Assembly (NCBI GenBank): GCA_902561325.1
Contig: CACEOL010000004.1
Span: forward strand, 8,349-72,348
Length of the DNA stretch: 64,000 bases
Direction: 5' to 3'
DNA from: an uncultured SAR86 cluster bacterium
GTDB taxonomy: Bacteria; Pseudomonadota; Gammaproteobacteria; Magnimaribacterales; AG-339-G14
Shown: positions 1 through 64,000 of the stretch, one piece after another
How the letters are laid out: every line of letters starts with the position of its first letter
How positions within the stretch are numbered: position 1 is the first letter of the stretch
Translations under genes and position numbers: made by a program
Notes under the pieces: model-generated
Told to the model about the DNA's origin: nothing
Seen by the model: the letters and a program-made list of their open reading frames with translations, nothing else
The model's database searches: none

Positions 1-146
1 TTAAATTGAAGGAAGACAATAAAGTCGCCAGAATGGAATTAGATAGCTTTACTAATGATCCAGAAGCTTTAGAAGGCTATGCCCGAAGTAAGTTAAATTT
101 AATTAAAAAAGGAGAAGTTCTCATTGAACTAGTACCGAATGAGTGA
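1..146 (+). CDS. ftsB: cell division protein FtsB, 3' part (truncated by window edge)
   Basis: Hand translation from nt 3: KLKEDNKVARMELDSFTNDPEALEGYARSKLNLIKKGEVLIELVPNE*. E..AR..L.L.K.GE motif; canonical position upstream of ispD. Confidence 0.8.
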   Translation, partial: KLKEDNKVARMELDSFTNDPEALEGYARSKLNLIKKGEVLIELVPNE

Positions 147-849
147 ATACGTTGCTTTAATTCCTGCTGCTGGAGTTGGTGCTAGAGCCCAACTTAAACT
201 TGCCAAGCAATTCAATCTAGTAGGAAAAAAAACCATCATTGAATTTGCCATAGATCCATTTTTGAAAGACGAAAACTGTAAAACCATTTATGTAGTTGTT
301 GCGGAAGATACTGAGGCTTGGGAAGCCTTATCTATTTCTCAACATAATAAAGTTAAGACTTGCATTGGAGCCTCTACTAGGATGTTATCCGTTTTGAATG
401 GTTTGCAAGAAATTAAAGAGGATGAAGATAAATCAATATTAGTTGCAGTGCATGATGCAGCTAGACCCTGTTTGGACCTTAAAGACCTTTTAGGCCTTAT
501 GGATAAAGCACAAGACGAAATCAAAGAAGATGGAGAAGGGTGTTACCTTTCTTATCAACCGACAGAAAGTGTTAACTTAATAAAAAATGAAAAGGTACAA
601 AAATCCTTGGATCGAAATAATGTTTGGTTATCAGCAACTCCACAAGTTTTTTGTTTGGAGGATTTATTGTCGGCTTTAACGAAAGCCAATGATGAAGAAA
701 AAGTATTCACCGATGAAGTAAGCGCTATGCTGCATTATTTTAAAAAAGATATATCTATCTACCCGTGTAATAAAACAAATATTAAGGTGACCAAAAAAGA
801 GGATTTAGAAACAGTAGAACAATATTTAAAACTTGCTGGCAGAATTTAG
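139..849 (+). CDS. ispD: 2-C-methyl-D-erythritol 4-phosphate cytidylyltransferase
   Basis: IPAAGVGAR, VHDAARP, TPQVF, FTDE and NIKVT motifs; adjacent to ispF. Confidence 0.93.
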   Translation: MSEYVALIPAAGVGARAQLKLAKQFNLVGKKTIIEFAIDPFLKDENCKTIYVVVAEDTEAWEALSISQHNKVKTCIGASTRMLSVLNGLQEIKEDEDKSILVAVHDAARPCLDLKDLLGLMDKAQDEIKEDGEGCYLSYQPTESVNLIKNEKVQKSLDRNNVWLSATPQVFCLEDLLSALTKANDEEKVFTDEVSAMLHYFKKDISIYPCNKTNIKVTKKEDLETVEQYLKLAGRI

Positions 850-1331
850 TGAGTAAACTGAGAATTGGGCAAGGATTTGATGCTCATAAAATCATCAAAG
901 GCCCTAAAGAGTTTATCTTGGGCGGTATTTCAATAGACTCTGAGTATGAGGTAGTTGCACATTCTGATGGGGATATTATTTGTCATGCAATCATTGATGC
1001 TCTTTTAGGTGCTTGTAAGATGGGTGATATTGGTAAATTGGCACCATCCAATGAAGAAAATAAGGATATTTCTAGCATTCATCTCTTGAATAAAGTTTCC
1101 ACAATACTTTTGGAGGCAGGTTATCAAATTGTAAATATTGATCTTACTTATGTTGGAGAAGAGCCTAGGCTTGAGAAATTTAAAAAAAATATCGAAGAGA
1201 ATTTAGCTAAAGAAATGAACATTAGTCCAAAAGATATATCCTGTAAAGCAACGACTACAGATGGTTTAGGTTATGAGGGGGCCCGAGAGGGCATAAGTAC
1301 ACAAGCAATTGCTCTGGTTATGAAGAACTAA
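849..1331 (+). CDS. ispF: 2-C-methyl-D-erythritol 2,4-cyclodiphosphate synthase
   Basis: RIGQGFDAH, HSDGD, KATTTDGLG motifs; GTG start. Confidence 0.95.
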   Translation: MSKLRIGQGFDAHKIIKGPKEFILGGISIDSEYEVVAHSDGDIICHAIIDALLGACKMGDIGKLAPSNEENKDISSIHLLNKVSTILLEAGYQIVNIDLTYVGEEPRLEKFKKNIEENLAKEMNISPKDISCKATTTDGLGYEGAREGISTQAIALVMKN

Positions 1332-1336
1332 TATAG

Positions 1337-2017
1337 ATGAAAATTATTCTCACTAATGATGACGGCTTTGACCATCCTGGGATTAAAGCTCTTTTTAAGG
1401 AATTGCATGACAAACACGATGTATTTCTTATTGGTCCAGATCAAAACCGAAGTGGATTTAGTAGTGCGATTACTTTTTTAACACCTCTTAGACACAAAAA
1501 ATATGCAGACAATATATTCAGCCTAAATGGCACACCTGTTGATTGTGTAAAAGTGGCTAGAAACATGCTTTGTCCCTTTGAACCCGATATAGTAGTCTCT
1601 GGAATAAACCCTGGTCCAAATTTAGGTTCCGACGCAATTTTATCAGGTACCGTTGGTGCAGCATTGGACGGTAGAAACTTAAAGTATCCCTCAATTGCGG
1701 TATCTGTAGCATCTTTTGAAATCAATGATTTTTCTTTTGCAGCAAAGTTTGTAGCTAAAGTCTTGGATAATCTTGATAATCTTAAAATAAATGAATTTCA
1801 AATTTTGAATATCAACGTACCTGATCATAATGAATTTCCGGACCCTGGAATAAAAATAACTAAAACTTTTCTCAATGATGAAGAAGGCGAGAAGAATCTT
1901 GATGTCTCCGACCGAAAGAATTTGGAAGATGGATTCATTTCAATTTCTCCCATTAAGATAGATATGCATTCCAACGCTCAACAACAAGTTGTTGCAGACT
2001 GGGCAAAAAATTTATAG
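1337..2017 (+). CDS. surE: 5'/3'-nucleotidase SurE
   Basis: ILTNDDG, GTPVDCV, VSGINPGPNLG and SGTVGAA motifs. Confidence 0.93.
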   Translation: MKIILTNDDGFDHPGIKALFKELHDKHDVFLIGPDQNRSGFSSAITFLTPLRHKKYADNIFSLNGTPVDCVKVARNMLCPFEPDIVVSGINPGPNLGSDAILSGTVGAALDGRNLKYPSIAVSVASFEINDFSFAAKFVAKVLDNLDNLKINEFQILNINVPDHNEFPDPGIKITKTFLNDEEGEKNLDVSDRKNLEDGFISISPIKIDMHSNAQQQVVADWAKNL

Positions 2018-2022
2018 ATCAA

Positions 2023-2679
2023 TTGAATTTTGAATTTGCCAGAAAAGAATTAACCAAAGAACTATCTCAAAAAGGTATTAAAGACCCAAGAGTACTAGAA
2101 GCCATCTACCAAATTCCACGACATGAATTTGTTGACGCGACATTTACTTCCAGGGCTTACCAGGATATGTCCTTACCAATTGGCCATCAACAAACCATTT
2201 CACAACCTTTTGTAGTAGCGAAAATGACGGAACTTTTGATTCAAGGAAATATCTTAGATCAAAAACCTTTAGGTGCGGTGTTAGAGATTGGCACTGGTTG
2301 TGGTTACCAAACAGCAATACTTGCAAGATTTTGTAGAAAAATATTCTCTTTAGAAAGAATCGAAGCTCTTTCAGTAAGGGCAGATAATAATTTAAAAAAA
2401 GTAGGTGTAGAAAATTATCAATTACGCTGGTCTGACGGCACTTTGGGATGGCCAACTCCAAAAAAATTTGATGCCATCATATGTACAGCAGCAATTTCAC
2501 AAATTCCAAAAAAATTAAAAACGCAACTTGAGCTTCATGGCAAATTGATTTGTCCTGTTGGTGATGGAAAGAAACAACACTTACTACTTCTAGAAAAAAA
2601 ATCTAAAGGTGAATTTCATGAAACTATCTTCGATTCTGTGCTATTTGTCCCTATGCTTGAGGGAAAGGTTTCTGAATAA
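2023..2679 (+). CDS. pcm: protein-L-isoaspartate O-methyltransferase
   Basis: PRHEFV, QTISQP, VLEIGTGCGYQTA, FVPM; follows surE; TTG start. Confidence 0.95.
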   Translation: MNFEFARKELTKELSQKGIKDPRVLEAIYQIPRHEFVDATFTSRAYQDMSLPIGHQQTISQPFVVAKMTELLIQGNILDQKPLGAVLEIGTGCGYQTAILARFCRKIFSLERIEALSVRADNNLKKVGVENYQLRWSDGTLGWPTPKKFDAIICTAAISQIPKKLKTQLELHGKLICPVGDGKKQHLLLLEKKSKGEFHETIFDSVLFVPMLEGKVSE

Positions 2680-2681
2680 CT

Positions 2682-3008
2682 TTATTCAAGAATTAACACA
2701 TTTATTTTATTGGTTTTTTCCTTCCAGCTTTCATGATCTGGCATGGGATCTTTAGCTTCAGTAATATTGGGCCAAATCTTTGAATATTTTTCATTTATTT
2801 CAATAAATTCTATTTCATCAGCTGGAACTTCATCTTCTGCATAAATGGCCTCAATGGGGCATTCAGGTTCGCATAAACCACAATCAATACATTCATCAGG
2901 ATTGATGACTAGTGTATTTTCTCCTTCATAAAAACAATCCACAGGACACACCTCAACACAATCTGTGTGCTTACAATTGATACATCCTTGGCCAACAATA
3001 AAAGTCAT
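2682..3008 (-). CDS. fdxA: 7Fe ferredoxin (FdxA / Azotobacter FdI type)
   Basis: [18 protein letters not shown] and [12 protein letters not shown] motifs. Confidence 0.93.
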
Positions 3009-3013
3009 TATTC

Positions 3014-3023
3014 AATTATAATT
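3014..3023. promoter_or_regulatory. palindromic bidirectional -10 element between fdxA and the CinA-family gene
   Basis: AATTATAATT gives TATAAT on both strands, 6 nt and 8 nt before the two ATGs, in a 22-bp spacer. Confidence 0.5.
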
Positions 3024-3030
3024 TAAATTC

Positions 3031-3519
3031 ATGACTTCTAATGATGAACTACAAGATTTAGCTATAAAGATAGGTCAGCTATTAACTGAAAGAAAGAAAA
3101 GCGTTTCTACAGCCGAATCCTGTACAGGAGGTTGGGTTGGAAAGGAGTTTACAGGCATACCTGGTAGTTCAAATTGGTATGGGTTTGGGTTTATCACCTA
3201 CTCGAATAAGGCAAAGTTAAAAACCCTTGGTGTAAGCAAAGATGCACTTTTAGAGGAGGGAGCTGTAAGCGAAAGAGTTGTAGAGGAAATGGCAAAAGGA
3301 GCAATAAAAAATAGTGGTTCAGATTTTGCAATTTCAATAAGCGGTATAGCAGGACCTACTGGAGGGACAGATGATAAGCCAGTTGGAACTGTATGCTTTG
3401 GAATTGGCTCTAAGACTAAAATAACCTGCTTCACTAAACTTTTTGAAGGAAATCGTGACGAAGTCAGAAAACAGAGTGTAGCTTTTGCTTTAAAAGAATT
3501 ATTAAAATGTTTGCAATAA
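3031..3519 (+). CDS. pncC: CinA-family NMN amidohydrolase
   Basis: TAESCTGG, GSSNW, YSN.AK, GAVS and SGIAGPTGG motifs; upstream of recA. Confidence 0.9.
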   Translation: MTSNDELQDLAIKIGQLLTERKKSVSTAESCTGGWVGKEFTGIPGSSNWYGFGFITYSNKAKLKTLGVSKDALLEEGAVSERVVEEMAKGAIKNSGSDFAISISGIAGPTGGTDDKPVGTVCFGIGSKTKITCFTKLFEGNRDEVRKQSVAFALKELLKCLQ

Positions 3520-3540
3520 TTTTTAATATATTGTTAAATA

Positions 3541-3556
3541 CTGTATAAATATACAG
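3541..3556. promoter_or_regulatory. LexA (SOS) box
   Basis: CTG-TATAAATATA-CAG (CTG-N10-CAG, flanked TA...T), 7 nt upstream of the recA ATG. Confidence 0.9.
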
Positions 3557-3563
3557 TTTTATT

Positions 3564-4589
3564 ATGCCTACAAGAAAAACAAAAAAAGACGAAATATCGT
3601 CACCAGAAAAAGGAAAATCCCTAGAAACAGCCATTTCTCAAATTGAAACCCAATTTGGTCCTGGAACCATCATGAGGATGGGTGAAAGGGAGGTTCAGAG
3701 TATTCCAAGTATTTCTACAGGTTCATTAGGATTGGATTTGGCACTTGGCATAATGGGCTTGCCAAAAGGCAGAGTAGTTGAGATTTTTGGTCCCGAATCT
3801 TCAGGAAAAACAACTTTGACTTTGCAAGTTATAGCTGAGTGCCAGAAACAAGGAGGAACTGCGGCATTTATAGATGCGGAGCATGCTTTAGATCCGATCT
3901 ATGCAGAAAAAATTGGAGTAAAAATAGATGATTTGCTCTTATCTCAGCCTGATACAGGCGAACAAGCTCTAGAAGTAGCCGACATAATGGTTAAATCTGG
4001 TGGGATAGATGTTTTAGTTATTGATTCTGTAGCTGCATTAGTACCCCGAGCCGAAATTGAAGGTGAAATGGGAGATCATCATGTTGGCCTTCAAGCTAGA
4101 CTCATGTCACAAGCACTTAGAAAAATAACCGGCAGTATAAAAAAATCAAATACTCTTGTTATATTTATTAATCAAATTCGAATGAAAATTGGTGTAATGT
4201 TTGGTAGTCCCGAGACTACCTCTGGCGGTAATGCTTTAAAGTTTTATTCGTCAGTGAGATTGGATATCAGAAGAATAGGTACAGTTAAAGACGGTGACGA
4301 AGTTGCGGGTAATGAAACTAGAGTTAAGGTTGTTAAAAATAAAGTTTCACCTCCATTCAGACAAGCCGAATTTCAAATACTCTACAACAAAGGAATCAAC
4401 CGTGCAGGAGAAATTCTTGATATTGGAGTAGAGAGAAAAATCGTTGAGAAAGCCGGTGCTTGGTACGCTTACGATGGTGAAAAAATTGGTCAAGGTAAGA
4501 TTAACGCTAGTCAGTGGTTAAAAGACAACCCTAATATAGCTAAGAAAATAGAAAAACAGATTACAGACTCAATCAAAGAGACCCAATAA
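3564..4589 (+). CDS. recA: recombinase RecA
   Basis: [43 protein letters not shown]. Confidence 0.99.
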
Positions 4590-5846
4590 GTCTTTTTCCG
4601 TTATTTCAGATTTTGCCTGATCTTTTCTTGCTATTATCTCGATTAAACCTTTTTCAATGTTTTTTTCGCTAATTACTATTTGATACGGGTTACCCATTAA
4701 ATTGGAATCAGAAAATTTATTACCTGGAGATGCATCTCTGTCGTCATAAAAGACTTCTACATTATTACTTATTAGGTAAGAGTAAATTTCTTTAGCTTTA
4801 TTTTTGACTGTCTCTGATTTCTTTTCATTGATTGAAATTAAGGAACAATCAAAAGCAGAAATATTTTTTGGAAAAACAATACCTTCACTATCATGATTTT
4901 GCTCTATAGCAGCTGCAACAATTCGAGAAACTCCAATTCCATAACAGCCCATTTCTAAAATTTTTTGACTATTATCATGTTGGACACTTAGCCCCATAGA
5001 TTTACTATATTTATTTCCTAGTTCAAATATATGACCTACCTCAATTCCTTTTTTAATTGAAAGTTTGCCGTGCTCACTATCAATATCAGACAAATCATTA
5101 TTTTCAATTTTTTTCTCAATCTCTTTTTTTAAGGGATTTTCTAATAATTCAATGTTTGATGAAAAATCATTATCGTTAAATACCAATGTATCTTCTCCAG
5201 AATCAGCTAAGACATGAAATTCTTCAGACATATTCCCACCAATTGCTCCTGAATCAGCTTTTACAATCTTGTAATCAAAGCCAATTTCGTCAAATATCTT
5301 TTGGTAACACTCTTTCATAGCTTGATAGCTTTTTCTCATCCCTTCTTCATTAATATCAAACGAATAAGCATCTTTCATTAAGAACTCTCTACCTCGCATT
5401 ACCCCAAATCTAGGTCTAATTTCATCTCGAAATTTTGTTTGTATTTGATAAAAAGTTTTAGGCAGATCTTTATGACTTTGCAGTTCTTGACGACATATAT
5501 CGGTAATAACTTCTTCATGAGTAGGTCCAAGGTAAAATTCCCGCTCATTTCGATCTAAAAAACCCAAAAGTTCTGGACCCATCTGCTCTGACCTTTTTGT
5601 TTCGTCCCATAGAGACTTTGGTTGAACCATTGGCATTAAGACTTCTAGACAACCATATTCATTCATATTCCTTCTAATGATTGATTCGACCTTATTTAGA
5701 ATCTTTAATCCCAGTGGCATCCATGAATAAATTCCAGAAGCCAATGGTTTTATCATATTGCTTCTGATCATAAGTTTGTGGCTAATGAGTTCAGCGTCTT
5801 TTGGGGCTTCTTTTTGAGTTTTATAGTGAAATGAGGAAGCTTTCAT
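4569..5846 (-). CDS. proS: prolyl-tRNA synthetase, short form without INS editing domain
   Basis: [49 protein letters not shown]; 425 aa. Confidence 0.96.
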
Positions 5847-5916
5847 TTAAAATATAAATTAATATTCGGCTTTAAAAATTAATAATACTAAAAAAAGATG
5901 CTTACAGTGAGGAATA

Positions 5917-6198
5917 ATGCCTATTTATGAGTACCAATGTAGTAAATGCGACAAAATATTTGAAAGAATTGTTTCTGTTGCAGACTCTACAAAAACTGTT
6001 TTTTGCGATTGCTCGCCAAAAGCAAAGGCTAAAAAAATTATCTCAGCGCCGTCCTTTCGTTTAGAAGGATCAGGTTGGTACGAAACTGACTTTAAGACAG
6101 GTAATAAAAAAAATCTTGTACAATCAGATGTTAAAAGTAAAAAAACATCTAAGGAACCAAAGAAAACAGAAAATTCAAAACCTGCTAAAAAAGATTAA
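5917..6198 (+). CDS. FmdB-family zinc-ribbon protein
   Basis: MPIYEYQC..C and ISAPSFRL.GSGWYETDFK; canonical position upstream of aspS. Confidence 0.88.
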   Translation: MPIYEYQCSKCDKIFERIVSVADSTKTVFCDCSPKAKAKKIISAPSFRLEGSGWYETDFKTGNKKNLVQSDVKSKKTSKEPKKTENSKPAKKD

Positions 6199-6213
6199 AA
6201 AATCTTTCTCATT

Positions 6214-7977
6214 ATGGAACGCACTCAAATAAAAAATATTTCTAATAAAGAAATCGATTCTTCCTTTCTTATTTCTGGGTGGGTTGAAAAGGTCAGGGAT
6301 CATGGCGGCGTCATATTTTTAGATATCAGAGACGCATCTGGGTTGATGCAAGTTGTTGTTGAACCAGATGACAAAGAGTTATTCAAAAAGTCGGAATCAA
6401 TAAGAATGTCTTATGTTCTTCAAGTTACAGGAATTCTCAGAAAAAGACCTGAAGGCACAATTAATAAGTCATTATCGTCAGGAGAACTTGAACTAGTTTC
6501 AAAAGAAATTGATATCCTTTCCAAAAGCAAACCTTTGCCTTTCCAGCTAGATGAACATGCGAAAGTTGGCGAAGAGGTTAGGCTCAAATACCGTTACTTG
6601 GATTTACGAAGACCGGAAATGCAATCAAATCTAAAAATCAGATCTCAAGTAAATCACATCATCAGAAGTCATCTTATTGAAGATCAGTTTATTGAAATTG
6701 AAACTCCAATGATGGCTAGGGCTACTCCGGAAGGAGCTAGAGATTTTCTTGTTCCAAGCAGACTTTATAATCAAAAGTTTTATGCCCTCACTCAGTCACC
6801 ACAGCTTTTCAAACAAATGTTGATGATTGGAGGTTTTGAAAAATACTTTCAAATTGTCAGATGTTTTCGGGACGAGGATACTCGAAAAGATAGGCAGCCA
6901 GAATTCACTCAACTGGACATCGAATTATCTTTTATTACAGAAGAAGAAATTCTTAATATTTCTGAAAGCCTTATCAAAAGAATTTTTTCTGAAACTCTAA
7001 ATATAGAGTTTGAAGAGTTCCAAAGAATTAAATATCAAGAAGCAATAAAGGATTACGGCTCAGATAAACCTGACTTAAGAAATCCTTTAAAGCTTGTCGA
7101 TGTAAAAGATATTTTTGAAAAGTCTTCATTTAAGGTCTTTGCAGATCCAGCCAATAATGAAAAGGCTAGAATTGTTGCTCTTAAAATTGAACAAGAAATA
7201 AGCAGAAATAAAATAGATGAGTACACTAAATTTGTCGGTAATTTTGGAGCAAAAGGACTAGCTTATATAAAGGTAAATGATTCTTCTGATCTAGAAAATG
7301 GTCTTCAGTCTCCAATTCTTAAGTTCCTTTCTAAGGAAGAGATATCTAAGTTAGCTGAAAGGCTTGAACTCAGTACTGGAGATACTATTTTTTTTGGTGC
7401 AGATCACAGAAATGTTGTTAATGATTCAATGGGTTCATTGAGAGAAAAATTAGGTGAAGATCTTAACTTAATTAATCAAGAGGATTATAAATTTGGATGG
7501 ATAACAGACTTCCCCTTATTTGAAGAGGATATTCAGGGGAACTTATCTCCATCACATCATCCTTTTACTGCTTCTCAAGGGGGAATCACAGCACTTAGGA
7601 AAAATCCAGCAAATGCCGTTGCAAAGGCATATGATCTTATTTTAAACGGCAGCGAAATTGGAGGCGGCTCTCTGAGAATTAACAATTTAGATGAACAATT
7701 GGAAGTATTATCCATTTTAGGAATAGATAAAAAAGAAGCGGATGAAAAATTTGGTTTCTTTTTAGAAGCTCTGTCCTATGGATGTCCTCCTCATGGTGGA
7801 ATTGCTTTTGGGCTAGATCGTTTGATCATGTTGCTTTGTAAGCAAGAATCTATTAGAGATGTAATTGCTTTTCCAAAAACTCAATCTGCAACCTGTCTGC
7901 TTTCCGATGCTCCGAGTTTAATTGATAAAGATCAATTAGATATGTTATCCATAAAAGTGATTGAAGAGGATAAATAG
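6214..7977 (+). CDS. aspS: aspartyl-tRNA synthetase (probably non-discriminating)
   Basis: RDHGG, TPEGARDFLVPSR, CFRDED, QPEFTQLD, GAKGLAY, PPHGGIAFGLDR. Confidence 0.98.
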   Translation: MERTQIKNISNKEIDSSFLISGWVEKVRDHGGVIFLDIRDASGLMQVVVEPDDKELFKKSESIRMSYVLQVTGILRKRPEGTINKSLSSGELELVSKEIDILSKSKPLPFQLDEHAKVGEEVRLKYRYLDLRRPEMQSNLKIRSQVNHIIRSHLIEDQFIEIETPMMARATPEGARDFLVPSRLYNQKFYALTQSPQLFKQMLMIGGFEKYFQIVRCFRDEDTRKDRQPEFTQLDIELSFITEEEILNISESLIKRIFSETLNIEFEEFQRIKYQEAIKDYGSDKPDLRNPLKLVDVKDIFEKSSFKVFADPANNEKARIVALKIEQEISRNKIDEYTKFVGNFGAKGLAYIKVNDSSDLENGLQSPILKFLSKEEISKLAERLELSTGDTIFFGADHRNVVNDSMGSLREKLGEDLNLINQEDYKFGWITDFPLFEEDIQGNLSPSHHPFTASQGGITALRKNPANAVAKAYDLILNGSEIGGGSLRINNLDEQLEVLSILGIDKKEADEKFGFFLEALSYGCPPHGGIAFGLDRLIMLLCKQESIRDVIAFPKTQSATCLLSDAPSLIDKDQLDMLSIKVIEEDK

Positions 7978-8711
7978 TGGCGGGACATTCTAAGTGGGCT
8001 AACATAAAGCATCGCAAAGGTCGTCAAGATGAAAAAAGACAAAAAGTCTTTTCGAAGCTGATTAGAGAGCTAACCGTTGCTGCAAAATTAGGAGGACCTG
8101 AGCCAGGAGATAATCCTAGATTAAGACTGGCTCTGGATAAGGCTCTTGGGGCCAATATGCCTAAAGATACTATAGAAAGAGCTATAGCAAGAGGCTCTGG
8201 AGATCAGGAAGCAGAAAATTTAGAAGAAACAGTTTATGAAGGCTATGGTCCCAATGGGGTTGCCATTATAGTTGAAACTCTTACGGACAATAAAAACAGA
8301 ACAGTTGCTGAAGTTAGACATGCTTTTTCTAAATATGGAGGAAGTTTAGGTACCGATGGGTCTGTAGCATATCTATTTACCAAAGTTGGCCAAATAGTTG
8401 TTGAAAATACTGACGAAGAAAAAATATTTGATGTCTCTGTATCAAATGGCGCAGATGAAGTAGAACAGGGTGACGAAGAGAATCTCATCATTTCTGTTGA
8501 AGCCGAAGAATTTCATAATCTAAAAAATGTTCTTGAAGAGAATGGAATCAAAATCAACCAATACGAGTTAATTATGAAAGCATCAAATAGCGTAGAGCTT
8601 GATGATGAAGCTTCTGAAAAAGTCATCAATCTTCTTGAAAGTCTTGAAGATTTGGATGATGTACAAAATGTTCATTCCAATGCTGAGTTTTCTGAAGGGA
8701 GCTTTGCTTGA
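7977..8711 (+). CDS. yebC: YebC/PmpR-family protein
   Basis: MAGHSKWANIKHRK, YEGYGP, TDNKNRT, LEDLDDVQNVHSN. Confidence 0.96.
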   Translation: MAGHSKWANIKHRKGRQDEKRQKVFSKLIRELTVAAKLGGPEPGDNPRLRLALDKALGANMPKDTIERAIARGSGDQEAENLEETVYEGYGPNGVAIIVETLTDNKNRTVAEVRHAFSKYGGSLGTDGSVAYLFTKVGQIVVENTDEEKIFDVSVSNGADEVEQGDEENLIISVEAEEFHNLKNVLEENGIKINQYELIMKASNSVELDDEASEKVINLLESLEDLDDVQNVHSNAEFSEGSFA

Positions 8712-9118
8712 TGACGAATTCAAGGAATAAGGGAGCGTCATTTGAAAGAGAAATTGCAAATGCTTTAAACGATTATTTGGAATTAAAAAAACCATTGAAA
8801 AGAATATTGGAGCAGACTCGAGAAAAACATCTTCCCGATCTCATTCTTGGTAATTGGTATATAGAATGTAAGAGATATGGGCAAGGCGCAGAACCTCTTG
8901 AAGGCTGGTGGAATCAAGTGATTGCTGCAACTCCAGAAGATTGTTATCCAGCTTTAATCTATAAATTCAATCACAGACCCATTAAGGTTAGAGTACCATT
9001 CCATACTGTGAACAATAATCTTCCTAAAGATTTTAATAACACATGCGATTTTTCTTTAGAGAGCTTTATAGTTTTACTCAAATCTCTCTATGAGGAAGAT
9101 ATAAAAAGCCACCTTTAA
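8711..9118 (+). CDS. PD-(D/E)XK nuclease, phage/Hjc-like putative Holliday junction resolvase
   Basis: NSRNKGASFEREIA...PDL...IECKR...WW.Q...P.LIYK pattern; TGATG coupling to yebC; sits at the ruvCAB position. Confidence 0.75.
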   Translation: MTNSRNKGASFEREIANALNDYLELKKPLKRILEQTREKHLPDLILGNWYIECKRYGQGAEPLEGWWNQVIAATPEDCYPALIYKFNHRPIKVRVPFHTVNNNLPKDFNNTCDFSLESFIVLLKSLYEEDIKSHL

Positions 9119-9525
9119 TGTCAGATACGATAGAGATTAGAATTTACTATGAAGATACAGATGCACAAGGCGTAGTTTATTATGCTAATTATCTAAAATA
9201 TTTTGAAAGGGCTAGGACTGAATTTCTTAGAAAGTGTGGTTACTTGCAAAACGAACTATTAGACAAAAATATTATTTTCATTGTTAACAAATTAGATATT
9301 CATTATAAAAAACCTGTTTTGTTAGATCAATTAATTAAAATAGAATCTTCTCTTTCAGAATTAAAGAAAGCTAGCTTTAGCTTTAATCAACAAGTTCTTA
9401 TAAATTCAGAAATAATGTGTGAAGCTAATGTATTATGCGGCTGTGTCGATCTTGAAACTAAAAAACCTATTGCTCTTCCAGAGGAGCTAAGAAAAAGGAT
9501 GTTGGATAAAAAAAATGCAAGCTGA
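9118..9525 (+). CDS. ybgC: tol-pal-associated acyl-CoA thioesterase
   Basis: RIYYEDTDAQGVVYYANYLKYFERARTE. Confidence 0.94.
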   Translation: MSDTIEIRIYYEDTDAQGVVYYANYLKYFERARTEFLRKCGYLQNELLDKNIIFIVNKLDIHYKKPVLLDQLIKIESSLSELKKASFSFNQQVLINSEIMCEANVLCGCVDLETKKPIALPEELRKRMLDKKNAS

Positions 9526-10186
9526 ATTAAGTTTTATAGATTTATTTTTTGGAGCAAGCTTAGTTGTTCAATTAGTAATGATTATTTTGTTTGTTCTGGC
9601 TGGAACTTCTTGGTGGTTTATTTTCGATAAATGGTTAACCTTGAGTAGAGCGAGAAAGGATATCTATCAATTTGAAACTAAGTTTTGGAACTCTAAAAAT
9701 ATTGAAAAAATTTTTAATGAGCTCAATCGCAAAGAAGATAATTTTGGACTATCTCAAATCTTTGTTATCTCCCATGAGGAATTTTTAAAGACAGAAAATT
9801 TTGCTAAGGCTGAAGAGCGTATCAATAAGTCCACAGAAATAATAATTAATAGGCAAGAAGAAAGATTGGAAGAAGGCTTGTCTTTTTTATCCACTGTAGC
9901 ATCTGTAAGCCCTTTTATAGGTCTATTTGGTACAGTCTGGGGAGTTATGAATGCTTTTAGTGGTTTAGCACAACTTTCTCAAGTATCAATAAACGCTGTC
10001 GCTCCTGGAATATCTGAAGCCTTAGTGGCAACTGCCTTGGGCCTTTTCGCTGCTATACCCGCTCTTATTTCTTATAATTGGAGCGTTAAGACAATTGATA
10101 TAATTATTAAGAGTTACGAAAATTTTACATCTGAACTTTTAATAACTTACCAAGAATTCAATGTCCAAGAGAAGAGTAAAAAGTAG
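9515..10186 (+). CDS. tolQ: TolQ
   Basis: SPFIGLFGTVWGVM and VAPGISEALVATALGLFAAIPA. Confidence 0.95.
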   Translation: MQAELSFIDLFFGASLVVQLVMIILFVLAGTSWWFIFDKWLTLSRARKDIYQFETKFWNSKNIEKIFNELNRKEDNFGLSQIFVISHEEFLKTENFAKAEERINKSTEIIINRQEERLEEGLSFLSTVASVSPFIGLFGTVWGVMNAFSGLAQLSQVSINAVAPGISEALVATALGLFAAIPALISYNWSVKTIDIIIKSYENFTSELLITYQEFNVQEKSKK

Positions 10187-10592
10187 AAAACTTTTAACAG
10201 AAATTAACGTAATTCCATATGTGGATGTTTCATTAGTTTTACTGGTTATTTTCATGGTAGCTACACCATTCATGATCCAAGGAATAGATTTGGATTTGCC
10301 TAAAACTGAAGCTCAAGCTCTTAATAAATCAAAAGAGGATAATTTAACTATCTCAATTAGCAAAGAGGGCTTTTATTCTCTAGATATTGGTGAAAAAAAT
10401 AAGGTCTATAAAAGCTTTAAATCATTTGAAGAACAATTTAAAAAAATATTAATAAATAATCCTAAAGTAGAGATATTTTTAAGAGCTGACAAAGAAACGC
10501 TTTATGACAATGTTGCTCAAACAATGTCTCTGATAAAAAAATTTAAAACAGACTCAATAAATCTTATTACTGAACCACTACAGAATGAATAG
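10161..10592 (+). CDS. tolR: TolR
   Basis: EINVIPYVDVSLVLLVIFMVATP; RADK..Y. Confidence 0.93.
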   Translation: MSKRRVKSRKLLTEINVIPYVDVSLVLLVIFMVATPFMIQGIDLDLPKTEAQALNKSKEDNLTISISKEGFYSLDIGEKNKVYKSFKSFEEQFKKILINNPKVEIFLRADKETLYDNVAQTMSLIKKFKTDSINLITEPLQNE

Positions 10593-11205
10593 GGTTATAA
10601 CTAGCTTTAATACTTTTTTTTTGATTGTATTATTTTTATCTCTTATTTTTTCAATATTTTCCCTTCCAAAACTTAATATAGATGAGGAGCAATCAATTAG
10701 AGTAAATTTTTACGAATTGATTCAGGATGATAATCAATTATTCAATTCATCTATTCCCGATATAGGAATAAAAAAAGAGACAAAAAACCTCTCTTCAAAT
10801 AACAAAGAGCAAAAGGTTGTTGAAACAGCAATTATTTCAAAATTCAAAATTAATAAAATAGATATTAAAAATGAAATTAGTAAAATAAAGCTTTCTAAGG
10901 AAAGAGAAGATATTTTAAGAGTCTCGGCTATTATTCAAGAAAGGATTTCCTCAGTTTGGATTAAGCCAAATTCTTTAAGTGAATCTTTAATTGCGAAAGT
11001 ATTAATAAATCTTGCTCCTTCTGGAGAAATATTAGACTTTGATTTAATTGAACCAAGTTCGAATAATTTTTTTAATGAATCGATTTTAACTGCAATGAAT
11101 AAAATGACTTTCTTTGAAGAAGTTTTGTCTCTTGATAGAAAGCTATTTGAGAAAAATTTTAGAAATTTTAATTTGGTTTTTAAATCATCCGGAGAGATAG
11201 AGTGA
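10585..11205 (+). CDS. tolA: short TolA / TonB C-terminal domain protein
   Basis: N-terminal TM helix; C-terminal I...W..P...I.LAPSGEI...SSN..F..S; lies between tolR and tolB. Confidence 0.75.
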   Translation: MNRVITSFNTFFLIVLFLSLIFSIFSLPKLNIDEEQSIRVNFYELIQDDNQLFNSSIPDIGIKKETKNLSSNNKEQKVVETAIISKFKINKIDIKNEISKIKLSKEREDILRVSAIIQERISSVWIKPNSLSESLIAKVLINLAPSGEILDFDLIEPSSNNFFNESILTAMNKMTFFEEVLSLDRKLFEKNFRNFNLVFKSSGEIE

Positions 11206-12485
11206 TTAGATTTTTTTTACTATCTATCATGTTAGTTTCTAATAGTATTTTTTCTATTTTAGAAATAGAGATTTTAAAGGGAAGTGATAACTTATCGAAA
11301 ATTGCTTTTGTTCCTTTTGGTATTGAAGATGGAGTTGAAGAAGATTATGGCGAGCAAATATCTCAAAACATTGAAAAAAATATGCTTTTGTTTGGCGAAT
11401 TTGAAAATTTAGATAAAAATGAAATGCTTTCTTATCCTTCTTCAGAAGATGATTTTTTTTATAGAGACTGGAAAGTATTAGGAGTAGATTATTCTGTAAT
11501 TGGAAGAGTAAATTCAGTAAATGCCTTGGGCAATCTAAATATTTCATATTCTTTATTCAACATAAACAGAAGAATAAAAATATTAGAAGGTGAAATTGTT
11601 GGAGGAGAAGACAATATCGAGGATATTTCAAAAATTATTAGCAATAGAATCTATGAGCAAATTACTGGTTTAAGAGGAATATTTGATACCAAACTAGCAT
11701 ACGTCATTAACTCTGATGTTGATACATATCAAATCTGTATCTCAGATATTGATGGCAAAAACGAACAAATTCTTTTTACTTCTAAATCTCCAATAATGTC
11801 TCCAGATTGGTCGCCAGATAGAAAAAAAATCGCCTACGTATCTTTTGAAAATGGGTTAGCTGAAATTTTTATTCAAGACTTAAAATCTGGAGATAGAGAT
11901 TCCATTCAGGCTCTAGGAATGACAAATAGCGCTCCTGTCTGGTCTCCTGATGGAAAGAGCCTAGCTTTGGTTGTTTCTTTTTCAGGAAATCCAGATATTT
12001 TCTTATATTCCATCAGCAACAAAAGACTTATAAGGCTCACAAATCACTATGGAATTGATACCGAACCATCTTGGTCTCCTGATTCAAAAAAAATTATTTT
12101 TACTTCCGATAGGTCAGGTTCCCCGCAGTTATACGAAATTAATACAAAATCTAAAAGAAAAAAAAGACTAACTAGGGATGGAAATTATAATGCAAGAGGA
12201 AGATATTTTCCTGATGGAAAATCTATATTCTTTGTTCATGGAAATGACGGAAATTTTCAAATTGCAATAAAAAAACTTTCTAGCAGATACATAGAAACTT
12301 TAACATCTACTTCGTTGGATGAATCACCCACTATTTCACCAAATGGGAATATTATCATCTATGCAACAAAAGACGGATCTAATGGCTATTTAGGAGGGAT
12401 TACATTAGACGGAAAAGCTAGGTTTTCACTGCCAGTTAAAAACGGATCTGTAAGAGAGCCAGCTTGGTCACCTTTAATAAATTAA
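11202..12485 (+). CDS. tolB: TolB beta-propeller protein
   Basis: Repeated P.WSPD motifs, AYVSFE, IDTEPSW, REPAWSP. Confidence 0.96.
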   Translation: MIRFFLLSIMLVSNSIFSILEIEILKGSDNLSKIAFVPFGIEDGVEEDYGEQISQNIEKNMLLFGEFENLDKNEMLSYPSSEDDFFYRDWKVLGVDYSVIGRVNSVNALGNLNISYSLFNINRRIKILEGEIVGGEDNIEDISKIISNRIYEQITGLRGIFDTKLAYVINSDVDTYQICISDIDGKNEQILFTSKSPIMSPDWSPDRKKIAYVSFENGLAEIFIQDLKSGDRDSIQALGMTNSAPVWSPDGKSLALVVSFSGNPDIFLYSISNKRLIRLTNHYGIDTEPSWSPDSKKIIFTSDRSGSPQLYEINTKSKRKKRLTRDGNYNARGRYFPDGKSIFFVHGNDGNFQIAIKKLSSRYIETLTSTSLDESPTISPNGNIIIYATKDGSNGYLGGITLDGKARFSLPVKNGSVREPAWSPLIN

Positions 12486-12554
12486 ACAAACTTAATATAA
12501 AATTTCTTGTCTAATAGAAAAGTATTATAATCATCCTTCAAGAAGGAGCTTTTT

Positions 12555-13034
12555 ATGAGGAGACTATTTATGGAACCAATTGGAATATTTATTTTAGCTA
12601 TGCTTTGCCAAGTATATTCTTGTGCTTCAAACGTGTCAGATTCAGTTGAAAGAATTCAATATGCCTCCGTAGCTGGAGAGGAATATCTTCAAGGAGATAA
12701 GCTTGATACCAATTTAGACGATAAAGTCTATTTTGATTTTGATAAATCTACCTTAGATGCTGAAGATAAAAATCTTCTTGAGCAATATTTACCTGCAATA
12801 AAAAAAGCAAAAATAGTTCGTCTAGAAGGTCATTGTGATGAAAGGGGAACTAGAGAATACAATTTAGCTCTTGGAGAAAGAAGAGCACTTGAAGTAAGAG
12901 ATTTTCTTGTAGTTAAGGGAGTCTCTGGAAAGAAAATTAGGGTGGTAAGTTTTGGCGAGGAAAAGCCACTTAAAAGCGCATCAAATGAAAAAGCTTGGGC
13001 TGAAAATAGAAGGGTAGAAATCTCCCTTTATTAG
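12555..13034 (+). CDS. pal: peptidoglycan-associated lipoprotein
   Basis: VYFDFDK, EGHCDERGTREYNLALGERRA, SFGEEKP, NRRVE; AAGGAG RBS upstream. Confidence 0.94.
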   Translation: MRRLFMEPIGIFILAMLCQVYSCASNVSDSVERIQYASVAGEEYLQGDKLDTNLDDKVYFDFDKSTLDAEDKNLLEQYLPAIKKAKIVRLEGHCDERGTREYNLALGERRALEVRDFLVVKGVSGKKIRVVSFGEEKPLKSASNEKAWAENRRVEISLY

Positions 13035-13035
13035 A

Positions 13036-13737
13036 TTGAATATTCTAAAAAACTTTTTTTTTCTTATTTTCTTAGGATTTTCTAATTTTGCGATTTTGCA
13101 AAATGAAGAATCCGCAGAACTTCTTCTTGAAAAGATAAATCTTTTGAAGAAAGAAATAGAATCTCTTACTGCCTCTATAGAAACGAATAACCTAACTATT
13201 TCCAGGCTAGAAGAGGCCAACCAAATTAGATATGTTGACTTAGACAAAAGAATTCATCTTTTGGAAACAAAATTATTATTTGAAGAAACTCGAGATGAAG
13301 AATCTTTAGATCAATCTCTGAACCCTTTATCAGGTCTTGTAGATGAAGATATTGACTCAGGAGAATTTAGCCTTTGGTCAAATTCTATGAAGTTGCTTGA
13401 TAATTCTAGATATTCTGAAGCATCAGAAAACTTAAGACTCCTTATACTTTCTTATCCTAATGGAACTTATATAGGCGATGCTTATTTTTGGCTGGGTGAA
13501 ATATATTTGGTTCAAGAAATGTTTGAGGATTCATCAGAAATTCTTAATGCCTTTGTAACTAAGTTCGATAATCATCCAAGAAAGGCGGATGGTTTATACA
13601 AACTTGCCCTTGCTAAGATTAATCTTGGAGAATTAAGCTCTGCCGAAACTCATTTACAAGAAGTTATAAGTAATTATCCAAATTCTGGTGCAGCTTTACT
13701 TGCAGAACAAGATTTAATTAAATTAAATTCTCAATAG
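13036..13737 (+). CDS. cpoB: CpoB/YbgF TPR protein
   Basis: Coiled-coil N-terminus with RYVDLDKRI, TPR with AYFWLGE, YPNSGAA; follows pal. Confidence 0.88.
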   Translation: MNILKNFFFLIFLGFSNFAILQNEESAELLLEKINLLKKEIESLTASIETNNLTISRLEEANQIRYVDLDKRIHLLETKLLFEETRDEESLDQSLNPLSGLVDEDIDSGEFSLWSNSMKLLDNSRYSEASENLRLLILSYPNGTYIGDAYFWLGEIYLVQEMFEDSSEILNAFVTKFDNHPRKADGLYKLALAKINLGELSSAETHLQEVISNYPNSGAALLAEQDLIKLNSQ

Positions 13738-13757
13738 GGGTATAATCCTCTCTTTTT

Positions 13758-13833
13758 GGGTCGTTAGCTCAGTTGGTAGAGCAGTTGGCTTTTAATCAAT
13801 TGGTCATAGGTTCGAATCCTATACGACCCACCA
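13758..13833 (+). tRNA. tRNA-Lys(UUU)
   Basis: 76 nt GGGTCGTTAGCTCAGTTGGTAGAGCAGTTGG-CTTTTAA-TCAAT...GGTTCGAATCC...CGACCCACCA; encoded CCA; TATAAT at 13741-13746. Confidence 0.98.
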
Positions 13834-13839
13834 AAATCA

Positions 13840-14196
13840 ATGTTTTATCTTTTAATTGGAATTGGAGCTTTTGCAGGTGCTATATCTAGACATCTATTAA
13901 GCTCATTTTTCATAAAAGCATCCCTTTATAATTTTCCATTGGGTACCCTAGTTGTAAACTTAATTGGATGTTATTTAATTGGAGTATTTATTTCAATAAA
14001 TCTTAATCACAAAGAGTTATTAACACCACTTTTGATAATTGGCTTTTTAGGTTCTTTCACAACTTTTTCAGCATTTACTAAAGAAATTTTGATTTATGCT
14101 AATACCAATGGAATTATTTTTGCATATTTAGTAGCTTTGATAATTTCATCTACTTGTGTATTCTCTACTTTTGTAGGGTATAAAATGTTTTCGTAA
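13840..14196 (+). CDS. crcB: fluoride efflux channel Fluc/CrcB
   Basis: GAFAGAISR, FPLGTLVVN.IGC, GFLGSFTTFSAF. Confidence 0.93.
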   Translation: MFYLLIGIGAFAGAISRHLLSSFFIKASLYNFPLGTLVVNLIGCYLIGVFISINLNHKELLTPLLIIGFLGSFTTFSAFTKEILIYANTNGIIFAYLVALIISSTCVFSTFVGYKMFS

Positions 14197-14197
14197 T

Positions 14198-14542
14198 ATG
14201 GCTAAAACTGTTTTTGAAAAAATTATTGATAGGGAATTACCTTCAAAAATTTTATTTGAAGACGAAAAGTGTATCGTAATTGAAGACATAGCTCCTAAGG
14301 CGCCAGTTCATGTTCTTGTAATTCCAAAAAAACCAATAAAAATGCTGTCTAAAGCAACAGCTGATGATCAAGAGCTTCTTGGCCATCTTATGATGATAGC
14401 TAAACAGATTTCTGAAAAACTTAATGTTCAAGATGCTTTTAATATAGTTATAAATAATGGAGCAGAGGCAGGGCAAACAGTCTTCCACCTTCATATACAT
14501 CTCCTAGCAGGAAGAGATTTTTCAGATTTATTTCCTACTTAA
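14198..14542 (+). CDS. hinT: histidine triad nucleotide-binding protein
   Basis: DIAPKAPVHVLVIPK and GQTVFHLHIHLL. Confidence 0.93.
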   Translation: MAKTVFEKIIDRELPSKILFEDEKCIVIEDIAPKAPVHVLVIPKKPIKMLSKATADDQELLGHLMMIAKQISEKLNVQDAFNIVINNGAEAGQTVFHLHIHLLAGRDFSDLFPT

Positions 14543-16005
14543 GAAAGCTCGGTCAAAGCTCTTTTTTTAGCAAAAATTTCTTCCAATCTTCTAATTATAC
14601 TTTCTCTGATTTCAAATAGATTATTTGACAAGGCTAAAGCCTCTTTTAATTGATATACAGCAGCATCGTGCCTTCCAGTGAGAATAAAATATTCAGCTCT
14701 TGACCTGTGTAATTCTAAAATATTTCCTGATAATCCTTGCGCTTCAGCAAGCTTATACCAAACATTTGGATCCGTTTGGCGTTTCTTAGATAACTCTTTT
14801 AAGATTTTTTCAGCCTTATCTGAATTGTTATTTTTTATGTATGCTTCAGCTAATAAAATAGAGGTAGAATAATTTGAATCATGAATTTCTAATATATTCT
14901 TCCCTAAAGATATTGATTCGTAAAAATTTCCAGCAGCTAAATGAAGTTCCATTAGACTAGTTTCTAAAACAAGATTATTTTGATTTTCTTTAATTAATGA
15001 TCTAAGTAATTCAAATGCCTTTTCAAACTTTTTATCACTTTTATATGCTAAAGCAAGTCCATACTTGCTTGAACTTGAGATATTTTTATTTTTAGATTTA
15101 ATTTCTTTTTTGTATTTCCTGAGCAATTTATTAGTATCTTTTTCAGCCCACAGCTCGACTCTTTTTTGCATTAGATAAAAATCTATATTGTCTCTGTATG
15201 AATTCCTAGATGACTTAGGCAGGTTTTCAGCTCTTATTCTCATATCAGTTAATCTTTCACTGGGAAGGGGATGTGTCATTAAATAAGAGAATTCTTCAGA
15301 GTCTTCATTTTGGTATTTATCTTGCATCCTTTGGAACATAGCTGACATATCGTTTGGATCAAAACCAGCTTTCACAAGGTTATTAAATCCTATACGATCA
15401 GCTTCTTTTTCATTGCTTCGGGTAAAGTTTATAGACATTTGTTGCATTGCTGCAGGAGCTATCATGAGAGCCTCTGGATTTCTTGAAGCTGCTGCAACAG
15501 CTATACTCCCGAGTACCATTAGGGCATTCGCCAAAGGGGATGATCTATTTTGCGATCTAGCATAGTGTCTCTGACTGAGGTGTGCTAATTCATGGCACAT
15601 TACAGAAGCTAATTCACCTTCCTTTTTAGTATTCAAAAACATTCCAAGATTTATACCGATTATTCCCCCGGGAGCTGCAAAAGCATTTATAGATTTGTCT
15701 TGAAGCACAATAAATTCAAAACGCCTATCTTGAACCTCACTATTTTCGGAAAGTCTGTACAAAAGGTCTTCTAGATAAGTTCTTATCATTGGATCATCAT
15801 GTTCTTTTATAGAAGATCTATACATTGCTAGCCATAGCCTACCTAAATCATATTCTCCGGATAATGAAACAGAAGCCGAAGAGTAATCGCCTAAAACAGG
15901 AAGATTATCTTGATCATCTGTTAAAGAGATTAATAATGATGAAATTGATATAATTAAAATGTAAAAGAGCTTATTCTTCATTTTGAAAGCACAATAAATA
16001 TTCAT
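14539..16005 (-). CDS. bepA: M48 metalloprotease/chaperone BepA (start may be ATG 15981)
   Basis: INAFAAPGG, HELAH zinc motif, E.EADRIG, THPL, C-terminal TPRs. Confidence 0.92.
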   Translation of the reverse strand: MNIYCAFKMKNKLFYILIISISSLLISLTDDQDNLPVLGDYSSASVSLSGEYDLGRLWLAMYRSSIKEHDDPMIRTYLEDLLYRLSENSEVQDRRFEFIVLQDKSINAFAAPGGIIGINLGMFLNTKKEGELASVMCHELAHLSQRHYARSQNRSSPLANALMVLGSIAVAAASRNPEALMIAPAAMQQMSINFTRSNEKEADRIGFNNLVKAGFDPNDMSAMFQRMQDKYQNEDSEEFSYLMTHPLPSERLTDMRIRAENLPKSSRNSYRDNIDFYLMQKRVELWAEKDTNKLLRKYKKEIKSKNKNISSSSKYGLALAYKSDKKFEKAFELLRSLIKENQNNLVLETSLMELHLAAGNFYESISLGKNILEIHDSNYSTSILLAEAYIKNNNSDKAEKILKELSKKRQTDPNVWYKLAEAQGLSGNILELHRSRAEYFILTGRHDAAVYQLKEALALSNNLFEIRESIIRRLEEIFAKKRALTELS

Positions 16006-16016
16006 ATTATCAACAA

Positions 16017-17081
16017 ATGATTAACTTTTTAAAAAACTTTTTTCAGAACTATTTTTATGACGATGAGCACTACGCAGCTTTATTTTTCTTATTCATTGGA
16101 CTAATAATTCTATATTTTTTAGGAGGAATTTTAGCTCCAATTTTAATTAGTATTTTAATAGCATATATTTTAAATGGCTTGAAGGTTTTCTTAGAAGAAA
16201 AAGGAAGTAACAAGACTTTAGCCCTCACAATTACTTTATTCATTTTCGGCCTCTTTTATTTGTCCATATTTGTATTTTTTCCTTTCCTATCAAGACAAAT
16301 TCTTTTATTAGTTTCAGAGATTCCTCAAATTTTTGAGACAGTAAATATCTTTCTTTCTTCTCAGTTAAATGAATATGCAGATTCTTTTTCGTCAAATCAA
16401 ATTGATGAAGCCTTTGCAAATGCGCTTTCTTATATGCCTACAATTCTTCAGAATGCTTTATTACAACTAAATGCAGGGTTCTCTACTATGATGAATGCTT
16501 TGCTGTATTTAATTATTATTCCTTTTTTAGTTTTTTTCTTATTAAAGGATAAAGATATTTTTCTAAATTACTTAAAATTTGTATTACCTAAAAAAAGAGA
16601 CTTATTATCTAAGATTTGGTTTGATCTTAACCAACAGCTTTATGGTTATTTGAAAGGAAAAAGTCTAGAAATGCTTATAGTAGCTCTAGTAACTGGTCTT
16701 ATTTTTTACCTTCAGGGGGTAAACTATTCCATAATATTAGGCATTCTAGTAGGTTTATCGGTATTAATACCTTATGTAGGAGCAATTCTAGTTACCATTC
16801 CAGTAATTTTGATTGGTCTTTTTCAATGGGGCTTAGATTCAAATTTTTATATCTATTTATTTAGCTATCTTTTAATTCAGGCTTTAGATGGAAATGTTTT
16901 AATGCCTCTTTTGTTGGGTCGAGAGGTTAAACTTCATCCAGTTTTAATAATAACTGCTGTATTAATTTTTGGAGGAATTTGGGGTTTTTGGGGCCTCTTG
17001 TTTGCAATTCCAATAGCAACTTTTTTAAGAGCAATTCTTATTGCATGGCCAACTAAAGATAAGTCAGAAATTAGTATTTAA
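16017..17081 (+). CDS. perM: AI-2E family permease (PerM-like)
   Basis: Multi-pass TM, IPYVGA, IQALDGNVL.P, LHP, FGGIWGFWG; divergent from bepA. Confidence 0.85.
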   Translation: MINFLKNFFQNYFYDDEHYAALFFLFIGLIILYFLGGILAPILISILIAYILNGLKVFLEEKGSNKTLALTITLFIFGLFYLSIFVFFPFLSRQILLLVSEIPQIFETVNIFLSSQLNEYADSFSSNQIDEAFANALSYMPTILQNALLQLNAGFSTMMNALLYLIIIPFLVFFLLKDKDIFLNYLKFVLPKKRDLLSKIWFDLNQQLYGYLKGKSLEMLIVALVTGLIFYLQGVNYSIILGILVGLSVLIPYVGAILVTIPVILIGLFQWGLDSNFYIYLFSYLLIQALDGNVLMPLLLGREVKLHPVLIITAVLIFGGIWGFWGLLFAIPIATFLRAILIAWPTKDKSEISI

Positions 17082-17530
17082 ATTATAGAGTTAAGAACAT
17101 CTTCAGCATGTCCTTTTACTTTAACTTTTCTCCATTCCTGGATTAACTTCCCTTGTGAATCTATAAGGAAAGTACTCCTTTCAATACCCATGTATTTTTT
17201 TCCATACATGCTTTTCTCTTTAATGACATCAAATATTTTGCATATTTTTTCATCAGAATCAGATATTAACTCAAAAGGAAAATTGAATTTTTCTTTAAAG
17301 TTTGTATGAGATGTAATTGAGTCTTTTGATACTCCAAATATAACAGTATTTTTTTTTCGAAAAAATTTGTAGTTATCTCTAAAATCTTCTCCTTCAGATG
17401 TACATCCAGGGGTATTGTCTCTAGGGTAGAAATATATGACTACATTTTTACCCAGATAGTCGGATAAACTAAATTCTTTATTTCCTGTCATCTCAGCTTT
17501 GAAATTCTTAATTTTTGATCCAATTTTCAT
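17078..17530 (-). CDS. bcp: peroxiredoxin Bcp
   Basis: YFYPRDNTPGCT, GIERSTFLID. Confidence 0.93.
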   Translation of the reverse strand: MKIGSKIKNFKAEMTGNKEFSLSDYLGKNVVIYFYPRDNTPGCTSEGEDFRDNYKFFRKKNTVIFGVSKDSITSHTNFKEKFNFPFELISDSDEKICKIFDVIKEKSMYGKKYMGIERSTFLIDSQGKLIQEWRKVKVKGHAEDVLNSII

Positions 17531-17594
17531 TTTTTATTAAGATTATTTGAGTTATGGAGTAATATTAGCAATTAATTTTTCTTATAAGTAAAAA

Positions 17595-18485
17595 ATGTTT
17601 TTAAAAGGTGCCATTACTGCTCTAGTTACTCCAATGAAGGAAAACGGTGACCTAGATTTTGATTCTTTAGAAAATCTTATAAATTTTCAAATTGAATCTG
17701 GAGTTTCTGGAATTGTTGCAGTTGGTACCACTGGTGAATCAGCCACTATCGACTTTAAAGATCATATGAGGCTAATAGAATCATTTGTTAAAATCAGCAA
17801 TAAGAGAATTCCTATTATTGCTGGAACAGGAGCAAATTCAACAGAAGAAGCAATAACTCTAACTAAATCCGCTGAATCTAGTGGAGCAGACGCTGCTCTT
17901 TTAGTTTCTCCATATTACAATAAGCCTCCTCAAGAAGGAATTTATGAACATCATATGAAGATTGCTGACGAGGTAAATCTTCCTCAGATTTTATATAATG
18001 TTCCATCGCGAACAGCTAGTTTTATAGAATCAGAAACAGTTTCAAGATTAGCTAAGCACCAAAACATTATAGGCATTAAAGATGCCACTGGAGACATGGA
18101 AAACTTAGAAACTCTAAAAAATTTATGCAAAGAAGAAATTAAAACAAATAATTTCTCTCTTTTTTCCGGAGATGATTTTAGCTCTCTTGAGTTTATTGCC
18201 AATGGCGGAGATGGAACAATTTCTGTAAGTTCAAACATTGTCCCAAAAATTGTCTCAGATATTTGCGAATTAGTTAAAAAAGATTATAAGACTGCAAAGA
18301 ACCTTGACGATTCTCTTAAAGATTTAAATAAATATTTATTCATAGAATCTAATCCTATTCCAGTAAAATGGGCTCTTTTAAAAATGGGAATGATTAGAAG
18401 CGGAATAAGACTTCCTCTAGTAGAATTAAATGATAAATTTAAGAGGCCGTTAGAAGCTTGTTTGGCAGAGCTTAATCTAATTTAG
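17595..18485 (+). CDS. dapA: 4-hydroxy-tetrahydrodipicolinate synthase
   Basis: GTTGES, PYYNKP, LYNVPSRT, GIKDA, SNPIPVK. Confidence 0.96.
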   Translation: MFLKGAITALVTPMKENGDLDFDSLENLINFQIESGVSGIVAVGTTGESATIDFKDHMRLIESFVKISNKRIPIIAGTGANSTEEAITLTKSAESSGADAALLVSPYYNKPPQEGIYEHHMKIADEVNLPQILYNVPSRTASFIESETVSRLAKHQNIIGIKDATGDMENLETLKNLCKEEIKTNNFSLFSGDDFSSLEFIANGGDGTISVSSNIVPKIVSDICELVKKDYKTAKNLDDSLKDLNKYLFIESNPIPVKWALLKMGMIRSGIRLPLVELNDKFKRPLEACLAELNLI

Positions 18486-19451
18486 ATGAGAGTTTTAAAT
18501 CAAATTATTGTTCTTTTAATATTTGTGTCATGCGCAACTAACTTCATTAGCAAAGAAGAAATTAAAGAAGATAAAATCAAATTTAAGGAAGAAAACTCAT
18601 CAATTCTTAAATCTAAAGAAGTTCTAAAGGATTCTTCATTTATTGTTAATAGATACCCCATAAGCGGCGAAGTAGAAATCCTTCAGGAACAGACGAAAAC
18701 ACCAAGACCAAAAGAATTATTTTCTGCATCATCTGAAAACGAGATAAGACTGCATAAGCTGGGAGAAGTAAGATGGATTTATTTGGGTTTAGAACCTAGT
18801 TCAGTATGGCCTATGACAATAGAATTTCTTAAAAGTAATGAAATTTATAAACTGGGTGCTTATGATCCTTCAACAGGAGTTATTAATAGTAAAAACTTTA
18901 GATTCAATAATCAGGAAACTAAAATAGAATTTAAATTAGAAAGAGGCCTTCAACAGTCGAGTTCAGAAATATTTGTTACTCATTTGACTAATCAAAATGG
19001 AAACTGGGAAATTATTCCAAATGAAAAAAGTGATTTAAATAAAATTGTTAATGAACTCTACGATTTCTTATCTTCTTCAGCTCCATCCACGGGCACTTCT
19101 TTAGTTGCTTTAAATTTAAATGTAAGTAATAAGACTGAAGTTGTAACCAACCAGAATGGCTCTAAATTTATAAAGCTAAGAGTTAACTATGCTAGGGCTT
19201 GGGCAGCTACAAGAAGATCTCTTCAACTTGCTGGATATAAGATAATAGATGAAGATAGAAATACTGGAAAATTTTATTTAGAATATATTTTTAAAAGATC
19301 TATCCTCAGTAGAACGCCTTCATTATCCGAGGTTGAAGTTTTTGTAAAAGAAGTAAGTTCAGAAGAATGTATTATTTCAACAAACCTCAATGAAGATAAT
19401 TTAGATATATCTCAGGATATTATTTCTCAAATAAACCAAGCGCTATCTTAA
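18486..19451 (+). CDS. bamC: outer-membrane assembly lipoprotein BamC
   Basis: Lipobox FVSC; W....EF, ERGLQ, ARAW...DR..G..Y; dapA-bamC-purC synteny. Confidence 0.8.
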   Translation: MRVLNQIIVLLIFVSCATNFISKEEIKEDKIKFKEENSSILKSKEVLKDSSFIVNRYPISGEVEILQEQTKTPRPKELFSASSENEIRLHKLGEVRWIYLGLEPSSVWPMTIEFLKSNEIYKLGAYDPSTGVINSKNFRFNNQETKIEFKLERGLQQSSSEIFVTHLTNQNGNWEIIPNEKSDLNKIVNELYDFLSSSAPSTGTSLVALNLNVSNKTEVVTNQNGSKFIKLRVNYARAWAATRRSLQLAGYKIIDEDRNTGKFYLEYIFKRSILSRTPSLSEVEVFVKEVSSEECIISTNLNEDNLDISQDIISQINQALS

Positions 19452-19457
19452 AAAAAT

Positions 19458-20171
19458 ATGGAAAAAAAAGAACTTCTCACTAAAGGAAAAGCCAAAGAGC
19501 TTTACAAGACATCAGATGATTCAAAACTCGTAATGGACTTCACTGATGATACTTCGGCATTTGACGGAAAAAAAATAGAACAACTAGCTGGAAAGGGAAC
19601 AGTGAATAATAGATTCAATAACTTTATTATGAATCACTTGGATTCTAAAGGTGTGGCTTGTCATCTTTTGGAAGAACTTAATGATCGTGAAAGTTTAGTT
19701 TTATCTTTAGACATGTTTCCGATTGAATGTGTTGTAAGAAACTATGCTGCTGGAAGTATTTGTAAGCGACTTGGTTTAGAGGAAGGGATGAAATTCGAAA
19801 ATCCTATATTTGAATTCTTTTATAAGGATGATGACTTAGGAGATCCGATGATAAATGATAATCATATAATTTCTTTTGGATGGGCAGAATCAGATGACAT
19901 AGATATTCTTAAAAAACTAACTTTAGAAATTAATGACCATTTAGTAGACTTATTTCTTAAAGCAGATTTAATTCTAGTTGACTTCAAACTAGAGTTTGGA
20001 AAACACTCTGGAAAAATATACCTTGGCGATGAGTTTACTCCAGATGGATGCAGAGTTTGGGACAAGGAAACCAAAAAGAAACTAGATAAAGATAGATTTA
20101 GATTAGGTCTTGGAGATGTGGTTGAATCTTACCAAGAGATAGCTCATAGACTTGGCGTAAATTTAACTTAA
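19458..20171 (+). CDS. purC: SAICAR synthase
   Basis: GKAK, ECVVRNYAAGS, FFYKDD.LGDP, LVDFKLEFG, DEFTPDGCR.WD, LDKDRFR. Confidence 0.97.
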   Translation: MEKKELLTKGKAKELYKTSDDSKLVMDFTDDTSAFDGKKIEQLAGKGTVNNRFNNFIMNHLDSKGVACHLLEELNDRESLVLSLDMFPIECVVRNYAAGSICKRLGLEEGMKFENPIFEFFYKDDDLGDPMINDNHIISFGWAESDDIDILKKLTLEINDHLVDLFLKADLILVDFKLEFGKHSGKIYLGDEFTPDGCRVWDKETKKKLDKDRFRLGLGDVVESYQEIAHRLGVNLT

Positions 20172-21215
20172 GCTTTTATTAATTTCTTCCAAAATCTCAC
20201 TTCCTGGACAAAGTTCGTCTTGTTCTAAAGTATTTAAAGGTTTATCAGGTAAATCCATTATTTCAGTCAGAGACTTACATTTATTATCTACGTAAAGAAG
20301 TCCAGTAATAATTTTTCCTTCTTTATTTTTTTCCCTAATTAGATCCAAAGAATTTCCTGCATCTGTAGGATCAAAATTATTATCGGTTTTTTCTAGAGAT
20401 AGTCTAGACCCATCATGAAGTTTAACTTCTACACTTGAGCCTTCATCATAATTTGTCTTTATTTCTTCTCCTAATGGGACAAAGTCTGTTTTACCCATTG
20501 CTTCGTTATGATTTCGAATGTAGTCATAACTTTTTGTTGAAGAATCATGATTGTTGAAAGTTACGCAAGGACTAATAATATCCAAGAGCGCAAAACCTTT
20601 ATGTTGTATAGCTCCCATAATTAAAGGTACTAACTGATCTCTATCCCCAGAAAAACTTCGAGCTACATATGATGCTCCCATCTGTATTGCCATAGAAGTT
20701 AGATCTATCGGAGGAAATAAATTATCTTCTCCATACTTATTTTTGGATTCAAGATCGTTTGTTGCGGAAAATTGTCCTTTAGTTAAACCATAAGTTCCAT
20801 TATTTTCAACAAAATAAACCATATTAACTTGCCTTCTAATTGCATGGATAAATTGCCCAATACCAATTGAGGCACTATCTCCATCTCCCGATACCCCTAA
20901 GTAAAGAAGATCTTCATTGGCACAGTTTGCACCTGTGGCTATTGAAGGCATTCTTCCATGGACAGAATTAAATCCATGAGAAGCATTTAAAAAATATGCT
21001 GGAGCTTTTGAAGAACAACCAATACCAGATAATTTAGCTACTTTATAAGCTTCGATATTCAGCCTAAAACAAGCTTCAATGATACAAGCACTTATAGAAT
21101 CATGACCACATCCAGCACATAGAGTAGAAACGCCTCCTTCATAGTCTCTTCTTGTAAGACCTAATTTATTTTTTTCTAAGTTAGGATGTTTATTTATTGG
21201 TTTAAAGTAACTCAT
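20163..21215 (-). CDS. 2-oxoacid:ferredoxin oxidoreductase beta subunit (KorB-like)
   Basis: LCAGCGH, SGIGCSS, HGR, TPP motif GDGD...ENN.TYGLTKGQ, SPCVTFN. Confidence 0.93.
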   Translation of the reverse strand: MSYFKPINKHPNLEKNKLGLTRRDYEGGVSTLCAGCGHDSISACIIEACFRLNIEAYKVAKLSGIGCSSKAPAYFLNASHGFNSVHGRMPSIATGANCANEDLLYLGVSGDGDSASIGIGQFIHAIRRQVNMVYFVENNGTYGLTKGQFSATNDLESKNKYGEDNLFPPIDLTSMAIQMGASYVARSFSGDRDQLVPLIMGAIQHKGFALLDIISPCVTFNNHDSSTKSYDYIRNHNEAMGKTDFVPLGEEIKTNYDEGSSVEVKLHDGSRLSLEKTDNNFDPTDAGNSLDLIREKNKEGKIITGLLYVDNKCKSLTEIMDLPDKPLNTLEQDELCPGSEILEEINKSLS

Positions 21216-23044
21216 GTCATTAAGGCCTGTTGTGATTCTCTTTCGTAAATTTTCTTAGCAATAAATTTTGCTTGAATTGGATCACCATTAAACCAAACTA
21301 GTGATCTAAGCTTTTCTGCTGAAATTCCTCCTTCAGCCATTATTAAAGTTCTCATTTGGCTATCTCTATTTTGTTCAATTACATATATAAGGTCATGGTT
21401 TTCAATGAATTCCCATACATCTAAGTTGAAAGGAAAAGATCTAATTCTCATTAAATCTACTTCAATATTATTTTCGTTAAGAATGTCTTTAGCTTCATAC
21501 ATTGCAGCAGATGTACTACCGTAAAAAATTACCCCAGAGCTTCCTTGTTTTTCAGAAAGATTAATTATTGGGTCGGGAACTAATTCAGATGCAGTTCTAA
21601 ATTTTTTTACTAGCCTTGTTAAAGTTTGCTCATTGATATCTCCATTTTCTGTATACCTAGCATATTCATCATGAGATGTTCCTCTCGTAAAGAAAGCTCC
21701 CTTCTCTGGATGAGTTCCTGGATAAGTTCTATAACAAATACCATCATCATCGACATCTAAATATCTACCAAAATTATCCATATTATCTAAATCTTCAGCT
21801 TTAAGAACTTTTCCTCTGTCGTATTTTTGATTATCATCCCATTCAAATTTATCTGTAACCCAATCATTCATTCCAATATCTAAATCGCTAATTACAAATA
21901 CAGGAGTTTGTAATCTTTCAGCTAAATTGAAAGCTTCTGCAGAAAATTCAAAACATTCCTGAGGGTCTTCAGGAAATAAAAGTACATGTTTGGTATCTCC
22001 ATGAGAAGCATAAGCACAAGAGAGAATATCTGATTGTTGGGTTCTTGTCGGCATTCCGGTTGAAGGCCCACCTCTTTGAATATTAAAAATAACTAGAGGC
22101 ACTTCTGCAAAGTAAGCAAGACCTAAAAATTCACTCATTAATGAAATTCCTGGACCGCTTGTTGCAGTAAAACCTCTTGCGCCATTCCAATTTGCACCTA
22201 TCGCCATACCAATAGCAGCTAATTCATCTTCAGCTTGAACACTTATGTAATTATTTTTTTCTGTCTGTGAGTCAATCCTGTACTTTGAGGCATACTTTTC
22301 AAAGCCTTCTGCAACAGAGGTAGATGGCGTTATTGGATACCAAGAGCAAAATGTAGCTCCCCCATATACTGCTCCTAAACCACAAGCATCATTTCCTGAA
22401 ACAAGTATTTTATTTTTAAGCTTATCTTCTCTTTTGACATTAATTCCTAGCGGATAAGGTAAATTTTTTAAGACGTAGTCTCTTCCGATATTTAAAGCTT
22501 TTATATTTGGCTCAATAAGAGCAGGCTTGCTTACAAATTGTTCCGAAATTAATTTCTCAAGCACCTCATATTCGATTTCTAAAAGAGGCGATAATGCTCC
22601 TACATAAGCAATATTTTTAAATAAAGCCCTTTGTTTAGCATTTGTGAAGGAATCCACACAAAGTTGTGTTAATGGAATTTCAATAATTGTGATGTCATCC
22701 CTATTAAAATTTCTTTTCCAAGTTGAATCATATAAAAGGTAACCGCCTTCTGAAATCTCCTCAATATCTTGAGAATAAGTTTGGGGATTCATTGCAACAG
22801 CAATATCTACACCACCTCTACTTCCTAAATATCCTTTATTATTAACTCTGACTTCAAACCAAGTTGGTAAACCTTGGATATTTGAAGGAAAAATATTTTT
22901 TGGACTTATGGGTATTCCCATCCTAAAAATAGACTTTGCAAACATTTGGTTTGCACTTGCAGAACCTGTTCCATTAACATTTGCAAATTTAATGACAAAG
23001 TCATTAAGCGAATTAATAGGATCTACTTTTACAGGATTTTCCAT
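21212..23044 (-). CDS. 2-oxoacid:acceptor oxidoreductase alpha subunit (gamma-alpha fusion, KorA-like)
   Basis: NVNGTGSASAN, YPITPS, QAEDE, TATSGPG, QRGGPSTGMPT. Confidence 0.93.
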   Translation of the reverse strand: MENPVKVDPINSLNDFVIKFANVNGTGSASANQMFAKSIFRMGIPISPKNIFPSNIQGLPTWFEVRVNNKGYLGSRGGVDIAVAMNPQTYSQDIEEISEGGYLLYDSTWKRNFNRDDITIIEIPLTQLCVDSFTNAKQRALFKNIAYVGALSPLLEIEYEVLEKLISEQFVSKPALIEPNIKALNIGRDYVLKNLPYPLGINVKREDKLKNKILVSGNDACGLGAVYGGATFCSWYPITPSTSVAEGFEKYASKYRIDSQTEKNNYISVQAEDELAAIGMAIGANWNGARGFTATSGPGISLMSEFLGLAYFAEVPLVIFNIQRGGPSTGMPTRTQQSDILSCAYASHGDTKHVLLFPEDPQECFEFSAEAFNLAERLQTPVFVISDLDIGMNDWVTDKFEWDDNQKYDRGKVLKAEDLDNMDNFGRYLDVDDDGICYRTYPGTHPEKGAFFTRGTSHDEYARYTENGDINEQTLTRLVKKFRTASELVPDPIINLSEKQGSSGVIFYGSTSAAMYEAKDILNENNIEVDLMRIRSFPFNLDVWEFIENHDLIYVIEQNRDSQMRTLIMAEGGISAEKLRSLVWFNGDPIQAKFIAKKIYERESQQALMT

Positions 23045-25074
23045 TAGGCGACTTCCTTAGCTTTAGCCTTATCTTTATTTAAGTTATGCGCCTCGATGTA
23101 ATTATTTTGTTGAATATCCCAAGCACCAGTCGGACACCTTTCAGCACAGAGTCCACAATGAACACACATATCTTCATCTTTAATCATGACTCTTCCAGTA
23201 GCTAGTTTTCCTGATACATAAAGGTCTTGATCCAAATTCAAAGCCGGCACTCTAAGTTTTTCTCTAACCTTTTCTTCAGTATCATTTGTAGTGAATGTAA
23301 TGCAATCTGTCGGACAAATATCAACACAAGCATCACACTCTATACAAAGCTTTTCTTGAAAAACTGTCTGCATATCACAATTCAGACATCTCTGTGCTTC
23401 ATCAAGTGCGAGTTTCTCATCAAAGCCTAATTCGACTTCCATTTTAAGATCATTTAGAGCTTCTTTTAAATCTGCATGAGGGACTTCCAGACGAGCTTCT
23501 TGAGAAATACCGTTATCATAGGACCATTCATGAATTCCCATTTTTTGACTTACTAAATTTGTAAGTGGTGGAGGCCTATCGAATAAATCAACTTCGCTAC
23601 AAAAATTATCTATGGAAATTGCAGCTTGATGGCCGTGTGCTACAGCCCATATGATATTTTCAGGACCCCAAGCAGCGTCACCACCAAAAAAGACTTTTGG
23701 ATGAGAAGACTGCATTGTAGTTTTATCAACAATAGGGCAGTCCCATTCATTAAAATCAATTCCGATATTTTTTTCTATCCATGGAAAAGCATTGTCTTGA
23801 CCAATTGCCAGAAGCACGTCGTCGCACTCAATAATTATTTCTTCACCCGTAGGAATCAACTTTCTTTTACCATCGGTATATTGAGCTTCCATTTTTTCAA
23901 ATTTCATTCCCTTAAGCTTGCCTTCATCATCCAATAAAAACTCTTTTGGAGAAGTGTTATCTAAAATAGGAATTCCCTCATCAATTGCTTCTTCCAACTC
24001 CCAATCAGATGCCTTCATGTCTGACTTTGGACTTCTAACAGTTACTTTAACGTCATCTGCTCCTAATCTAATGGCTGTTCTACAGCAATCCATAGCTGTA
24101 TTTCCTCCTCCAATAACAATAACTTTCTTACCTATTGATTTGGTATGCTCGAAAGCAATACTTGTTAACCAATCGATTCCAATATGAATATTTTCACTAG
24201 CTTCTTTTCTACCAGGTATTTCAAGATCCTTACCTTTAGGCGCCCCTGTGCCAACAAATACAGCATCAAAAGAATCGATAACATTTTCTAGGCTATCAAT
24301 GTAGGAATTAGTTTTCAGTTCAGCTCCCATTTTGATTATTCTGTAAACCTCTTCATCTAAAACTTCCGCAGGAAGCCTAAAAGATGGAATATTGGTTCTC
24401 ATTAATCCACCGGGTTTATTATCTTTCTCAAAAATAGTAACTTCATAACCTAGTGGCAGTAAGTCTCTGGCTACTGTTAAGGATGCAGGACCTGCACCAA
24501 TCAGGCCTATTTTCTTACCATTTTTAACTTTCGGAATCTCAGGGAGATAAGGATCAATATCATTCTTGTAATCATAAGTGACTCTTTTTAGTCTACAGAT
24601 AGCTACTGGCTTATCATGAGTTCTTCCTCTTCTACATGCAGGTTCACATGGTCTATCACAGGTCCTTCCAAGTATCCCTGGAAATACGTTTGATTCCCAG
24701 TTAAGCATATATGCATCATCATATTTTTTTTGAGCTATCAAACGAATGTATTCAGGGACATTGGTATGAGCAGGACATGCATATTGGCAATCAACTACTT
24801 TATGAAAATATTGTGGATCAGAAATATCAGTTTTTTGCATGTGCTCAGTTCCTCTAAGCACAATGCCTTTATCATCTGCATTGACTTTCCTGATTTGGAA
24901 TTCAGTTTTAAACTCTTCAATTATTTTATCTCTGATGGGTATTGCTTTTTCTAAATCCTTTTCGCCAGTTGTTCTTCTTAAATCATAGCCTAATTCACTT
25001 CTTAAAGACAAAGGTACAGCAAGTTTTACCCACCATACATTGTTTCTTTTAAACAAATATTTTTTATCAGACAT
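23044..25074 (-). CDS. GltD-like FAD/NAD(P)/Fe-S oxidoreductase with C-terminal ferredoxin domain and N-terminal DUF6538-like domain
   Basis: CQYACPAH, CDRPCEPACRR, GAGPA, GGGNTAMDC, two CxxCxxCxxxCP motifs; extra 78-aa N-terminus YLFKRNNVWWVKLAVP..LR..LG..LRRTTG.KDL..A. Confidence 0.9.
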   Translation of the reverse strand: MSDKKYLFKRNNVWWVKLAVPLSLRSELGYDLRRTTGEKDLEKAIPIRDKIIEEFKTEFQIRKVNADDKGIVLRGTEHMQKTDISDPQYFHKVVDCQYACPAHTNVPEYIRLIAQKKYDDAYMLNWESNVFPGILGRTCDRPCEPACRRGRTHDKPVAICRLKRVTYDYKNDIDPYLPEIPKVKNGKKIGLIGAGPASLTVARDLLPLGYEVTIFEKDNKPGGLMRTNIPSFRLPAEVLDEEVYRIIKMGAELKTNSYIDSLENVIDSFDAVFVGTGAPKGKDLEIPGRKEASENIHIGIDWLTSIAFEHTKSIGKKVIVIGGGNTAMDCCRTAIRLGADDVKVTVRSPKSDMKASDWELEEAIDEGIPILDNTSPKEFLLDDEGKLKGMKFEKMEAQYTDGKRKLIPTGEEIIIECDDVLLAIGQDNAFPWIEKNIGIDFNEWDCPIVDKTTMQSSHPKVFFGGDAAWGPENIIWAVAHGHQAAISIDNFCSEVDLFDRPPPLTNLVSQKMGIHEWSYDNGISQEARLEVPHADLKEALNDLKMEVELGFDEKLALDEAQRCLNCDMQTVFQEKLCIECDACVDICPTDCITFTTNDTEEKVREKLRVPALNLDQDLYVSGKLATGRVMIKDEDMCVHCGLCAERCPTGAWDIQQNNYIEAHNLNKDKAKAKEVA

Positions 25075-25199
25075 TTAAAGTGTACCTTATGTTCATCTCA
25101 CGGCATTTATTTTAAAGAGATTATAGTATTTTTATTTAAAAGGTACAATACACAGTAATATGGTTATGAATTGTTTGTTTTTGATTAAATGTACCTTTT
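25011..25199. repeat. four copies of the TGTACCTT/AAGGTACA motif, including a 10-bp inverted repeat
   Basis: AAGGTACA 25011-25018; TGTACCTT 25081-25088; AAAAGGTACA 25138-25147; TGTACCTTTT 25190-25199. Confidence 0.7.
25120..25148 (-). promoter_or_regulatory. sigma70 promoter of the kor operon
   Basis: Minus strand TTGTAC (25148-25143), 17-nt spacer, TATAAT (25125-25120). Confidence 0.65.
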
Positions 25200-25215
25200 T
25201 AGATTATTGTTTTCG

Positions 25216-25224
25216 TGGTACTAT
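25216..25224 (+). promoter_or_regulatory. extended -10 promoter of the isc operon
   Basis: TGgTACTAT, 20 nt upstream of ATG 25245. Confidence 0.45.
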
Positions 25225-25244
25225 TCACGCGAAATTTAGATGAA

Positions 25245-26450
25245 ATGAATACTTATTATTTTGATTACGCTTCTACAACTCCAGTTGATTCCTTGGTGGT
25301 TGATAAGATGAAGGATTGTTTGTCAGTCGATGGAGCTTTTGGTAATTCAGGATCGAGATCACATGTTTATGGCTGGAAGGCTGAAGAATTGGTTGAGGAA
25401 GCAAGAGTAAATGTTGCCAACTTAATCAACTGTGACTCCAGGGAAATAATTTGGACTTCTGGAGCTACTGAATCAGATAACCTGGCAATTAAAGGCGCAG
25501 CATATTTCTATTCAAATAAAGGCAAACACATTATCACTTCTAAAATTGAACACAAAGCTGTTTTAGATGTATGCAGACAACTTGAAAGCGAATCTTATGA
25601 AGTTACATATTTGGAGCCCAATAAGGATGGTGTAATTACTCCAGAGTCTGTTGAAGCAGCTCTAAGAAAAGATACTGTTTTAGTTTCTTTAATGCATATT
25701 AACAATGAAATAGGCGTTATAAATGATATTGATTCTATAGGAAAAATTGTAAAACAAAATGGAAGTATCTTTCACGTTGATGCAGCACAAAGCGCTGGCA
25801 AGATTCCAATTGACATTCAGAATTTAGAGGTAGATTTAATGTCATTTTCTGCTCATAAAATTTATGGCCCTAAAGGAATCGGAGCATTATATATAAGAAG
25901 AAAGCCTAGGGTACGTCTTCAACCTTTATTCCATGGCGGAGGTCAAGAAAGAGGTATAAGGGCAGGTACACTTCCAACACACCAGATAGTGGGAATGGGC
26001 GAAGCTTTTAAGCTTGCTAAGGAAAAAATGTCAGAAGATTTTAAAAACCTATCTAAATACAGAGATATTCTTTGGAATGGATTGAAAGATATGGAAGAGG
26101 TTTATATAAACGGAGCAATAGATAATACGTTTCCAGGAATCTTTAACATGTCATTTAATTTTGTTGAAGGTGAGTCTTTGATAATGGCTTTAAAAAATAT
26201 TGCTGTTTCATCTGGTTCTGCTTGCACTTCTGCCAGTCTTGAGCCTTCTTATGTTCTAAGGGCTTTAGGAAGAAAAGATGAACTTGCTCACAGCTCTATA
26301 AGATTTTCTTTCGGAAGGTTTACAAAGGAACAAGAAGTTAAAGAAACAGTAGAGCTTGTAAAAGATTCTGTTAACAAACTTAGAGAAATCTCGCCGTTAT
26401 GGGAAATGTACCAAGATGGCGTAGATTTAGATAAAATAGAGTGGGCATAA
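25245..26450 (+). CDS. iscS: cysteine desulfurase IscS (ATG 25245 preferred over GTG 25215)
   Basis: [50 protein letters not shown]. Confidence 0.97.
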
Positions 26451-26477
26451 ATTGATAATTTTAATTGCGAGGAACTA

Positions 26478-26900
26478 ATGGCTTATTCACAGAAAGTGGT
26501 AGATAAATTTGAACAAACTCTAAAAAATCCTAAAGAAGCAAGTGTAGGTAGATGGAAACCTGGAGACAAAGATTTTCACAGAGTAGGCACAGGAATTGTT
26601 GGCGCTCCTGCGTGTGGAGATGTCATGAAGCTTCAAATTAAATGTGAAAACATAGACGGCACTAATAAGATTGTTGATGCTAAGTTCAAGACTTATGGCT
26701 GTGGTTCAGCAATTGCTTCAAGCGGAGAGCTTATTGATATGCTCAAAGGCAAAACTTTAGAAGAGGCTCAAAATATATCAAATCAAGAAATCGTAGATAT
26801 TCTTGAGTTGCCAGCTATAAAAATTCACTGTAGCGTCCTTGCTGAAGAAGCTATCCATAGGGCGATAGATGATTTCAAAAGCAGAAGAAATAATGACTAA
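26478..26900 (+). CDS. iscU: Fe-S scaffold IscU
   Basis: GAPACGDVMKLQI, FKTYGCGSAIASS, KIHCSVLAE. Confidence 0.96.
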   Translation: MAYSQKVVDKFEQTLKNPKEASVGRWKPGDKDFHRVGTGIVGAPACGDVMKLQIKCENIDGTNKIVDAKFKTYGCGSAIASSGELIDMLKGKTLEEAQNISNQEIVDILELPAIKIHCSVLAEEAIHRAIDDFKSRRNND

Positions 26901-27628
26901 TGCCAAAAATAAAAGTATTGCCTCATGCTGAAATATGTCCTGATGGTGCAGAATTTGAAGCAGAATCTGGAATTTCTGTTTGTGAAAATCTTCTTAATCA
27001 AGATATAGATATAGAACATGCTTGTGAACTCTCATGCGCTTGTACTACATGTCATGTCATTTTCACAGAAGGTTTTAATTCCTTGAATGATTCTTCAGAT
27101 GATGAGGAAGATTTATTGGATAAAGCGTGGGGCTTAGAGTCAAGATCAAGATTAAGTTGTCAGACATTAGTAGAAGATGCAGATTTGGAAATACAAATTC
27201 CTAAATACACAATAAATATGGTTTCAGAAAATCACCCTAAACCCGCTACGAACTCAACAAAAGAAATTTCTTCAAAAGATTTTGATATTTCTAATACTGC
27301 AGCTACACATTTAACTGAAATGATTAAAGCAAATAATTCTTTTGGGGTCCGCATATCTTTAAAAGACTCAGGGTGCTCAGGCTTTGCGTATCAACTTGAC
27401 TTAATCGATGACAAAGATGAAAACGATTTTGCCGGCCTAGTAAATGGAGTAAATTTATTTATTCATGATAAAAGTTTTGTTTTCCTTAAAGGTACTAAAC
27501 TTGACTTCGTCAAAAAAAACTTAAATCAAGAACTGGTTTTTTTGAATCCAAATGTTTCAGCTGAATGTGGTTGCGGTGAAAGTTTTAATTTCGACACCGA
27601 GCTTGTAAAAGACCTATCCAACAACTAA
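26900..27628 (+). CDS. fusion of ISC [2Fe-2S] ferredoxin (N-terminal) and IscA/HesB carrier (C-terminal)
   Basis: EHACELSCACTTCH...DKAWGLE..SRLSCQ, then SGCSGFAY...F.NPN...CGCGESF, in one frame. Confidence 0.92.
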   Translation: MPKIKVLPHAEICPDGAEFEAESGISVCENLLNQDIDIEHACELSCACTTCHVIFTEGFNSLNDSSDDEEDLLDKAWGLESRSRLSCQTLVEDADLEIQIPKYTINMVSENHPKPATNSTKEISSKDFDISNTAATHLTEMIKANNSFGVRISLKDSGCSGFAYQLDLIDDKDENDFAGLVNGVNLFIHDKSFVFLKGTKLDFVKKNLNQELVFLNPNVSAECGCGESFNFDTELVKDLSNN

Positions 27629-27633
27629 TTACA

Positions 27634-27828
27634 ATGGATTGGTCAGATACTTATGACATCGTAGACAGCCTCTGTGAAAAATATCCTAATGAAAAGCCTG
27701 AAAAGTTGCTTTTTTTAGATCTTATGAATATGGTTACGTCTCTTGAAGGATTTAAAGGAAAGAAAGAGAACTGTAACGAAAGAATTTTAGAAGCTATTCA
27801 GGCTACCTGGATAGAGGAGAAGGATTAA
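27634..27828 (+). CDS. iscX: Fe-S assembly protein IscX
   Basis: W.D..DI...L...YP...P....F.DL...NERILEAIQ..W. Confidence 0.9.
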   Translation: MDWSDTYDIVDSLCEKYPNEKPEKLLFLDLMNMVTSLEGFKGKKENCNERILEAIQATWIEEKD

Positions 27829-28235
27829 TGCCAGAAAAAACCTTATGCATAATTAAACCAGATGCGGTAGAAAATAATTTTGTAGATCAAATAAATGAAA
27901 TGATTGAATCAAAAGGATTGTCTATCTTAAAAAGCAAAAAAACTAATATTTCTTCTGAAATTGCAAAGCAATTTTACGCAGAGCATTCGGAAAAACCTTT
28001 CTTCAATGAACTTGTGGATTTTATAACTTCAGGACCCGCAGTGGTACAAATTCTTGAAGGCGCTTCATGCATAACAAGCTATAGAAGTTTAATGGGTGCA
28101 ACCAATCCGGAAGAAGCTGCAGAGGGTACCATTAGAAGGAAATTTGCTGAATCAATTTCTAAAAATGCAGTACATGGTTCAGACTCACCAGAATCTGCAG
28201 ACAGAGAAATTGAAATAATGTCTGCTTTGTTTTAG
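27828..28235 (+). CDS. ndk: nucleoside diphosphate kinase
   Basis: IIKPDA, FYAEH, MGATNP, NAVHGSDS. Confidence 0.97.
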   Translation: MPEKTLCIIKPDAVENNFVDQINEMIESKGLSILKSKKTNISSEIAKQFYAEHSEKPFFNELVDFITSGPAVVQILEGASCITSYRSLMGATNPEEAAEGTIRRKFAESISKNAVHGSDSPESADREIEIMSALF

Positions 28236-28244
28236 TTTAAGGTT

Positions 28245-29090
28245 ATGGAAAGCTGGAACGAACAGCTAAAGACAAAAATTCTTGAATCGGAATTATCGAT
28301 AAAAGAAATATCAGATAAAACAAAAATTCCCTCAAAATTCATTGAAGCAATTCAGAAAGCTGATTTTAAAAAACTTCCAGCTGAAATCTTTGCAAGATCT
28401 CAAATAAATCGGCTTTTTAAATTTTTAGGAATTGATCCAAGTGAAGCTCTCAAGGATTATGAAGAATTTATATCTCCACTAGAAATATCATCTGAAGATG
28501 AACCTTTAGCTGATACAAATTCTAAGTTTCAGAACTTCTTGGATAATTTAAATTTATCAAGCTTTGACAACACTTATTTCAAATATGGAATTATTTTAGT
28601 TATCTCTATTATTTTATTAATCTTAATGTTTGCTATTACGGATGATGAAGAAATAGCTTCATCAGAGAGTATTAAACAAGAGAAATCATTAGAATCTTTA
28701 GAAATTGAAAATCAAGATTTATTGATCAGTTCTTCTGAGGAAGAATTATTTAATGAGAATCCAATTAAAGAAGACTTATTTTTAAATAACGAAACCATAG
28801 ATGATTTAAGTCAAAAAGACTTATTAAGAAAGATTGAGATTGTTATTGAAGGAGAAAGTTGGGTAGTGGTTTTTGACAAAAATGAAAGGCTACTTTATGA
28901 ATTAATGCAAACCGGAAGTTATGAGCTTTCAGGAATCTCTCCACTAAGATTTAAAATAGGCTATGCTCCTGCGACCAATTTATATATCGACAATCAAAAG
29001 ATTAGTTTTTCTAGAGCAATTAAAGGAGCAACTAACTATGCTCATTTTTGGGTAAACGAGGCAAATAAAGTTGAATCAATTAGAGATTAA
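28245..29090 (+). CDS. rodZ: RodZ-like HTH/TM protein
   Basis: N-terminal HTH, single TM, C-terminal SWV...IGYAP domain; upstream of ispG. Confidence 0.8.
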
Positions 29091-30183
29091 GCGAAGAAAA
29101 AGCAGACTGATTCACGTCGGAAATGTTCCCGTGGGGGGGGACTCAGAGATAACAGTTCAGAGCATGACTAATACTTTGACAACTGACACAAAAAAAACTG
29201 TAGAACAAATCAAAGAGTTAGAAAAAGTTGGAGCAGATTTAATAAGAGTTTCTGTTCCAGACGAAGATTCTGCAAAAGCCTTTAGAAAAATAAAAGAACA
29301 AGCAAAAGTACCATTAATTGCTGATATTCACTTTGATTATAAAATCGCTATTCAGGTAGCAGAACAAGGTGCGGATTGTTTAAGAATTAATCCTGGAAAT
29401 ATCGGTAACGAAAAAAAAGTAAAAGAAGTAATTGCTTGCGCATCGCATCACGATATTCCAATTAGGATTGGAGTAAATGCAGGTTCTCTTGAAAAAAAAC
29501 TACAAAAAAAATATGGAGAACCAAATTCTGATGCATTAGTAGAATCAGCTATGAATCATGTAAATATTTTAAAGAAACAAAATTTTGAAAATTTTAAACT
29601 TAGTATCAAAGCCTCTGATATCTATATGATGACAGAAAGTTACAGAAAAATTAGTTCCCTGATTGATCAACCCCTTCACTTAGGTTTGACTGAAGCTGGC
29701 GGACAAAGGAGTGGAACTATTAAATCATCAATAGCAATTGGACAACTTCTTTCAGAAGGCATAGGCGATACAATAAGAGTATCTCTAGCTTCAGATCCGT
29801 GTGAAGAAATTAAAGTAGGATTCGATATTTTAAGGTCTTTAAAATTAAGAAAGAAAGGTATTAATTTCGTCGCCTGTCCAAGCTGTGCAAGACAAAATTT
29901 TGATGTCATAAAAACAATGAATGAACTTGAATCTAGACTCGAAGATGTAACCGAAAATATAGATGTTGCCGTTATTGGTTGTTATGTAAATGGACCAGGA
30001 GAATCTAAAGCTGCGGATGTTGGCTTAACAGGAGCTTCGCCAAATAATCTTGTGTACATTGATGGAAAGGCAGATCATAAACTCTCAAATAAGAATCTTG
30101 TTGATTCTCTTGAAAAATTAATAAGGAAGAAAGCAAAAAAAATTAAACAATCTAAAAGTAAGCTTTCCATTAAAGAGGTCTAA
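29071..30183 (+). CDS. ispG: HMBPP synthase
   Basis: [47 protein letters not shown]. Confidence 0.97.
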
Positions 30184-30188
30184 CCATT

Positions 30189-31439
30189 ATGAAAAAGATT
30201 TCAAAGTTGCGAGGAATGCAAGATACAGACCCTATTGAAACAGCCAAAATTAATTTTGTGGAAAACAGCTTTAGTGAGATTTCCAAAAGTTATGGCTATC
30301 AAGAGGTGAGATTCCCAATCATAGAAAGCACAGATTTATTTAAAAGATCCGTTGGTGATCAATCGGACATAGTGAATAAAGAAATGTTTACTTTTGAAAG
30401 TAAAAGCGGGAAATCAATTACGCTTAGACCAGAAGGTACAGCAGGATGTATGCGCATGGCTATAGAAACTGGATTACTAGATGCTGGCCAACAAAGACTA
30501 TCTTATAAAGGCCCAATGTTCAGATACGAACGCCCTCAAAAAGGTCGATCTCGCCAATTTCAACAACTAAGTTTGGAGGCATATGGCTTTAATGATTATG
30601 CCATTGATTTAGAAATGCTTGAGATATCAAATTTTCTTTTTGATGAACTATCAGTTAAAAAAGAAATGACCTTAGAAATTAATTCTATTGGCTCTCAAAA
30701 AGATCAAAAAGACTACTCTCAAAAATTAAAAGATTATTTTTTAAAATATAAAAAGGATCTAGATGAGGATAGCTTAAAAAGATTAGAAAAAAATCCCTTG
30801 AGAATTTTAGATTCAAAAAATAAAGATTTAGAAAATCTTATTAAAGAAGCCCCTAAGATTGATAAATCAATCTCAAAGGAATCTCAAGAAAACTTTTCTT
30901 TAATAAAAAACTATCTAGAGAATCTAGAAATCCAATACAAGGAAAATCCCCTTTTAGTTAGGGGGTTGGATTATTACAACGATTTGGTTTTTGAATGGAA
31001 ATCGAATTCAATTGGTTCTCAAGATACTATTTGTGGAGGAGGTAGATATGATTCTTTATCTAGAGTGATTGGTGGAAGAGAAACTAATGCTATTGGCTTA
31101 TCAATAGGCCTTGAAAGACTATGTTTGTTAATTGAAGATTCAATGGTAGAAGATACAAAATCATTATTAATAGTATCTCTTGAAGACTCCTTTTTCCTAG
31201 ATGGAATGAAACTAGCTTCGTCTCTGAGAAAGAAATTAAAAAACTTTTCAATTCAATTTTCTGGGAAAGAAAAAAATTTAAAAACCCTCCTAAAAAAAGC
31301 AAACAAAAAAAATACTGATTTCATGGTTATAATTGGCCGAGAAGAGATTAAAAATAATTCTTATACCTTAAAAAAACTTTCAATGAATCAAGAAATGAAA
31401 ATTGATAATTTTGATTCTTTATTAAAAAATCTGAAATAA
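30189..31439 (+). CDS. hisS: histidyl-tRNA synthetase
   Basis: LRPEGTA, FRYERPQKGR, LVRGLDYY, GGRYD. Confidence 0.97.
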   Translation: MKKISKLRGMQDTDPIETAKINFVENSFSEISKSYGYQEVRFPIIESTDLFKRSVGDQSDIVNKEMFTFESKSGKSITLRPEGTAGCMRMAIETGLLDAGQQRLSYKGPMFRYERPQKGRSRQFQQLSLEAYGFNDYAIDLEMLEISNFLFDELSVKKEMTLEINSIGSQKDQKDYSQKLKDYFLKYKKDLDEDSLKRLEKNPLRILDSKNKDLENLIKEAPKIDKSISKESQENFSLIKNYLENLEIQYKENPLLVRGLDYYNDLVFEWKSNSIGSQDTICGGGRYDSLSRVIGGRETNAIGLSIGLERLCLLIEDSMVEDTKSLLIVSLEDSFFLDGMKLASSLRKKLKNFSIQFSGKEKNLKTLLKKANKKNTDFMVIIGREEIKNNSYTLKKLSMNQEMKIDNFDSLLKNLK

Positions 31440-31444
31440 ATTAA

Positions 31445-32071
31445 ATGAGTCTTCTTAATAAAATCTATAGTTGGATTCTTAAAAATTACATTAAGGTGAT
31501 TTCATTTCTTTTAATTTTAGGTTTAGCCTATGGAATTTATATTTATTTCTATTTTATGGCTCAAAAAAAAGACCAAGAGGCAGGAGATTTATTTCTAAAT
31601 TTTTATAATTCATATTCGGCATCTGAATTCAATGAACAAGAATATAAAGTTGTTATAGATGAAATTTCTCAAATTGATAATGCTTCAATTTATTTGGTAA
31701 TGCTTAAATCAATTTATGCGACAGAGTCAGTAGAAAGTAATAATCTGCAAAAAGCTTTAACTGAACTTTTAAATGCAAGAGAAATTTTAAGTTCGAAAGG
31801 AAATGAGTTTAATTTTTTAAAAGAAATAATTGATTTAAGAATGGTAAATATTTTTATTGATTTAGAAGATTTAAAAAGGGCTAACAATATTCTTAAAAAT
31901 ACTTTTACAACCTATCAAACAAACAAACTCATTCTTCAAGGAGACATCTCAGCAATAGAAAAAAAATTTGATGAAGCCAAGCAGAAATATATTGATGCCT
32001 TAGAACAATCAGAAAATGAAACTCAGAAAAATCTTATTAATTTAAAAATTTCTACGTTGACAGAAGGATGA
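31445..32071 (+). CDS. yfgM: YfgM-like membrane-anchored TPR protein
   Basis: N-terminal TM, helical domain with L.GDI...A...Y; lies between hisS and bamB. Confidence 0.7.
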   Translation: MSLLNKIYSWILKNYIKVISFLLILGLAYGIYIYFYFMAQKKDQEAGDLFLNFYNSYSASEFNEQEYKVVIDEISQIDNASIYLVMLKSIYATESVESNNLQKALTELLNAREILSSKGNEFNFLKEIIDLRMVNIFIDLEDLKRANNILKNTFTTYQTNKLILQGDISAIEKKFDEAKQKYIDALEQSENETQKNLINLKISTLTEG

Positions 32072-33198
32072 AATTTAAAAATTTACTTTATTTATTTCTA
32101 TTTATAATTCTTATTGCTTGTGAGACAGGAGCAAAAGAAGTAGAAAAACCTAATGAGTTAAAAAAAGAAATTAATGAGAAGTTTTCTTTTGATAGAAGAT
32201 GGTCAGTAAATGCATTTAAGTCATTACCTATGGGAAAAATTAATATTGCTTCAGATCAAGACAGCATTTTTATATTTGATTCAAAGGGAGAAATTCAAGC
32301 ATTTTCCAATAATGGAAAAAGAATTTGGAACAAGAAACTAGATGTTGATATTTCTACTGGGATAACCCTAGGTTTTAATAAGCTATTGTTGAGTTCTTCA
32401 AACGGAGAAGTATTTTGCCTTTCTAAAGATTCAGGAGAAACTCTTTGGCAATATTCATCTTCGGGAGAAGTTTTATCTCCACCAGCTACAAATGGAGATA
32501 TTGTTGCAATACAGAATATCGATGGCAGAGTAACGGCAGTTGATTTAGAAACAGGAGAGTTTCGATGGGATTATAGAACCGTTATTCCAAACCTAACCTT
32601 GAGAGGAACTTCTGAACCATCATTTTATGAGGGCTTCCTATATATTGGTTTTGCAAACGGTAATTTGGCAAAAATTGAACCTAGGTCTGGAGTAACTCAA
32701 TGGGAAATACCCATAACGACATCCAAAGAATCATCAGAAATTGGAAGGATTGTAGACATAGATGGAAATTTTGTTTTTTCTAGCGGCATCGCTTTTGTTG
32801 CAACATATCAAGGAGATGTTGCTGCGCTGGATACTAGATCGGGAAGATTTATATGGAAAGAAAAGACCTCTACTGCAAATGACTTGCTTTCTTCCAGAGG
32901 AAAAATAATTTTAATTGATGAAAAAGATCAAGTACTTGCGTATTCTCAAAATTCTGGAAATTTGGAATGGTTCAATAAAGATTTTTTCTTGAGAGAACTT
33001 ACTTCTCCAAATAGATTAAAATCATTGATTGTTTATGGAGATTTTCAGGGCTTTCTCCATGCGTTAGATATTTCTCAGGGTGAACAAGTCGCAAGAAAAA
33101 AAGTCTCTAGATCAAAAATTGTTTCAATATCCACGAAAGATGGAAATGTCTTAACATTGGATTCAAAAGGAAAACTTTCACTCTTTACTTTGCAATGA
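32068..33198 (+). CDS. bamB: outer-membrane assembly lipoprotein BamB
   Basis: Lipobox LIAC, PQQ-type propeller repeats (G...W), LTLRGTS.P, R.VDID. Confidence 0.9.
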   Translation: MKFKNLLYLFLFIILIACETGAKEVEKPNELKKEINEKFSFDRRWSVNAFKSLPMGKINIASDQDSIFIFDSKGEIQAFSNNGKRIWNKKLDVDISTGITLGFNKLLLSSSNGEVFCLSKDSGETLWQYSSSGEVLSPPATNGDIVAIQNIDGRVTAVDLETGEFRWDYRTVIPNLTLRGTSEPSFYEGFLYIGFANGNLAKIEPRSGVTQWEIPITTSKESSEIGRIVDIDGNFVFSSGIAFVATYQGDVAALDTRSGRFIWKEKTSTANDLLSSRGKIILIDEKDQVLAYSQNSGNLEWFNKDFFLRELTSPNRLKSLIVYGDFQGFLHALDISQGEQVARKKVSRSKIVSISTKDGNVLTLDSKGKLSLFTLQ

Positions 33199-33211
33199 TA
33201 TTGTCCCCACC

Positions 33212-34597
33212 ATGGGACCCATAATAGCCATAATCGGAAGGCCGAATGTTGGTAAATCTTCCCTTTTTAATAAAATAATCGGAGAAGATAAAGCCATTAT
33301 TGCTGATTTTTCAGGATTAACTAGAGATAGGCTTTATGGAAATTTTTCATTTAAATCTAAAAATTTCTCAATCATAGATACAGGAGGAATTTCAGATGAA
33401 AGAGAAGAAATAAATCTTCTTATACTTAAAGAAATAGAAAAGGCTATAGAAGAAGCTAATGGTTTTATTTTTTTAGTAGATGCTGAATATGGCTTAAGCC
33501 AAGATGATTATAAGATTCATGAAATTCTCAGAAAATCTGGAAAAAAATATATTCTTACCCTTAATAAATCTGAACTAAAGTCTTCAGAAAAAAACATAAA
33601 TGACTTTTATCAGCTTGGAGTTAACAGTTTCATAAAAGTATCTGCTAAAAATGGTTTAGGTATAAAAAACCTCAAAGAAGAATTATTCAATCAATTTCAT
33701 GTCGAAAAAACCTCTAACCTTGAAAAAGAAATTAATAGTAAAAACATTAAGTTGAGTATTTTAGGAAAACCAAATGCCGGAAAATCTACTTTATTTAATT
33801 CTATAGTTAAAGAAAATCGCTCTATTGTTTCTGCTAAGGCAGGTACAACTAGAGACGCCATCTCTAAATCAATTTTTTTTAAAAACGACAAGATAGAACT
33901 TTTTGATACTGCGGGCTTAAGAAAAAAATCAAAAGTAAATCAAGCAATCGAAATTTTTTCTGTTTCCAAAGCTATTTCGAGTATGAGATCTTCTTCTGGA
34001 GTCCTTTATTTAATTGATGGAAAAGAAAATATTACTGATCAAGATTTACATCTTATATCTTTAATCGTTTCTGCTGGAAAACCTTTGATTTTAGGAATCA
34101 ACAAATCAGACAAGCTATCTCAGTATGACAAATCAAATTTAACTAGGTCCATCAATAAAAAATTAGCATTCATGTCCGGTTTATCCATTCATTATATTTC
34201 AGCAAAACAAGATAGAGGTACTGCTAAAATATTTAAAGAGCTTGTAAAGCTTATAAAAAAAAGCGTTAAGAAAATTGATACTTCAAAGCTGAATAACTTG
34301 ATAGAAGAAGCTTCGAAGTTAAATCCTCCTCAGATGTCTGGAAGGTTTAGGCCAAAAATTAAATATGCAAATTTGCTTTCTTCCCAACCTACAATTATCA
34401 GAGTTCAGGGTAACAACTTAGATAAGTTAACAAAACAATATCAAAAATATTTAGAAAATTATTTAAGAAAAAAAATGAACTTTGAAGGCATTCCTATCAA
34501 GTTAGTGTTTAAAAACAATACTAATCCTTTTGGAGCTAAGAAAAACAAACTTACCAAAAAGCAATTAGCTAAGAGAAAAAGGATAGCTAGGCGCTGA
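33212..34597 (+). CDS. der: ribosome biogenesis GTPase Der
   Basis: Two G domains (GRPNVGKS; GKPNAGKS, GTTRD, DTAG) and KH-like tail. Confidence 0.97.
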   Translation: MGPIIAIIGRPNVGKSSLFNKIIGEDKAIIADFSGLTRDRLYGNFSFKSKNFSIIDTGGISDEREEINLLILKEIEKAIEEANGFIFLVDAEYGLSQDDYKIHEILRKSGKKYILTLNKSELKSSEKNINDFYQLGVNSFIKVSAKNGLGIKNLKEELFNQFHVEKTSNLEKEINSKNIKLSILGKPNAGKSTLFNSIVKENRSIVSAKAGTTRDAISKSIFFKNDKIELFDTAGLRKKSKVNQAIEIFSVSKAISSMRSSSGVLYLIDGKENITDQDLHLISLIVSAGKPLILGINKSDKLSQYDKSNLTRSINKKLAFMSGLSIHYISAKQDRGTAKIFKELVKLIKKSVKKIDTSKLNNLIEEASKLNPPQMSGRFRPKIKYANLLSSQPTIIRVQGNNLDKLTKQYQKYLENYLRKKMNFEGIPIKLVFKNNTNPFGAKKNKLTKKQLAKRKRIARR

Positions 34598-34632
34598 TAA
34601 GATAGATTTTACAATATAATGCACTTTTTGAG

Positions 34633-35001
34633 ATGAATTCGCCTAGATATTTAAATCTATTTAAAATCGCTTTACCTTTGCCAGGGATTTCTTCTATTTT
34701 GCATAGAATTTCAGCAGTTGCTATTTTTGTATTATCTCTTCCAATGATGGGAATTTTGGTTTTTTCATTGAGTTCTAAAGCGAATTACGAAATCATTATT
34801 TTATTATTTGAAAATATTCTTTTTAAGAGCTTGTTTTTCCTTTTCATTACGGCAATTTTTTATCATTTTGTCTCTGGCCTAAGACATTTAGTAATGGATT
34901 TTGGATATTGGGAAACTCTTAGAGCTGGTAGGATGTCTGCTCTTGCTACTTTTATTTCAACTGGATTATTTTTCTTTTCTTTTCTGTTTTTAGCATGGTA
35001 A
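34633..35001 (+). CDS. sdhC: succinate dehydrogenase cytochrome b556 subunit
   Basis: SSILHRIS, YHFVSGLRHLVMD. Confidence 0.92.
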   Translation: MNSPRYLNLFKIALPLPGISSILHRISAVAIFVLSLPMMGILVFSLSSKANYEIIILLFENILFKSLFFLFITAIFYHFVSGLRHLVMDFGYWETLRAGRMSALATFISTGLFFFSFLFLAW

Positions 35002-35357
35002 CGAAGTTATATAAATTAAAGAAAACAGGAATCTTTGATTATGTTTTTGTAAGAATCACGGCAGTAATTCAGGCAGTATATTTTTCAGTTATAACCTTCT
35101 ATTGGTTAGTCAATAGAGACTTTAAATACGAACAACTATCTGGCTTTTTTGATATTCTCATCATAGAAATTTTTACGGTAATAGTTGCTATTTCAATTGC
35201 TTATCATTCTGTGCAAGGAATTTGGAATGTTGCAACGGATTATCTTACCCAAGCGCAGATTGGTGCTACGGCTAAAGTTCTTAGACCTGCAGTTATAGGT
35301 TTTAGCTGGTTCCAAGCTCTTGGATTAATTGTTTGTAGTTTTTATATTTTAGGTTAG
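34995..35357 (+). CDS. sdhD: succinate dehydrogenase membrane anchor
   Basis: RITAV, H...GIW.VATDY; position between sdhC and sdhA. Confidence 0.88.
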
Positions 35358-35362
35358 TAATT

Positions 35363-37168
35363 ATGGCAATGAATGGAAAAGGCACTCTTTTAGATGCATC
35401 AACTTTACCCGTGAAGGAATTTGATGGAATTATTGTTGGTGGTGGCGGTTCTGGAATGATGGCTTCTCTTCAGCTCGCTAAATCGGGAATGAATACGGCT
35501 GTTGTTTCCAAAGTGTTTCCAACTCGTTCTCATACCGTTTCTGCTCAAGGCGGTATCACTTGTTCAATTCAAAGTGCAGATCCAGATGACGACTGGAGAT
35601 GGCATATGTTTGATACAGTCAAAGGCTCTGATTTCATCGGAGATCAAGACTCCATAGAATACATGTGTAAAGAAGGTCCTGAAGCAATATTTGAATTGGA
35701 AAATATGGGATTGCCTTTTTCTAGAACTGAAGAAGGCAAAATTTATCAAAGAGCATTCGGAGGTCAGTCAAAAGATTATGGAAAAGGAGGTCAGGCTGAG
35801 AGAACTTGTGCTGCTGCTGATAGAACAGGGCATGCTCTTTTGCACACTCTTTTCCAAGCAAACGTTAAAGCGGGAACTAACTTTCTTTCAGAGTGGTTTG
35901 CAGTTGATCTTGTAAAAAATCAAAGTGAGCAGGTTGTTGGAGTTATTGCTTTTGAAATTGAATCGGGTGAACCATACTTTTTAAAATCTAAAGCTACTGT
36001 TTTAGCCACCGGAGGAGCAGGAAGGATATATCAAACAACTTCAAACGCCCTTATCAACACCGGTGATGGTACTGGAATGGCATTGAGAGCAGGCTTTCCA
36101 GTACAAGATATGGAGATGTGGCAGTTTCATCCAACAGGTATTCATGGTCATGGAACTTTAGTAACTGAAGGCTGCAGAGGAGAAGGTGGTTACTTGGTGA
36201 ACAAAGATGGTGAACGATTCATGGAAAGATATGCGCCTAATTATAAAGATTTAGCTAGCAGAGATGTTGTTGCAAGATCAATGTTTACTGAAATCCTTGA
36301 AGGTAGAGGCTGTGGTCCAGATGCTGATCACGTTTATTTAAAACTCGATCATCTAGGGCCAGAAATTGTTCACAAAAGACTACCTGGAGTAACAGAATTA
36401 TCAAAAAGGTTTGCTCATGTTGATCCTGCAGAACATCCTATTCCGGTTGTTCCTACATGTCATTATGCAATGGGAGGCATTCCAACAAATGTACATGGCC
36501 AGGTTATTTCTCAAAATTCTGACGGTACGGATAAAATCATAGATGGTCTATATGCTGCAGGAGAAGCAGCTTGTGTCTCCGTTCATGGCGGTAATCGTTT
36601 AGGAGGAAATTCTCTTCTAGATTTAATTGTTTTTGGAAGATCCGCTGGATTACACATAGAAGAAAGTTTCAAGTCAGGCATAAAAATGGATAATCCTTCA
36701 CCTGATGATGTCGACTATGCTCTTAGAAATCTCAACAGAGTGAACATCAGCCAATCTGGTGAAAACTTTGTAGAAGTTAAGAAAGACTTACAAAAAACAA
36801 TGCAAATGAATTTTGGAGTATTTAGAACTGAAGAATTGATGGAAAACGGCATTAAAGAAGTTTCCAATCTTAGAGATAAATCTCAAAATATTCATCTTGC
36901 TGACAAATCTTCTCAGTTTAATACAGCCAGAGTTGAAGCTTTGGAACTTCTCAATCTAATCGAAGTCGCTGAAGCCACTGCAATCAGTGCAAACGAAAGA
37001 AAAGAAAGTAGAGGAGCTCACTCCAGAGAAGATTACCCAGATAGAGATGATGAAAATTGGCTCAAACACTCAATTTATTTTTCTGATACTAAGCAAGTAT
37101 CTAAAAGAGAAGTTAATTTTAGACCTAAACAGGTTCAAGCTTTCCAACCAATTGTCAGGACTTATTAA
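35363..37168 (+). CDS. sdhA: succinate dehydrogenase flavoprotein
   Basis: [44 protein letters not shown]. Confidence 0.98.
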
Positions 37169-37908
37169 TGAATGCAATTTCAGCAAGTGAAATCAAAACT
37201 CTTCGATTGAGTATCTACAGATACGACCCTCTGAAGGAAGAAAAGCCATACATGCAGGACTTTGATATTGATATACCTGCAGAAAAAGATTTGATGGTTT
37301 TAGATGTCTTGATGCTTGCAAAGGAACAAGATCCATCAATTTCTTTCAGAAGATCTTGTCGTGAGGGAGTTTGTGGATCTGACGGTTTAAACATAAATGG
37401 TAAAAATGGGCTTGGATGTATTACGCCTCTATCTGATGCAGTCAAATCTAATAAGCTTTCCATCAGACCTCTACCAGGGCTACCTGTAATAAAAGACTTA
37501 ATTGTTGATATGAAACAATTTGTTGATCAGTATAAAAAAGTGAAACCATATCTAATTACTGATAAAAAAGTCGATACTAGAAAAGCCATTCCTCAAACAA
37601 TCGAGGAAAGAGAAAAATTAGATGGCCTTTACGAGTGCATAATGTGCGGTTGCTGCTCTACTGCCTGCCCATCCTTCTGGTGGAACCCTGATAAATTTTT
37701 GGGACCAGCAGCTCTATTACAAGCATACAGATTTATTGCTGACAGTAGAGATACAGCTACAGAAGAAAGATTAGAGCAACTAGAAGATGCTTTTAGCGTT
37801 TTCAGATGTCATGGAATTATGAACTGCGTTTCAGTCTGCCCTAAAGGCTTAAACCCTACAAAAGCAATTGGTGAAATTAAAAAAATGTTAGTTAAAAGAG
37901 CTTTATAA
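37168..37908 (+). CDS. sdhB: succinate dehydrogenase Fe-S subunit
   Basis: RRSCREGVCGSD, CIMCGCCSTACP, CHGIMNCVSVCP. Confidence 0.98.
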   Translation: MNAISASEIKTLRLSIYRYDPLKEEKPYMQDFDIDIPAEKDLMVLDVLMLAKEQDPSISFRRSCREGVCGSDGLNINGKNGLGCITPLSDAVKSNKLSIRPLPGLPVIKDLIVDMKQFVDQYKKVKPYLITDKKVDTRKAIPQTIEEREKLDGLYECIMCGCCSTACPSFWWNPDKFLGPAALLQAYRFIADSRDTATEERLEQLEDAFSVFRCHGIMNCVSVCPKGLNPTKAIGEIKKMLVKRAL

Positions 37909-37918
37909 TACTAACACT

Positions 37919-39076
37919 TTGAATTTACACGAATATCAGTCCAAACAACTTTTAGAAAATTTCGACCTACCAACAGCTAAGTCTGTAGTGGCTTTTTCAT
38001 CTGAAGAAATTTCCAGTCTTATCAGTGAATTAGACGGTGAAGAATTTGTTGTCAAAGTCCAAGTTCATGCAGGCGGAAGAGGGAAAGTAGGTGGAGTTAA
38101 AATAACAAATGACATTGATGAGATTATAGAATTTGCTAAAGATTGGCTTGGAAAGAAATTTGTCAATCACCAGACTGGCAATGAGGGAAAGCCAGTTTCA
38201 GCAATAATGATCGCAGAAAGCACTACAATCCAACAAGAATTTTATCTTGGCGCTGTGATAGACAGGAGTTCTCAATCTTTAGTGGTGATGGCCTCGCCAG
38301 AGGGCGGTATGGATATTGAAAAAGTTGCTGAGGAAAGTCCTGAGAAGATTTTTAAGATAAATGTCAGCAAAAATAAGAAAGAAGAATTTGACGTTCTCCC
38401 TTTGGTTAATGGGCTTGGGTTGTCTTCTAACCAAACCGCAGAATTTAAAAAAATAGTTTCTGGATTGGTAAATTTATTTTTTGAAAAAGATCTTTCTTTG
38501 ATTGAAATCAATCCTTTGGTTGTTGATCAAAATGATTCTCTAAAATGTTTGGATGCAAAAATAAATATTGATGAAAATGCATTGTTTAGACAAGAAGATC
38601 TTTTAAAACTGCGAGATTCTTCGCAGGAAAATCAAAAAGAAATCGAAGCAGCAAAATGGGATCTTAACTATGTGGCCCTGGATGGAAATATAGGATGTAT
38701 GGTGAATGGAGCTGGTCTTGCAATGGCAACAATGGATATCATTAAGCTTTCTGGGGGATTTCCAGCTAATTTTTTAGATGTTGGGGGTACTGTAGATAAA
38801 GAAAGAGTAGCCGAGGCTTTTAAGATTATTCTTTCTGATGAAAAAGTTAAGTCGGTCTTGATAAATATTTTTGGTGGAATTGTAAGGTGCGATGTCGTTG
38901 CCTCTGGGATAGTTTCAGCTGTCTCAGAAGTTGGAGTTGATATACCTGTTATTGTGAGACTCAAAGGTAATAATTCAGAAGAGGCTAAAAAAATTCTATC
39001 TGAAAGCGATCTTAATATTATTTCTGCGGATGATCTCTCAGAAGCAGCTGAATTAGCAGTTAAAAATTCAGGATGA
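37919..39076 (+). CDS. sucC: succinyl-CoA ligase beta subunit
   Basis: [39 protein letters not shown]; TTG start. Confidence 0.97.
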
Positions 39077-39945
39077 GTATCTTAATTAACAAAGAAACTA
39101 AAGTAATTTGTCAGGGGTTTACTGGAGCACAAGGCACATTGCATTGCAGCCAAGCGATAGACTATGGAACAAATCTTTTAGGTGGAGTCACCCCTGGGAA
39201 GGGCGGGCAAACCCATTTAGATCTTCCAGTCTTCAATTCCGTAAAAGAAGCAAAACAAGTTACCGAGGCAAATGCCAGTATAATTTTTGTTCCCGCCAAA
39301 TTTTGTAAACCTTCAATAATTGAGGCAATAGAAAGCGGTATTGAATTGATAATCTGTATAACCGAAGGTATTCCTACCTTAGATATGTTAGAAGTTAAAG
39401 AATTAGCAGATAAGGAAGGCATAAGAATTATTGGTCCAAATTGCCCAGGAATAATTACTCCAGGTGAATGCAAATTAGGAATTATGCCGGGTTTCATTCA
39501 TAGCCCTGGCAAAGTAGGAATTGTCTCAAGATCGGGTACTCTTACTTATGAAGCAGTTGATCAGACTACTAAAGTAGGCCTTGGACAATCTACTTGTGTA
39601 GGCATAGGCGGCGATCCACTTCCTGGTACAAGCTTTATTGATGTTTTAAAGCTTTTTGAAGAGGATCCTCAAACAGAGGGAATTGTTATGGTAGGAGAAA
39701 TTGGGGGTTCAGCTGAGGAAGAAGCTGCAGAATATATTAAAGAAAAAGTCTCAAAGCCTGTTGTAGGTTATATTGCAGGAGTAAGCGCACCTCCTGGAAA
39801 AAGAATGGGCCATGCAGGTGCGATAATTTCTGGCGGCAAAGGAACAGCAGAAGACAAATTTAATGCCCTAGAAAGTGCTGGTGTAAGGACCGTTAAAAGC
39901 CCATCTGAAATAGGACAATCTATTTTAGAAGAAATGCCTTCTTAA
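39073..39945 (+). CDS. sucD: succinyl-CoA ligase alpha subunit
   Basis: [27 protein letters not shown]. Confidence 0.98.
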
Positions 39946-39995
39946 GATTTTTTATCCGAAATCTTAAAATCTGTTTTCGACAAGAAACAAAATCC

Positions 39996-41570
39996 TTAAG
40001 AAGATAGATTTAATTTTTTTGAGTCTTGCCTGACCTGCTGAGATGGAAGAAAAGGTATGATTTTTCCATAAGTATTATCTATCGCAATTTCTCTTTGCGA
40101 TAAATTAAACATACAACAAATTTCTTTCTCATTTCCTCTATAAAAAATCAAAACTTCATTATTATTTTCAAAATAAATCTCTTCGGTAAAGAGGGATATT
40201 TTTTTTCTTAAAGAAATAAATGTTTTATAAAAATGATAGGTTGAGTTTCTATTTTTTAATTGCTTTTTAACAGAGTTGATAATTTGTTCTTTTTTAATTG
40301 GAAGCCATGGTTTTACATTTGAAAAGCCAGCAAATTTTTGGCTTTCATCCCAAATCATAGGAGTTCTACATCCATCTCTACCAAAATCCATAGGCCAGAA
40401 TTTTTTTCCAGGAGGATCTTTAATTTCATCATATTCAATTTTGGTTTGAGTTTGACCAAGCTCTTCGCCTTGGTAAATGCATGGTGTTCCTTTCAATGAC
40501 ATGAGTAATGTACAGGTTAATTTTGCAAATTTTTGTCTATCTTTTCTTGATTTGTTCCATCTAGACAAATGCCTTACTACATCGTGATTAGAAAAACTCC
40601 ATGTCGGCCATCCATCTTTAGTTTCTTTAAAAAATTTAGAAACAGTATTCCTTATGTGTTTTGGAGAAAATTCATCTCTGAGAAGATCAAAACTGTAAGC
40701 CATATGAAGCTTGTCATTATTCGCAGTGTATTTAGCTTGTAATTCAACATTTGAAATTTCTCCAATCATCGTCGTTTCTTTATATTCATCTGTTAGCTTC
40801 CTTAGCTTTTTTAGGAATGCAAAATTATCTTTTTGATTAATTGAATATTTCAAATTTTGGAAATAATAAGGATTTTTTCCAGAAGGTTTTGATTTGATAG
40901 CAGGATTATTTCTGAATTTCTTATCATGAAAATAATAATTTGCAGTATCAAGCCTAAAGCCATCAACACCTTTTTCTAACCAAAACTTAACAGTTGAGAG
41001 TAACCATTTCTGAACATCTTTGTTATGAAAGTTAAAGTCCGGTTGTGACTTTAAAAAATTATGTAAGTAATATTGTTCTCTACTAGTATCCCATTCCCAT
41101 GCAGAACCTCCAAAAACCGAAAGCCAATTATTTGGAGGAGAGCCATCAGGTTTAGGGTCGGCCCAGACGTACCAATCCGATTTTGAATTATTTCTATTTG
41201 ATTTACTAATCTTAAAGAAAGGATGAGCATCAGAACTATGTGATAAAACTTGATCAATTATTACTTTAATTTTGTTTTCTTTGGCTTTTTCTATGAGTTT
41301 TTCAAAATCGAGAATATTTCCAAATAAGGGGTCAATGTCAGTGTAATTGGAAACGTCGTAACCCATATCTTTCATAGGAGAAGTAAAAATTGGAGAAAGC
41401 CATATTGCATCAACACCTAATGAAGATAAGTAAGAAATTTTTTTGGATATTCCTTTCAGATCACCAACGCCATTTCCAGAGGTGTCATTGAAAGAACGTG
41501 GATAAATCTGGTAAATAACTCCCTTTTTCCACCAAGGGAGGTTGGTTTCTGAAGAAAACTTTTTAGTCAC
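39996..41570 (-). CDS. GH13 alpha-glucosidase; TAA at 39998-39996 appears premature (natural end 39942)
   Basis: YQIYPRSF, DMGYDVS, QPDFN, DGFRLD, GE, NHD, YQGEELG, RDGCRTPM.W. Confidence 0.9.
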   Translation of the reverse strand: MTKKFSSETNLPWWKKGVIYQIYPRSFNDTSGNGVGDLKGISKKISYLSSLGVDAIWLSPIFTSPMKDMGYDVSNYTDIDPLFGNILDFEKLIEKAKENKIKVIIDQVLSHSSDAHPFFKISKSNRNNSKSDWYVWADPKPDGSPPNNWLSVFGGSAWEWDTSREQYYLHNFLKSQPDFNFHNKDVQKWLLSTVKFWLEKGVDGFRLDTANYYFHDKKFRNNPAIKSKPSGKNPYYFQNLKYSINQKDNFAFLKKLRKLTDEYKETTMIGEISNVELQAKYTANNDKLHMAYSFDLLRDEFSPKHIRNTVSKFFKETKDGWPTWSFSNHDVVRHLSRWNKSRKDRQKFAKLTCTLLMSLKGTPCIYQGEELGQTQTKIEYDEIKDPPGKKFWPMDFGRDGCRTPMIWDESQKFAGFSNVKPWLPIKKEQIINSVKKQLKNRNSTYHFYKTFISLRKKISLFTEEIYFENNNEVLIFYRGNEKEICCMFNLSQREIAIDNTYGKIIPFLPSQQVRQDSKKLNLSS

Positions 41571-42600
41571 TCACTTTTATAAGTTGTTTTCCAAAATTCT
41601 TACCGCTTAATACATCTCTTAACCCTTGTGGAGCATTCTCGATACCTTCTAAGACGGTTTCTTTGTATTTTATTTTACCTTGACGCATCCATTCAGCTAA
41701 CTCACGTGTTGCTTCTTCCCACTTTTCGTTAAATTCTGTAACCACAAAAAATCTATGCTCAGGCACTGGATCTAATTTTCCAAAGATATCAAAGGGAGTT
41801 TCTGGCAACTCGCTGCTTTCTGAGATACTTGAATTAAAGGAATTATAGGCTGAGATAAAGCCACAAATTGGAACTCTAGCTCCAGTATTGAGAAGCTCGG
41901 CAACTGCTTTTGAAACTTCTCCACCGACGTTTTCAAAATAAATGTCTATTCCATCTGAGCAAGCCTTAGATAAATCATCTCTAAAAGTTTTTGATTTATA
42001 GTCAATGGCATAATCCAATCCCATCACATCCTTAACAAAATCACATTTTTTCTTTCCGCCTGCGATGCCTATAGTTTTGCAACCAATAAGTTTGGCCATT
42101 TGACCAACGACAGAGCCCACAGCTCCAGAGGCTGCAGATACAACCACAGTATCATTTTCCTTTACCTTTCCTACTTCTTGAAGCCCAAAATAAGCAGTTC
42201 TACCTGGCATGCCTGCTGGCCCTAAAAAAGATTGTATTGGAGCCAAGTCAGGATAAATTCTCATTAATGCAGGATTATCATCATTGCATCTAATGAAAGA
42301 CTGCCAACCCAAGTGGGCTGCAACGTAATCTCCAATTTGGAATTTCTCAGATCTGGATTGAATTACTTGCCCAACACTTTCACCTGTCATCACCTCTCCT
42401 ATTGCAACAGGCTCGGTATAAGATTTCATATCATTCATTCTGCCTCGCATGTATGGATCAATAGAGAGGTACATCACTTTAATTAAGATTTGATTCTCAT
42501 CAAGATCATTTATAGAGGCCTCTTCTAATTTCCAACATTCATCTTCGGGCATTCCTTCAGGTCTTTTTGCTAAGACCCATCTCTTATTAATTTTTTCCAT
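41563..42600 (-). CDS. NADP-dependent alkenal reductase (CurA/PTGR-like MDR family)
   Basis: YLSIDPYMRGRM, GMPGRTAYFGL, SAASGAVG, YFENVGG, GKNFGK. Confidence 0.9.
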   Translation of the reverse strand: MEKINKRWVLAKRPEGMPEDECWKLEEASINDLDENQILIKVMYLSIDPYMRGRMNDMKSYTEPVAIGEVMTGESVGQVIQSRSEKFQIGDYVAAHLGWQSFIRCNDDNPALMRIYPDLAPIQSFLGPAGMPGRTAYFGLQEVGKVKENDTVVVSAASGAVGSVVGQMAKLIGCKTIGIAGGKKKCDFVKDVMGLDYAIDYKSKTFRDDLSKACSDGIDIYFENVGGEVSKAVAELLNTGARVPICGFISAYNSFNSSISESSELPETPFDIFGKLDPVPEHRFFVVTEFNEKWEEATRELAEWMRQGKIKYKETVLEGIENAPQGLRDVLSGKNFGKQLIKVSD

Positions 42601-42605
42601 ATTCC

Positions 42606-42827
42606 TTATTCTCCCTTTTTTACTTTGAATATAATGATTCCATCTTCTTCAGAAAAAGAAATCAACGAATGATTAAGATATTCGCAGAACTTTTTAACAT
42701 CTTTAATTGCAGTAGGATCTGTGGCTATGAGAGTCACTTCATCACCTTTTTTAGCTTCATGAATAGATTGATGAAGAAGCATTATTGGCTCAGGACATTT
42801 AAGACCTTTGGCATCTATTTCAATCAT
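42606..42827 (-). CDS. tusA: sulfur carrier TusA
   Basis: DAKGLKCPEPIM, ATDP...D...FC. Confidence 0.92.
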   Translation of the reverse strand: MIEIDAKGLKCPEPIMLLHQSIHEAKKGDEVTLIATDPTAIKDVKKFCEYLNHSLISFSEEDGIIIFKVKKGE

Positions 42828-44237
42828 TCAAGAATTTAAGACAAATCTATTTCTTCCTCTTCCAGTAGTATAATTAACTCTTGCAATAACAAAAGCTGCC
42901 GAAACAAAAAGACCAACGGTCAAACCAATCCACATACCTTGTGCCCCAATAGGATCAGAAAAGAAGTCAGTCATTGATAAGGTATATCCAATTGGCATTC
43001 CAATAAGCCAATAAGCGATAAACATAAAAAAGAATAAAATCTGAGTATCTTTAAAACCTCTCAAAGCTCCTACGCCAGCGAAGTTAAGCCCATCTGCAAT
43101 TTGGAATATGGCAGCAATTATTAATAATGTAGCTGCTAAATTCACAATTTCAATATCTGGATTGAAGAAGCTAGCAAGGTAATTACCAAACTCTATAAGA
43201 ATGAAGGTATTTATAATTGCCAAAAACAAGGCAAAAAACATAGCAAAAAACGAAGAATATCTTGCTCTGTCTAATGAGTTTGACCCTACTAAATTTCCAA
43301 CCCTAACATTAGCTGCTAAGCCTATTGATAGGGGTAACATGAAAGTTAAAGTAGTTACTTGCATGGCAATTGCATGAGCAGAAATAACATTTTCACCAAG
43401 CCTACTTAAAATCAAACCCGCTCCGCTAAAAACAGCAATTTCTATGAATAAGGTACCTCCAATTGGTATCCCAAGTTTTATGATTTCAGAAATTTGTTTT
43501 GGATTAGGAGCTTCAAAACTCTCAAAAAATCTAATTTCTTTAAAAAACTTTGAAAAATAAATGTATCCAAGAATGATTAGAAGAGAAGACCACGAAGAAA
43601 TTAAAAATGCTATTCCACAACCTTTACCACCCAATTCAGGGAAGCCAAACTTACCAAAAATCAAAACATAATTCACTAGAGCATTTATTAAAACCATCAC
43701 AACATTTATGTAAGTAATTGGAAGTGGTTTTTTCATGCCCTCACACATGGATCTCAAAGGTTGAAATAAAAACATTGCTGGAGCACCAATCATCAACCCA
43801 AATAAATAATCCTTTGTAATGGTTTTTACTTCTTCGGGAGTACCTAAAATATTAAGAAGTGAATCAGCATTTATGGTGTAAACGACAAAAAGAAGAATCA
43901 AAGGGATTGCTAGCCAATAGGATTGCTTTACGATTGGTCCAATTTGCGTAATTTGCTTTGCGCCATAAAACTGAGCAACAAAAGAAGTAACGATAAACAA
44001 TACTCCTGCAATCCCAAAATAAGCAGGCCAAAAAAGCATATTGCCTATAGCAACAGCAGCCTGATCAACAGTGTTGTAATTACCAGTCATTAAAGCAGAA
44101 ATTATTCCAGTAGCGTGAGCTGCTAATTGAGTCAAAAGCATTGGAGTAGCTAATTTAAAATATTCCTTTGCTTCTTCTGAAGCTACTGAATTTTTTATAA
44201 TGCTATCTTCTGTAGAAGTGTTGAAGGTTTCTTTCAT
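42828..44237 (-). CDS. MATE-family efflux transporter (NorM-like)
   Basis: About 12 TM helices, FGKFGFPELGG.GC, LGIPIG, RVGN..G, FQ.ADG...GALRG.KDT. Confidence 0.9.
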   Translation of the reverse strand: MKETFNTSTEDSIIKNSVASEEAKEYFKLATPMLLTQLAAHATGIISALMTGNYNTVDQAAVAIGNMLFWPAYFGIAGVLFIVTSFVAQFYGAKQITQIGPIVKQSYWLAIPLILLFVVYTINADSLLNILGTPEEVKTITKDYLFGLMIGAPAMFLFQPLRSMCEGMKKPLPITYINVVMVLINALVNYVLIFGKFGFPELGGKGCGIAFLISSWSSLLIILGYIYFSKFFKEIRFFESFEAPNPKQISEIIKLGIPIGGTLFIEIAVFSGAGLILSRLGENVISAHAIAMQVTTLTFMLPLSIGLAANVRVGNLVGSNSLDRARYSSFFAMFFALFLAIINTFILIEFGNYLASFFNPDIEIVNLAATLLIIAAIFQIADGLNFAGVGALRGFKDTQILFFFMFIAYWLIGMPIGYTLSMTDFFSDPIGAQGMWIGLTVGLFVSAAFVIARVNYTTGRGRNRFVLNS

Positions 44238-44283
44238 AGAATCGCTGTATCATACATGATGTAAAAATATCTGGAGATTAAAA

Positions 44284-45006
44284 ATTAGAAAAGACAATAG
44301 ACCTTTTTGGCTTAAAAGAATTCATTGGTGGTTTGATCAACAATACATAAAAAAAATTATCACTCCTCAATTTGATAATTTAGGGACCAGTCCTCTTATT
44401 TTGGGAGTTAAATATCTTCACGTATCTGGTAAAAACATATCGGTTGGAGATTTTGCAACTTTCATAACATCCCCAGATGCTCATGTTCACATAACTACAT
44501 GGAATGCAGACAAGCACGATGGAAAAATAGAAGCAGGCAAGTTTTGTTTGTTTAGTCCAGGAGTAAGAATTTCTGCAGCTACATCAATAAAAATTGGAGA
44601 TTCATGTATGTTTGCCAATGGGGCATATATTTCTGACTCTGATTGGCATGGAATTTATGATAGAGCTTTGCCTGTTGGCAAGTCTTTAGAAGTAGTTTTA
44701 GAAGATAATGTTTGGATAGGAGATAGTGCAATTGTTAACAAAGGGGTGAGAATTGGAAAAAATAGCATTGTTGGCGCTGGATCGGTAGTGGTTAAAGATG
44801 TTCCTCCAAATGTAGTAGTTGCAGGTAATCCGGCAAAAGTAGTAAAAGAATTAGATGAGAATGAAAAAATGATTTCTAGAGCAGATATGTTTTCTTCACC
44901 TAAAGAATTAGATGATTTATATCTCAAAATCGATCAAATTAGTCTTAAAAACAATTCTTTTTTTGGCTGGATAAAAAGTAAATTGCTGCCTAACAAAAAC
45001 AATTGA
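44284..45006 (+). CDS. hexapeptide-repeat acyltransferase; probable ATT start at 44284 (track start 44401)
   Basis: LbH repeats, [21 protein letters not shown]; frame is open upstream through [11 protein letters not shown]; GGAG at 44273-44276. Confidence 0.8.
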
Positions 45007-46109
45007 TGAATGTTGTTATTAACAAAGACTTGCAAGAGTTAACTAAAACATTTGAAAGTAATTCTAAACTCAATGTTCGAAGCCTTGCCTCACACGAAAT
45101 CTCGAATCAAGCAATTAAAGATTCCGATGCTGTCTTTTTGAGATCTACGACGAAAATTAACGAAGAATTGTTAGATAACACAAATGTAAAATTTGTTGCT
45201 TCTTTAACTTCAGGAGAAGATCACATAGATCAAGATTACTTTGAAAAATCAAATATTCATCTATCTACAGGAAAGGGTGTAAATGCATTAGCTGTCATTG
45301 AATATTTATTGAGTGTTTTATCTGTTTTGATTATTGGCAATAAAATTAAGCCCTATGAGACAAAGTTTGGCATTATCGGTTATGGCAACATTGGCAAAAG
45401 ATTCAAAAACATTTTGGATGCAATTAATTTTCCTTGTTGTATTTATGATCCATATTTTCCCAAAGTATCCTCTAGCCTTGATGAAGTTTTATCCTCGGAA
45501 GTAATTTCCTTAAACTGTTCTTATTCAAAAACTGGGAAATTTCCATCTCATAATCTTTTAGATATAAATTTTCTGAATGAAATGACAGATGACCAATTTT
45601 TAATTAATTCTTCTAGGGGCGAAGTTTTAAGTGAAGAGTACTACTTATCAAAAAAATCGGATAATTTTGTTTTTGATGTATGGCCTAATGAACCTAATCT
45701 TAACTTAACAAAGTTTAAAAAACCTTATATCGCGACTCCCCATATTGCTGGAAAAACAATAAGCGCGGAAAACAAATTTAATGAAAAAGCTTTAAGTGAA
45801 TTTAATAATTTCTTTGATGAAAATATAAAGGCAATAGAACCAAAGAGATTTATAGATTTTACAATAGATAATTCCATAGAAGAGGAAATGGATGTCTTCG
45901 GAATTCCACCTTCAATCTTTCTAAAAATTTATGATGTTAAAAGAGATGACTTCGCCTTTAAAAGTTTTTTCAAAACAAAACAAGATCCAAGGGATTTTCA
46001 GGAATTAAGAACTTCACTCAAAAGGCTAGGTATCAGTAATCATAAAATAGTTGGTGATTTGGGCGCTGCAGCCAAAACAAAATTAGAGCTTTTTGGATTT
46101 AGACTTTAA
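45003..46109 (+). CDS. pdxB: erythronate-4-phosphate dehydrogenase-like
   Basis: [46 protein letters not shown]. Confidence 0.82.
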
Positions 46110-46141
46110 GAAAGGCATGAATTGTCTAGTATAATAAACTG

Positions 46142-47053
46142 ATGATTAACCCAAATACTCTTCTTTCTGAAGAAGAAATAGCCATTTTGAGAGAGCCTAA
46201 GGATTGGAGGAATTATTTAGCTATTTTTAGTATTTGGACTCAAATTGCTTTTGGTTTTGTTATTTTTTCTTTTTCACCAAGTGTCTTAACCTTTCTAGTT
46301 GCCGCTCTTATCATTGGAACCAGACAGTTTGCCCTGGTAGTAATGATGCACGATGGCGCTCATAATTTGATTTCGAAAAATAAAAAGATTAATGACTTTA
46401 TTTCTCAGTGGCTTTGCGCTTATCCGATGATGACAGAGACTGTAAATTATAGAAAATATCACTTAAAACATCACAAACATACGGAAACCGATTTAGATCC
46501 TGATAAAAGTCTAACCGATCCTTTTCCCGTTTCGAAAAAAAGCTTTTCTCGAAAAGTATTAAGAGATTTAACTGGCATATCTGGTTTGAGACGTTATTTT
46601 GGATATTTGTATTCAGCATGGGGCGTAAATGAAAATTCTTTATTTGGACACCTAAAACATTTTGTTTCATCGCTTTATGGTTTTTTAATTTGTCAGCTAG
46701 TAATTTTTACGACATTAGCTTTTTTTAACGTGCCATGGCTGTATTTACTTTTGTGGTGGATACCAAAATTAACAATTTTCAGTTTGTTTTACAGATTGAG
46801 AAGTATCTCGGAGCACGCTTGTACATCTGGACAAGATGACTTTACTCATACCAGAACAACTTTATCTTCAAATTTTGTAAGATATTTCATTGCACCTCTG
46901 AATGTAAATTACCATCTTGAGCATCATTTATTTATGTTTTGTCCATGGTATAACCTTCCTAAAGCTCACGAAATGCTGAAAGAAAAAGATTTCTTCAAAG
47001 ATTTAGAAATTGAAAACAGTTACCTAAACGTTTTTAAAAAAGTAATTATCTAA
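46142..47053 (+). CDS. membrane fatty-acid desaturase family protein
   Basis: His boxes HDGAH, HLKHH, EH, HLEHH. Confidence 0.88.
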   Translation: MINPNTLLSEEEIAILREPKDWRNYLAIFSIWTQIAFGFVIFSFSPSVLTFLVAALIIGTRQFALVVMMHDGAHNLISKNKKINDFISQWLCAYPMMTETVNYRKYHLKHHKHTETDLDPDKSLTDPFPVSKKSFSRKVLRDLTGISGLRRYFGYLYSAWGVNENSLFGHLKHFVSSLYGFLICQLVIFTTLAFFNVPWLYLLLWWIPKLTIFSLFYRLRSISEHACTSGQDDFTHTRTTLSSNFVRYFIAPLNVNYHLEHHLFMFCPWYNLPKAHEMLKEKDFFKDLEIENSYLNVFKKVII

Positions 47054-47054
47054 A

Positions 47055-47438
47055 ATGAATAAAGAAAATCTCAAAGGTAAGATTTCTAAAGCTTCTTACA
47101 TAGTGACTCAAGAGCATGGAACTGAAGCACCTTTTTCTGGCGAACTTTTGAATACAAAAGAGGAAGGTATTTTTACTTGTGTTTGTTGTGGCAATGAGCT
47201 TTTTTCCTCAAATACAAAATATGATTCTGGAACGGGATGGCCAAGCTTTTGGGATGTTCTTAATGAAAATTCTGTTGGTGAAGAAATTGATAAAAGTCAT
47301 GGAATGATTCGAACAGAAGTGCATTGTCAAAAGTGCGGTGCTCATTTAGGACATTTGTTTCCTGATGGACCGATGCCCACAGGAAAAAGGTATTGTATGA
47401 ATTCTGTTGCAATGCAGTTTAAAAAATCTGATAAGTAA
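47055..47438 (+). CDS. msrB: peptide-methionine (R)-S-oxide reductase
   Basis: GTEAPF, CVCC, SGTGWPSF, HLGHLFPDGP, RYCMNS. Confidence 0.96.
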   Translation: MNKENLKGKISKASYIVTQEHGTEAPFSGELLNTKEEGIFTCVCCGNELFSSNTKYDSGTGWPSFWDVLNENSVGEEIDKSHGMIRTEVHCQKCGAHLGHLFPDGPMPTGKRYCMNSVAMQFKKSDK

Positions 47439-47440
47439 AG

Positions 47441-48997
47441 TTGGATTCCTCACAAAGTCAAAAGACTAAAACTTCCCTAAAGACTTTAGTTGTTTCATTT
47501 TGGACCTTTATTTCAAGAATATTTGGAGTTTTAAGAGACATAGCAACCACATACATTTTGGGAGCCGGAGTTGCTCACGATGTGTTTGTGGTGATGCTAA
47601 AAATACCCAACTTATTCAGAAGGCTAGTTGCTGAGGGTGCTTTTAGCCAAGCATTCATTCCAGTTTTTACAGAATATAAGAATAATCAATCAAGGGAAGA
47701 GCTAAAGAAGCTTATAGATTTAACTTTTACTGCAATTTCGTCATTGGTCTTGTTTCTCTGTATTTTATTCATGATTTTTGCTCCAATCGTAGTTTTTATT
47801 TTTGCTCCAGGGTTTTATTTTGATCCAGCAAAAAAAATTCTTGCAATAGAAATCTTAAGAATTACTTTTCCATACTTATTTTTTGTATCTTTGGTCGCTT
47901 TTTTTGGAGCTATACTGAATTCTTTTAGCCTCTTTTCCATTCCAGCTGCAACTCCTATAGCTTTTAATTTAAGCATAATCATCGGAGCGATATTTTTTAC
48001 AGATTACTTCCAACTTCCGGTTTTGGCTATTGCCTGGGGAGTGTTTGCTGCGGGACTCATTCAATTTTTTATAAATATAATTCCTATCCTCAAACTCAAG
48101 CTGTTTCCAAAATTAAAATTTGATTTTAATCATCCCGGGTTAAAAAAAATTTCAATATTGATGCTTCCAGGAATCTTAAGCGGGGGAATAATTCAAATTA
48201 ATATCCTCGTCGATACAATTTTTGCATCTCTACTCAAAACCGGAAGCCCAACTTGGCTATATCTTTCAGATAGATTAATTCAATTACCTTTAGGAATTTT
48301 TGCCATTGCTGCAGCTACAGTCATTTTACCAGCTTTATCAAATGCTGCTGTTTTAAAAAATGATTTTGAATTCAACGAAAAATTTAATTGGGCTTTAAAA
48401 TTCATATTCATTGTAGGTATTCCGTCAGCAATTGGGCTGTATTTTTTAAGCTCCGAAATCATTAGCATTTTATTTTTGCGAGGTGAGTTTTCAACTTCAG
48501 ATGCTCTTATGACAAGTTACAGTCTAAAAGCATTTTGTTTTGGGTTGATTGCATTTATGGCTATAAAAATTCTTAATGTAGGTTTTTTTGCAAGACAAGA
48601 TCCCAAAACCCCAATGTATGTCGCTCTAGTATCCTTGATTCTAAATATAATTTTCAATTGGCTTTTTGCTTTTAAGTTTGGTTATGGCCATGTTGGTTTA
48701 GCAATTGGAAGTGTTATAGCTGCAATAGTAAGCTTTTTTATTCTAAGTTTTATACTTATTAAACGATCAATATTAACTCTGGAAGGAGATTCAGTGATTT
48801 TTCTTATAAAAATTATTATCAGTTCTATAGGTTTACTTTTAGGACTCGTTGGCTTTCAAACATTGTTTCCTAACTTTTCTGACTGGAGTTTATTAGTTCA
48901 AATTTTTAATTTACTCTCCATCATTTTCTTTGGAGCATTTATATATTTTGGTTTAATGTTTGTACTCGGCTTAAGGATTAGTTTTTTTAAAAATTAA
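47441..48997 (+). CDS. murJ: lipid II flippase
   Basis: SRIFGVLRD, PNLFRRLVAEGAFSQAFIP, DRL.QLPLG, F.ARQD.KTP. Confidence 0.96.
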   Translation: MDSSQSQKTKTSLKTLVVSFWTFISRIFGVLRDIATTYILGAGVAHDVFVVMLKIPNLFRRLVAEGAFSQAFIPVFTEYKNNQSREELKKLIDLTFTAISSLVLFLCILFMIFAPIVVFIFAPGFYFDPAKKILAIEILRITFPYLFFVSLVAFFGAILNSFSLFSIPAATPIAFNLSIIIGAIFFTDYFQLPVLAIAWGVFAAGLIQFFINIIPILKLKLFPKLKFDFNHPGLKKISILMLPGILSGGIIQINILVDTIFASLLKTGSPTWLYLSDRLIQLPLGIFAIAAATVILPALSNAAVLKNDFEFNEKFNWALKFIFIVGIPSAIGLYFLSSEIISILFLRGEFSTSDALMTSYSLKAFCFGLIAFMAIKILNVGFFARQDPKTPMYVALVSLILNIIFNWLFAFKFGYGHVGLAIGSVIAAIVSFFILSFILIKRSILTLEGDSVIFLIKIIISSIGLLLGLVGFQTLFPNFSDWSLLVQIFNLLSIIFFGAFIYFGLMFVLGLRISFFKN

Positions 48998-49954
48998 ATG
49001 TATTTGATAAGAGGATTAAAAAACTTATCGCTATTTAATGAGAGATTTAGCGAAGAACAGCTTGTAGTTACTATTGGGAACTTTGATGGCCTTCATCAAG
49101 GCCATAAAAAAATTATTCAGGAAATGAAAAATATTTCTCAAAATTCTAGTGCTAAAACAATGGTGATATTTACTGAACCTCATGCGAAGGAATTCTTTTC
49201 TAAGGATAAAGACATCATGGAACAGCCAGCAAGAATCTCCCCTTGGCGTGACAAGTTTAAAAATTTGGAAAATGAAAATATAGATTTTGCCTTTTTCTTA
49301 AAATTTAATAAGTCTCTTCAAACAATGAGTCCAGAAATATTTATTGAGAAAGTTTTAGGATCATTAAATATTAGCAATTTAATGATAGGAGATGATTTCA
49401 GATTTGGACAGGATAGAAAAGGAGACTTTTTGATGCTTAAAGACTGGAGTAAGAGTCAGGGTATTTCATTATCAAAATTACCTACTTTTTCAATTGATAA
49501 TCGTCGTGTTAGTAGTACTTGGATTAGAGAGACACTATCTTTGAGTGATTTTTCTACAACAAAGAAATTATTGGGCAGACCTTACTCATTTGAGGGTAAA
49601 GTTGTTCATGGAAACAGATTAGGGAGATCAATAGGGTTCCCTACCGCAAATATATGGCTACCGAAAAATAATTTGCCTATAAAGGGAGTGTTCTCTGTAA
49701 AGATTTCAATAGATATGTCAGAATTTGAGGGTATTGCCAATATTGGAATCAGACCTACGGTTGGAGGCACCTCTCCAGTACTAGAAGTAAATATTTTTGA
49801 TTTTAAAAAAGAAATATATGGGAAGCGTATAAAAGTAGAATTCGTTAAAAAAATAAGAGATGAAAAAAAGTTTGACAGCCTTGATGATCTAAAAAAACAA
49901 ATTGCAAAAGACGTAAAAACTGCCAAAGAACAATTACTTGATGAAAAAAATTAA
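48998..49954 (+). CDS. ribF: bifunctional riboflavin kinase/FAD synthetase
   Basis: IGNFDGLHQGH, GDDFRFG, SST.IR, GFPTAN, G.RPTV, E.KF. Confidence 0.96.
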   Translation: MYLIRGLKNLSLFNERFSEEQLVVTIGNFDGLHQGHKKIIQEMKNISQNSSAKTMVIFTEPHAKEFFSKDKDIMEQPARISPWRDKFKNLENENIDFAFFLKFNKSLQTMSPEIFIEKVLGSLNISNLMIGDDFRFGQDRKGDFLMLKDWSKSQGISLSKLPTFSIDNRRVSSTWIRETLSLSDFSTTKKLLGRPYSFEGKVVHGNRLGRSIGFPTANIWLPKNNLPIKGVFSVKISIDMSEFEGIANIGIRPTVGGTSPVLEVNIFDFKKEIYGKRIKVEFVKKIRDEKKFDSLDDLKKQIAKDVKTAKEQLLDEKN

Positions 49955-52715
49955 AGATACTTTAAATCTGCCTAAAACAGGATTTTCCATGAAAGCCAAT
50001 TTGGCTCAGAAAGAGCCAGAGATGATTAAGTATTGGGAAGAAATTAAGCTTTATGACTTGCTGCAAAGTAAAAATAAAGATGGACCAAATTTTTTACTAC
50101 ACGACGGACCGCCTTATGCAAATGGTCCGATTCATCTTGGAACAACAAATAACAAGGTACTGAAAGATATCATTATTAAATTTAAACAACTTCAAGGTTT
50201 CAACTCTCCATACATTCCAGGCTGGGATTGTCATGGACTTCCAATAGAATTGAATGTTGAAAAAAAGATTGGAAAGGTAAATGTTGAAGTTCCCGCTGAT
50301 AAATTTAGAGAAGAGTGTCGAGAATACGCTAACCAACAAATTGCTATCCAAAGAAATGATTTTAAAAGGCTTGGGATTCAAGCGGATTGGAAAAATCCTT
50401 ACAAAACCATGTCTTTTGATTATGAGGCTAATACCATCAGGGCGCTTGGTAAAATAATTGAAGCCAATCATTTAGTAAGAGGAGAAAAACCCGTCTACTG
50501 GTGTTCAGAATGCAAGTCCGCACTTGCTGAAGCTGAAGTTGAATATTATGACAAAGAATCTAAAGCGATAGATTTTCTCTTTCCAATGCAAAGGGAAGTC
50601 CTTGAAAATTTACTTTCATTAGAAATTAATTCTCCAACTTTTGCTGCATCATGGACTACTACTCCTTGGACAATTCCAAGCAACCAAGCAATTTCTTTTA
50701 ATCCTGAGTTTGAATATGAATTAATAGAATTTGAACATGAAAATAATCAAATAGCTGTATTGGTTGCTTCCACTTTAAAGGAGAGAACTTTAGAGAGAAT
50801 AGATGTTGGTTCACACAATGTTTTAGGTAAGTTACCTGGAAATGCATTAAACGAAATTGAAGCGAATCATCCCTTTTTAAAGAGACGATCTTTATTTATT
50901 TCTGGAACGCATGTAACCGATGAAATGGGAACAGGACTTGTTCATACCGCTCCTGCTCATGGCATGGATGATTATCATGCTTGCTTAGGTAAAGACTTAG
51001 ATTTTCGGAGTCCGGTTGACGAAAAGGGTGAATTTATCACAAGCCAAGAATTCGTTGGCGGACTAAATTTAGAGGAGGCAAATAATAAAATTATTGAATT
51101 ATTGGCTGAAAAATCTTTATTGCTTAGTAAAAGTACCTACAGACACAGTTTTCCAAATTGTTGGCGTCATAAAATTCCTGTTTTTTTTAGAGCAACACCA
51201 CAATGGTTTATTTCCATGGAAAAGAACTTCCTTTTGCAAAACTCCGAAGAAAAAATAAATGAGATCAATTGGCTCCCAGAGTGGGGAAAATCAAGAATTG
51301 AAGGAATGATGCAAGAAAGACCAGATTGGTGTATCTCAAGACAACGCTCTTGGGGAGTGCCGCTTCCTCTGTTCACAAATAAAGAAACTGGAGAACTTCA
51401 TCCTAAAACTCTTGAAATTATTGAAAAAGTTGCACAAGAGGTAGAAAAAATAGGCATCCAAGCTTGGTATGATATGGAACCAAGTTCGTTAATTGATGAC
51501 TATAAATTATATGAAAAATCTTCTGATATCTTAGATGTTTGGTTTGACTCTGGCGTAACTCATCATTGTGTTTTAGAACAAAGAGAAAATTTATCTTATC
51601 CTGCTGATTTATATTTAGAAGGTTCAGATCAACACAGGGGGTGGTTTCAATCTTCTTTATTGACTGGCATGGCTATTAATAACGAAGCTCCGTATAGATC
51701 AGTTCTCACACACGGATTTGTAGTTGATGGCGAAGGAAAAAAACAATCTAAATCTCTGGGTAACACTGTCTCACCTCAATCAGTTTGGAACAAGAAAGGA
51801 GCTGATATTCTGAGGGCATGGGTAGCTTCATCAGATTTTAGAAATGAAATTTATTTTTCTGATGAAATCCTCGATAGAACAGCGGATTCTTATAGAAGAA
51901 TCAGAAATACGATTAGATTTTTGTTATCTAATTTATATGATTTTGATCATCAGCAAGAAGTCAGTTTAGATTCAAGAGTGGAAATAGATATATGGATTCT
52001 TAAAGAGGCAGAAAAACTCCAAAATGAAATTATTGAAGATTATTCAAATTATGAGTTTCATTTGGTTTATCAAAAAGTTCTAAATTTTTGTACTAACGAA
52101 TTGGGAAGCTTTTATCTAGATATTCTCAAAGACAGACTCTATACCTCAAAAAAATCTGGTATTGCCAGAATTTCAGCACAAGAGACAATAAAAAGCTTAT
52201 TGGATAAATTATTATTATGGATTGCACCAATTTTAAGTTTCACTGCAGAAGAGGCTTTCAGAGAGTTCTATAAAGACAAAAAGTCTATTTTTCTAGAAAG
52301 TTTTACATCAGCTCCAGAAGACATATCCCTAACTTTAGACGAAGATTCTTGGAAAGTGTTAAACGAAATAAAAATTGAGGCAAATAAACTTTTGGAGGAA
52401 AAAAGAAATGATGGAATTATTGGTTCTTCCTTAGACGCTGAAGTAAAAATCTTCTGTAACTCTGAGACATTTTTAAGACTAAGTCCTTGTATTGATGAGT
52501 TGAAATTTCTTTTAATTGTTTCAGAGGCTTCCTTGGAGGTAGCAGATGATGATGGTCAATCTTCTATTTCAATTGAAGTAAAACCCTCTGATAAAGAAAA
52601 ATGTGATCGTTGCTGGCACCATACGGGAAATCTCAAAAAGATTTTAGATTCAAATCTATGCCCAAGGTGTATAGAAAACGTAGAGGGCGAGGGTGAAAAA
52701 AGGAAGTTTTTTTAA
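49941..52715 (+). CDS. ileS: isoleucyl-tRNA synthetase type 1 (TTG 49938 or ATG 49941)
   Basis: [45 protein letters not shown]-terminal CDRC...CPRC zinc finger. Confidence 0.98.
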
Positions 52716-53196
52716 AACACAAAAATTATTCTTTCTGACTGCATTAATTATATCTTTGGTCTTTTTTGATCAATTCTCAAAATACTTAATTGAGGCAAAC
52801 TTTGATCTTTATGAGTCTACAAACATAATTCCGTTCTTAAATTTCACTTTTATAAAAAATTTTGGCGGCGCTTTTAATTTATTTAACGATGCTTCTCTTA
52901 ACTTAGGATTGGTATTTATTTTGTTAGTTTCTTTAATTTGTCTTTATCTTCTTTTAGCAATTTTTACCAATCTTGCATTCAAAGAAATTCTTTTTAAAGA
53001 GAGGGTTTTTTGGAGCTTTATTCTTGCTGGTGGATTGGGAAATCTTTTAGATAGAATCACAAGAGGCTATGTTGTAGATTTTATTGATATAACATTTAAT
53101 CCTTATGTATTTAATTTAGCTGACTGCTTTGTGACATTAGGTATAATTTTTTTATTATTTGATTCCTTTTTTGTGCATAAACCTGATGCAGAGTAA
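52693..53196 (+). CDS. lspA: lipoprotein signal peptidase II
   Basis: DQFSK, N.GGAF, GGLGN..DR, VVDFI, FNLAD. Confidence 0.94.
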
Positions 53197-54127
53197 GACC
53201 ATTAAGCTAGCTAATCCTAGAGGCTTTTGTGCTGGAGTAGATAGGGCAATAGATATCGTAAATATTGCTTTGGATAAATTTGGGCCTCCTGTTTATGTAA
53301 GGCATGAAGTTGTTCACAATCGAAAAGTTGTGCAAGACCTAAAAATTCGTGGAGCTAGATTTGTTGATAATCTTGATGAGGTTCCAGAAGGATCTGTCAC
53401 AATTTTTTCAGCTCATGGAGTATCTGAAAAAGTAGAATCTCAAGCAAAAAAATATAATTTAAACTTTTTTGACGCTACTTGCCCACTTGTTACTAAAGTA
53501 CATATGGAAGTTATTAGATATGCTCAGCAAGGAAGAGACGTCATCATGATTGGACATAAAAATCATCCTGAAGTTGAGGGAACTCTTGGCAGGTTTCCAA
53601 ATGAAAGTTCAGGAAAAATATATCTCGTTGAAGATGAAAAGGATGCTCAAAATATACATATTTCTCAGCCCTCTAATTTAGCTTTAGTTACTCAGACAAC
53701 TCTTTCGGTAGATGATACGAAGCAGATTATTGAAATACTCAAGAAAAGATTTCCTGAAATAAAATCACCAAATGCAGATGATATTTGTTATGCAACACAA
53801 AATAGACAAGATGCTGTAAAGCAGCTTGCTTTAGAAACAGACTTTATAATTGTTGTTGGTTCTGAAAATAGCTCAAATTCAAATCGATTGAAGGAACTAG
53901 CAGAGCTCATGGGAACGGAATCATGCTTGGTAGACCATGTTTCGCAACTTTCTGAGGACTCTTTGAAAAACATCAGTAAATTAGGAATTACATCAGGAGC
54001 TTCAGCTCCTGAAGAACTTGTTAAAGAAATAATTTCCTACTGCAAAGGTTTTGGGTTTTCTATAGTTGAAGAAATCCAAGGCCTTAAAGAAAATATATCC
54101 TTCAAACTACCAAAAGAGCTTAGATGA
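53186..54127 (+). CDS. ispH: HMBPP reductase (start ATG 53186)
   Basis: [38 protein letters not shown]. Confidence 0.97.
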
Positions 54128-55365
54128 AAAGTGACATAGCAATTATTGGAGCTGGTATCGCTGGCATAACAACAGCTTACGCACTTGCCAAAAAAGGTCA
54201 TAAAGTTACTTTAATTGATTCCAGAAGATATCCTGCAATGGCAACTAGTTATGCTAATGGAGGTCAATTAAGTGCCAGTAATTCCGAAACTTGGAATACT
54301 ACAAAAAACATACTCAACGGAATTAAGTGGATGTTCAAGAAAGATGCTCCGCTTCTTTTTAATCCTTCGCCCAGTATTCAAAAATACAAATGGATGATTG
54401 GTTTTCTTCTAGCTACATTTAATGGCAAACATAAATCTAATACTCAACAAACTATCGAGTTAGCCAAAAGAGCCAGAGAAATATACTTCGATATAGCAGA
54501 CTCCGAAGGTATTAAGTTTGATCTTTTAAAGAAAGGCATTCTTCATTTTTATAACGACGAAAAAGAATTTAGTTCTGCAGCAGACAAAGCTTCTTGGCTA
54601 GATCAGGAAGGCATGGAATGGGAGGCTTTATCTTTAGATGAAATTGAAGATTTGGAACCTGCATTCAAGTCTGCAAGCAACGAAAAGAAAATAGTCGGGG
54701 GAATTTATACTAAATCCGATGCAAGTGGCGATATTCATAAATTTTGTACCAATATGATTAAAACCCTGGAAGAAAAATATGGTGTTGAAACTTTTTTCAA
54801 TACCGAAATAGAAACAATCTACAAAGATAAAGACAAAGTAATTCTTTCTGCGACAGATCAAGCCAATTCAAAAGGATATGTTTTCGATCAAGTTGCAGTT
54901 TGTGCTGGCGTTGAAACTCAAAAGTTTGCAGATATATTAGGTGATAGTATGAGAGTTTATCCTGTCAAAGGTTATAGTGTAACCATCTATCTCGACGATA
55001 TGATTTCTCAACAAGCTGCTCCTCAGGTGTCTTTATTGGATGATCCAGTAAAAATTGTTTCCAGTAGGCTTGGCAATAGACTTAGGGTTGCAGGAACTGC
55101 AGAATTGGCTGGAAAGAATAAAGATATCAGACAAGATAGAATCCGTCCTTTGCTTAATTGGGTAAGAGAATATTTTCCTTCTGTAAGCACAGAAAACTAT
55201 ACGCCCTGGGCTGGTTTGAGACCTATGACACCTGACATGATGCCTTTAATATTTGAGAGTAAAGTGAAGGGAATATTTTACAATACGGGACACGGTCATT
55301 TAGGCTGGACTTTAGGAGCAGCTACTGGCGAAATATTGGCTGAAAAGATGGGTAATGATCAATAA
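54124..55365 (+). CDS. dadA: D-amino acid dehydrogenase (DadA-like)
   Basis: [42 protein letters not shown]. Confidence 0.88.
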
Positions 55366-55885
55366 AGAAGGCTGGCTTACAAAAGCGGAAAAACATATTT
55401 CTCCAAACTGTGATCAAAGACCAATAAATTCTGAGATAAAACTCATCGTTATTCACAACATTAGCTTGCCCCCAGAAAACTTTGCACCTGAAAATGTCAA
55501 AAAATTCTTCAAGAACGAACTTGATTTCGAGTCTCATGAGTTTTTTCATGAGATAAGAGGCCTAAAAGTATCTAGCCACTTTGTAATTGATCGACTAGGA
55601 AAAATTTATCAATTCGTTTCGGTTTATGACAGGGCATGGCATGCTGGCGTATCATCTTTTAAAAACCAAGAAAATTGCAATGATTTTTCATTAGGAGTTG
55701 AACTCATCGGTAGTGACAATGCTCCCTTTGAAGATAATCAATATGATTCCTTAAATAAGCTTATTGAAATTCTATGTAGTTCTTTTCCAGAGATAAAAAA
55801 AGAAAATATCGTAGGTCATTCTGAGATAGCACCAGGCAGAAAGACTGATCCAGGACCCTTTTTTGATTGGTCAAAGATAAGATAA
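55355..55885 (+). CDS. ampD: 1,6-anhydro-N-acetylmuramyl-L-alanine amidase
   Basis: IHNISLPP, VSSHF, AWHAGVS, CNDFS.GVEL, GHSEIAPGRKTDPGP. Confidence 0.96.
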   Translation: MINKEGWLTKAEKHISPNCDQRPINSEIKLIVIHNISLPPENFAPENVKKFFKNELDFESHEFFHEIRGLKVSSHFVIDRLGKIYQFVSVYDRAWHAGVSSFKNQENCNDFSLGVELIGSDNAPFEDNQYDSLNKLIEILCSSFPEIKKENIVGHSEIAPGRKTDPGPFFDWSKIR

Positions 55886-55894
55886 AATAGCTTA

Positions 55895-56377
55895 ATGCCG
55901 TCCTTTGATATTGAATCCAAAATTGACAACCATGAGTTATCAAACGCAATAGATCAAACTAATAGAGTTATCACTAATAGATACGACCTTAAAGATGCAA
56001 ACGCTAATGTTTTATTGCAAGAGAACGAAATTAGAGTTTCTTCTAATGAATCCTTTCAATTAGATCAAATTATCCCAATTCTCAAAGAAAATTTAAGTAA
56101 ACGCAAAATTGATTTAAAGAGTTTAAAAATAGGAGAGACTCATGAAGCTAACAATTCAGCCTCAGTAAACATAGAACTCGTAAAAGGTATTTCCAGCGAA
56201 ATAGGCAAAGAAATTAATGCGCTTATAAAATCAAAAAAAATGAAAGTACAAAGCTCTATCCAGGGAGACTCCGTAAGGATTTCTGGAAAGAAAAGAGATG
56301 ATCTTCAAGCTGCAATCACATTAATAAAAGAACAAAATTTCGATATTCCTTTACAGTTTCAAAATTTTAGAGACTAA
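55895..56377 (+). CDS. yajQ: YajQ-family nucleotide/c-di-GMP-binding protein
   Basis: MPSFDI, IQGD.VR.SGKKRDDLQ, PLQFQNFRD. Confidence 0.95.
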   Translation: MPSFDIESKIDNHELSNAIDQTNRVITNRYDLKDANANVLLQENEIRVSSNESFQLDQIIPILKENLSKRKIDLKSLKIGETHEANNSASVNIELVKGISSEIGKEINALIKSKKMKVQSSIQGDSVRISGKKRDDLQAAITLIKEQNFDIPLQFQNFRD

Positions 56378-56379
56378 AA

Positions 56380-57660
56380 ATGACTTTTATAGATTCTTTG
56401 AGGAATTATTTAAGCCCTCAAATTTTAATAATTTTGTGCTTAGGCTTCATCTCCGGAGTGCCATATGGAGTTTTAATGGACCCCCTGAATTATTGGTTAT
56501 CAGAGGAGGGTATTGAAAAATCTACCATTGGCCTGCTTTCTCTAGTTTTTTTAATATACTCCTTAAAAGTATTTTGGGCTCCATTAGTAGACCGTTTGAA
56601 GATTCCAGGACTTCATAGTTTAGGACAAAGAAAATCATGGTTATTTTTATCACAGTTTGTAACTGGTTTAATCATATTATTAATTAGTTTTGTTGAGCCA
56701 AAAGAAAGTTTAAATATCTTTGTTTATTTGATTCTTGCAATTGGGTTTTTTTCTGCCACACAAGATATATGTGCTGACGCATTAAGAATAGAACTTGTTG
56801 AAAAAAGGGAGTTAGGTGAGGCATCAGCAGTTTTTGTTATTGGTTGGAGAATCGGAGCTATTTTGCTTTCCGGGGTAGCTACTTTTTACCTAGCTGAATT
56901 ATTTGGATGGAGTTTTGCTTACCAAATGATAGGCATAATCGTAATCTTTTTGTCTTTTATTTTTTTAATACTCATAAGAGAGCCAACGAGAGAGATTAGA
57001 CCGCCAAAAGATTTTTTCAAGGAACCTCTTGGATGGTTTGAAGATTCTTTTTTAGCTCCATTAAAGGACCTTTATTTAAGATATAAGAACCATCTGCTGC
57101 TCTTACTGCTTTTAATATTTACTTACCGACTTAGCGATATGTTTTTAGGCCCAATGGCCATGCCGTTCTATAGAGAAACAGGATTTACAAAAATTGAAGT
57201 AGCTGAAATAACTAATTTTTATGGGCTAATCATGACTATCTTGGGCGGTTTATTTGCCGGAGCTTCAGTATATCGTTACGGTCTTTCAAAAAATCTGGTT
57301 GCAGGGGCAATTTTAACTCCTTTAACCAATCTCCCTTTTATTTATCTAAACATGATTGGTCATGATGTAAATTTCCTCATAGTCACCATTACTTTAGACA
57401 ACTTTACTCAGGGATTTGTGAATGTGATGGGCGTTACTATTCTCGGTACAATTGTTTCAAAAAGTTTTACCGCAACGCAGTTTGCTTTTTTAGTGGCATT
57501 GGTTTCAGTACCTCCAAGGATTATTTCAGGAGGCTCAGGAATAATTGTTGATAATATGGGGTTTCATGAGTTTTTCATAATTTGTGCTTTACTTGGAATT
57601 CCTGCAATTATTTTCTCGATAATGGCCCATAAAAGAAGACAGGAACTGGGTTTTGAATAG
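56380..57660 (+). CDS. ampG: muropeptide MFS permease AmpG
   Basis: LGFISG.P, K.FWAPLVD, GQRKSW, SATQDI..DA.RIE, TATQFA. Confidence 0.92.
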   Translation: MTFIDSLRNYLSPQILIILCLGFISGVPYGVLMDPLNYWLSEEGIEKSTIGLLSLVFLIYSLKVFWAPLVDRLKIPGLHSLGQRKSWLFLSQFVTGLIILLISFVEPKESLNIFVYLILAIGFFSATQDICADALRIELVEKRELGEASAVFVIGWRIGAILLSGVATFYLAELFGWSFAYQMIGIIVIFLSFIFLILIREPTREIRPPKDFFKEPLGWFEDSFLAPLKDLYLRYKNHLLLLLLLIFTYRLSDMFLGPMAMPFYRETGFTKIEVAEITNFYGLIMTILGGLFAGASVYRYGLSKNLVAGAILTPLTNLPFIYLNMIGHDVNFLIVTITLDNFTQGFVNVMGVTILGTIVSKSFTATQFAFLVALVSVPPRIISGGSGIIVDNMGFHEFFIICALLGIPAIIFSIMAHKRRQELGFE

Positions 57661-58012
57661 AAGTCTATATTCAAATAGATGGTTAAATTGTTTTTATATT
57701 CTATTTTTAATTTCCTTGTATTTATTTTTTGCTCCTTTCGAAGATGATGGTCCAGAAATTTTTCCTCACTCAGATAAAATTGCACATTTTTCTATATTTT
57801 TCTTCATGACTATCTTTTTAATAGTTGGAAGACTAAAAAAGAATTACGCTCTAATTTTCTGTATTTTGTATGCTTTGTTTACAGAAATTGTTCAAACTTT
57901 TCTTAATTATAGAACCGGCAGTATTTTTGACTTTGTTTCAGACATTCTGGGCATAACTTTTGCAATTTTTTTTATTTTTTTCCTTGAAAAAAGAGCTATA
58001 GAACATAAATAA
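57653..58012 (+). CDS. VanZ-family membrane protein
   Basis: DKIAHF, E..Q.....RTGS..D..SD.LG. Confidence 0.85.
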   Translation: MNRSLYSNRWLNCFYILFLISLYLFFAPFEDDGPEIFPHSDKIAHFSIFFFMTIFLIVGRLKKNYALIFCILYALFTEIVQTFLNYRTGSIFDFVSDILGITFAIFFIFFLEKRAIEHK

Positions 58013-58090
58013 ATAAGTGTTGTGAATTGGTCATTCGTTTAATAGAATGCGCATCTCACATTTGTTTAGTTATTTTAAAGGAGTGCTAAT

Positions 58091-58384
58091 ATGAAATTTA
58101 ATCCACTAGGAGACAAACTTCTTGTAAGAAGAAGTGAAGAGGAAGAAACCACTGCAGGAGGTATTGTTTTGCCTGGATCTGCAGCTGAAAAGCCTTCCCA
58201 AGGTGAAGTGTTAGCTATTGGACCAGGAAGAGTTCTTGATTCAGGAGAAAAAGTTGAAGTTCCAGTGAGCGTCGGAGACACAGTTGTTTTTGGCCAATAC
58301 GCGGGAAGCAATACTATAAAGGTTGATGGTGAAGAATTACTAATTCTCAGTGAAAGCGATCTTCTTGGAACGGTTTCCAAGTAA
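58091..58384 (+). CDS. groES: co-chaperonin GroES
   Basis: [24 protein letters not shown]; AGGAG RBS. Confidence 0.98.
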
Positions 58385-58414
58385 ACAATTAAATATTTTT
58401 TTAATACGAGGTAA

Positions 58415-60061
<1,647 letters not shown>

Positions 60062-60074
60062 AAATATTCTGTCG

Positions 60075-60108
60075 AAAAAAAAGAGGCCATGTTAGGCCTC
60101 TTTTTTTT
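60075..60108. terminator. rho-independent terminator after groEL
   Basis: A8-GAGGCC-atgtta-GGCCTC-T8. Confidence 0.92.
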
Positions 60109-60154
60109 ATTTTACGGTTTTAGAATATAATAAAGCTTTAAAGAGGGAGATTTA

Positions 60155-60838
60155 ATGGAAATAGAACTATATTTATACAATGTCCTAGTGAGATGGGGAC
60201 ACATCTTAGTTGGTATAGCCTGGATAGGGCTTTTATATTATTTTAATTTTGTGCAAACAGAATACGTAAAAGTCGCAGATCCTGATGCTAAGGCAGATGT
60301 TATGAAAAAATTAGCACCCAATGCGCTTTGGTGGTTTAGATGGGCTGCTTTTTTAACTTTTTTAACAGGTTTATATCTTTTATATGTTCAAGAACGAGCG
60401 ATTACAACAGCTATAACTTTAGGGTCATTAATGGGAATAATCATGATGTTGAATGTTTGGGGAATCATTTGGCGTAATCAAAAGATTGTTATCGGTCTAA
60501 AAGAAGGAGATGCAGCAGCAGCAGGAGCTAAGGCTGGTCTAGCCTCTAGGACAAATACTTTACTTTCTTTGCCAATGCTTTATTTCATGGTTTCTTCAGC
60601 TCATGGCGGAACGGCTTCTTACCCAAAATCATATCTTTTAATTGATCAATCTGCTGCGGGGGGACCCATTGCAGGATATTTAGGTTATGATTTTTGGATT
60701 GTAGTGGCTGCGGTGCTTTTGATTGAGTTGAATGCAATTTATGGAAAAATGTTTCCCGTTATTGCATCTGTAAGATCAGTTATAACTTCAAGCTTTGTCT
60801 TAACTATTATTTTTTCTGGCTTAGTTTTTTATATCTAA
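60155..60838 (+). CDS. PuuD / urate-oxidase N-terminal-like membrane protein
   Basis: RW.HI..GIAWIGLLYYFNFVQ, LWWFRWAA..T..TG, M.NVW.IIW.NQK, SRTN..LS.PML.FM. Confidence 0.8.
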   Translation: MEIELYLYNVLVRWGHILVGIAWIGLLYYFNFVQTEYVKVADPDAKADVMKKLAPNALWWFRWAAFLTFLTGLYLLYVQERAITTAITLGSLMGIIMMLNVWGIIWRNQKIVIGLKEGDAAAAGAKAGLASRTNTLLSLPMLYFMVSSAHGGTASYPKSYLLIDQSAAGGPIAGYLGYDFWIVVAAVLLIELNAIYGKMFPVIASVRSVITSSFVLTIIFSGLVFYI

Positions 60839-60839
60839 G

Positions 60840-62120
60840 TCAATCATCGCTGAGTTCTTCATCTTCTTGTTCGATTTGAAGAACTCTCGCGATTTTAATC
60901 ATATTATTTCTAATCAATACAGTCTCGATAGCGTAATTGCCGATTTCTATTTTGATATTGTCTTCAGGAATTGTTTCAACCTGATCAATAATTAATCCGT
61001 TTAAGGTTTTAGCTCCATTTATTGGAAGCTGCCAATTTAATTTTTTGTTTAGCTCTCTTAAGGGTATCGAGGCATCAATTAAATAACTTCCATCCTTTTG
61101 CTCCATAATTTCTACAGTCTCTCTATCTATATCTGTAGCAAGCTCACCAACAATTTCTTCAAGAACATCTTTAATCGTAACTAATCCCTTAACGGATCCA
61201 TATTCATCAATTATTACAGCAACCGTCTTTTTATTTTTTTGGAAATTGAAAAGTTGTGTACTCAAAGGAGTATTTTCTGGAATGAAGTAAGCTTCCTCTA
61301 ATGATTCAATCAAACTTTCAATAGATTTATCTTCATTTGAAAGAAAGGCAGTAATTCCATAAAGGTCTATAACCCCTCTTAGATCATCAAGAGATTCATC
61401 ATAGACAGGCAAAAAATCCTTTTGATTATTTTGAAGATTACTCAGAATATTTTCTATTGGCTGATTTATATCAATACCAATTACTTCACTTCTTTGCGTC
61501 ATAACCTCATCAACGGAAACTTTATCTAGCTCCAAAACACTAATTAACATGTCCTGATATTTCTTGGGAATCAAATCTCCAGAGTTTTCCAAGACGCTCT
61601 TTAATTCTTCAGGCGACAAATCTTCTTTAATTGAAGTTTCTTTTGTTCCCAAAAGCCTCATAAAAAAGTTTGAAAAGAAGTTAACAAACAAAACCAATGG
61701 CCTGAGTATCTTTTGCAAATATTTAAGGATTAGAGATGCCGGAAGAGCAACTTTTTCTGAATTCAATGCCGCGAAAGTCTTAGGAGTAATTTCAGCAAAT
61801 ACTAAAATTATTAAAGTTAAAACAATTGATCCTATTACAACGCCACTATCTCCAAATAAATTTAAACAAAGGACAGTCGTCAGTGAAGCTGCAAGAATAT
61901 TTACAAAATTATTGCCTATGAGAATAACACCTAGCAATCTATCGGGTCTTTTTAAAAGTTTGTCAGCTCTTATAGCTCCTTTATCGTTTTCCTTAACCAA
62001 ATGTTTAAGACGATACCTATTTAAGGACATCATAGCCGTTTCTACTCCAGAGAAAAAAGCAGAAAGAAATAGCAGAAAAACGATGCTTGAAAAAAGCATC
62101 CAAGGATTAACGTCAGCCAA
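60840..62120 (-). CDS. CNNM/CBS/CorC-domain transporter (CorB/YfjD)
   Basis: SAFFSG.ETA, ILIGNNFVNI, FAEITPKT, VIIDEYG, D.LEEIVGE, KTLNGLI. Confidence 0.92.
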   Translation of the reverse strand: MADVNPWMLFSSIVFLLFLSAFFSGVETAMMSLNRYRLKHLVKENDKGAIRADKLLKRPDRLLGVILIGNNFVNILAASLTTVLCLNLFGDSGVVIGSIVLTLIILVFAEITPKTFAALNSEKVALPASLILKYLQKILRPLVLFVNFFSNFFMRLLGTKETSIKEDLSPEELKSVLENSGDLIPKKYQDMLISVLELDKVSVDEVMTQRSEVIGIDINQPIENILSNLQNNQKDFLPVYDESLDDLRGVIDLYGITAFLSNEDKSIESLIESLEEAYFIPENTPLSTQLFNFQKNKKTVAVIIDEYGSVKGLVTIKDVLEEIVGELATDIDRETVEIMEQKDGSYLIDASIPLRELNKKLNWQLPINGAKTLNGLIIDQVETIPEDNIKIEIGNYAIETVLIRNNMIKIARVLQIEQEDEELSDD

Positions 62121-62175
62121 TTGTAGGAATTATATGAATTGTTTGCATTTTTTTACAATTATAGGAAGGTTTTAC

Positions 62176-62203
62176 TTGAATACAAAATTAAATTACTTAG
62201 AAT
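62176..62203 (+). promoter_or_regulatory. putative sigma70 promoter of the rpsP operon
   Basis: TTGAAT, 16-nt spacer, TAGAAT, 19 nt upstream of ATG 62223. Confidence 0.4.
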
Positions 62204-62222
62204 ACGCTTCTCAAAGAGATTT

Positions 62223-63284
62223 ATGGTAACTATAAGACTAGCCAGAGGAGGCGCCAAAAAGCGTCCTTATTTTCATATTACAGTCGCGGATTCGCGCAGA
62301 GCTAGAGATGGTAAATATATCGAAAGGGTGGGCTTTTTTAATCCTATTGCCTCAGCCCAAAATGACAGACTTAACATTGATCATGAAAGACTAGACTATT
62401 GGGTTAGCAAAGGAGCTCAAATTACTGAGAGGGTTAAGACTTTGATAAAAGAGTCAAAACTTTCAACAGAAGATTTCAATCAATTAATTGCAAAGAAAGA
62501 AAAACTCAGGTTAGTGAAACTGGAAAAGAAAAAATCTTCAGCACTTGAAACTAATGTTGAAGAAAGTTCTTCCGAAGGAGAAGAGGTCCCGGCTGAGACA
62601 GAAAATACAAAACCAAAAAGTACCAATAATAATAACCAATCAAACAATGAGGATAATCTAATGGAAAAAACTGAAGATATTATCGATAAGGTTGCAGAAG
62701 GTACAAAAGACGTAGCTGAAGGTGCTGCTGAAGCTGTAACAGATGTAGCTGAAGGCGCAGTTAATGTTGCTGAAGAGGTAGTTGAAACAGCAGAAGATGT
62801 TGATGAAGATGCTGCTAAAGCGGTAACAGATGTTGCTGAAGGCGCTGCTAATGTTGGTGGCGATGTTGTTGAGACTGCTGAAGATGTTGTTGAAGACGCA
62901 GTTGATGCTGTTAAAGATGTTGCTGAAGGTGCTGCTGATGTAGCTGGCGATGTTGTTGACACTGCAAAAGAAGTGACAGGCGATCTTGCCGAAGGTGATG
63001 TTGTTGAAGCAGTAAAAGACGTAGCTGAAGGCGCAGTCGATGTTGCCGAAGACGTTGTCGAAACTGCAGTTGATGTTGCTGAAGATGCAGTTGATGCTGT
63101 GAAAGACGTTGCTGAAGGAGCAGCTGATGTAGTTGAAGACGTTGTCGAAACTGCTGAAGATGTTGTTGAAGATGCAGTTGATGCTGTGAAAGACGTTGCT
63201 GAAGGTGCTGCTGATGCAGTCGAAGACGCAATTGATGCTGTAAAAGACGCATTCACATCTGACGACTCTAAAGACGATAAATAA
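62223..63284 (+). CDS. rpsP: 30S ribosomal protein S16 read in frame into a long acidic repeat domain (true start ATG 62223)
   Basis: [36 protein letters not shown]...GAQ.TERV; rpsP-rimM-trmD synteny. Confidence 0.93.
62661..63284 (+). repeat. coding tandem repeat, about 87-nt/29-aa units (e.g. [29 protein letters not shown]); possibly a separate 207-aa gene
   Basis: Recurring gttgatgctgtgaaagacgttgctgaagg blocks; own GAGGA RBS (62649-62653) and ATG 62661. Confidence 0.85.
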
Positions 63285-63293
63285 ATTATCAAA

Positions 63294-63803
63294 ATGACCT
63301 ACCAAGATGATGATTTCATTTTGGTAGGTAATTTTGGTCGTCCAATCGGTCTTAAAGGAAGTATCAAATTAAATTCCTTCACAAGACCTTCTGAAAACAT
63401 AACATCTTACAACTCTTTCTTTATGAAAGAGGGTTCTCAATTTGTTGAATTAGAAGTAAAAAAAATAACTACTTCTGGAAAAAATTTAATTATTTTCTTG
63501 AATAACTGTAATTCCCTTGAAGAGGCTGAAGAAACTTTTAAAGGTAGAGAAATATTTATTCCTAAATCAGATCTACCTGAAACAGAGGATAAGTTTTATT
63601 GGAATGATCTAATTGGATTAGAGGTAATCGTACGAAGCTCAGAAAAAACCCTTGGGAAGGTCCATTCTCTTATGGAAACAGGCTCTAACGATGTGCTAAT
63701 AATTAAAAATCCCAATCAAGAAGATATTTTGATTCCTTTTATACTGAAGCAAGTAATTCTGGAGGTAACAGAAAAAAGCATTTATGTAGATTGGGAGGTT
63801 TAA
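63294..63803 (+). CDS. rimM: ribosome maturation factor RimM
   Basis: G...GLKG, FYW.DLIGL.V, METGSNDVL, LIPF, VDW. Confidence 0.95.
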   Translation: MTYQDDDFILVGNFGRPIGLKGSIKLNSFTRPSENITSYNSFFMKEGSQFVELEVKKITTSGKNLIIFLNNCNSLEEAEETFKGREIFIPKSDLPETEDKFYWNDLIGLEVIVRSSEKTLGKVHSLMETGSNDVLIIKNPNQEDILIPFILKQVILEVTEKSIYVDWEV

Positions 63804-64000
63804 ATGAATTTTACTTTTATTTCCTTGTTTCCTGAAATCATAAGATCTGCATTGAATGAAAGCATAACAAAAAGAGCTATCGAAAAGTCTTTGATTTCTT
63901 TTGAAACGATAAATCCTAGAGATTATCTTAAGACTAAAGAAAGGATTGATGACAAAGTTTATGGCGGTGGTCCGGGAATGCTTTTGAAATCTGAACCTTT
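63804..64000 (+). CDS. trmD: tRNA (guanine37-N1)-methyltransferase, 5' part (truncated by window edge)
   Basis: MNFTFISLFPE...NPRDY...IDDKVYGGGPGML; follows rimM. Confidence 0.93.
   Translation, partial: MNFTFISLFPEIIRSALNESITKRAIEKSLISFETINPRDYLKTKERIDDKVYGGGPGMLLKSEP

Follow-up and report, generated by a model that had tools for sequence, protein, structure and literature searches.

We found that the first enzyme of a 2-oxoglutarate-oxidising (kor) operon, a GltD/NfnB-like Fe-S flavoprotein, carries an in-frame N-terminal domain of the kind that precedes tyrosine integrases, and that this domain is a movable module with four alternative enzyme partners. The domain always adjoins copies of one short DNA word, and therefore the enzyme most likely switches its own genes off. 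We put the probability that an operator-binding domain, tethered to the enzyme, autoregulates kor and isc at roughly 60%. If so, a DNA-binding domain of mobile elements would seem to have been turned into a portable tag for autoregulation, carried by four unrelated enzymes.

The fusion gene and its N-terminal domain

In the window (the whole stretch of DNA analysed, 64,000 nucleotides), the fusion gene, its parts and its neighbours are arranged as follows.

23044-25074, minus strand: GltD/NfnB-like fusion gene, 676 aa in one open frame, beginning MSDKKYLFKRNNVWWVKLAVPLSLRSELGYDLRR
21212-23044 (korA) and 20163-21215 (korB): genes of the same operon, in which the GltD-like fusion gene comes first
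24895-25074, minus strand: DUF6538-like domain, residues 1-60, supported by Pfam, alignment, AF2 models and dN/dS
24841-24894, minus strand: linker, residues 61-78, variable in length and sequence, with low model confidence at residues 70-78
24838-24840, minus strand: internal ATG (M79) at the ancestral enzyme start position, with AGAGGA upstream at 24850-24855
25245-26450, plus strand: iscS, unfused in the window, the divergent neighbour, with its ATG at 25245

As the initial annotation had claimed, 78 extra residues (encoded at 24841-25074, minus strand) precede M79, the gene is divergent from iscS, and the window has no integrase catalytic domain, as judged by PF00589. In the genome, PF00589 matches two Xer-like frames of ~300 aa, one at C4:73631-74152, past the end of the window, and one on C9; no DUF6538 other than that of the fusion was found there. 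The domain and linker are followed by the GltD/NfnB-like Fe-S flavoprotein and a C-terminal 2x[4Fe-4S] domain, with Fer4_20 (PF14691), Pyr_redox_2 (PF07992) and 2x[4Fe-4S] (PF12838) each above the Pfam cut-off, and not by the core-binding and catalytic domains of an integrase. The enzyme family model does not cover the first 73 residues, because the alignment to NCBIfam NF009410 begins only at residue 74 (profile position 28 of 566); with 426 bits against a cut-off of 516, the protein is related to this subfamily but under its threshold.

A Pfam scan of the 78 residues gave a single match, DUF6538 (PF20172; residues 6-60, profile positions 1-56 of 60), with an E value of 6.8e-6 and 26.1 bits, 0.9 bit short of the curated cut-off of 27. 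Relatives exceed this cut-off (43.8 bits for P0066), and PF20172 is present in the precomputed Pfam annotation of P0009, P0010, P0031 and P0035-P0042. A profile built from 26 such domains (alignment A1) retrieved 459 proteins at E<=1e-3, among them proteins of 384-523 aa at E values of 1e-12 to 1e-8. When ten of the long matches were scanned with Pfam, eight consisted of DUF6538 and Phage_integrase, one of DUF6538 and a SAM-like domain only, and one of DUF6538 and NAD_binding_1/DHODB_Fe-S_bind. By Pfam and profile search, then, the extension is of the DUF6538 type and homologous to the N-terminal domains of tyrosine integrases, as the initial annotation had proposed.

Residues Y6, L7, K9, R10, W15, V16, V20, P21, G29, D31, L32, R33, A44 and R48 are invariant across the 26 aligned domains. 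AF2 predicts strands at residues 7-10, 13-19 and 31-35 and helices at 22-28 and 41-59, with pLDDT of 81.4 and 89.4 for the 78-aa and 60-aa models, respectively, and of about 90 in the core. The prediction thus contains the three strands and helix expected from the initial annotation, with an extra short helix (22-28) between strands 2 and 3. The proposed likeness to arm-binding folds, however, found no counterpart among solved structures, as Foldseek against the PDB returned no match at E<=1e-3 for either model, small domains being hard for this method. A search of PDB sequences with the domain profile (hmmsearch) gave three irrelevant matches (E>=0.76) and no solved relative. Matches in a viral fold library were weak (best E 1.6e-2); the 50 listed, all with E>=0.016, include five integrases, about nine HNH endonucleases and one AP2/ERF entry. 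A description of arm-binding domains (10.1101/542381) gives as hallmarks an aromatic residue in the second strand, positive charge on the last strand, a Gly before the helix and an Ala within it. Three of these four are matched by residues invariant in all 26 domains (W15 of strand 2, R33 of strand 3 and A44 of the helix), and the Gly (G37) occurs only in the forms of the domain from family f1. Our literature search found no paper on DUF6538, and the function of the integrase-borne DUF6538 therefore rests on analogy. The accessible parts of the literature on domesticated integrase domains, IscS fusions and AP2 or arm-binding regulators contain no description of such a fusion.

The fusion is not a peculiarity of this assembly. 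The same in-frame fusion, starting from query residue 1-3, is present in 20 of 41 related genomes (19 copies without an internal stop and one with a TGA), and across the order 97 of 266 genomes carry a single copy of the domain each, in every case in frame, with purifying selection acting on it, although related genomes in such counts are not independent samples. All 97 frames are open despite indels in the linker. Median dN/dS was 0.24 for GltD-fused, 0.13 for IscS-fused and 0.13 for KorA-fused domains, in a comparison where synonymous change is near saturation. An ATG at the position of M79 is kept in 18 of 30 unique GltD-fusion loci and absent from 12; in five of the 30, the 45 codons that precede the enzyme body contain no ATG, GTG or TTG, and in 10 of 12 IscS fusions the 24 codons directly before the IscS body are free of start-type codons. 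Because the internal ATG is preceded by AGAGGA, a second, short isoform starting at M79 is possible in the window's genus. Metatranscriptome contigs from three runs of two studies span the domain/enzyme junction, which is weak evidence of transcription, as contigs can contain DNA.

Enzyme partners of the domain and the loss of IscR

In relatives without the kor operon the domain is fused in frame to IscS, in Woeseiaceae MAGs to KorA, and on other metagenomic contigs it is carried by an NfnA/PyrK-like subunit heading an nfnA-nfnB-korAB operon. All four partners function in Fe-S/ferredoxin-linked metabolism, and in every locus inspected the domain forms the N-terminus of the product of the operon's first gene. 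Among the top short (65-260 aa) profile matches inspected (14 + 11) there was no clear stand-alone gene; most of these matches look like parts of the fusions left by truncation or frameshift. Two short frames of family f2 (G237 and G212), considered as IscS fusions, proved to be GltD fusions cut by contig ends. Genus g15 of family f3, the Woeseiaceae and the NfnA-type contigs rule out that the domain always adjoins iscS. On the IscS tree, the fused or free state changed at least three times. The domain tree and the IscS tree are in conflict for genus g4, and on the former a single clade of IscS-fusion domains was not rejected (p-AU 0.15). The orientation of the module relative to iscS is inverted between the GltD-fused and IscS-fused states.

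IscR is the usual regulator encoded upstream of iscS, and the initial annotation had placed the fusion gene in its slot. Indeed, Rrf2/IscR (PF02082) is missing from all 49 family relatives and from the window's genome (0/50 together), and the fusion protein itself has no PF02082 match. The fusion, however, predates the loss of IscR: families f2 and f3 have both, with Rrf2/IscR in 38 of 47 and 111 of 139 genomes, respectively, and in f2 the fusion coexists with IscR and with an IscR-box-like sequence in the same spacer.

An 8-bp word upstream of the domain

Three copies of the word AAGGTACA lie in the 170-bp spacer between the fusion gene and iscS, in or beside the promoter regions of kor and iscS, and a fourth lies nearby.

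25081-25088, minus strand: site 1, AAGGTACA, within the presumed kor 5' leader, 7-14 nt before the domain's ATG
25120-25128, minus strand: kor -10-like element, TACTATAAT, read by eye
25140-25147, plus strand: site 2, AAGGTACA, overlapping the -35 region of the presumed kor promoter
25190-25197, minus strand: site 3, TGTACCTT on the plus strand, 18 nt upstream of the iscS extended -10
25216-25224, plus strand: iscS extended -10-like element, TGGTACTAT, read by eye
25011-25018, plus strand: fourth copy of AAGGTACA, inside the domain's coding sequence, at the codons for AVPL

TTGTAC, 17 nt upstream of the kor TATAAT hexamer, overlaps site 2, and sites 2 and 3 form a perfect inverted repeat (AAAAGGTACA/TGTACCTTTT). 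A consensus promoter scan did not call the kor and iscS promoters that we read by eye. All three spacer sites are invariant in nine of nine genomes of the same genus, and their flanks vary. TGGTACTAT varies within the genus as TGnTAnnAT and is, therefore, probably a promoter element and not a fourth operator. Coding constraint alone may explain the copy at 25011-25018. The window contains seven copies of the word, compared with 1.25 expected, a number reached in 0 of 100 shuffles; four of them fall within 25011-25197 and the other three inside genes. No other cluster of at least three sites was found in the 1.17 Mb genome. A search of 24800-25400 against Rfam gave no match at E<=1. In four metatranscriptome runs positions 25096-25176 were without contig cover, the contigs giving neither start sites nor strand, and none of our arguments rests on this gap.

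As in the window, the word is found upstream of the domain's start codon in all four partner settings, usually in 2-4 copies and on either strand. We counted GGTACA, on either strand and within 150 nt upstream, in unique loci only. It was present in 30/30 GltD, 12/12 IscS and 30/31 KorA loci (72/73 together), with on average 2.5, 2.1 and 1.4 copies, respectively, whereas elsewhere in these loci the background is 0.055-0.064 copies per 150 nt. The NfnA-type loci, read by eye, have 2-4 copies in five out of five cases. In contrast, among domain-less controls only 5/45 KorA loci, 1/66 NfnA-like loci and 0/12 iscR loci have the word. The flanking A at position -1 is retained in 94% of sites in the GC-rich KorA loci. 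Loci of family f3 have a single site only, and in all eight family-f1 spacers inspected both the kor side and the isc side carry sites. Where the partner is IscS and the kor operon was not found, the word persists. One copy usually lies on the coding strand 10-50 nt upstream of the ATG, probably within the leader; copies also occur on both strands and upstream of likely promoters, as with the palindromic GGTACATGTACC of f2 and the TGTACC-N~20-GGTACA of IscS fusions. Some copies of the word may be promoter elements in AT-rich genomes, where GGTACAAT is also a -10-like hexamer.

A proposed tethered autoregulator and its alternatives

In the mechanism that we favour, residues 1-60 would be a domesticated N-terminal module of an integrase (DUF6538, arm-binding-type) that binds nucleic acid and is joined through the flexible linker to the enzyme at the head of the kor operon. 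The module would recognise the 8-bp word within or next to the kor promoter and, in the IscR-less family, the divergent iscS promoter as well, and the enzyme would thereby repress its own operon and, in the window, isc as well. The oligomeric enzyme body may provide the multivalency required for binding to several sites at loose spacing and in either orientation. Against this reading stand the missing match to a solved structure, the weakness of the viral matches, the Pfam score just short of the cut-off, the single site of f3 loci, the copies in AT-rich genomes that may be promoter elements, and the promoters that the consensus scan did not call. The initial annotation had proposed a PutA-like enzyme-regulator. 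The conserved and selected fusion and the repeated word at both promoter regions are consistent with an enzyme-regulator; the module, however, is not specific to the flavoprotein, and its presence on IscS, KorA or an NfnA-like subunit elsewhere argues against a redox-specific allosteric switch of the PutA kind. The same module on several enzymes favours a generic tethered autoregulator. One signal-sensing mechanism common to four unrelated partners is hard to imagine.

It is possible, though we would say so only tentatively, that in one family within a marine order of high abundance, probably SAR86, the integrase-derived operator-binding module has replaced IscR, the classical Fe-S sensor, and is carried by whichever enzyme comes first in the locus, that in the kor-less relatives IscS is itself a demand-sensing repressor of isc, and that DUF6538 is a portable class of transcription-factor domain. 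Free IscS would sit on the AAGGTACA operators, and IscS engaged by IscU or acceptors would be titrated away, a circuit that would need no dedicated regulator gene. If true, modules of the DUF6538 type would constitute a new kind of bacterial transcription-factor domain, portable and tethered to enzymes, whose operator is conserved across distant Gammaproteobacteria.

The domain could instead act without nucleic acid, in docking, assembly or localisation of Fe-S/ferredoxin-linked enzymes, with AAGGTACA bound by another regulator that travels with the operons. This would agree with the shared Fe-S/ferredoxin link of all four partners, with the lack of a significant Foldseek match to solved DNA-binding domains and with the silence on DUF6538 function of the literature searched. 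We nevertheless consider it rather unlikely, as in two enzyme families the word tracks the domain and is nearly absent from homologous operons that lack it, and it stays with IscS in the apparent absence of the kor operon. Furthermore, most of the conserved residues are basic or aromatic (K9, R10, W15, K17, R25, R33 and R48), and the homologues are integrase N-termini. The usual copy just upstream of the ATG, probably in the leader, also suggests that the domain might bind its own mRNA at AAGGUACA and control translation or stability, not transcription. Against it stand the copies on both strands and upstream of likely promoters and the lack of an Rfam match around the spacer, and we regard it as improbable.

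The remaining two explanations concern the fusion itself. The extension could be a translated passenger or not be translated at all, with only the M79 start used in the window's genome and the upstream frame a relic kept for its overlap with promoter or leader signals. AGAGGA 10 nt upstream of the internal ATG in the window's genus, and the ATG kept in 18/30 loci, speak for this, but dN/dS of 0.13-0.24 with synonymous change near saturation, frames open in all 97 genomes despite linker indels, the 12/30 loci without this ATG and the lack of another start for IscS in most kor-less relatives make it very improbable. Even less credible is a site-specific recombination system in which the domain is an arm-binding factor for Xer-like recombinases and shuffles the module between gltD and iscS. 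The repeated changes between fused and free IscS, the tree conflict for g4 and the inverted orientation would be explained by it; no sites, however, lie at the junctions where they would be needed (the linker/enzyme boundary and the iscS start), the genome has only the two Xer-like recombinases and no further DUF6538, and the reads and contigs examined contain no alternative joints.

Few enzymes also act as repressors, and those that do are textbook cases: PutA, BirA, NadR and archaeal RbkR are such trigger enzymes, or bifunctional enzyme-repressors. Like the PutA-type enzymes, the tethered autoregulator that we propose combines an N-terminal (here putative) DNA-binding module with a metabolic enzyme in one polypeptide, and its presumed operators lie in its own and the divergent promoter region. 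Unlike theirs, the module is of integrase type and not ribbon-helix-helix or HTH, and is found on four unrelated enzymes, which makes control by the redox or substrate state of one enzyme unlikely as a general rule. With integrase arm-binding domains and DUF6538 it shares sequence homology, N-terminal position and the predicted three strands and C-terminal helix, and it would also share the use of short repeated sites of variable orientation and spacing. It differs from arm-binding domains in having the extra helix between strands 2 and 3, no core-binding or catalytic domain, and sites at metabolic operon promoters instead of att arms. The fusion resembles IscR (Rrf2) in its coding position beside the isc promoter and in its presumed role as isc autoregulator in the IscR-less family, but the fold is unrelated and the domain has no Fe-S ligand motif. 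A precedent for recruitment to transcription control is the integrase/HNH-associated three-strand-plus-helix DNA-binding domain of AP2/ERF and ApiAP2 proteins, which, unlike ours, are eukaryotic and free-standing, and to which our searches showed no sequence or significant structural link.

The autoregulator would be a bacterial parallel to this eukaryotic recruitment of integrase/HNH-type domains, and it offers a candidate answer to how Fe-S biogenesis and ferredoxin-linked 2-oxoglutarate oxidation are controlled in a streamlined, IscR-less and very abundant marine lineage. The uncharacterised DUF6538 family gains a candidate recognition sequence, the same 8-bp word being found from AT-rich planktonic genomes to GC-rich sediment Woeseiaceae. 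A wider regulon in the window's genome received no support, as other GGTACA pairs lie inside coding sequences. One such pair, in the 5'-terminal part of a trpE-like gene, codes for ..GTYNRVPL.., which we take to be a conserved motif of TrpE.

An integrase-type domain on the first kor gene

We analysed the gene heading the kor operon and its N-terminal extension. A 2-oxoglutarate:ferredoxin oxidoreductase is noted for two families of SAR86 (Magnimaribacterales) in PMC11582366. The operon is arranged as follows:

23044..25074, minus strand, fusion gene, a single 676-aa frame
21212-23044, minus strand, korA, downstream of the fusion gene
20163-21215, minus strand, korB, downstream of korA

Residues 79-676 are a GltD/NfnB-like Fe-S flavoprotein (Fer4_20, Pyr_redox_2 and a C-terminal two-cluster ferredoxin domain in a Pfam scan). 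The NCBIfam NF009410 alignment begins at residue 74, so residues 1-73 form an extension outside the enzyme family model. The first 78 residues alone gave a sole Pfam match, DUF6538 (profile positions 1-56 of 60 aligned to residues 6-60, E 6.8e-6; 26.1 bits, cut-off 27), and the integrase N-terminal pattern named in the initial annotation was thus right. A profile built from an alignment of 26 domains (A1) and run against 1.84 billion representative proteins returned 459 at E<=1e-3; among ten longer matches scanned with Pfam, eight had DUF6538 followed by Phage_integrase, one had DUF6538 with a SAM-like domain only, and one carried it on an NfnA/PyrK-like reductase. A search of the window's own genome found no second DUF6538, and its only two PF00589 proteins, Xer-like frames of ~300 aa, both lie outside the window, which, as had been claimed, lacks an integrase catalytic domain.

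Confident AF2 models of the domain (pLDDT 81.4 for 78 aa, 89.4 for 60 aa) predict strands at 7-10, 13-19 and 31-35, helices at 22-28 and 41-59, and a disordered linker at 70-78; residues invariant in A1 include K9, R10, W15, R33, A44 and R48. The predicted three strands plus helices, and three of the four hallmarks of arm-binding domains quoted in 10.1101/542381, agree with the proposed arm-binding fold, but Foldseek gave no PDB match at E<=1e-3. Sequence searches found no solved relative, and a viral structure library gave weak matches only, including integrases, HNH endonucleases and one AP2/ERF entry, so that kinship with solved arm-binding folds stays hypothetical.

The fusion is not restricted to the window's assembly. 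It aligned at full length, from residue 1-3, in 20 of 41 related genomes (19 stop-free, one with a TGA). Across the order as sampled (4 families, 22 genera, genomes of ~0.7 to 1.8 Mb), 97 of 266 genomes carry the domain, in exactly one copy each and always in a frame that continues into an enzyme: 43/49 in the window's family (f1), 35/47 in f2, 18/139 in f3 and 0/30 in f4. The linker varies in length and sequence, with the reading frame kept throughout the aligned fusions.

That the extension is an untranslated relic seems very improbable. Median dN/dS, computed over 54 codons with synonymous sites near saturation, was 0.24 for GltD-fused domains (239 usable pairs), 0.13 for IscS-fused (38 pairs) and 0.13 for KorA-fused ones (296 pairs). 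M79 of the window protein coincides with the ancestral enzyme start. Of 30 unique GltD-fusion loci, 18 retain an ATG at this position and 12 do not; five of the 30 have no ATG, GTG or TTG across the 45 preceding codons. The domain/enzyme junction is bridged by metatranscriptome contigs (3 runs, 2 studies), which alone are no proof of transcription; one of these, of 176 nt, equals 24825-25000 without mismatch. In the window's genus AGAGGA lies 10 nt upstream of the M79 ATG, and a second, short isoform is therefore possible there.

Other enzyme partners and movement of the module

In eight of the 41 related genomes, which have no kor-linked flavoprotein, residues 3-60 were matched at 50-72% identity in frames of ~480 aa. 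They encode IscS preceded in frame by the domain (12 unique loci, spread over all four f1 genera). Two apparent short f2 frames were rejected as IscS fusions, being GltD fusions truncated at contig ends, so IscS fusions are seen only in f1. A KorA search of five IscS-fusion genomes (90-93% complete) found none. In ten of the 12 IscS fusions the 24 codons preceding the IscS body contain no start-type codon, and in three no such codon occurs anywhere upstream of codon +17 of the body; IscS there must be made as a fusion.

Residues 1-80, used as query in a word-indexed search, matched 40 proteins: one GltD-type cluster, 31 IscS-type and eight KorA-type (701-725 aa). The KorA fusions (31 unique loci) come from MAGs with the label Woeseiaceae, Chromatiales or Gammaproteobacteria; the domain is missing from homologous KorA genes in Chromatiaceae, Thiodiazotropha, Sedimenticola and others. 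On metagenomic contigs an NfnA-like fusion is the first gene of an nfnA-like, gltD/nfnB-like, korA, korB operon, with the domain on five NfnA-type loci and missing from 66 scored ones. The domain is N-terminal on the operon's first gene in all loci inspected. Downstream of korB, a Woeseiaceae locus (L094 7116-9563) and an NfnA-type locus (L160 10438 onward) encode a ~815-aa protein with a C-terminal ferredoxin-like Cys motif, which possibly accepts electrons from the kor system in these loci.

On a tree of IscS bodies (31 rows) well-supported branches force at least three changes of the fused/free label, and the window's clade branches from within the fused forms. A 58-column domain tree groups IscS-fused domains with the window's GltD-fused ones (support 89) and does not reject a single clade of all fused forms (p-AU 0.15); fused domains of genus g4 do not group with g4 GltD-fused domains, unlike the g4 IscS bodies. 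The label changes and this conflict show repeated movement of the module, or of the locus allele, between partners or lineages. A DUF-IscS allele in genus g1 (L026, genome G014) groups with g4 on both trees, which reflects either a laterally exchanged locus or misbinning. The far flank also differs, purC-like beside korB (window 19458-20171) and aldehyde dehydrogenase plus acetolactate-synthase-like genes beside a kor-less DUF-iscS (L023 78-2978), so the region beside iscS behaves as a variable island.

A conserved word upstream of the domain

A perfect inverted repeat, AAAAGGTACA/TGTACCTTTT, lies between the fusion gene and the divergent iscS; this spacer also contains a third copy, and the sites are placed relative to the promoters as follows:

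25081-88, minus strand, site 1, in the kor leader (promoter by eye)
25120-28, minus strand, range containing the -10 of the kor promoter TTGTAC-17-TATAAT (by eye)
25140-47, plus strand, site 2, on the -35 of the kor promoter (by eye)
25190-97, minus strand, site 3, 18 nt upstream of the iscS extended -10 (by eye)
25216-24, iscS extended -10 (by eye), varying as TGnTAnnAT

All three sites are invariant in 9/9 same-genus genomes, where adjacent positions vary. The window has seven copies of AAGGTACA against 1.25 expected, a number reached in 0/100 shuffles; four lie within 25011-25197 and three inside genes. GGTACA is rare in the window's genome (212 copies per 1.17 Mb), and the kor/isc locus, with four, is its sole cluster of at least three.

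In 73 unique domain-bearing loci, we counted GGTACA on either strand in the 150 nt preceding the domain's ATG. It was present in 30/30 GltD, 12/12 IscS and 30/31 KorA loci (means 2.47, 2.08 and 1.39 copies per 150 nt, counts inflated by kinship among genomes), against a background of 0.055-0.064 in the remainder of these loci. Five domain-bearing NfnA-type loci had 2-4 copies by eye (3, 1, 4, 0 and 2 by automatic start choice). In controls, GGTACA was upstream in 5/45 domain-less KorA loci (mean 0.11), 1/66 domain-less NfnA-like loci and 0/12 f3 iscR loci. The consensus is (A)AGGTACA, the A preceding GG being kept in 94% of 67 sites in GC-rich KorA loci, and the word persists across lineages with unrelated surrounding sequence and base composition.

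Sites are present on the kor side as well as the isc side in 8/8 inspected f1 spacers, and the TGTACCTT-N~20-GTGGTACAAT arrangement seen in the window recurs before fused DUF-iscS genes. In f2, sites are accompanied by an IscR-box-like sequence; each f3 locus has only one site and does not adjoin isc. A perfect inverted pair, AAAGGTACA-N8-TGTACCTTT, also lies outside the window within the first 20 codons of a trpE-like gene (G000 C1:158809-158832); it encodes ..KGTYNRVPL.., which we take to be a motif conserved in TrpE, and is therefore probably a coding coincidence, not an operator.

Proposed autoregulation and the distribution of IscR

We favour, at a probability of roughly 0.6, an integrase-derived, enzyme-tethered, putative operator-binding module acting as autoregulator of the operon at whose head it stands and, in f1, also as a regulator of isc. 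The module would bind the word copies, giving plain negative autoregulation; an oligomeric enzyme body might hold several flexibly linked domains on loosely spaced sites, and repression could be adjusted as the enzyme is titrated into its complexes. The PutA-like redox enzyme-regulator of the initial annotation is disfavoured, since the same module occurs on four enzymes, and this promiscuity favours plain negative autoregulation. It is rather unlikely that the domain has no nucleic-acid role and that another factor binds the word. RNA binding is less probable still: the word is found on either strand and in several arrangements, namely inverted pairs (TGTACC-N~20-GGTACA with fused IscS, GGTACATGTACC in f2), direct pairs and tandem triplets, and this fits DNA better than RNA. 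A recombination system made of word and domain is hardly credible; relative to iscS, the domain points in opposite directions in the GltD-fused and IscS-fused states, but no word sites were found at the junctions required for a simple inversion. Fusions of an enzyme with a repressor are already known. Our literature search found no paper on DUF6538 and nothing describing such enzyme fusions, and the type of putative DNA-binding module, its portability over four enzymes and the conserved word are, to our knowledge, new.

The fusion gene had been placed in the slot usually held by iscR. IscR (PF02082) is absent from f1 (0/49 relatives, none in the window's genome), and IscS fusion is seen only in this family; elsewhere PF02082 occurs in 38/47 f2, 111/139 f3 and 1/30 f4 genomes. 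Family f2 has both genes, with iscR between iscS and the fusion gene, so the fusion predates IscR loss. The iscR-proximal part of f2 spacers (L077 3338-3544, L072, L078) contains, beside palindromic GGTACATGTACC, CCGACTAATnTTGTCAAG-like sequences, which we take to resemble IscR type-1 boxes; two regulators may share this spacer. In f3 genus g15 (L074 4664-5815, L076 1741-2949) DUF-gltD-korAB adjoins what appears to be a PLP cystathionine-lyase/synthase-like gene, not isc. After iscU, the window has a 242-aa frame (26900-27628, plus strand), in which a 2Fe-2S ferredoxin (N-terminal half) appears to be joined to an IscA/HesB-like protein (C-terminal half); the f2 counterparts are, by their translations, separate genes, in the order iscA, fdx (L077 867-1223 and 501-839).

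Follow-up and report, generated by a model that had tools for sequence, protein, structure and literature searches.

Conserved boxes between the kor and isc operons of a SAR86 bacterium as candidate operators for an integrase-type domain fused to a metabolic enzyme

Which protein, if any, recognizes a short motif that recurs four times around the divergent start of the kor and isc operons in an uncultured SAR86 cluster bacterium? In the 64,000-nucleotide stretch analyzed here (contig CACEOL010000004.1 of assembly GCA_902561325.1; hereafter the window), the two operons are separated by a control region of 173 bp, and the first kor gene encodes an enzyme subunit that shares one polypeptide with a DUF6538-like N-terminal domain, a candidate DNA-binding domain. 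A preliminary description of the window had suggested that the repeats may be operators for this fused domain. Co-occurrence of motif and domain across three fusion partners, together with the homology of the domain to integrase heads, supports that suggestion, and we put the probability at roughly 70% that the boxes serve as operators for the fused domain, which would make the first kor product a PutA-like trigger enzyme controlling the divergent kor and isc promoters.

An exact scan for TGTACCTT recovered all four copies at the positions and on the strands given by the preliminary description (25011-25018, minus; 25081-25088, plus; 25140-25147, minus; 25190-25197, plus), as well as the three copies that it had found by eye in the remainder of the window (592, 30433, and 62698) and none besides. 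The extension of the last two copies of the cluster into a perfect 10-bp inverted repeat was also borne out (AAAAGGTACA at 25138-25147, 42 bases, and TGTACCTTTT at 25190-25199). The seven copies in the window compare with 1.21 expected and with no more than 4 in any of 100 shuffles. Counted against the background of the whole genome (1,174,349 bases), which contains the 8-mer 23 times and the 6-mer core GGTACA 212 times, the kor/isc locus is the sole place with at least three cores inside 200 bp; the genome-wide Poisson expectation is 0.0016 for a four-core cluster and 2e-7 for four 8-mers. Outside long open frames the genome has seven cores, three of which belong to this locus.

These three intergenic copies are referred to as boxes 2 to 4 (Table 1). 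It had been proposed that one copy overlaps the -35 of a TTGTAC-N17-TATAAT promoter for kor, another covers the kor ribosome-binding region, and a third abuts the -35 zone of an extended -10 promoter for iscS; the sequences are present as described, and boxes 3, 2, and 4, respectively, occupy these places, the promoters themselves being putative and read by eye rather than called by a scanner. A consensus promoter scanner listed neither of them because their -35 hexamers match at only 3 of 6 positions, and its single promoter-like and single terminator-like rows fell inside the coding region and were taken as chance. Among nine congeners, the -10 block ATTATAGTATT of the putative kor promoter is invariant, and the TG and T-A---T positions of the putative iscS extended -10 are retained. 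Parts of the window are contained in four marine metatranscriptome runs as exact contigs that carry neither transcript ends nor strand (24692-24854 and 24825-25000; none over 25110-25245). They take in domain-coding sequence, and the second spans the transition from the domain to the enzyme part.

Table 1. Coordinates in the window of the kor/isc control region, its boxes and putative promoters, and the flanking genes
Feature	Position	Strand	Remarks
korB	20163-21215	-	Downstream, same operon as fusion gene; korA/korB families: POR, POR_N; TPP_enzyme_C
korA	21212-23044	-	Downstream, same operon as fusion gene
Fusion gene, 676 aa	23044-25074	-	N-terminal domain + Fer4_20 + Pyr_redox_2 (GltD-like flavoprotein) + 4Fe-4S dicluster
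DUF6538-like N-terminal domain, residues 1-66	24877-25074	-	Followed by variable linker to about residue 90
Intragenic copy	25011-25018	-	Domain codons Ala19-Val20-Pro21-Leu22
Box 2, AAGGTACA on kor sense strand	25081-25088	-	6 nt before kor start codon, 5' leader/RBS zone; invariant in 9 congeners
Putative kor promoter, TTGTAC (25148-25143), 17 bases, TATAAT (25125-25120)	25120-25148	-	By eye
Box 3, TGTACCTTTT on minus strand	25138-25147	-	Overlaps TTGTAC -35 and spacer of putative kor promoter; invariant in 9 congeners
Box 4, TGTACCTTTT	25190-25199	+	Over -35 zone of putative iscS promoter; invariant in 9 congeners
Putative extended -10 of iscS, TGgTACTAT	25216-25224	+	By eye
Divergent isc operon: iscS (ATG 25248), iscU, Fer2-IscA fusion, iscX; no iscR	25248-27828	+	

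The fusion is one frame, open in 28 loci, and has been maintained across two families with an identity that drops in step with kinship. Sequence comparison relates its N-terminal domain by homology to DUF6538, which forms the N terminus of tyrosine integrases. The window protein itself scores below the cut-off of 27 against Pfam PF20172 (E 1.7e-4, 21.6 bits), and the profile is above cut-off in close relatives according to precomputed lists (P0008, P0030, and P0034-41), with 43.8 bits for P0063. In 14 sequences of the domain, 15 columns are invariant, and invariant residues of the head include Y6, R10, W14, W15, K17, and R33. A profile built from 14 domains retrieved 361 proteins (E <= 0.001), and in 7 of 7 tested matches of 424-523 aa DUF6538 was followed by Phage_integrase. 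From this position in integrases we infer DNA binding by DUF6538. In a tree, the heads fused to enzymes cluster tightly and evolve slowly, separate from the integrase heads with their long branches. The genome of the window contains a single match to the domain, without a recombinase part; the rest of that protein is Fer4_20, Pyr_redox_2, and Fer4, and we therefore regard the domain as a domesticated head and not as an integrase. It is under strong purifying selection (dN/dS = 0.043). An AF2 model (E7-10, E13-19, (H22-28), E31-35, H41-68; pLDDT 79.6) predicts a three-stranded sheet plus a long helix. Searched with this model, Foldseek returned nothing at E <= 0.001, and the domain profile found only three chance-level rows among PDB sequences. 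VIA-align ranked lambda Int (1z1b; Z 4.1), the arm domain of HPI integrase (3jtz; Z 4.1, with 24% identity and an rmsd of 2.5 over 50 residues), 2wcc (Z 3.8), and an AP2 domain (6sy0; Z 3.7) no higher than numerous unrelated entries. As the fold matches are at noise level, the identity of the domain rests on sequence homology and not on fold.

Comparison with relatives ties the boxes to the domain. Among nine congeners with a synonymous divergence of about 0.47, all 24 box columns are invariant, as against 88 of 149 other intergenic columns (41% of the latter vary). Beyond the genus, the core AAGGTACA lies upstream of every one of the 66 examined loci whose first gene carries the ~65-residue domain, in genomes from 34% to 67% G+C and with three fusion partners, namely, the GltD-like Kor subunit, IscS, and KorA. 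Kor fusions have three boxes each in the genus of the window (9 loci), 3 to 5 in three other genera (15 loci), and 3 to 6 in a second family (4 loci). Each of 10 IscS-fusion loci has an inverted pair (TGTACCtt, 18 to 22 bases, GGTACA) immediately before the ATG, and in the Woeseiaceae (53 to 67% G+C) all 28 loci with KorA fusions have aaaaGGTACAg at most 60 nt upstream of the ATG, at a core density of 5.0 per kb upstream versus 0.34 per kb in the rest of the loci. In two sister families in which the domain was found in none of eight genomes each, the core was absent from all 10 isc promoters (5 loci each, the first family's being 5 read of 7 fetched). The footprinting proposed in the preliminary description, in genomes with and without the fusion, thus came out in favor of the boxes, which at the domain-bearing gene's own promoter would be its cognate operators. 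All ten genomes of the window's family that yielded no KorA carry the domain on IscS instead, and the IscS-fused domains nest within the Kor-fused clade of that family (support 99/95). Four further genomes of this and the second family (G002, G008, G032, and G043) were considered as natural losses of the domain; they likewise have no full-length IscS match and so represent assembly gaps and not informative losses.

A separate transcription factor could act on the GGTACA boxes while the fused domain serves otherwise, for example in protein-protein contact, or is a relic. We consider this unlikely. If it travelled with these operons, such a factor would produce the identical comparative pattern, and there is room for it because the domain matches solved DNA-binding arm domains in structure only at noise level. 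However, the boxes follow the domain over three fusion partners, two genomic contexts in one family, and a distant high-GC family, and are not found where the domain is absent, so that a separate factor would require exactly the phyletic pattern of the domain, which for its part is strongly constrained and was retained upon the loss of kor.

It appears improbable that the proximal box works at the RNA level, as an element of the mRNA leader or as context for ribosome binding, and not as DNA. This box is nearly always sense oriented in the presumed leader, not only in the window but also at Kor loci of other genera of its family, at IscS-fusion loci, and at 28 of 28 Woeseiaceae loci, and in the window it overlaps a plausible Shine-Dalgarno sequence (AAGG, 10 nt before the ATG). 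Yet these loci also have boxes that are antisense or upstream of the -10 (boxes 3 and 4 here, and the Woeseiaceae distal boxes ~200 nt upstream), the distance from the proximal box to the ATG ranges from 6 to ~60 nt, and the partner domain comes from a family of DNA recombinases.

The repeats might instead be functionless by-products of -35, Shine-Dalgarno, and codon constraints in an AT-rich genome, the explanation that the preliminary description had itself named as fatal to its proposal. Box 3 does provide the TTG of the -35 and box 2 the AAGG before the ATG, and 205 of the 212 cores in the genome lie in open reading frames, where Val-Pro and Gly-Thr codons make them. The intragenic copy falls under the same rule: it corresponds to the codons Ala-Val-Pro, which explain it (GCT GTA CCT in 16 of 30 loci, with GTT for Val in 13 of 30), and this copy alone is probably codon-driven, an operator role for it being conceivable. 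For the boxes, the by-product reading is very improbable, and the comparative data already contradict it: no second such cluster exists in the genome, all box columns are invariant as compared with 59% of the others, and in other genera the core is retained at 6 to ~250 nt from the start codon, in both orientations, displaced from the -10 and -35 elements and from the ribosome-binding site. A role of the boxes as arm sites in site-specific recombination, with the locus as a relic or active att region of a mobile element, is scarcely credible, for although the domain family consists of integrase N-termini and purC is directly followed by iscS in one domain-less sister family, so that the kor operon looks inserted in the window, the genome's one domain match has no recombinase part, the fusion is held across two families with identity tracking kinship, and the boxes are at promoters in all lineages.

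We propose that the N-terminal domain (~65 residues) of the first kor product uses the AAGGTACA boxes as operators. The domain would descend from the arm-type DNA-binding domain at the N terminus of tyrosine integrases (Pfam DUF6538), and the variable linker would tether it to the iron-sulfur flavoprotein subunit of a 2-oxoglutarate oxidoreductase. As the enzyme is presumably oligomeric, it could bring several heads onto the boxes of the control region, with box 3 bound over the -35 and spacer of kor, box 2 in the kor leader, and box 4 over the -35 zone of iscS. Binding would most likely repress the enzyme's own kor operon and would regulate the isc operon as well, with either sign. Such a protein would act at one locus as a PutA-type trigger enzyme, in a family that yielded no IscR gene; what it senses, we would guess, is the enzyme's cluster or redox state, or its engagement with substrate, as in PutA.

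A search for Rrf2/IscR genes (PF02082) found none in 37 genomes of the window's family, including that of the window (86.7% complete), and the same search matched in 14 of 14 named control genomes; IscR was accordingly set aside as the binder. The gene is present in 7 of 8 genomes of the second family, where it is divergent to the fusion gene, and in 7 of 8 of one domain-less sister family. Since boxes and an IscR gene coexist in the second family, the explanation does not depend on IscR having been replaced. Fur was also rejected as a binder: Fur-like boxes lie beside the GGTACA boxes and never in them, at two loci of the second family only.

Trigger enzymes are enzyme-regulator fusions such as PutA, BirA, and NadR, and the PutA spacer has multiple operators. 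Arm-type domains such as that of lambda Int bind short sites of variable number, spacing, and orientation. IscR sites are long palindromes, whereas the boxes described here are short single sites. In plants and apicomplexans, AP2/ERF and ApiAP2 proteins use, as transcription factors, the sheet-plus-helix fold shared with integrase and endonuclease heads. The proposed system resembles PutA in being a redox enzyme with an N-terminal head (whose DNA binding is predicted here), a single target, and short operators in a divergent spacer; according to PMC8249747, the PutA operators of Escherichia coli and Salmonella lie between its own gene and the divergent unit (putA/putP). It differs in that PutA, a proline dehydrogenase/P5C dehydrogenase, has a ribbon-helix-helix head where ours is predicted to be an integrase-type sheet plus helix, in its iron-sulfur partners (Kor subunits and IscS), and in that PutA switches through membrane association and flavin reduction, no such switch being known for the kor fusion. 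With the arm-type domains of lambda Int, Tn916 Int, and HPI Int it shares DUF6538 sequence homology, the predicted sheet and helix, and several short, variable candidate sites, but the head comes with metabolic enzymes in place of the core-binding and catalytic domains of a recombinase, and its candidate sites are at promoters. IscR, the usual regulator of isc operons, occupies the position in the circuit that the fused domain would hold, control of the isc promoter, and belongs to the unrelated Rrf2 family. The AP2/ERF and ApiAP2 proteins are eukaryotic stand-alone regulators whose likeness to the domain is a noise-level fold match.

If the proposal holds, a DNA-binding fold new to the short list of bacterial trigger enzymes, and of mobile-element origin, would join it, and one fold would have been re-attached to different enzymes of a single functional theme. 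It would explain how iron-sulfur cluster synthesis is controlled without IscR in abundant, genome-streamlined marine bacteria, offer a compact system for reading enzyme state into transcription (a head of ~65 residues, one 8-bp box, and one locus), and give a handle on what DUF6538 heads recognize in real integrases. A broader scenario, possible but tentative, is that an integrase arm-binding head was domesticated once and moved among the first genes of iron-sulfur/redox operons (the GltD-like Kor subunit, KorA, IscS, and a PyrK/NfnA-like protein) as a sensor-less regulator whose attached enzyme is the sensor, with its cluster, redox, or substrate-engagement state setting the occupancy of the boxes by the head, and that in one streamlined marine family it took over control of Fe-S homeostasis from IscR. 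In the main texts searched, we found nothing in print on a pairing of this motif with the domain, and no mention of DUF6538; SAR86 was not found among the listed matches on IscR and cysteine desulfurase, and the matches listed for AAGGTACA as a word were unrelated.

Elsewhere in the genome of the window, a search for a wider regulon revealed no second cluster of cores, and the AA flank is absent from the other four noncoding cores. Two other close pairs of the 8-mer occur, one inside trpE (codons 10-18) and one inside an M19 dipeptidase gene. Of 17 genomes in the genus, 12 retain the trpE pair, and a search of 44 genomes from outside the genus found it nowhere; coding constraint among close kin can suffice as the explanation of this pattern.

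In the divergent spacer between the 2-oxoglutarate oxidoreductase (kor) and iron-sulfur cluster (isc) operons, we read three intergenic motif copies (boxes 2 to 4) as candidate operators of the head, the ~65-residue N-terminal DUF6538-like domain of the first kor gene product, and by analogy we read this fusion protein as a putative trigger enzyme, a concept outlined for PutA in passages of PMC8249747. Box positions relative to promoter elements come from direct reading of the sequence. The kor and iscS promoters placed by the preliminary description hold as far as their elements and box overlaps can be read there, but a consensus promoter scanner called neither putative promoter, because their -35 hexamers match at 3/6 positions. 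Repression of kor is suggested by box positions, one box overlapping the kor -35 and spacer and another sitting in the leader; iscS could be controlled with either sign.

Motif copies and genes of the kor/isc locus (window coordinates)
Feature	Position	Strand	Remarks
Fusion gene, 676 residues	23044-25074	-	head, variable linker, Fer4_20, Pyr_redox_2 (GltD-like), 4Fe-4S dicluster domain
korA, korB	downstream of fusion gene	-	
iscS, iscU, Fer2-IscA fusion, iscX, ndk	from 25248	+	no iscR among them
TGTACCTT copy inside fusion gene	25011	-	sequence reading/count
Box 2, TGTACCTT	25081	+	6 nt 5' of kor ATG
Box 3, TGTACCTT	25140	-	overlaps TTGTAC-17 bases-TATAAT, kor strand
Box 4, TGTACCTT	25190	+	over -35 zone of iscS extended -10 TGgTACTAT

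An exact count returned the same positions as had been found by eye, four copies in the kor/isc region and strays only at 592, 30433 and 62698, making 7 in the window against 1.21 expected, a total reached in 0/100 shuffles; the last two kor/isc copies do extend to an inverted repeat, AAAAGGTACA-42 bases-TGTACCTTTT. In the genome holding the window (G000; 1,174,349 bases, 34% G+C, the window being G000:C4:8349-72348), the 8-mer occurs 23 times and the core GGTACA/TGTACC 212 times. Against this background, a comparison proposed earlier, the kor/isc locus is the sole site in G000 with at least three cores within 200 bp, and a cluster of four would be expected 0.0016 times per genome under a Poisson model. 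Long open frames hold 205/212 cores, their source being Val-Pro and Gly-Thr codons; 3 of the other 7 lie at the kor/isc locus, and the remaining 4 are missing the AA flank.

The alternative we rank first, binding of the boxes by a separate factor, has to be weighed against how the boxes track the head across relatives. Queried with the first 100 residues of the fusion protein, 41 of 61 related genomes have the head: 33/36 plus G000 in the window's own family (f1), 7/8 in a second family (f2), and 0/8 in each of two sister families (f3 and f4). Full-length IscS is also without a match in the four head-negative f1 and f2 genomes, whose lack of the head is therefore attributed to assembly gaps. 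Conservation of the motif in fusion-bearing relatives, on which the earlier proposal had been staked, extends to three sets of loci. All 28 Kor-fusion loci have 3 to 6 cores in the 320 bp upstream, with consensus AAGGTACA and with flanks, spacing and orientation that vary by genus. Ten f1 genomes carry a head, ~72% identical, on IscS (474-481 aa), and are exactly the f1 genomes with the head but without a KorA match; there the inverted pair TGTACCtt-(18-22 bases)-GGTACA ends 8-14 nt 5' of the ATG in 10/10 loci, beside a differing upstream neighbour gene. The third partner is KorA (701-725 aa) in Woeseiaceae MAGs (53-67% G+C), where aaaaGGTACAg lies at most 60 nt 5' of the ATG in 28/28 loci, most have another box ~200 nt farther upstream, and cores occur at 5.0 per kb upstream versus 0.34 per kb in the remainder of the loci. 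Action at the RNA level of the box proximal to the start codon is the alternative we rank second. A fourth iron-sulfur or redox partner is a single case, the metagenome protein P0063 (358 aa), with the head on PyrK/NfnA-like NAD_binding_1 and DHODB_Fe-S_bind.

Relatives without the fusion had also been put forward for comparison, and in these the region upstream of iscS proved core-free: between the upstream gene and iscS in all five f3 loci read (of iscR-iscS loci fetched from 7 genomes), whose 3 cores altogether lie within ORFs, and within 300 bp 5' of iscS in all five f4 loci. A search of G000 (86.7% complete) for Rrf2 genes gave none; by family the gene was detected in 0/36 (f1), 7/8 (f2), 7/8 (f3) and 0/8 (f4), with the search positive in 14/14 named control genomes. 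Since the f2 Rrf2 gene is divergent from the fusion gene, with the boxes in between, head and IscR coexist in f2 and the head alone is left in f1; f4 has neither. At two f2 loci (L028 and L025), an AT-rich palindromic stretch resembling a Fur box adjoins back-to-back GGTACATGTACC boxes 5' of the fusion gene, between it and the Rrf2 gene.

That the repeats are by-products of promoter and codon constraints, third among the alternatives, accounts for one copy but not for the others. The 25011 copy spells Ala-Val-Pro codons within an invariant protein motif (GCT GTA CCT in 16/30 loci compared, with GTT for Val in 13/30), and further explanation is therefore unnecessary. Footprinting, as earlier advised, across nine species of the window's genus (synonymous divergence ~0.47 in the fusion gene) found the three intergenic boxes invariant in 24/24 columns versus 88/149 other intergenic columns; the -10 blocks are likewise conserved, and dN/dS of the head is 0.043.

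Use of the boxes as recombination sites is the weakest alternative, ranked fourth of four. As for the head itself, Pfam DUF6538 matches its ~65 residues below threshold (E 1.7e-4, 21.6 bits, cut-off 27). Fourteen aligned heads share 15 invariant columns, and their profile retrieved 361 proteins at E <= 0.001, short fragments being numerous among the top matches; matches of 424-523 aa combined DUF6538 with Phage_integrase in 7/7 tested. An AlphaFold2 model (pLDDT 79.6) gives strand, strand, short helix, strand and long helix, with the linker disordered; fold searches did not single out any known structure. A tree of 59 heads, built on few columns, sets integrase heads apart on long branches, unites Woeseiaceae heads in a single group (99/98), and nests IscS-fused heads inside the f1 Kor-fused group (99/95). 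Enzyme-regulator fusions of the PutA type whose operators occupy a divergent spacer are already known; new here are the head's predicted fold, mobile-element origin and partners, and an apparent take-over from IscR. Our literature search found no paper mentioning DUF6538 and, among the papers listed, none linking SAR86, IscR and cysteine desulfurase.

Several features of the locus are recorded separately. An in-frame Met at fusion residue 79 (window 24838-24840) stands directly ahead of Fer4_20 and could start a head-less enzyme in the window's genus; the matching position is not Met in other genera. A 2Fe-2S ferredoxin domain (Fer2) and an IscA-type domain (Fe-S_biosyn) are united in one 242-residue protein (26900-27628, +); hscBA genes are missing between its gene and iscX, and ndk comes after. 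At f4 loci (L080-L084) iscS directly follows purC across ~60 bp; in window 19458-25247 the opposite-strand three-gene kor operon separates purC (19458-20171) from iscS, which looks like insertion or differential loss.

Two further close pairs of the 8-mer in G000 exceed chance expectation, and both are coding. AAAGGTACA and TGTACCTTT, 8 bases apart, form one of them, an inverted pair without mismatch in trpE codons 10-18 (G000:C1:158809-158832; L085 2010-2033), conserved in 12/17 genomes of the genus and 0/44 searched outside it. The other, a convergent 11-bp inverted pair, TGTACCTTTTT ... AAAAAGGTACA, 44 bp apart (G000:C17:814-865; L086), lies mid-gene in an M19 membrane dipeptidase, in Val-Pro-Phe and Lys-Gly-Thr codons.
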